A stretch of DNA of 17,892 nucleotides, from the NCBI GenBank assembly GCA_013166835.1, contig JABLTI010000056.1, positions 1 to 17,892 of the forward strand, given 5' to 3'. How positions within the stretch are numbered: position 1 is the stretch's first letter; every line of letters starts with the position of its first letter. Under the pieces are notes generated by a model that searched no databases, had not been told where the DNA came from, and worked only from the letters and a program-made list of their open reading frames with translations. Below are positions 1 through 17,892 of this stretch, piece after piece. The position numbers were made by a program, and so were the translations under genes. Source of the stretch: Promethearchaeati archaeon (GTDB lineage: Archaea > Asgardarchaeota > Heimdallarchaeia > JABLTI01).

Positions 1-1
1 T

Positions 2-811
2 GAGCTCACACCTAATGGTGGAACCGAACCTTGGGGTGATGCTTTATACTTGGCAAATACTTGGGATTGGCGAGATGAAGTTCCAAAACTCCTCATCATT
101 GTTGGAGATGAAGATTGTGATCCCGGCATGGTAGTAGGAGTTGGAAGTTCAGAAACCTATTACAATGGAACACAATTATTAAATGTTGTAACAAACTTGA
201 AGGAGAAAGGTGTCAAGATAAATTCCGTCATAACCGGGATAAGTGGAATTGTTGAAAATCAATTTAATTGGATAGCAGACTATACTGGAGGAGAATGTGT
301 TAACTTAGAAGAATTACAATCACTCCCTGAACCAATTGATTTACCAGAACTCATTGAGACTTGGTCTTTGTCATTGACTCGAGAGTTTTTCGTCAATCTT
401 TATGCAAATGTCACTTGGATTGAATTAGATGATGATACAAATCCATCCTGGGATACTCAAGTTTCTATGTATATAATTATAGATTTGGCACCCCCCTCAA
501 TCCAAGTCTCGTATATTATAACTGAAGAATCAGTTAATGATTTCACTTTAGATTTGACGATTACACCAAGAGATCCTTCAGGAATTCTCTCAGCAAGCCT
601 GTATTGGACAGATGATGATCTAAATACCCCTCCGGAACCAACCTGGCATTTCGTTCCCTTAACGACCAAAATTGGTGATTCTTATGTCGAAGCATTTACT
701 GGTTTAATATCAGGACAAAATTTCTCATTTTATATCTCAGCATTGGATACTATGAGTAATCTAGGAATTACAGACATCTATAAGATCCAAAGCCGTTCGG
801 AACAGCAGTAG
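2..811 (+). CDS. vWA-domain surface protein, N-terminal part (5'-truncated by window edge; probably frameshifted into the next ORF)
   Basis: Frame is open from base 2 and reads ELTPNGGTEPWGDALYLANTWDWRDEVPKLLIIVGDED...LKEKGVKINSV...IADYTGG, typical of the second half of a vWA/MIDAS domain. It is followed by an acidic beta-rich Ig-like segment (DLAPPSI...DPSGILSASLYW...FYISALD). The last residues (KIQSRSEQQ) look like out-of-frame run-off. Confidence 0.8.
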   Translation, partial: ELTPNGGTEPWGDALYLANTWDWRDEVPKLLIIVGDEDCDPGMVVGVGSSETYYNGTQLLNVVTNLKEKGVKINSVITGISGIVENQFNWIADYTGGECVNLEELQSLPEPIDLPELIETWSLSLTREFFVNLYANVTWIELDDDTNPSWDTQVSMYIIIDLAPPSIQVSYIITEESVNDFTLDLTITPRDPSGILSASLYWTDDDLNTPPEPTWHFVPLTTKIGDSYVEAFTGLISGQNFSFYISALDTMSNLGITDIYKIQSRSEQQ

Positions 812-858
812 AATTCCTATTAATAAGTGATAATTCTAATAAAACCATTAGTTTTGAC

Positions 859-1488
859 TTGGATACTCAAACGATTGGTTATTTATGGATAACATCTGAG
901 CAAACTTTGACATTTGAATTCCTTCCATTGGTAGACTTTACTGCATTATTAGTCCACCAAGTAGGGAATTACTCAATTTATCAAATTACAGCATTAAGTA
1001 CTAACAAAATAGTATCCGTAAAATTCTATGGCGATACTAGCAGTTCTGCAATCGAAGTACAATGGGATTATGTTCATGTTGTTGCTCGAGCAGATATTAA
1101 TCATATTCAATGGACTATTAATGAAGAAATAGCAACTATTCTTATACAATCTGAAGTAACAGATTCAGAAGGGGGATTTCTATCTGTAATAATGTATGAT
1201 AGTCAATTGATTGTGAGAGTTCATATTTTTGACTCAACATGGACCAAAATTGGTATAGCCACCGCAGCAGAAGCCATTGCATTGGATACTGGTTCGTATT
1301 ACTTCTGGGTTGAAACAATCTTGCGAACAGGCAGATTCTCGCTATATATTGGTAGCACTCCGCGAACAACAGATGATCCATATCAAACAGCTTACATATC
1401 AGGACCATCATTTCTCACAATTATAGCACTATTCTCATTATCATTAGTAATAATGACTTTGCTCTCATGGTACAGAAGGAGGAAATGA
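859..1488 (+). CDS. C-terminal part of the vWA surface protein: beta-rich ectodomain plus C-terminal membrane anchor
   Basis: This frame is open from 784 (DPKPFGTAVEFLLISDNSNKTISFDLDTQ), overlapping the end of the upstream ORF. It has no signal peptide or obvious RBS of its own, and ends in GPSF + hydrophobic helix (LTIIALFSLSLVIMTLLSWY) + RRRK. Confidence 0.7.
   Translation: MDTQTIGYLWITSEQTLTFEFLPLVDFTALLVHQVGNYSIYQITALSTNKIVSVKFYGDTSSSAIEVQWDYVHVVARADINHIQWTINEEIATILIQSEVTDSEGGFLSVIMYDSQLIVRVHIFDSTWTKIGIATAAEAIALDTGSYYFWVETILRTGRFSLYIGSTPRTTDDPYQTAYISGPSFLTIIALFSLSLVIMTLLSWYRRRK
1477..1482 (+). promoter_or_regulatory. Shine-Dalgarno site for the 1490 TTG start (translational coupling)
   Basis: AGGAGG lies 7 nt upstream of TTG at 1490, inside the RRRK codons of the upstream gene, whose TGA ends at 1488. 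Confidence 0.65.
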
Positions 1489-1489
1489 T

Positions 1490-4400
1490 TTGAGGAAGAA
1501 ATTCTTTACTTATGTTATTATCTCAAGTGTGCTTATTGTTTCCATCCTTATCTCAGCATTTGCTGTTAATTTATCGAGAACTAGAGAAATCTTATCTGAA
1601 CCAGAATTTGTGGAGGATTATTCATACCTTCTATATGATAACACTCAATATGATTTTAACAATGACAAAATAGTCAAGATTGATTTTAATACTTCATATA
1701 ATTTTATTGAAGTAATCAATTTGGACCCAGCTCAAAGTTTCGAAGGTGGAATTGCATCAATTGGAAGCATTGAAAATGCCACAAATATGGAACATGGAGT
1801 TGTTGAATTATTTACCTTTACAAAAAACTTGGACGTAATTAGTTACCAGAATACTGCTTCTTATGTTGATACAACTGCATACAATAAAACAAAATACTTG
1901 ACCGGAAAAGCAATTGATAACCGTTTTGATGGTGAAATAGGAAATCCAATGATTGCTTTACTAAAAGAAATACCGCTTAATGACACACATTGGATTGATT
2001 TTCTCGAGATAAATTCCAACAGCCTAGATTTCAATTATACTTATTCAATACCTAAACCTCATTTCGAGGAAATATCTGATTTTGAAATCATAGACGTAGA
2101 TAGTGATGGCAAATATGAGTTATTTGTTCTCGGTAGAAATACCACCAATCCAACAAATTATTCCTTAGCTGAATACAGTTATAATTCGTCAGCTAAAATC
2201 TATAATCTTACCAACACTTACATTTGGAATGGTACAAACCAAAACTTGATTGAGATGAGTGTGATTGCAGAAGCTGCCAATGTTCATTTCATCATCGCAG
2301 GTATAGATTCTTCTTCTTTGGAATCCTTTACACAAGTAATCTCAATTACTCGAGGTAGTACTCGCAGTTTCAGTCTAACAGGATTAGAATACTATTCCTT
2401 TGGTGCAGATACTTTCAGAGTTTATGGAATGAAATTGTATGATACTGGTGCTGCAAACTCTCGAGGTGTAGCCTTATTCGGTTCTTACAGTGTAGGTGTT
2501 TCTGATACCTATCCATTTTGTCTTAATATTGTAGATATTGTAAATCCAATAATTGCTCCAGATTTCATAAGTTTGAGCTATAACCCAAGTTGGTCATTTG
2601 ATGGTTTAATGGTGGACATAGATTACGATGGGATTGATGAGATAATTCAAACAACCTATGATTTAGTTGGGACAATAAAGAGTGATTATGTGGTCATGAC
2701 GAGTTCTGGATTAACAGAGGTTAATAGTGATACTACTGATCTCTACCAAATAAGATCAAGTGCTAATTTGGGTTTATCCGAGTTCCAGATATCCTCCTGG
2801 ATTGGTAAAAATGACTTGGATAATTTTGCAATTGAGTTCTATTATCCTCATCATGTTTCTTATCAGTTATTTGGTAATGCTGAAGTATTAACTCAATATG
2901 AAGATAATCATTTTTACTTAACAACTACCAACCTGGCAGGGAATTCTCAATCAAGATTGGATTTAGAGATTCATGTTGGTTTGTTTTCGGATCCACTGGT
3001 AGATAGGCAACTGACATCAACTCCTGGTAATTTTACATATTATGCCGTTGAAATAGTTCCCCCAGAAATAAATGAAGAAATTATCCTAAATATTACTAAG
3101 GGAACAGTCAAGTTGATCAAAGATGAAATACCAATAAACATTGAATATCCGCTAAACGCTTTGGTTTTAACTCCTCCAGGTTCTGTTCAGATACGAAATG
3201 CTCCTATGAAAACACAAACCTATGAGGTATCAATAGAAAATACCCTTTCACAAGAGATCATTGTAACATTTGAAATTAGTGGTTCAGTATCAAATTATTC
3301 ATTTATTAATCAAATTAACCTTACAGTTGGTGAATCAGTATCTATACATTTAGATTTCGTTTTCTACGGTTCAATTCCAGAAGCCAAATACGAAGAAACT
3401 ATTACCATTACACTAACAACTCCTGCCGGTATCCATAAATTCGAATCAACAATACTTGTAACAAATCTCTTCCATGTGACAGTCAATGATTTGTTTGTGA
3501 TTTTTGGAATTATTGCAGTTCTAGTTGTAATAATCTACATTGGATTAGCAATGATGATTTTACGAAGAACAGAAGAGGCATTTGATAAACACTTTACAAC
3601 AGAAGAACCAGTTAGACTGGACTTTAAGATTTTCAAGAAGAAAGCACTCAGTAATCTAATACAGAAATACTCTCTGGAAAGGAATTGGAAAGCAGGGATA
3701 AACATGGCCAAAGAATACCAGCCAAAATATGTCTCGCATTTCCATAAATACAAAGTGAAGGAGCAATTGATTTCTGGTCAAAAATTGATGGATCAAGGCA
3801 AATTTGATGATGGATTATCTTATTGGCAAGAAGCAAGAGACTCTCTAGAAGTGATTGGACAACATGAATGGATAGACATGTTGACCTGGTTAATAGACCC
3901 ACTTCAAAGAATCGTAGAAATTAGAGCAATGAAAGGAACTGAAAAAGCAGCGGCCTTAGAAAAAGAATTCCAGAATCTAAACAGTATGAAAGATCAGGAA
4001 TTCGTGATACTCGAAACAAAAATTAACATACCATTATACCTTGTTGCTGAGGAATTGGGAATAGCTCTAAAGGATGCAAATGAACTGCAAACCTCCCTCA
4101 ATTACTTACAATTAGCCTATCAAGGAGCCCCTGAGAAATTCAAAAACAGAATCGTAACTGAGATAACTAGCTTGATTAGCCTAGGTGTTACCCCTACAGA
4201 GTTTGCAATGCCGATAGATCACGAAGCTATAAGGGAGAGAATAGAAAAGAGAGTCGTGAGATGCTTTTCATGTGGAGAAGCAAGGACAAATATTAACGAG
4301 GTTTGCTCGAATTGTGGTATTGATACTGTTCTCTGTTCTGTGTGTAAACTACCAATTAGTTTCGGTTCAGAACCTCTAGAATGTTATCACTGTCAGAACG

Positions 4401-4510
4401 TCGCTCACAAAGAGCATTTGCTTGAGTGGGTGAAAGTGAAAGGGATTTGTCCTGTTTGTCAACAAAAGCTTGTTGCTGATAAGCTCACCATCGCAGAGGA
4501 AAAGGAATAG
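1490..4510 (+). CDS. Single-pass membrane receptor-like protein with FG-GAP/VCBS-like ectodomain and cytoplasmic zinc finger + RING-like domain (putative transmembrane E3 ligase)
   Basis: N-terminal signal/TM (MRKKFFTYVIISSVLIVSILISAFA); more than ten N-x-S/T sequons; DxDxDG Ca-binding loops DVDSDGKYEL (aa202) and DIDYDGIDEI (aa376); Ig-like segment at about aa560-660; TM aa668-691 followed by RR; helical TPR-like region; C925-x2-C-x10-C-x2-C finger; then C949-x2-C-x12-C-x2-C-x4-H-x2-H-x3-W-x6-C-P-x-C. Confidence 0.85.
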   Translation: MRKKFFTYVIISSVLIVSILISAFAVNLSRTREILSEPEFVEDYSYLLYDNTQYDFNNDKIVKIDFNTSYNFIEVINLDPAQSFEGGIASIGSIENATNMEHGVVELFTFTKNLDVISYQNTASYVDTTAYNKTKYLTGKAIDNRFDGEIGNPMIALLKEIPLNDTHWIDFLEINSNSLDFNYTYSIPKPHFEEISDFEIIDVDSDGKYELFVLGRNTTNPTNYSLAEYSYNSSAKIYNLTNTYIWNGTNQNLIEMSVIAEAANVHFIIAGIDSSSLESFTQVISITRGSTRSFSLTGLEYYSFGADTFRVYGMKLYDTGAANSRGVALFGSYSVGVSDTYPFCLNIVDIVNPIIAPDFISLSYNPSWSFDGLMVDIDYDGIDEIIQTTYDLVGTIKSDYVVMTSSGLTEVNSDTTDLYQIRSSANLGLSEFQISSWIGKNDLDNFAIEFYYPHHVSYQLFGNAEVLTQYEDNHFYLTTTNLAGNSQSRLDLEIHVGLFSDPLVDRQLTSTPGNFTYYAVEIVPPEINEEIILNITKGTVKLIKDEIPINIEYPLNALVLTPPGSVQIRNAPMKTQTYEVSIENTLSQEIIVTFEISGSVSNYSFINQINLTVGESVSIHLDFVFYGSIPEAKYEETITITLTTPAGIHKFESTILVTNLFHVTVNDLFVIFGIIAVLVVIIYIGLAMMILRRTEEAFDKHFTTEEPVRLDFKIFKKKALSNLIQKYSLERNWKAGINMAKEYQPKYVSHFHKYKVKEQLISGQKLMDQGKFDDGLSYWQEARDSLEVIGQHEWIDMLTWLIDPLQRIVEIRAMKGTEKAAALEKEFQNLNSMKDQEFVILETKINIPLYLVAEELGIALKDANELQTSLNYLQLAYQGAPEKFKNRIVTEITSLISLGVTPTEFAMPIDHEAIRERIEKRVVRCFSCGEARTNINEVCSNCGIDTVLCSVCKLPISFGSEPLECYHCQNVAHKEHLLEWVKVKGICPVCQQKLVADKLTIAEEKE

Positions 4511-4539
4511 CATATCTATCCATCCATAGGGGAAAGAGT

Positions 4540-4583
4540 AAGCTGCCCCTCAAGCAATTGGGGGGTTAGCTTTTCTCCTTTTT
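4540..4583 (+). terminator. Stem-loop plus U-rich tract between convergent genes
   Basis: aagctgcccctcaa-GCAA-ttggggggttagctt forms a hairpin with a GNRA loop and G-U pairs on the + strand, followed by ttctcctttttt. It overlaps the stop codon of the convergent CYTH gene. Confidence 0.6.
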
Positions 4584-5087
4584 CTTCTCGAGTAATAAGT
4601 CGCTATATGAATGGCTTTGAATATCAATTTCTTTAATATCAAATAATTTAATGTAAGACCGAACTATTTCATCCATATGTTCAATTTCATCAGGATTAGT
4701 TGTTATTGCTTCAATTTCTACAAATTTTCCTAATCCCTCTACATCATCAATATTGAATTTAACGTTATCAATAAAGTAAACCTCTCGTTTCTTCTCAACA
4801 GTTACAAGCTCCCCGAGAGCTATTTTGAGAAGTTCCTCAAGTTTTTCAGGTTCCGGAGTTTTGTAGAGAAAATACTCACTTGGTTTTATCCCTTTAATAT
4901 TATCTCGTATGTAAAACACTAAAACACTTTCAATTGTGCTCTTACGAATTTTCAATCTGCCAGTTGGGTTTTTAAAATAAACGTCAATTTGATGATCTTC
5001 TCCACCAAAGAGTGCCCCTTTTTTCTTCAATATATTCCTAATGCGAGTATGATCTTCACATTTAGCTTTAATCTCAACATCGATCAA
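4566..5087 (-). CDS. cyaB: CYTH-domain protein, class IV adenylate cyclase (CyaB)-like / triphosphate tunnel metalloenzyme
   Basis: N-terminal DVEIK (variant of ExExK), QIDVYF, RLKIR, VEKKREVY, IDDVEGLGKFVEIE and C-terminal SYSDLL. TTG start with GGTGA SD 7 nt upstream. Confidence 0.88.
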   Translation of the reverse strand: MIDVEIKAKCEDHTRIRNILKKKGALFGGEDHQIDVYFKNPTGRLKIRKSTIESVLVFYIRDNIKGIKPSEYFLYKTPEPEKLEELLKIALGELVTVEKKREVYFIDNVKFNIDDVEGLGKFVEIEAITTNPDEIEHMDEIVRSYIKLFDIKEIDIQSHSYSDLLLEKKKEKS

Positions 5088-5212
5088 ATTTGATTCACCA
5101 TGAATGCAATTTGCCTGTGGGTAATTTGCCCAACCTATCTTAGTTTTTTCACTATTTTAGAGTATTCCAACAAGATTCCTAAGTAAATTCTAAAAAAAAT
5201 TTCGTTCGAAAT

Positions 5213-5307
5213 CAAAAACGCGGGACCGATTCGAGTAGAACCGACCCGCGTCGAAACAGGAGATAGTCAATATTCAAAATGGCGTGCCAAATGGCATTAT
5301 GCACGCT
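5213..5307 (-). ncRNA. Candidate ~95-nt small structured RNA (or leader of the CYTH gene)
   Basis: GC-rich island in an AT-rich spacer. 5' stem GCGUGC/GCACGC, a single-stranded linker, a 3' stem ACGCGGGUCGGUUC-UACUC-GAAUCGGUCCCGCGU whose G-U pairs work only on the minus strand, then a U-run. A TATA-like box lies about 25 nt upstream. Confidence 0.5.
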
Positions 5308-5328
5308 AAGTAATATTAGCTTTCTAAA

Positions 5329-5345
5329 AATATAAAGGTATTCTT
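5329..5345 (-). promoter_or_regulatory. Archaeal TATA-like box for the candidate RNA at 5307
   Basis: Minus strand reads aagaatacc-TTTATATT. Standard archaeal spacing puts the start site at about 5306-5308, the first bases of the 5' stem. Confidence 0.45.
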
Positions 5346-5500
5346 CTAGCTGATTTTGAATCATTCAATTGTTTCCTTAACCAATTGACTAATTATTTCA
5401 ACTAATTTTATATTGATTTAATCATTTGTTATGACTAATTAAATAAATAAACATCAAAACAAATAATAAATATCTGAAATCAAATGGAAAATCTTCATTC

Positions 5501-5746
5501 TTAACTTAATGCCTCTGGCAAATCATCAATTCGTTTCAAAATAAAATATACACCAACTGCAATTCCTGCAAAAATTAAAGCACCAAAAATTATCCCCATA
5601 GCACTTCCGGCACTACCAAAAACAAACATAGCAATTATACTACCAATACCGATTACTACAATCCAACCGATGATAGATTTCTTACTTTTAGCTGTCTTAT
5701 TGTTAATAATTCTTTGAATTTCTATCATCTGTTTATCCTCAATCAC
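5501..5746 (-). CDS. Small membrane protein with a two-helix hairpin
   Basis: 81-aa ORF with a basic N-terminal stretch (KTAKSKKS), two hydrophobic Gly-rich helices and KR after the second. It fills an otherwise empty region; the start codon is uncertain. Confidence 0.65.
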   Translation of the reverse strand: MIEDKQMIEIQRIINNKTAKSKKSIIGWIVVIGIGSIIAMFVFGSAGSAMGIIFGALIFAGIAVGVYFILKRIDDLPEALS

Positions 5747-5903
5747 TTAACAAATCATATACTCATTAACTATTATTAAAAATTATTGAACCAGAATTTC
5801 ATTTATCCTTTTGTATTTTTTAAGAAAAAAGGCAAATTACCATATGTTTTTAAGATTCAAAATAAGAAAAAGATACATAGGACTTAATCATTAGGTTGAT
5901 ATT

Positions 5904-6956
5904 ATGAGTGAAGACAAGCTTTCTGCTTTAAAAAATTTGATTGATACTCCCAAGGATTTGCACAAGTTGAAGATCTATGAGGGGAAATTAAATCAAGCAT
6001 GTACTTTTCTTCTCTTTGATAGTCGGAAAATTGTGATTAATTCTGAAGCATCTAGTAAATCTATAGAAGAAGCTGCTCGTTTAATTCCACAAATAAGAAC
6101 CCGGGTGGAATCTCTCATTGATAGAGCAAGAACACAAGATCTCAGGATAAGACCAGGAACCCCTGAGAAAATACAAAAACTAATAGCTAATAATAGTTTG
6201 CTCTTTGATTTCATCATTTTCAGTCGTGGTTGGGATCTAAAGGAGGAACTAAAGGAACTGGATTCATTACTTGTTTTAGGAGAGGTTGATAAGATAAAAG
6301 ACCATGTAAAAAAAGTATTAGAGCACATTCAAACGATAGACGAATTATTCGCACAAAAAGATCATGCTAAAACTAATATTCAATCCTCTGAAGATGTTGC
6401 CGCAATTTTGTTGGAGAGATATAATAAAGAAATGGCCATTGCTGAACAAGCTGGAGCTTTGAAAGGCATTCTAAAGCTTGACAAACCAAAATTCATTGGA
6501 AAAAGCAAATATTATGATCAACTTGGAAATTTCATTTTGAAAATCGCAATGACTTACGAATTAGAATCCAATGACACTCCAATAGCGATTAGAGCAATAA
6601 ATGCGATTCTAAATAGAGAATATCCTCGAGTAAAAGCTGATCTAAAAGACATAGTTAAAGCGGTTGAGATTCTTGATGAAAATGGCTTACTTATTTTAAA
6701 GCAAGATCATGAAGGATTGTATTGGATTCAGTTAAGTCCATCTGAAAGTGAAGCGAATATTGTCCTAAAAATGGCAGAAGCAAAAGGGTATCTTACATTA
6801 GAAGAAGTTATAATGGAAACAAATTGGTCTATTGAGAAGGCAACAGAAGAATTAGAGAAATTCGTGAAAGCAGGTTGTGCAATTAAAGATGCTAGCTATT
6901 CTTCAGGAACCAAGTATTATTTTCCTGGCTTAAGTGAGGATGATTCAGAGACCTAG
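5904..6956 (+). CDS. ESCRT-II Vps22/Vps36 (EAP30/SNF8)-like tandem winged-helix protein with N-terminal helical extension
   Basis: C-terminal ~145 aa (YYDQLGNFILKI...DLKDIVKAVEILDENG...WIQLSP...IVLKMAEAKGYLTLEEVIMETNWSIEKATEELEKFVKAGCAIKD...YYFPGL) parallel the eukaryotic Vps22 pattern as I recall it (FYYELG..I / DD..RAI..L / VLQLAE..GYVT..E....L.W..ERA...L..L...G.A..D / YW.P.L). Confidence 0.82.
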   Translation: MSEDKLSALKNLIDTPKDLHKLKIYEGKLNQACTFLLFDSRKIVINSEASSKSIEEAARLIPQIRTRVESLIDRARTQDLRIRPGTPEKIQKLIANNSLLFDFIIFSRGWDLKEELKELDSLLVLGEVDKIKDHVKKVLEHIQTIDELFAQKDHAKTNIQSSEDVAAILLERYNKEMAIAEQAGALKGILKLDKPKFIGKSKYYDQLGNFILKIAMTYELESNDTPIAIRAINAILNREYPRVKADLKDIVKAVEILDENGLLILKQDHEGLYWIQLSPSESEANIVLKMAEAKGYLTLEEVIMETNWSIEKATEELEKFVKAGCAIKDASYSSGTKYYFPGLSEDDSET

Positions 6957-9481
6957 TAGGAAATTTCAATATTCATTGGAAATTCAGGATTTTTGATAAC
7001 TATCAGTAGTATCCCTTCTTTGGTATTTACTTCCCAGTAGTTGTCAAGAGATTCATCATTACTTCTGAATTTTTTGTCATTAACTAGAACCATTTTGGGG
7101 ATTCGGTTATCGTAAATTCCAAAATGTATAGAGTTATTAGTTGATGGTAAATCATCTCGATTTCCTTGTTTAGAAACATCAATTGAAACACTCTTTCTTT
7201 TATCAACACCATAAAAAGAAAGGAAAGAATAATCACCATCCTCAAAAGCCTTAGTTGAACCATCATCTAAATAGACATTACCAAACATTTCCTCATCTGG
7301 AAAAATCTCAATGAATAAAGGATAATCAACTGCTTTTTCTACATTCTGGACTATAGGACCAAAAGGCATGATACTACCAGCTTTCACGAAAAGTGGTAGT
7401 TGATCGATATCCACATCTCTTTGTATAGTTTTCCCACCCTCAAGTAAATCTTTAGACCAATAATCATACCACTTGCCTTTAGGAAGATAAATATCTCTGC
7501 GAACTGAACTCTTTCCATTAGCTGCTTTTGTGAGTATTGGAGCAACAAGTAATTTATCACCAACAAAGAATTCAGTATTATACCATTTTGCATTATAGGT
7601 TTCAGAATCAGAAGGAAATTCCATGAATAATGGACGCATTAAAGGAATCCCGGTAAGAGTTGCTTCCCAAGTAAGCGTATATAAGTATGGTATCAATTGA
7701 TATCTTAATTCAATATATTTCCTAATTATCTTTTCAGTTTCTTCACCAAAAGCCCAAGGTTCTTGTGATAATGTTCCCTTAGCTGAATGATTTCTAACGA
7801 AGGGATAAAAAATACCAAGTTGATACCATCTTGTAAGTAATTCAGCATTACAATTTAGAGAGAAACCTCCAATATCAACAGCTACTAAAGGTTGACCAAC
7901 AAGTCCCATATTGAGAAGCATAGGAATTGTTTGTTGTAATCCTATCCAGTTACTCAAATTATCGCCTGTCCAACTAGCAGCATATCTTTGTATGCCTGCA
8001 TAACAACTTCGTGTAAAGAGAAATGTTCTATTATTACCTCGAAGTTTATCCACACCATCTCGAGTAGCCATCATCATACTTTGACCAAAGATATTGTGTG
8101 CATCTTTGTGATCTCCACCTAGACCATCCATGTTATGTTCTACATCATCAAGGGCAGTTCTTTTGAAAGTAAAAGTTGAGGGTTCATTCATATCTATCCA
8201 AAAACCTTCAACACCAACATCGAAAAGTGTCTTAAACTGAGTGCCCCACCATTCTCGAACATCTGGATTTGTAAAGTCAGGAAAAATGCTTTTTCCTGGC
8301 CAAACTCGAGTTACATATGAATTTTGATTTGGAAGTTTACATTGGTAATCATTTTTAACACAATCAGCAAAAACTTTGTAATTTTGATCTACTTTTAAAC
8401 CAGGATCAGTTATTGCAATAATCTTGAAACCATCTTCACTAAGATCACTAATCATCTTTTTAGGGTCTGGAAAGCGATCTTTGTCCCAAGTAAAACATCT
8501 GAAACCATCCATGTAGTCAATATCTAAATGAATACTATCACAGGGTATTTTTCTTTCACGGAAATTACGAGCAATATCTCGAACTTTTTCTTCTGGGTAA
8601 TAACTCCAGCGACATTGATGATGTCCGAGAATCCATCTCGGAGGAAGAGGTAGAGTTCCATTTATTGAGGAGATTTGCTTACAAACTCCTTCCAAAGTGG
8701 GACCTGTAAAGAAATAGTAGCAAATAGGTTCACTATCGGTGAAATATTCAACTGTGCTTTTTCTATTCTTTTTAGGTTTAATAATTGAATAGTGATGATT
8801 ATCATAAAAAATGCCATAAGCAGAACCATCTTTTCTTACACTTATTTGGATGGGTTCACTTTGATAAAGAGGATCATCGTTTTTACCAAAAGAAGTTGGA
8901 TCAGTATTCCAAAAAATCATCTTCTTTCCATTTTTAGCTAACTCACCAGTTCGTTCTCCAAATCCTACGTGCAATTCTTGTGTAGGTGAAACCTTCCGTA
9001 AAGACCCCCATGAACTATATTTCCCAAATGAAACAGCTTTTTCTTCTTCATTCAAAATTTCACCATTGATTTTTTGAAAGGTAATAGTTGAGTTACTTTC
9101 ATTGATTTTTATCAAAATATCATTTTTGTCTGAAACATTTTTATCAGTTTTTATTGTGAGATATCCACGTTCTTGTTTCAATTTAAGAGCAATAATAGCT
9201 TGCGGTTCTTTGGAAGCCCAAGAGATATGTTCTCGAGTTAATTTGTTCTTTGAAGCTCGAACTCGCCAAATAGAAGGGGAAACCAGTTTGATTTCTAGAA
9301 AACCATTTTCACATTCAATCGAAGCAATATTTTTATCAGATTTAAAAGAAGAAATGCCACCAAGAGAAACCCATTGCCAGGGAATTAATCTACGGTTCTT
9401 TAATGGAACAACTAAATTCATTAGACGTTTTATTATAAAATTGGAAACTCTATTGGAAAAAGTGAACTTCTCGGTCGGCAT
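6953..9481 (-). CDS. Glycoside hydrolase family 31 alpha-glucosidase
   Basis: Catalytic nucleophile motif GFWIDMNEP and acid/base motif WTGDN, plus HHQCRWSY, IHLDIDYMDGFRCFTWD, DIGGF, PFVRNHS, GIPLMRPL and LLVAPI. The likely start is ATG at 9481 (MPTEK); the ORF extends to 9547. Confidence 0.95.
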   Translation of the reverse strand: MPTEKFTFSNRVSNFIIKRLMNLVVPLKNRRLIPWQWVSLGGISSFKSDKNIASIECENGFLEIKLVSPSIWRVRASKNKLTREHISWASKEPQAIIALKLKQERGYLTIKTDKNVSDKNDILIKINESNSTITFQKINGEILNEEEKAVSFGKYSSWGSLRKVSPTQELHVGFGERTGELAKNGKKMIFWNTDPTSFGKNDDPLYQSEPIQISVRKDGSAYGIFYDNHHYSIIKPKKNRKSTVEYFTDSEPICYYFFTGPTLEGVCKQISSINGTLPLPPRWILGHHQCRWSYYPEEKVRDIARNFRERKIPCDSIHLDIDYMDGFRCFTWDKDRFPDPKKMISDLSEDGFKIIAITDPGLKVDQNYKVFADCVKNDYQCKLPNQNSYVTRVWPGKSIFPDFTNPDVREWWGTQFKTLFDVGVEGFWIDMNEPSTFTFKRTALDDVEHNMDGLGGDHKDAHNIFGQSMMMATRDGVDKLRGNNRTFLFTRSCYAGIQRYAASWTGDNLSNWIGLQQTIPMLLNMGLVGQPLVAVDIGGFSLNCNAELLTRWYQLGIFYPFVRNHSAKGTLSQEPWAFGEETEKIIRKYIELRYQLIPYLYTLTWEATLTGIPLMRPLFMEFPSDSETYNAKWYNTEFFVGDKLLVAPILTKAANGKSSVRRDIYLPKGKWYDYWSKDLLEGGKTIQRDVDIDQLPLFVKAGSIMPFGPIVQNVEKAVDYPLFIEIFPDEEMFGNVYLDDGSTKAFEDGDYSFLSFYGVDKRKSVSIDVSKQGNRDDLPSTNNSIHFGIYDNRIPKMVLVNDKKFRSNDESLDNYWEVNTKEGILLIVIKNPEFPMNIEISY

Positions 9482-9604
9482 AAAAAACTTGTCGAACTCA
9501 TAGCATAAAATACTTTGGATATGTGAAAATTCAATTTGGATAAACAAATGATGAAGTTTTATCTAGAAGACGTTTTATAATAAAATACAAATGAAACAAA
9601 TTAG

Positions 9605-10798
9605 TCAGTTATGTTCCATTTGTTGGATTCTTTTTCTATATTTAGCAAGTGCAATAATGGAAACTATTAGATAACAACCAGCTATTGGTATAAAGACTTC
9701 TAGCGCTACTATTAAGTTAAATGTTCTAATTGCAGGTAGAACATATAGATCTATTATCTCAAAATATGGGCTTGAATCATAATCAGATATTGTTCCTGTA
9801 AAAGCTACAATTATATCTTCTTCAGGAAAAACAAAAATACTTTGACCATATCTTCCTTGAGCCGAATATGCATCAAGATAAGGATGTGTCCACCATTGTT
9901 TTGCATATCCCCAATCTTCATTAAAATACCAATGCCTTTGGGAAACTTCTTGAACCCAATTGTCAGGTAAGATTTGTTCTCCATCCCAATAACCATCATT
10001 TAGATACAGATAACCTAATTTTGTCATATCTCTTGGGGTTATATACAAACCATGACCGCCAAAAGCAATTCCTTGCTTGTCTTCTTGCCAATAATAATGA
10101 GTAATCCCCAAAGGATTAAATAAATACTGCTCTGCAAAATCTGAGGTATTCATACCGGTTGCTTCTTGAATTATTGCAGAGATTAGATGACTTCCACCGG
10201 TATCATAATTAAAAATTGTTCCTGGATCTGTAGCCATTGGTTGGTCAAGTATGTATTGTACTTGATCATCTGCATTCATCCAACCCATCCAAATTGCATC
10301 ATCACCTGGATAAGCTAATCCCGTAGACATTAAAAGTAAATGTTCAATTGTCATTGCTTCCTTTCTTGAATCGACATTGGAGATATTTCGATCACTAAAA
10401 TAATCAAGCACATATTCATTTACACTAGGAATATATCCTTCCTCTATTGCTATACCCATCAAGGTACAAATGAAACTTTTTGTAACAGACCACATGGGAT
10501 GAATATCCAAAGCATCATAAAAAAATGAATACCATTCTTTTATCAAGAAACCATTTCGAATAATAACAAACTGGTCCACATGAGAGTATTGATGATCGTC
10601 ATTCCAATCTTGAAAATAATTATCTATTCTATTTAATCGTGCACCACTCATTTGGTGAGTAATTGGGTTGGATGTAGGCCACTCATCTGTTGGCCAAACT
10701 GCATTTACAAGTGTGAGTTGATTGCTAGTAAAAATAATTACAATTATAAATGAAAATAAACTGAATCCCATTAATTTATTTTTATAGTTAGAAATCAT
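9605..10798 (-). CDS. Secreted, C-terminally anchored serine hydrolase (beta-lactamase/AmpC-like, 6-aminohexanoate-dimer hydrolase type)
   Basis: SxxK motif (WSVTKS), TIEHLLLMSTG, PGTIFNYDTG (YxN variant), LFNPLGI, PRDMTKLGYLYL and SAQGRYGQ. N-terminal signal peptide and C-terminal TM + KYRKR. Start is probably ATG at 10798; the ORF extends to 10846. Confidence 0.9.
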   Translation of the reverse strand: MISNYKNKLMGFSLFSFIIVIIFTSNQLTLVNAVWPTDEWPTSNPITHQMSGARLNRIDNYFQDWNDDHQYSHVDQFVIIRNGFLIKEWYSFFYDALDIHPMWSVTKSFICTLMGIAIEEGYIPSVNEYVLDYFSDRNISNVDSRKEAMTIEHLLLMSTGLAYPGDDAIWMGWMNADDQVQYILDQPMATDPGTIFNYDTGGSHLISAIIQEATGMNTSDFAEQYLFNPLGITHYYWQEDKQGIAFGGHGLYITPRDMTKLGYLYLNDGYWDGEQILPDNWVQEVSQRHWYFNEDWGYAKQWWTHPYLDAYSAQGRYGQSIFVFPEEDIIVAFTGTISDYDSSPYFEIIDLYVLPAIRTFNLIVALEVFIPIAGCYLIVSIIALAKYRKRIQQMEHN

Positions 10799-10997
10799 AG
10801 TAACACACAATTGATGTTTATTACTTAAAATTAAATCAATAATCATAGGTCTTAAAATTAGATTTAATATCCTATCTTAAAGCACTTTGTAAATGACCTT
10901 TCTCATTTATTGGAGCTATATGACAAGGTCGAAACCTTTTTTTGAAGACAGAATGCAAGTGATAATCAATAGATGACGAATTTGGGGTCTTAAAAAA

Positions 10998-11807
10998 TTG
11001 GAACCAGACTATTATCTAAGAGATCTTGTTGCTGATGATTGGTCAAAATTCAATGAAATAGACAAACTAATTTTTCCAGATGAACAAATGAGGGAAAGCA
11101 GTTTCATGAGTGGATTGTCTGGATTAAAATCCTTGTCTGTAATAGCTGTGCATAAGGATTCAAAGGATTTTGTAGGATATTACAAAATAGGGGTCTATGG
11201 AAATGAAGGACACGTGATGAGAATAGGAGTGCACCCAGAACATCGAAGAAAAGGTCTAGGTTCTCATTTACTAGAAAGAAGCATGCATCATTTGAAGAAT
11301 GCAGGATGCAAAAGCTATTACCTCTACGTAGTGGAAGATAATAAAGCAGCAATAGACTTGTACAAAAAACAGGGATATGAAGTTGATAAAAAAAGCTGGC
11401 AATTCATTTTTCCATACAAGAAATTGACCAAGAAACCACGAGGAAAAATCAGACATGTAGAGTGGGGAGAAATACAAATGATTTGCTTAAGATTCAACTT
11501 AAATCCGGTCCTTATTCAACAATACTTCGGAAGAGAAAACCAACACGTATTGGTTTTTGAAGTCATGGGACAACAAATTGGTTTTACTAGATTCAGTCCA
11601 GATTTCCCAGGGGGCATGCCATTCTTACTGAAAGATCCAAGTTACGCAATAGATTTTGTTTCACATCTGAAAAGCTACATAACAAATCCCGAATTTGACA
11701 GCATAAAAACTACTTTTGATAATCAAGAGAGATTAGTGGAATATCTGCAAAAAGAAAAGATAAAAGTAAACTATGAACTCTTAAAAATGAGGAGATTAGC
11801 GGATTAG
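10998..11807 (+). CDS. GNAT family N-acetyltransferase (RimI-like N-terminal domain plus degenerate second domain)
   Basis: Acetyl-CoA motif A (IGVHPEHRRKGLGSHLL) and motif B (LYVVEDNKAAIDLYKKQGY). Confidence 0.92.
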   Translation: MEPDYYLRDLVADDWSKFNEIDKLIFPDEQMRESSFMSGLSGLKSLSVIAVHKDSKDFVGYYKIGVYGNEGHVMRIGVHPEHRRKGLGSHLLERSMHHLKNAGCKSYYLYVVEDNKAAIDLYKKQGYEVDKKSWQFIFPYKKLTKKPRGKIRHVEWGEIQMICLRFNLNPVLIQQYFGRENQHVLVFEVMGQQIGFTRFSPDFPGGMPFLLKDPSYAIDFVSHLKSYITNPEFDSIKTTFDNQERLVEYLQKEKIKVNYELLKMRRLAD

Positions 11808-11824
11808 AGTAGGAAAAGAGTGAA

Positions 11825-12283
11825 CTATCTTCTGCGACCAGCAATTTGTGCAACACAGAAGAGAACAAAAAATAAAACTCTAAGAATTAAGTAAATACTC
11901 CACCCTATATAAAAAAACCACTCTAGAGGATGCTTAGCAGAACGTTTTCTTTGAGGTGGTTGATACCATTTCCTTTCTCCATCAGATGATGTTGTATAAT
12001 AGCTGCCAGATGAAGAAGTTCTTTCCTCAGAGGTTTCTGGGGGAGAATAAGCAGAAGAGTAACTTGAAGCAGCTGCTGCTATACTAGTGCCACAGAAACT
12101 ACAGAATTTATTGCTGAGGACATTACTAGCTTTGCAATTCGGACATGCAACTTCACCAGAAGAAGTTTTCAGAACAGGATACATTTTTCTGGTAGAAGCT
12201 TTACTAATAGGGGTTCCACAAAAAGGACAAAAAACATCTTCTTTCTTAATAGATTCTCCACAATTAGGACAAGAACTCGACAT
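11825..12283 (-). CDS. Double zinc-ribbon, tail-anchored membrane protein
   Basis: Two ribbons, CPNC-x10-CPFC and CPNC-x10-CSFC, then a Ser/Tyr-rich linker, a C-terminal hydrophobic helix and RRR. AGGAG lies upstream. Confidence 0.85.
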   Translation of the reverse strand: MSSSCPNCGESIKKEDVFCPFCGTPISKASTRKMYPVLKTSSGEVACPNCKASNVLSNKFCSFCGTSIAAAASSYSSAYSPPETSEERTSSSGSYYTTSSDGERKWYQPPQRKRSAKHPLEWFFYIGWSIYLILRVLFFVLFCVAQIAGRRR

Positions 12284-12442
12284 GTTTGACTGACAATCTC
12301 CTTAAACTGAAATTATATTAATTTACTCTCAATAGAAATAAGGGTAATCAAAAATAAAAAACCTTCCAATTCAAGCAAATAAAATCAAAAAAAATCAGCA
12401 CAAAATTTAGATAAACGTTACTCTAATAAGAATTAGAAGAAA

Positions 12443-12949
12443 ATGACAAACATAATGCTCACAGGATTTCCAAGAGTAGGAAAAACGACTGCTATAATGA
12501 AATTCTTGGAGAAAACAACAAAAAAGTGCTCTGGGTTTTACACAGAAGAAATAAAGAACAAAAATGGAAGAAGAGAGGGATTCAAAATAGTAGGGATCAG
12601 TACAGGAGAAGTAGGAACATTAGCACATATCAATGTGAAGAGTTTTCGGAAAGTAGGGAAATATTTTGTTGATTTTGAAGGGTTTGAAGCAGTGGCATTA
12701 CCGGAAATGGAGGTAGATGCAGAATTAGTGATCATAGATGAAATAGGAAAAATGGAATTATTCTCAAGTGAATTCAAATTCCAGTTGATGCAAAATCTAA
12801 ACATTGGAAACGTTTTGGCAACGATAACCAAAAAAGGAGGAGGGAACTACATAGAATTGTTGAAAAAAAGAGTTGATATAGAACTTATAGAACTAACAAA
12901 ACAGAATAGAGATGAGGTAGTAAAAGAGTTACTCGAGAGAATAGGATGA
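12443..12949 (+). CDS. THEP1/NTPase_1 family nucleoside triphosphatase
   Basis: Walker A GFPRVGKTT, GFYTEE, GRREGF, VGKYFVD and Walker B LVIIDEIGKMEL. Confidence 0.93.
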   Translation: MTNIMLTGFPRVGKTTAIMKFLEKTTKKCSGFYTEEIKNKNGRREGFKIVGISTGEVGTLAHINVKSFRKVGKYFVDFEGFEAVALPEMEVDAELVIIDEIGKMELFSSEFKFQLMQNLNIGNVLATITKKGGGNYIELLKKRVDIELIELTKQNRDEVVKELLERIG

Positions 12950-12970
12950 AAACAAAGAGACGAACAAAAA

Positions 12971-13333
12971 ATGAAGCACAAAAAAATACCACTGAAAAGA
13001 GAAGACCTAGTTCATGAAGTAACAATTAGTCAAGATGGTTGTAAAATAGTGGAACTAGAAAGAAATGAGGAGTATTCACTAGCATATGGGGAATTAGGAG
13101 TAGGAGAGAAAAGTAAAGAACACAAAATGGCGATGCAGGAGCTGTATTATTTCATACAAGGAAAAGGAAAAATAACAATAAACAAAAAAGAAAAGGGTAT
13201 CGAGAAAGGAGACGTAATAATAATACCGAAAAATGCTATACAGAAACTGGAAAATATCGGAAAAGAAACACTGAAATTTCTCCTGATAGTGAATCCACCA
13301 TACGATCCAGAGAAAGAACAAATATTGGAATGA
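12971..13333 (+). CDS. Cupin-domain protein
   Basis: Cupin motif 1 (GEKSKEHKMAMQELYYFIQGKG) and motif 2 (KGDVIIIPKNAIQKLEN), followed by LKFLLIVNPPY. Confidence 0.9.
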   Translation: MKHKKIPLKREDLVHEVTISQDGCKIVELERNEEYSLAYGELGVGEKSKEHKMAMQELYYFIQGKGKITINKKEKGIEKGDVIIIPKNAIQKLENIGKETLKFLLIVNPPYDPEKEQILE

Positions 13334-13401
13334 AAAAAACAGAAAAAATAAAAAACTTTCAATTCATTAAATTACTAATCCTTTCACTAGGAGGGTGAAA
13401 A

Positions 13402-14277
13402 ATGGGAAATGAAACAGGAAAACTGTTTTTCAGAATAGCGGTATCAATTACCCTATTAGGGTTGCTTTTGTATTTTGTTCAAGAAATAATAGTTTGGTTT
13501 AGACAATTACCTATAATTATGCCAGCCAATGGTGTACCAGCAACTATTCTAATTTCAAACATAGCAATGATGATAGCAATAATTTTAGTAATAATACTAT
13601 TGTTCACGGGATTCAAGAATACAAAGATAACAAGAATAACAATCATAATAGGAGCAGTGTACCTATTAGGATTTACAATAGCACATGCATTTATACCATT
13701 CTTTAACACAGGGAATTGGGCAATACCTATATTCTTTGGAAAAAACATAGTAGCATTCTATAGCTATTATGATATAAGCTTCATCAATCTATTACTACTA
13801 GGAATAATAGCAATATTTGTGATTGGAAAATCGATAACAAAAATGAATCAAGAAAAAATAACTATAACAGAAAAATTCACATACATAGTAGTGCTGAGCT
13901 TACTATTCATATTTAATCTATCAACAATAAGTACATTAAAAGGATTCTTGTTAGGAGTATATTCAGTATTACAATATTACGGATTCTTTATGCTGCCATA
14001 TATAATAGAAACAATACTGATAGCATTCGCAATAATACTATTTGCAATAAGTATAGGAAATAAAGAAAATAAAACAGTAAAAATACTAGGAATAATACTC
14101 CTAAACATCTTCTTCATAAGTATGATATCAACAACAGTAACAGACTCAATCTTAAATTTCACAATAGGTGCTGAATACATACCATTGGTAACAGGAAATT
14201 ACTTAATAATAATAGGAACGGTACTAACAAGCATAGCATCAATAATAACAATAAAAAATAAAATACAAGAGAAATAA
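13402..14277 (+). CDS. Polytopic membrane protein of unknown function (~8 TM)
   Basis: 291-aa ORF with about eight hydrophobic segments; strong SD AGGAGG at 13389-13394. Confidence 0.8.
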   Translation: MGNETGKLFFRIAVSITLLGLLLYFVQEIIVWFRQLPIIMPANGVPATILISNIAMMIAIILVIILLFTGFKNTKITRITIIIGAVYLLGFTIAHAFIPFFNTGNWAIPIFFGKNIVAFYSYYDISFINLLLLGIIAIFVIGKSITKMNQEKITITEKFTYIVVLSLLFIFNLSTISTLKGFLLGVYSVLQYYGFFMLPYIIETILIAFAIILFAISIGNKENKTVKILGIILLNIFFISMISTTVTDSILNFTIGAEYIPLVTGNYLIIIGTVLTSIASIITIKNKIQEK

Positions 14278-14416
14278 AAAAAAGAAACAAGCAAAAAATT
14301 AGAGAAAAAAATCTCTAATATTCCTCCTTTTTTTAAAAATAAAGTGAAAATTTTCCTTAATAACAAAGATAAAGAGATAGAAAAAACAAAAGGAAAAGAG
14401 AAATCAAAATCAAGAA

Positions 14417-15196
14417 TTGGTGAACTCAATGAGTTCTGTTTTAGATATCTTCTTGGCAATCTTCACAATAATTATGCCATTATTTGGTGGAGCAATAACT
14501 GTTATCATGTTCTATTACAGAGATGTCATGGAGAAAGAACCAAGAAGACTTGTTGTCAATATTTTTATTTGGGGATTATTAACAGGTTTAATTATTATCG
14601 CTTTTACCATACCAATGTTCATATTAGCTAATAGAGCTATCAAGTTTCTAACAGAAGATTGGCAAATAATTCTAGTAATGTTAGCATTTGCATTAGTACA
14701 AGTACTAGCGGAAGAGGGGCTAAAAGGAGTAGTATTGTGGAGGAAATGCTTCCGGGTTATAAAAGAAGTAGATGGATTATTCGATGGATTCTTTTATGGA
14801 GCAATAATCGGAACAGGAGCAGGGGTAGTAGATGCAGTAGCATATAGTATTCTAGCAACAGATTGGTTAAGTGGACTAGAAATAGCAATAATAAGAACAA
14901 TAAGAATACCAGGAACACATGCACTGTTTACAGGAATACTGGGAATGTATTTTGCCTGGCACAGATATAGAAATAAAAAAATGTACCCAGGAATGATCTA
15001 CGCAGTACTATTACACACAATCTGGAACATCACAACATACATAATATCATTCTATTTAGTAGGAATACTATTCTATGCGACAAACTTTGCGTTACTAGGA
15101 TTATACCTGATAATAATGTTCATACTAAGTACCTCACTCATAAAATATGACCGGAAAAACTTCCCAAGAGGAACAGAGATATTACAGGAAAACTGA
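14417..15196 (+). CDS. prsW: PrsW-family glutamic-type intramembrane metalloprotease
   Basis: YYRD..EKEP, EEGLKG (EExxK), DGFFYGAIIG, HALFTG and HTIWN motifs, with multiple TM segments. The start could be the TTG, the following GTG, or ATG at 14429. Confidence 0.88.
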   Translation: MVNSMSSVLDIFLAIFTIIMPLFGGAITVIMFYYRDVMEKEPRRLVVNIFIWGLLTGLIIIAFTIPMFILANRAIKFLTEDWQIILVMLAFALVQVLAEEGLKGVVLWRKCFRVIKEVDGLFDGFFYGAIIGTGAGVVDAVAYSILATDWLSGLEIAIIRTIRIPGTHALFTGILGMYFAWHRYRNKKMYPGMIYAVLLHTIWNITTYIISFYLVGILFYATNFALLGLYLIIMFILSTSLIKYDRKNFPRGTEILQEN

Positions 15197-15258
15197 AAAC
15201 ACGAAAAAGAGAGGTATAAATAGAAGAAAAAACAAAATGATAACCTAGAGGGAAAAGA

Positions 15259-15681
15259 TTGGAGAAGAAACTGGAAAAAAACTTTCTGTTAGAAACAAGA
15301 TATGAAAATGATAAGAATAGCATGAAATTCTTTCTATATCTATCAATAATAATGCCAATATACTTGATAGTCTATTTCGCAATAATACTAACGTGGAAAA
15401 AACATTACCAAGAAATAAGTCAAATGAGAGACGAGGAAAGAGAAATAGAATTACTAAACATAATACATACAAAGAGAATCAAAAACCAGAAATATATCTA
15501 TACCTATTATGCACTGGTAGATCTAGGAAACAAACAAGTAAAAGATATCCTGATAGAGAAAATAATAAGAAAAGATAGATATCCGTTTTCTACAATCAAT
15601 TATGGGAACAGCATTACAGCATACGGAGTATTACTAGCATACATAGAGAAAAAAGAAAAAGAAGAAAAGTGGGGAAAATAG
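15259..15681 (+). CDS. Hypothetical protein with one N-terminal TM helix
   Basis: Hydrophobic segment FFLYLSIIMPIYLIVYFAIILTW followed by KK and a charged helical domain. The true start may be ATG at 15322. Confidence 0.6.
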   Translation: MEKKLEKNFLLETRYENDKNSMKFFLYLSIIMPIYLIVYFAIILTWKKHYQEISQMRDEEREIELLNIIHTKRIKNQKYIYTYYALVDLGNKQVKDILIEKIIRKDRYPFSTINYGNSITAYGVLLAYIEKKEKEEKWGK

Positions 15682-15761
15682 AGAGAAGAAAAAGAATTTT
15701 GAGCGGGACAAAAAAAGAAAAAAGAATATTCCGAAAAAAAGCGGAAAAAGAGACCTATTAA

Positions 15762-15776
15762 CAAAACTTATTTAAA
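15762..15776 (+). promoter_or_regulatory. BRE/TATA-like promoter for the candidate RNA at 15800
   Basis: caaaac-TTATTTAAA lies about 25 nt upstream of the first base of the long hairpin, with no annotated protein gene downstream on this strand. Confidence 0.4.
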
Positions 15777-15799
15777 GGTGAAAATCCAACAAAAAGATA

Positions 15800-15914
15800 G
15801 AGGTTATGGTTATTAATTCTTTATTGACCATAACCTCCCCCATAAACCTCTCTCCCCTATTTAAACTCCCTTTTCCCGCGACGGGGGCGTTGTCCTCCGT
15901 CCGGTTTTAATTTT
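15800..15914 (+). ncRNA. Candidate ~110-nt small structured RNA between convergent genes
   Basis: 13-bp 5' stem GAGGUUAUGGUUA/UGACCAUAACCUC, a C/U-rich linker, a 3' stem GACGGGGG-cguugu-CCUCCGUC, then UUUUAAUUUU. G-U pairs in both stems favour the + strand. Confidence 0.5.
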
Positions 15915-15958
15915 GTTAAAATGATTTTATTTTATAGTTTTATGTTTGAAGATTTCCT

Positions 15959-17812
15959 TTATTTCACAACTTTCCCATCTTTTATTTCTAGTCCCAAATG
16001 CATGATTATGATTTCTTCAACAACTTCCTTTGAATACATCGTTACTACTACTAACCAGTCAATAGACACACTATGTGCTTTTCTTAAGAGATGTTTTACA
16101 CTATCAACCATTTGTCCTGTTATATCAGGATTCAAGTCGAAACTGTATCCTGTCATCGTACTTCTTGCTGGTTGTTCTAGTGCTTCTCTTTTATGACTTT
16201 CTTTTATCTCTTCAATTTCCTTTAGTTCTTCTATTCCAAGGACAGGTTCTGATGATTCGGAATCTTCTAATACCGCTAGTCTTTGTTTTCTTTGTAATTC
16301 TTGCTCTTTAAGATACTGTTTGAGTATAGATTGAATATGTTCAGTTGAATCTGTACCCTCTGGTGTTTCCCAGCAATTAATTAGTACTTTTTCTCTTTCT
16401 TCTACGAACGTGGTATATATGAAATAGTCTTCATAGCAGCCCGGTTTTTTAATGTCTATTCGTTCTTCTCTTATAAACTCAAAATGCTTAATGTTAGAAA
16501 TATTGACAGAGGCAGCAGTATGTCTATCTCTCCATGAAAGACTATGGGGGGATATTTCTAAGAAACTAGCTTTTATCGATAGTCTATGTGATATAAGAAT
16601 CAACAACCCATAAATCAATCCAATCCCTGCACCAATCAATACGTTGTGTTGGATAAGCATATTATGGTATGCTTCAGATAAGCCCACATTTGATCCAATT
16701 ATTAGGAAAATCGAGAAACTTGCTCCTAAAGCAGTAAGAGCTCCTCTTTTCACAGTGCCACCAAATCTTATGCTTGCTCTTTTCCCTACAAAAGATAATC
16801 CGATTGTGAGAAGAATGAATGGTATTGCTATGAGAAAAATCAATAATACTGGTCCTAAAGTGAAACCCGCACCACAGCCTGCGCCACAGCCTGCGCCACC
16901 AGCACCACCTGCTCCTGCACCACAACCAAGGCACCCCTCGCATCCAGAGCAGTCGCTACTACCGCAACCGGAACAAGGGTCAGATCCACAACCTGAACAA
17001 TCTGTTCCTGATTTCTTTTTCCTATCCTCACGAATATCGCCCAAAAAGGAACTACCAGATTTTTCATCACAGGAAGATATTCGCTCACCACATTTCGTAT
17101 ATTCAATTCTTCCCAAGTTAGCTTCTAGGCCAAATCTTACGAAAAATGCTACAAATAATCCAACCAGCAATCCGATACCAATACCTATAGCAACTAAGAT
17201 ATCTGGACCAAAGATTGCTAGTAATCCCGCTCCGCCAACAATAATTCCTGAAATTGCTCCTCCAAGAAAAACATTAAGAGTTCCAAAACTCGCTAAAACC
17301 CCAATTAATGTCCCAATATTTAATCCTAACACTGTCCAGATTAGAATGCTGAAAACGGGGATGCTAAGTGTGGTATAATTAGTATATTTTAAAACCTCTA
17401 AAATCAAACCAAATAGTGATCCAACAATGGCTCCGAAAAAGATGCCAATAACTGCCCCAACAAACACATTGGTACCTATTCCTGCACCATAACTTGCACT
17501 AAAGTCATCAACCATTTTTGATTTTAAAGCTATAATAAGGATTAATCCAAGTGTTAATCCTAAAAGCGCTCCAATTCCTGATCCTATTCCCATTATTGCA
17601 TATTCATTCGTTATGTTTGTATATAAATAAATTAAATCAATAATTGCTCCAGCACCCGCACCAAAAAATATGCCCAGAAATATTAGTAATAATCCATTTC
17701 GAAGTGATTTCTTATTGTCAAATATTAATTTGAATTTGTATTCCGGGGAATCATCTAATCTACTTTGGTATTGCTTCCTAATTGGAATGCTCTCTGCTTT
17801 TTCTCCACTCAT
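15959..17812 (-). CDS. Glycine-zipper polytopic membrane protein with Cys-rich loop and C-terminal soluble domains
   Basis: About nine GxxxG-rich hydrophobic helices, a Cys/Gly-rich loop, a beta-rich PH-like segment (FLEISPHSLSWRD...VNISNIKHFEF), a charged coiled region and a winged-helix-like tail. Likely start is ATG at 17812 with GGAGG upstream; the ORF extends to 17833. Confidence 0.85.
   Translation of the reverse strand: MSGEKAESIPIRKQYQSRLDDSPEYKFKLIFDNKKSLRNGLLLIFLGIFFGAGAGAIIDLIYLYTNITNEYAIMGIGSGIGALLGLTLGLILIIALKSKMVDDFSASYGAGIGTNVFVGAVIGIFFGAIVGSLFGLILEVLKYTNYTTLSIPVFSILIWTVLGLNIGTLIGVLASFGTLNVFLGGAISGIIVGGAGLLAIFGPDILVAIGIGIGLLVGLFVAFFVRFGLEANLGRIEYTKCGERISSCDEKSGSSFLGDIREDRKKKSGTDCSGCGSDPCSGCGSSDCSGCEGCLGCGAGAGGAGGAGCGAGCGAGFTLGPVLLIFLIAIPFILLTIGLSFVGKRASIRFGGTVKRGALTALGASFSIFLIIGSNVGLSEAYHNMLIQHNVLIGAGIGLIYGLLILISHRLSIKASFLEISPHSLSWRDRHTAASVNISNIKHFEFIREERIDIKKPGCYEDYFIYTTFVEEREKVLINCWETPEGTDSTEHIQSILKQYLKEQELQRKQRLAVLEDSESSEPVLGIEELKEIEEIKESHKREALEQPARSTMTGYSFDLNPDITGQMVDSVKHLLRKAHSVSIDWLVVVTMYSKEVVEEIIIMHLGLEIKDGKVVK
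16872..16895. repeat. Perfect 12-bp tandem duplication encoding the AGCG repeat
   Basis: ccacagcctgcg occurs twice (16872-16883 and 16884-16895) within the GC-rich Cys/Gly loop of the minus-strand gene. Confidence 0.8.
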
Positions 17813-17892
17813 TATTGGGTTTCCCTCCACCAATATTTGTAATTTATGAATGATTTTTAGAATTGATTAATAATACAAATAATTTCTATTTT

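Follow-up and report, generated by a model that had tools for sequence, protein, structure and literature searches.

RING ligases and an E1/E2/E3 ubiquitination cascade are already accepted among the 'eukaryotic signature' features of Asgard archaea. To our knowledge, a receptor-like layout of ectodomain, transmembrane (TM) helix and RING had otherwise been described for animal ligases, ZNRF3 and RNF43 among them. Bacterial LapB, which has an N-terminal membrane anchor, cytoplasmic TPRs and a C-terminal, rubredoxin-like Cys4 zinc domain, contains neither a RING nor an ectodomain and acts with FtsH. A Helarchaeial E1/E2/RING E3 cascade, from a gene cluster of the type considered below, is reported to ubiquitinate UEV-Vps23 in vitro (10.1101/2023.07.25.550441); the RING assayed there may belong to another family. 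RINGs of the SEA complex are reported to form heterodimers and to 'clearly play a structural role' (PMC9646525), and those of IFT121 and IFT122 bind IFT43 and TULP3 (10.1101/2022.08.09.503213). A 2026 preprint names 'RING-type E3 ligases' among Asgard-eukaryote α-solenoid structure clusters and gives no detail (PMC13734099). Our literature search returned nothing joining Asgard, GATOR2 and RING, and only unrelated results for Asgard with WDR59; ESP tables and bioRxiv supplements may already list the family described here.

The gene lies in a window of 17,892 nt (the whole stretch of DNA that was analysed) on contig JABLTI010000056.1 of a Heimdall-group Asgard archaeon (Promethearchaeati archaeon, GCA_013166835.1), and the archaeal host proposed by an earlier sequence-only reading is a member of the Heimdallarchaeota. 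Its TTG start is located immediately 3' of the stop codon of the upstream gene, and its product comprises, in this order, an anchor, an ectodomain, a TM, a helical solenoid, a zinc ribbon and a RING (Table 1). A regular-expression check of the translation found, at aa 925–990, exactly the motif string that had been read before: C-x2-C-x10-C-x2-C, six residues, then C-x2-C-x12-C-x2-C-x4-H-x2-H-LLEW-x6-CPVC. An alignment of 17 orthologs, only 30–85% identical overall, shows no variation at any of the 12 Cys/His ligands or at W980 and P988; because of this invariance and of the large family found by the profile (see below), the motif is regarded as real and not as a chance pattern.

Table 1. Positions of the gene, its encoded parts and its neighbours in the window.
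Feature	Position (nt)	Strand	Basis or description
3' part of upstream partner gene	2..1488	+	~710-aa secreted VWA-domain protein
Whole gene, 1006 aa	1490..4510	+	Translation; 20 full-length relatives; alignment of orthologs
N-terminal hydrophobic segment, aa ~6–27 (signal peptide or signal anchor)	1505..1570	+	Hydropathy; conserved in ortholog alignment
Ectodomain, aa ~28–667	1571..3490	+	Sequons, Cys count, Pfam and Atlas searches
Transmembrane helix, aa 668–691, then RR	3491..3562	+	Hydropathy maximum 3.18
Cytoplasmic TPR-like α-solenoid, aa ~712–897	3623..4180	+	AlphaFold2 model m522849c1073d; Foldseek
C4 zinc ribbon, C925-x2-C928-x10-C939-x2-C942	4262..4315	+	Invariant in orthologs; aligns with first finger of WDR59, MIOS
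C4H2C2 RING finger, C949, C952, C965, C968, H973, H976, C987, C990	4334..4459	+	Conservation; RING/U-box fold matches
Conserved downstream neighbour, 350 aa, separate transcription unit	5904..6956	+	EAP30 (ESCRT-II Vps22/36-like) C-terminal half

Nucleotide 3491, the first position given in the sequence-only reading, corresponds to codon 668, with which the strongest hydrophobic segment opens (Kyte-Doolittle 19-mer mean 3.18). The N-terminal segment is preceded by MRKK, and the TM is immediately followed by RR. In the stretch between the two hydrophobic segments there are 14 N-x-S/T sequons, against a mean of 9.0 and a 97.5th percentile of 14 after shuffling, and the tail contains none (shuffle mean 1.1); a single Cys is present in the 638-aa ectodomain and 10 are present in the tail, every one of them a motif ligand. 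The ectodomain-TM-RING layout agrees with the earlier description. From the charged residues at the hydrophobic segments, the sequons and the Cys we infer that the large ectodomain would lie outside the cell and the solenoid and fingers inside. Its similarity to ZNRF3 and RNF43 (PA-TM-RING ligases) is an analogy of layout only, because the ectodomain lacks a PA domain; the RING also differs from those of eukaryotic RING-H2 and PA-TM-RING ligases in lying behind TPRs and a zinc ribbon. The ectodomain carries DxDxDG-type motifs, and in all 17 orthologs it matched no Pfam domain of any kind (E ≤ 0.05). An Atlas feature search returned FG-GAP/CARDB clusters for it at a score of 0.86; since this is below the mark of 0.9, an FG-GAP-like propeller with CARDB/Ig-like domains is possibly present and is taken as a lead only.

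The helical repeats claimed for the tail are backed by an AlphaFold2 model of aa 701–1006 (mean pLDDT 81.1), in which helices extend over model residues 12–197 and the zinc module comes after them. The solenoid is predicted to contain about ten helices and one short β-hairpin (block pLDDT mostly 82–96); past it lie a low-confidence linker and one further helix (aa 911–919), giving about 11 TPR-like helices in all. With the whole tail (TPR and fingers) as query, Foldseek returned the TPR-plus-zinc tails of IFT-A, LapB, GATOR2 and CHIP, with IFT-A first at 1.7e-6 and LapB (8.1e-4) and GATOR2 after it. Because the TM-scores are low (0.16–0.29) and the rmsd values high (14–29 Å), the likeness of the solenoid to IFT-A and GATOR2 extends only to 'TPR-like repeats then zinc fingers'.

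The two-finger module was modelled with a pLDDT of 87.2. In a PDB-wide VIA search, the second finger of this predicted model matched RING/U-box E3 domains, and the top matches were all of this kind (Z 5.2–7.6), including 3lrq_A (Z 7.6, rmsd 2.2, 61 aligned), the Pex RING 7t92_C (Z 7.4), the Prp19 U-box (Z 7.4, rmsd 1.5, 53 residues) and RNF4 (Z 6.6); Foldseek aligned 3lrq_A at an rmsd of 1.2 over 58 residues. The finger is a C4H2C2 variant of the RING, with C-x2-C at ligands 3–4 and four residues ahead of ligand 5. The spacing C-x2-C-x4-H-x2-(C/H) over ligands 3 to 6 is that of PHD and C4HC3 fingers, and its presence here, with weak sub-threshold matches to TackOD1 (E 0.0015–0.02) and a single weak sequence match to a KMT2D PHD chain (E 0.0079), would suit a domain of the PHD, FYVE or TackOD1 kind that reads or passes on a signal by binding a peptide, lipid or nucleic acid, with the TPRs signalling without an E2. 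In the window protein the ligands form a C4H2C2 pattern, with 10 residues separating ligand 6 from ligand 7. Such a reader module is very improbable: the TackOD1 scores are 14.7–18.5 bits against a cut-off of 32, and the model places a central helix containing LLEW ahead of CPxC, which is RING-like. Moreover, PHD and FYVE domains are absent from the 50 matches listed in each VIA list, all of which are RING/U-box domains or the IFT144 tail, so that for the predicted model a RING rather than a PHD fold, as the sequence-only reading had proposed, is favoured.

The module is widespread. A profile of its 82 aa, run against 1.84 billion cluster representatives, matched 5138 of them at E ≤ 1e-3 and 1072 at E ≤ 1e-10, and the module was detected in 292 of 400 Asgard phylum genomes; 18 ORFs carry it in the source genome, some of these paralogs lacking the site-1 ligands. 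Among 141 new representatives, it is located at the C-terminus in 121, and at least one crude TM segment was found in 84. Outward-facing partner domains in the family include NosD/β-helix, DUF2341, LVIVD and TSP3. Being mostly C-terminal, often associated with a TM and combined with outward-facing domains, the module has the pattern of a cytoplasmic output domain, and membrane proteins of Asgard archaea commonly carry it as their C-terminal 'output'. A soluble protocoatomer-like form (WD40, TPR and ZnR-RING) was also considered and rejected; the conserved class of ~690 aa consists of winged-helix/PCI-like repeats and ZnR-RING, and WD40 was found in none of the 49 long module representatives scanned (E ≤ 1e-5).

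When the RING is scored alone, its sequence resembles active RING-H2 ligases more than GATOR2: its best profile matches were RNF126 (3.8e-8), Arkadia (6e-7), RNF24 (6.2e-7) and EL5 (7.4e-7), and ZNRF3 was matched at 3.6e-4. It differs from the RING-H2 ligases in having C-x2-C and not C-x-H at ligands 3–4, and a His as ligand 6. A single-sequence phmmer search against the PDB was too weak to decide (RNF126, 0.024; WDR24/WDR59, 1.4–4.2). At E ≤ 0.1 every one of 19 module sequences is matched by the Pfam family zf-RING_2 (PF13639), the best E-value being 2.2e-8, with the window protein itself remaining under the cut-off of 27.3 bits (15.7 bits whole, 20.9–21.4 bits for the tail alone). Prok-RING_1 (PF14446) matches 16 of 19 other family members (best 3.5e-10), and the module of the window protein has no listed match to it at E ≤ 0.1.

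A related RING is found in a ubiquitin gene cluster. In a Baldrarchaeota locus (L028), an 86-aa stand-alone RING is encoded between a UEV/Vps23_core gene and the genes for ubiquitin, E2 and E1 (ThiF), with Vps28 and EAP30 genes adjoining in the same cluster. This RING shares with that of the window protein the signature C-x2-C...C-x2-C-x4-H-x2-H-LLEW-x6-CPxC (HREHLLEW...CPxC in both), and BLASTP aligned the two at 45% identity (E 6.5e-12); the RING of the window protein and that of the ubiquitin operon are accordingly assigned by sequence to the same family. They differ in setting: the L028 protein is soluble, lacks the zinc ribbon, adjoins the ubiquitin, E2 and E1 genes and passes the Pfam cut-offs of Prok-RING_1 (36.7 bits; cut-off 29.1) and zf-RING_2 (28.4 bits; cut-off 27.3), whereas the window protein, at 1006 aa, is membrane-bound, has TPRs and an extra C4 ribbon, scores below the cut-offs and is encoded apart from such genes. 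Orthologs of all three genes for which the sequence-only reading had suggested a genome check are present in the source genome, outside the window, namely E1 (C207; 46% identical to the E1 of L028, E 7e-109), E2 (C197; 59%, with the HPN motif and catalytic Cys) and ubiquitin (C194; 53%), and UEV-Vps23, Vps28 and EAP30 are located on C110. The genome also has a stand-alone RING (C200).

Complex prediction with the organism's own E2 weakly favours E2 binding by the module. The pair scored 0.41 (best control 0.11), with at least 97% of contacts agreeing between runs and a partner pLDDT of at least 86. Of 157 solved complexes, 116 reach the mark applied, as do 2 of 215 mismatched pairs; a score of 0.60 or below was obtained for just 18 of the 157 and for both passing mismatches. 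Because RING-E2 complexes have already been solved, a pass may reflect mere likeness to them. At the level of residues, V951, W980 and P988 occupy the usual E2-contact positions, and 19 diverse family members keep V/I between ligands 1 and 2, as well as the Trp and Pro, the last two being invariant. The Trp and CP-x-C features that had been read as E2 contacts of RING ligases are indeed retained; WDR59 and MIOS keep them too, and the E2-contact Trp, Pro and hydrophobic residue therefore cannot separate a ligase from a scaffold. In many active RINGs the last Cys is followed by a 'linchpin' Arg; this position is occupied by Gln in most of the orthologs and by Lys in three.

The suggested resemblance to WDR59 and GATOR2 proved to be real. 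The ZnR+RING profile matched WDR59 (residues 901–962) and MIOS at E 6.8e-5 and 1.7e-4, in ligand-for-ligand alignments that cover both fingers, the H-x2-H-xxEW stretch and the CP; with this ZnR+RING-only profile, GATOR2 chains rank above all ligases. GATOR2/SEACAT proteins (WDR59, WDR24 and MIOS; Sea2/3/4) share with the window protein a zinc finger, six residues and a C4H2C2 RING, with spacings identical through C7, placed after an α-solenoid (Foldseek E 3e-4 to 1.6e-3). They differ from it in their cytosolic β-propeller and Seh1/Sec13 partners, which are missing from the window protein, in lacking a TM and ectodomain, and in the predicted finger-to-finger orientation (rmsd ~7 Å, TMq ~0.5); the WDR59 alignment ends at CP, whereas the last ligand pair here is CPxC. 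Only the solenoid-ZnF-RING half is common to both, and the full protocoatomer architecture is not present. The Pfam family zinc_ribbon_16 (PF17034) matches 14 of 19 family members at E ≤ 0.1 (best 0.0021), the window protein scoring 18.2 bits against a cut-off of 27.

Taken as one rigid body, the 82-aa module superposes best on the C-terminal ZF-RING of IFT144/WDR19, likewise preceded by TPRs (8fh3_C, chain residues 1249–1329; VIA Z 8.9, rmsd 2.9 Å, 81 of 82 residues, 20% identity, with a predicted query). In Foldseek, IFT144-type C-termini reached TMq values of 0.74 (9a2d_F) and 0.71 (8bbg_A), with GATOR2 and SEA chains immediately below IFT-A. IFT144 differs in being a soluble, protocoatomer-type WD40-TPR ciliary protein whose RING is described as an interaction domain, and sequence support for IFT-A is weak (WDR19, E 4.5e-3; Zf_2nd_IFT121 in 5 of 19 members). 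The similarity to HOPS/CORVET that had also been suggested was not borne out: no such subunit occurs among the matches listed by the profile, Foldseek or VIA searches, IFT144 being the best whole-module match instead, and Vps8/Vps41 RING profiles match only the multi-RING proteins P0113 and P0150.

These likenesses sustain the main rival to a ligase, in which zinc ribbon and RING together mediate protein-protein contacts without catalysis, like those of GATOR2/SEA, IFT-A and HOPS. Through this module the tails of membrane proteins would dimerise or be docked into an assembly beneath the membrane; the TPR solenoid would offer an additional contact surface, and no ubiquitin would be transferred. 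The scaffold C-termini that dominate the whole-module and whole-tail matches, the structural pairing of SEA RINGs and the binding of IFT43 and TULP3 by IFT-A RINGs would all fit; with 18 module ORFs in the genome, heterodimer pairs would therefore exist, and the loss of site-1 ligands in some paralogs suits a structural over a catalytic role. Against it stand the family shared with the RING of Asgard Ub-E2-E1 operons, the closeness of the RING alone to active RING-H2 ligases and the presence of E1, E2 and ubiquitin in the genome, and we consider this alternative somewhat unlikely. The two functions are not exclusive, because dimerising RINGs are often active ligases too.

We therefore favour, at a probability of about 0.5, a receptor-like, membrane-anchored RING E3 ligase. 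What counts against it is that the best whole-module matches of the predicted structure are non-catalytic scaffolds (IFT144/WDR19 and GATOR2/SEA), that the orthologs have Gln or Lys in place of the linchpin Arg, that the window protein scores below the Pfam cut-offs, and that ubiquitin, E1 and E2 genes are absent from the window. Such a ligase would be a single-pass (or N-anchored bitopic) membrane protein with a large glycosylatable ectodomain facing outward and, inside the cell, a TPR-like solenoid bearing a rigid two-finger module, the C4 ribbon packed on the C4H2C2 RING. The RING would bring the ubiquitin-charged E2 of the same organism to the membrane, and the pair could ubiquitinate the protein itself or nearby membrane proteins, one candidate being the VWA surface protein encoded in the same operon, which would extend into the cytoplasm by only a few Lys/Arg-rich residues. 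The TPR part may select partners or substrates; the ectodomain, perhaps with the VWA protein or through a ligand, may set the timing of ubiquitination, and marked proteins could pass to the Asgard UEV-Vps23/ESCRT machinery.

New elements are a large family with a RING, usually behind a zinc ribbon, as the cytoplasmic C-terminus of receptor-like membrane proteins, the match, in sequence spacing and three-dimensional structure, of the two-finger module to the C-termini of GATOR2/SEA and IFT-A subunits, and a concrete operon of a VWA surface protein and a RING receptor near an ESCRT-II-like gene. An active ligase would make ubiquitin-dependent control of surface proteins older than eukaryotes, and a scaffold would be a candidate precursor of the protocoatomer tail. 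A more far-reaching proposal, doubtful when its parts are taken jointly, is that the Asgard ZnR+RING was the ancestor of the ZnF-RING tails capping the α-solenoids of protocoatomer-derived complexes (GATOR2/SEA, IFT-A and perhaps HOPS/CORVET), that an Asgard family of ubiquitin ligases, already placed behind TPR/HEAT solenoids, gave rise to these scaffold tails, and that this family provided dozens of surface receptors in each Asgard genome with their cytoplasmic output. If true, it would imply prokaryotic transmembrane signalling by ubiquitination, feeding ESCRT.

The upstream VWA protein ends in a TM and a short tail rich in Lys and Arg, and its gene is split in the window by a 16-nt gap at ~781. 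Contigs from the metatranscriptome run X20 were not counted as expression, because they come from a relative, may reflect DNA carry-over and show no transcript ends. They are 90–99% alike to this locus (two of six at 95–99%, four at 90–95%) and cover gene parts 1345–2233 and 3716–4078, the boundary to the upstream gene being bridged by one contig of 906 nt.

The gene of the receptor-like RING protein, here called the RING receptor (see the table below), lies on contig C142, which is the window and one of the 260 contigs of a 3.56-Mb assembly with an estimated completeness of 85%. Hydropathy analysis of its product detected two hydrophobic segments, at aa ~6-27 and aa 668-691, the latter scoring highest; nucleotide 3491 corresponds to codon 668, so that the stretch 3491..4510 comprises the TM helix plus all residues C-terminal of it. 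Basic residues are located ahead of the first segment and behind the second. Between the two segments, 14 N-x-S/T sequons were found (mean after shuffling, 9.0; 97.5th percentile, 14), and the tail contains none. Only one Cys is present in the ectodomain versus 10 in the tail, all 10 being motif ligands. Based on the flanking basic residues and the sequon and Cys distributions, the ectodomain is predicted to be outside and the tail inside the cell. The motif string given in the sequence-only reading (C-x2-C-x10-C-x2-C, six residues, C-x2-C-x12-C-x2-C-x4-H-x2-H-LLEW-x6-CPVC) was found exactly, at aa 925-990, within a C-terminal zinc ribbon-plus-RING (ZnR-RING) module.

In a word-indexed search with tail residues 690-1006, 21 of 2639 candidates reached E ≤ 1e-3: 20 complete or nearly complete relatives with tail identities of 45-94%, and a Lokiarchaeial DUF2341 protein that has only the C-terminal end in common. 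Source labels of the relatives, where given, were Heimdallarchaeota, 'Asgard group', Thorarchaeota, and Bathyarchaeia (one MAG). All 12 Cys/His, W980, and P988 are invariant in 17 aligned relatives (30-85% overall identity), as are the strings CSVCKLPIS and AH-x-EHL-x-EW-x-KVKG-x-CP-x-C.

Pfam by itself does not classify the RING receptor sequence, which falls below the cut-offs of zf-RING_2 (15.7-21.4 versus 27.3 bits), zinc_ribbon_16 (17.7-18.2 versus 27 bits), and TackOD1 (14.7-18.5 versus 32 bits). Over 19 module sequences, zf-RING_2 matched 19, Prok-RING_1 16 (best 3.5e-10), zinc_ribbon_16 14 (best 0.0021), and Zf_2nd_IFT121 5. When a module profile was compared with PDB sequences, RING-H2 ligases ranked first, in the RING part only (RNF126, 3.8e-8; Arkadia, 6e-7; RNF24; EL5), followed by WDR59 (3.6e-6), WDR24-labelled chains (6.1e-6), and MIOS (4.8e-5), which span both fingers (profile 4-69), and further down by listerin (1e-3), WDR19/IFT144 (4.5e-3), and Sea4 (0.013). 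With a profile of 12 ribbon-bearing copies trimmed at the last Cys, the top seven matches were all GATOR2 chains and RNF126 was behind at 2e-3. The alignments to WDR59 901-962 and MIOS match up all ligands of the two fingers along with the six-residue linker, H-x2-H, xxEW/xxSW, and CP, recovering ligand for ligand the WDR59-like finger-then-RING spacing proposed in the sequence-only reading. These E-values are not strong, and scores of Cys-rich profiles tend to be inflated; it is the identical spacings that carry the weight of this likeness.

The predicted structure of the tail (aa 701-1006, 8-row alignment, mean pLDDT 81.1) shows helices over model residues 12-197, consistent with the helical repeats proposed for this region, with the zinc module behind a linker of low confidence. 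Foldseek searches of PDB with this model returned IFT-A chains first (9a2d_F, 1.7e-6; 8bbg_A, 3.3e-5), followed by LapB (8.1e-4), GATOR2 chains (from 2.5e-3), SEA chains, and CHIP, but TM-scores were low in all cases (0.16-0.29), indicating likeness of layout only. The module-only model (19-row alignment, pLDDT 87.2, pTM 0.72) matched 9a2d_F (4.1e-5, TMq 0.74, rmsd 2.7, 83 columns), 8bbg_A and 8fh3_C (WDR19; TMq 0.71), GATOR2 and SEA chains (3e-4 to 1.6e-3, TMq ~0.5, rmsd ~7), and isolated RING/U-box domains (3lrq_A, rmsd 1.2 over 58). When 48,161 chains were searched by VIA independently of Foldseek, the highest ranks went exclusively to RING/U-box domains (best Z 7.6, below 8 throughout), with WDR59 at Z 6.0; among Foldseek's 1000 best, VIA placed WDR19 8fh3_C first (Z 8.9, rmsd 2.9, 81/82 residues, chain 1249-1329). 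These matches assign the modelled second finger to the RING fold, and taken as one unit the finger pair resembles the ZF-RING termini of IFT144 and of GATOR2 subunits. A module of this kind would be expected to bind three zinc ions and to show cross-brace geometry.

Components of a ubiquitin system are encoded in the same genome. A Baldrarchaeota ubiquitin-ESCRT cluster (L028) contains, in order, EAP30, a 93-aa ORF, Vps28, UEV/Vps23_core, a DUF1664-like protein, an 86-aa RING of the module family, ubiquitin, E2, a ThiF-type E1, and Yip1. The presence of ubiquitin, E1, and E2, put forward as a check on the ligase reading, was borne out by orthologs on contigs C194 (ubiquitin, 53% identity), C207 (E1, 756-1784 on the minus strand, 46% identity, 7e-109), and C197 (E2, 31601-32065, 59% identity, HPN motif plus Cys); UEV-Vps23, Vps28, and EAP30 are all on C110, and a 139-aa stand-alone RING is on C200 (20380-20799). 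A Helarchaeial E1/E2/RING E3 cascade, whose RING is a candidate member of the module family, is reported to ubiquitinate UEV-Vps23 in vitro (10.1101/2023.07.25.550441). Complex prediction for E2 and the module lent weak support (0.41 versus 0.11 for the best control), which may only reflect likeness to RING-E2 complexes already solved.

The initial observation was confirmed and its interpretation stands on every computable point. The most likely function of the RING receptor is that of a membrane-anchored, receptor-like RING E3 ligase, to which we assign a probability of roughly one half. A serious but less probable rival is that the tail serves as a RING scaffold without catalytic activity, like those in GATOR2 and IFT-A; the C-terminal module is common to these families and the RING receptor, which nevertheless falls outside both, being below the Pfam cut-offs and without a cytosolic propeller. 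The ligase and scaffold readings are compatible rather than exclusive. Asgard RING ligases are already known. In the literature searched, which comprised main texts in open access, there appears to be no published account of the receptor layout, of how large the ZnR-RING output family is, or of the protocoatomer-tail likeness.

The start codon of the RING receptor is one base past the stop of the upstream gene. In each of the eight ortholog loci with upstream DNA, this upstream gene forms one uninterrupted ORF of roughly 710-740 codons. The encoded protein carries a signal peptide and a VWA domain (E 1.5e-9 to 3.2e-5) and ends in a TM segment followed by a Lys/Arg-rich tail of 7-15 residues. 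The window copy is broken at ~781, where 16 nt are missing relative to the 85% identical L004 relative; an insertion of 16 nt behind position 781 was found in contigs of all three DNA runs compared (three studies). Given these 16 nt, the frameshift probably stems from misassembly or a rare variant, and the gene is probably intact in the population. The VWA surface protein is paired in an operon with the RING receptor. DxDxDG motifs occur in the ectodomain of the latter, for which the Atlas gave an FG-GAP/CARDB-like lead; if this ectodomain fold holds up, the two would form an integrin-like VWA-plus-propeller pairing.

Downstream are a CYTH gene on the opposite strand and an EAP30-like gene, a second EAP30 paralog beside the ESCRT-cluster copy on C110. 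The EAP30-like protein is 35% identical to L028 EAP30 across its C-terminal half, which is preceded by an N-terminal part of ~195 aa. Both genes are conserved in ortholog loci extending far enough. Since all of the genomes compared are related, conserved gene order around the RING receptor argues only weakly for a functional link. A double zinc-ribbon (DZR) gene is also conserved in the neighbourhood.

Features of the locus of the putative RING receptor and of other module-bearing genes
Feature	Contig or locus	Position	Strand	Remark
RING receptor	window	1490..4510	+	1006 aa
VWA gene, part	window	2-1488		ORFs 2..811 and 859..1488
VWA gene, intact	L004	2529-4658
EAP30-like gene	window	5904-6956		350 aa; C-terminal half EAP30 (ESCRT-II Vps22/36-like), E 3.7e-8
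DZR gene	window	11825-12283	-	152 aa; weak Prok-RING_1 match, E 2.9e-4
RING-only paralog	C97	2186-2914
RING-only paralog	C138	5196-6143
RING-only paralog	C121	1124-1885
RING-only paralog	C80	33407-34466
RING-only paralog	C19	4613-5146
Tandem RING genes	C208	58725-60291		three genes
ZnR-RING gene	L019	2563-2802	-
ZnR-RING gene	L019	7989-8228	+
ZnR-RING gene	L019	8901-9140	+
ZnR-RING copy	L021	11295-11543	-	in-frame stop
Repeat ZnR-RING gene	L032 (G015)	759-2726
Repeat ZnR-RING gene	L033 (G056)	526-2673

Scanning a single genome from each species turned up 25 module loci. Ten (L004-L013) carry RING receptor orthologs or their fragments, and the other 15, from hosts including Heimdallarchaeota, Freyarchaeota, Baldrarchaeota, Odinarchaeota, and Promethearchaeota, carry different genes with likeness limited to aa ~920-1000. 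Judged from their translations, these genes include soluble ~400-aa, TPR-/HEAT-like, single-pass with a large ectodomain, multi-pass, and 86-aa stand-alone RING proteins. The zinc ribbon is present in Heimdall and Freya copies and absent from Baldr, Odin, and Prometh copies. Across an alignment of 19 diverse copies, E979, W980, and P988 never vary, nor does any of the eight RING ligands. Against 1.84 billion cluster representatives, the module profile matched 5138 at E ≤ 1e-3 (1072 at E ≤ 1e-10). Among 141 new proteins in the best 150 of these 5138, 122 showed the strict ribbon-plus-RING pattern, 10 RING alone, and 9 neither; the module is ≤25 residues from the C-terminus in 121, and at least one crude TM segment was found in 84. 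Pfam partner domains in the 49 representatives of ≥400 aa (out of 142) were NosD/beta-helix, DUF2341, LVIVD, TSP3, LRR, HEAT, TPR, and PCI; 24 of the 49 had no Pfam family at E ≤ 1e-5, and three are multi-RING-H2 proteins scoring through repetition.

Module matches at E ≤ 1e-6 were found in 292 of 400 genomes of the phylum, including 11/11 of the window genome's own family and only 3/89 of three other families together; with ≤13 candidates scored per genome, a count of 13 means at least 13. The window's genome contains 18 module-bearing ORFs (E ≤ 1e-3), of which six have a ribbon (one weak), and site-1 ligands are lost in several RING-only copies. Besides the RING receptor, ZnR-RING tails are encoded on contigs C60, C185, and C215 of this genome. 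Five such paralogs have an altered first zinc site (e.g. C-x2-S; Q/K/Y at His positions) and retain the second site and Trp; judged by these residues, they may be U-box-like degenerate RINGs. On C208, three small tandem genes each have a C-terminal RING of the family. Three ZnR-RING genes lie within 7 kb of a Freyarchaeota chromosome (L019), and one of them is probably inactive because its LLEW helix is replaced by HLPKGKKEKK. The L021 copy has an in-frame stop at the invariant Trp codon (HLQE*VKTQG), which could mean that the gene is a pseudogene, that the stop is recoded, or that it stems from a sequencing error. Finally, L032 and L033 represent a conserved soluble class of ~650-720 aa with many winged-helix/PCI-like repeats and a C-terminal ZnR-RING, common across a sister family within the same taxonomic class.

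Follow-up and report, generated by a model that had tools for sequence, protein, structure and literature searches.

What does a short, GC-rich stretch of the minus strand near position 5,250 of the window encode, and how might its product act? The window, the whole stretch of 17,892 nucleotides that was analysed, is contig C142 of a 3.56-Mb MAG (85% complete, 34% GC) of a Heimdall-group Asgard archaeon. In the first-pass annotation the locus was put forward as a novel small RNA with its own promoter, built of a TATA box, a 5' stem, a linker carrying AUUUUG and CUCCU, a 3' stem and a U-tract. All of these parts are present, in place and on the minus strand. Positions 5214–5307 of this strand are very probably the gene of a structured small non-coding RNA under selection. 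The features of the locus are the following.

5337–5347, minus strand: BRE-like, purine-rich AGAAGAATACC, read from the sequence.
5330–5336, minus strand: TATA-like TTTATAT, read from the sequence.
5330–5347, minus strand: putative promoter, AGAAGAATACC followed by TTTATAT, with the start predicted at about A5307/G5306.
Between TTTATAT and the RNA start, minus strand: spacer of 22 nt, read from the sequence.
5214–5307, minus strand: predicted small RNA, copy 1, about 90–95 nt, from the fold and a covariance model.
5282–5306, minus strand: 5' hairpin GCGUGC / GCACGC with the loop A-UGCCAU, from the fold.
5307–5282, minus strand: A-GCGUGC-AUAAUGCCAUUUG-GCACGC, read from the sequence.
5281–5251, minus strand: linker C-AUUUUG-AAUAUU-GACUAUCUCCUGUUU-CGA, read from the sequence.
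5275–5280, minus strand: U-rich, Sm-site-like AUUUUG, read from the sequence.
5254–5268, minus strand: single-stranded core GACUAUCUCCUGUUU with CUCCU inside, the proposed seed, from conservation and the fold.
5219–5250, minus strand: 3' hairpin CGCGGG...CCCGCG, 13 bp, with a bulged U on the 3' strand (...GG-U-CCCGCG), from the fold.
5250–5219, minus strand: sequence of the 3' hairpin, CGCGGGUCGGUUC-UACUC-GAAUCGG-U-CCCGCG, read from the sequence.
5214–5218, minus strand: U5 tract, a possible archaeal terminator, read from the sequence.
5205–5211, minus strand: TTTCGAA past the 3' hairpin, from the tails of copy-1 members.
4566–5087, minus strand: CYTH ORF, on the same strand as the RNA and about 125 nt downstream of it, from the ORF list.
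5212–5364, minus strand: 50-codon ORF overlapping the RNA, from the ORF list.

The 95-nt RNA of copy 1 has a minimum free energy of −33.5 kcal/mol, against −21.8 ± 3.2 kcal/mol for 200 dinucleotide shuffles (z = −3.68; 0/200 shuffles as stable). The covariance model R2 gives 91.9 bits at 5212–5307. The GC content stands above the flanks, as had been claimed: 0.46 at 5200–5299, 0.16–0.19 at 5350–5499 and 0.30 at 5100–5199. The 3' end of the copy-1 RNA is uncertain, with a possible extension beyond 5205. The fold exceeds chance because the same architecture, with compensatory changes, recurs in 26 related sequences.

A second copy is present in the same genome on another contig (G000:C123:10804-10881; 75% identity in a BLAST search of the genome with the element). 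The paralog shares the build of copy 1, with a TATA-like box at equal distance, a 5' hairpin, the core and a long 3' hairpin. Its 5' stem differs (GCGUGUUA/UAACACGC) and its 3' hairpin is wholly different in sequence; the loop letters UGCCAU and the 15-mer core are identical to those of copy 1. The exact GACUAUCUCCUGUUU occurs in the genome only at the two RNA genes. Strong BLAST matches were obtained in all 10 other genomes of the genus, within a sample of 61 related genomes, and orthologs of the paralog were recovered from weaker matches. In the 11 genus genomes the family comprises 10 copy-1 and 11 copy-2 genes, 21 in all, at 80–101 bits; the single genus genome without copy 1 is just 64% complete. 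When a covariance model (R1) is trained only on the 11 copy-2 genes, it recovers all 10 copy-1 genes (49–61 bits, E 1e-11 to 1e-14), and copy 1 and copy 2 are therefore homologous. The 26 members used are 12 copy-1 and 14 copy-2 genes (23 distinct sequences, 21 distinct 3' arms), including 5 new variants obtained by scanning public contigs, genomic and metagenomic, for the pattern.

Covariation was assessed on 21 genes (18 distinct rows) and 16 modelled pairs, in an alignment fitted to the structure of the model, which favours structure. Standard pairs fill 95.5% of 288 cells, against 27–66% when the 3' partners are slid by 1–3 columns. Both sides have changed in 6 pairs and 35 cells (e.g. CG/UA/AU, GC/AU, UA/CG). 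One pair of the 5' stem varies as CG / UA / AU, and basal pairs of the 3' stem covary. Of five measures, three (paired fraction, doubly changed cells and covariation score) were matched by 0/500 column shuffles, and two were not above the shuffles (doubly changed pairs, 89/500; further pair types, 493/500). Support independent of this alignment comes from the 3' arm, which alone folds as one hairpin of 11–14 bp in 26/26 members (21 distinct sequences), with a bulge of 1–2 nt on its 3' strand in every one. Its distal positions 9–12 show 3 to 6 pair types in per-sequence MFE folds, which are biased towards pairs. The stems change by compensatory substitutions, and the structure is conserved.

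The strand had been said to be fixed by G-U pairs, and 13 G-U or U-G cells among the modelled pairs fit the minus strand of the window only. The forward strand of the members folds better than the reverse complement in 20/26, by a mean of 3.9 kcal/mol. The TATA box had been described as placed for a start at the 5' stem, and its distance is fixed in the family: in 21/26 members a TATA-like hexamer begins 28–31 nt upstream of the G that opens the 5' stem (regex search). Three of the five exceptions were mis-anchored in the scan, and two carry ATATATAAA there. Judged from the position of this promoter, the RNA gene is probably transcribed independently, from a BRE/TATA promoter of its own.

The architecture consists of a 5' hairpin with a UGCCAU loop, an unpaired linker of about 30 nt with the core, and a bulged 3' hairpin of 11–14 bp. 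The loop UGCCAU and the core GACU(A/G)UCUCCUGUU are kept in 26/26 members, as is the CUCCU noted in the first annotation. The sole core substitution, A to G, is found in one copy-1 and one copy-2 member, and pairing with U would persist. The predicted mean unpaired probability is 0.68 over the 15-nt core and 0.84 over AUCUCCUG. The 32-nt linker is identical in 10 of the 12 copy-1 genes. Between distant members of the genus the copy-1 RNA is 84–89% identical and its linker 100%, against 37–57% for neighbour proteins, which indicates strong purifying selection on the RNA.

Two parts of the original description are valid for copy 1 and do not extend to the family. AUUUUG, likened to an Sm site, is present in 11/12 copy-1 genes (the twelfth has AUUUUUG) and in 0/14 copy-2 genes; the looser form AU(3-6)G is found in 12/12 and 2/14, respectively, the region being U-rich yet variable in copy 2. 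The U-tract is present here as U5; a T5 run right after the 3' stem is found in 6/12 copy-1 and 0/14 copy-2 genes. Most members without T5 at the stem show T4–T5 runs 5–20 nt farther downstream.

Both copies are intergenic and lie in conserved synteny across the genus, and their neighbours differ. Copy 1 is located after an 81-codon membrane-protein ORF and adjoins a divergent EAP30/Vps36-like gene. Copy 2 is located after an FKBP gene in 10/11 genomes.

Model R2 was run on 83 genomes of the class, 11 of the genus and 72 of other genera. Outside the genus no match in the 72 genomes exceeded about 21 bits, and on inspection these weak matches lacked the stems. Laxer filters in 5 genomes of other genera, including the only sister-genus genome (75% complete), gave at best 15–17 bits, and searches with filters off beside FKBP orthologs at 11 loci of other families gave at best 11 bits. 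BLAST matches outside the genus were without flanking stems. The pattern scan of genome contigs yielded 15 true members among 80 of its 86 matches, labelled Candidatus Heimdallarchaeota (14) and Bathyarchaeia (1); the scan of metagenome contigs yielded 11 true members among 80 of 116 matches. Both scans required the exact core, so diverged relatives lay beyond their reach. The family was not found outside one genus, which does not amount to its absence elsewhere. Reads of four sequencing runs gave only DNA contigs of relatives, with about 90% identity across the locus.

No match to Rfam 15 was obtained at gathering thresholds in the whole window. In E-value mode the best matches of both copies reached 10–20 bits, against thresholds of 36–376 bits (E 0.8–10). 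ARAGORN (tRNA/tmRNA) detected 0 genes in the window. C/D box sRNA was rejected, RUGAUGA, UGAUGA and UGAUG each being found in 0/26 members and CUGA in 11/26, solely in the variable 3' loop. H/ACA sRNA was rejected as well: the hairpins are without a pocket, that is, without an internal loop beyond the bulge of 1–2 nt, and no conserved ACA follows the 3' stem. These results agree with the earlier view that the RNA is neither tRNA, C/D nor H/ACA RNA. Group II domain V and the U6 ISL were rejected on the loops of the 3' hairpins, which are not GNRA (by eye, against the consensus), and on the lack of an Rfam intron match at E up to 10. No conserved small-RNA family from Heimdall-group Asgard archaea was found in the literature or in Rfam 15; one may still be in print. 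The sequences appear to form a new family of structured small RNAs, previously undescribed as far as found, of the kind of archaeal intergenic sRNAs. The 7-nt loop N-U-GCC-A-U resembles an anticodon loop; otherwise nothing tRNA-like was seen. The tRNA whose anticodon arm it might mimic, tRNA-Gly(GCC), was not detected among the 20 tRNAs of this incomplete genome.

The main reading of the function, to which a probability of about 0.4 is given, is that of a trans-acting RNA whose core masks AACAGGAGAU-type ribosome-binding sites (RBSs); its support is circumstantial. Acting in trans on a small set of mRNAs, the RNA would use its accessible CU-rich core to pair with RBSs rich in purines, of the type (A)AACAGGAGAU(A), in the proposed form AAACAGGAGAUA. 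This pairing would mask the RBS and block the initiation of translation. The best candidate target would be the gene of a plsY-like glycerol-3-phosphate acyltransferase. Conjecturally, an Sm-like (SmAP) chaperone might be recruited by the U-rich stretch that lies 5' of the core.

SD sites are in use in this genome, AGGAG being the top 5-mer before 1547 confident starts (139, against 18 in a control window). The 5-mer most often found ahead of GGAG at 1206 RBS-like sites is AAACA, which is complementary to UGUUU (15, against 3.7 expected); elsewhere it precedes GGAG in 40/16061 cases. Sites with at most 2 mismatches to the core complement number 11, and 3 of these are RBSs, belonging to the plsY-like, PhzF-like and Fe-S protein genes. 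At the plsY-like gene, ACAGGAGAU is present at the RBS of 10/10 orthologs in the genus, the remaining leader having diverged. In the sister genus, where the family RNA was not found, the plsY-like ortholog and a paralog of that gene are without ACAGGAGAU. The predicted duplex with the plsY-like RBS has −17.2 kcal/mol, against −7.1 kcal/mol for the 16S 3' end. Among DAGK/YegS-like lipid-kinase genes ACAGGAGA is present in only about 12/20, and in a membrane-protein family AACAGGAGAT is present in only 6/16 genes. The candidate targets were picked in this genome, and recurrence in paralogs is therefore partly ascertainment.

A complement of the full 15 nt, with wobble allowed, was not detected outside the RNA genes in this genome and 10 relatives, and near-matches to the core complement are no commoner than those of a reversed control. 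In relatives, the four conserved near-perfect complements and 2/3 one-mismatch sites are located inside coding sequence (KQEIV-type peptides); the third one-mismatch site is possibly coding, and one near-complement site lies just upstream of an ORF. Over 195 AGGAG RBS sites the mean flank match to the RNA is 3.02, against 3.11 permuted. The tail of this distribution is mildly enriched, 6 AGGAG sites having at least 7/10 flank matches against 1.9 expected, a value reached by 3.7% of 7560 permutations. The pattern AAACAGGAG-N4-11-ATG occurs 115 times in the genus, against 32 for its reversed control (3.6-fold), and 567 times in the 72 genomes of other genera, against 251 (2.3-fold); the comparator AAAAAGGAG shows no enrichment. 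The motif is thus also enriched in those genomes of the class in which no family RNA was found, and is not tied to its carriers. Two further modes of pairing were rejected. As an rRNA guide, the core forms duplexes with the 16S and 23S of a genus member no better than shuffled cores (p = 0.07–0.29 and 0.53, respectively). In a two-site model, with the core on the SD and UGCCAU on AUGGCA, AGGAGAT...ATGGCA was counted 7 times, against 6 for ATGGCT and 5 for ATGACA.

The strict conservation of UGCCAU, of the bulge and, in copy 1, of the entire 32-nt linker exceeds what a pairing seed would require, and suggests that proteins also read the RNA. It speaks for a somewhat unlikely alternative, a protein-binding RNA (scaffold, decoy or sponge) in which one or more proteins would recognise UGCCAU, the linker and the bulged 3' hairpin, and base pairing with mRNA would be secondary or absent. 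The binding partner might be SmAP/Lsm on the U-rich stretch, two LSM-domain proteins being encoded in the genome, or a factor that normally binds the CU-rich 16S 3' end, with which the core has CUCCU in common. The lack of a full-length complementary target is in keeping with this alternative. Against it, no partner protein is linked by gene neighbourhood, the two copies having different neighbours, and the Sm-like AU(3-6)G is rare in copy 2, as given above.

Heimdall-group Asgard archaea are placed closest to eukaryotes among archaeal lineages. In such a host a U-rich Sm site between two hairpins could be taken for that of a snRNA-like RNP RNA of the Sm class, with Sm-like proteins as its partners, in a relative of the ancestor of eukaryotes; this is highly improbable. 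AUUUUG or AUUUUUG does stand between two stem-loops in all copy-1 genes, and genes of LSM-domain proteins are present. However, the site is not kept in copy 2, and the family was not found beyond one genus. No U1–U7 or other spliceosomal snRNA family was among the Rfam matches at E up to 10; the only snRNA-typed match is the C/D-box snoRNA snoZ199, at 15.7 bits against a gathering threshold of 47, on the opposite strand of the paralog. No splicing-related motif was recognised by eye. It is just as doubtful that the RNA, with its U-rich site between two hairpins, its invariant single-stranded recognition sequence and its bulged 3' hairpin, forms the core of an Sm/Lsm-bound RNP which recognises RNA targets by pairing. 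Such a particle would be no bacterial-style sRNA; it would correspond in archaea to the guide RNPs of the Sm class, or be their forerunner.

A leader, attenuator or riboswitch that acts in cis on the next gene, named in the first-pass annotation for CYTH, is very unlikely too. The same strand, the distance of about 125 nt to CYTH and the succession of 3' hairpin and U-run would suit it. However, CYTH is located downstream in only 6/10 copy-1 loci and a UDG-family gene in 6/11 copy-2 loci, with other genes elsewhere. The terminator-like arrangement of hairpin and U5 is not conserved, no conserved alternative (antiterminator) pairing was detected, and no Rfam riboswitch or leader came near its threshold. 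With variable downstream genes, and the paralog beside other genes, the leader proposal did not hold.

A small protein gene, the 50-codon ORF, is extremely improbable. This ORF is present in the window and in two close relatives. Against it, the same-frame open stretch varies from 16 to 61 codons over the 26 members and begins and ends at different places, the peptide is not conserved outside DYLLF, 3 copy-2 members are without a start codon, and the substitutions compensate each other in RNA pairing. A repeat at the DNA level (MITE or REP-like palindrome) or a chance GC-rich fold, suggested by a GC-rich palindromic island in AT-rich DNA, can practically be dismissed, as just 2 copies are present in this genome and 1–2 matches of at least 80 bits in each of the 11 genus genomes, each copy is syntenic across the genus, G-U pairs and promoter define one strand, and inspection by eye showed neither terminal inverted repeats nor target-site duplications. 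The small ORF and the DNA repeat, taken jointly, still have a minute probability.

The RNA can be compared with several known systems. The sRNA154 and sRNA41 of Methanosarcina mazei are described as masking ribosome-binding sites (PMC5867862). As far as the description in that review goes, the Heimdall RNA is like them a structured intergenic RNA of about 100 nt, predicted to be a transcript of its own in an SD-using archaeon and to expose an anti-RBS sequence. It differs from them in having no Rfam relationship, in its lineage and in the presence of two paralogs per genome.

Bacterial sRNAs of the RsaE/RoxS type carry C/U-rich unpaired motifs that target SD sequences. The Heimdall RNA resembles them in its modular hairpins, in an unpaired pyrimidine-rich seed complementary to a GGAG-type SD and in a U-rich stretch that could serve an Sm-like chaperone. 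It differs in the lack of an RsaE match at E up to 10, in its archaeal promoter and in a 3' U-tract that is not conserved. With Sm-class spliceosomal snRNAs it has in common the copy-1 AUUUUG between two stem-loops, in a genome with LSM-domain proteins; unlike them it does not keep the site in copy 2, gave no U1–U7 or spliceosomal snRNA family among its Rfam matches, is known from one genus and has nothing that links it to splicing.

The 16S 3' end reads GGAUCACCUCCU in two genus members; no rRNA contigs are present in this genome. CUCCU is common to the RNA and the 16S anti-SD, each being complementary to AGGAG. The flanks differ: the RNA is also complementary to AAAC on the upstream side of GGAG and to AUA on the downstream side, with which the 16S end cannot pair, and the Heimdall RNA is a separate gene of 90 nt.

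The one-genus restriction limits the wider reach of the family. Its covariation, its clear promoter, its two paralogs and the invariance of an accessible sequence make it a concrete starting point for experimental work on regulation by RNA, and on what SmAP/Lsm proteins do, in the Heimdall-group lineage. If the anti-RBS reading is true, it would represent translational masking of bacterial style in an Asgard archaeon, possibly on lipid genes of bacterial type (plsY-like, DAGK/YegS-like).

Two minor observations can be added. TTTCGAA is invariant in 12/12 copy-1 genes, 5–7 nt past the hairpin; pairing of an upstream UUUCGA with UUUCGAA was rejected, two members having G-to-A upstream and no compensating change. 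In copy 2 of G003 an additional hairpin of 19 nt is inserted in the linker, and the rest is kept.

The 5' hairpin of the RNA and the stretch just beyond its 3' hairpin carry two conserved features.

Window 5289-5295, minus strand: 5'-hairpin loop, N-U-GCC-A-U.
Window 5205-5211, minus strand: TTTCGAA, 5-7 nt 3' of the 3' hairpin.

The loop has the same form in 26/26 family members. It is built like a 7-nt anticodon loop, with U33, GCC as the anticodon and A37, and is complementary to AUGGCA. Neither the anticodon-loop idea nor the AUGGCA-complement idea gained support. TTTCGAA is invariant in the copy-1 genes (12/12) and missing from copy 2, the paralog; pairing of it with UUUCGA further upstream was not supported.

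One family member carries an inserted linker hairpin.

L055:279-391, minus strand: copy 2 of G003, another genome of the genus.

The extra hairpin is perfect, 19 nt in length (UACGAAC-UUCA-GUUCGUA), and is inserted immediately 5' of the core. This RNA is otherwise intact.

The window also contains these two ORFs.

Window 5904-6956, plus strand: ORF of 350 aa with an EAP30/Vps36-family (ESCRT-II) domain (E = 3.7e-8).
Window 1490-4510, plus strand: ORF of 1006 aa, no Pfam match (E <= 0.001).

The former adjoins the RNA divergently and is retained beside copy 1 in 8/9 other loci. Further long window ORFs (2-811, 859-1488, 13402-14277, 15959-17833) likewise lack a Pfam match at E <= 0.001.

In every family of the class (83 genomes), AAACAGGAG followed by ATG at 4-11 nt occurs at 2.3-3.6 times its reversed control; in the same comparison AAAAAGGAG is not enriched. 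The AAAC part of AAACAGGAG cannot pair with the 16S 3' end, so pairing with 16S does not account for this extended RBS context.

Two close paralogs in the window's own archaeal genome, G000, are plsY-like genes of bacterial type for a glycerol-3-phosphate acyltransferase (PF02660, E = 8e-36).

G000:C130:4250-4930: plsY-like gene.
G000:C203:6443-7105: plsY-like gene.

Within the class, such genes were found at E <= 1e-45 only in the taxonomic family of G000.

Two loci lie on other contigs.

G000:C123:23450-34249, minus strand: ORF of 3599 codons, on the contig of copy 2.
G006:C42:37104-38729, minus strand: paralog of the 598-aa membrane-protein family.

The RBS and start of the former read AATCAGGAGATAGAA-AA-ATGGCA. 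The latter, with 5 in-frame stops (3 TGA, 1 TAG, 1 TAA), is probably a pseudogene.
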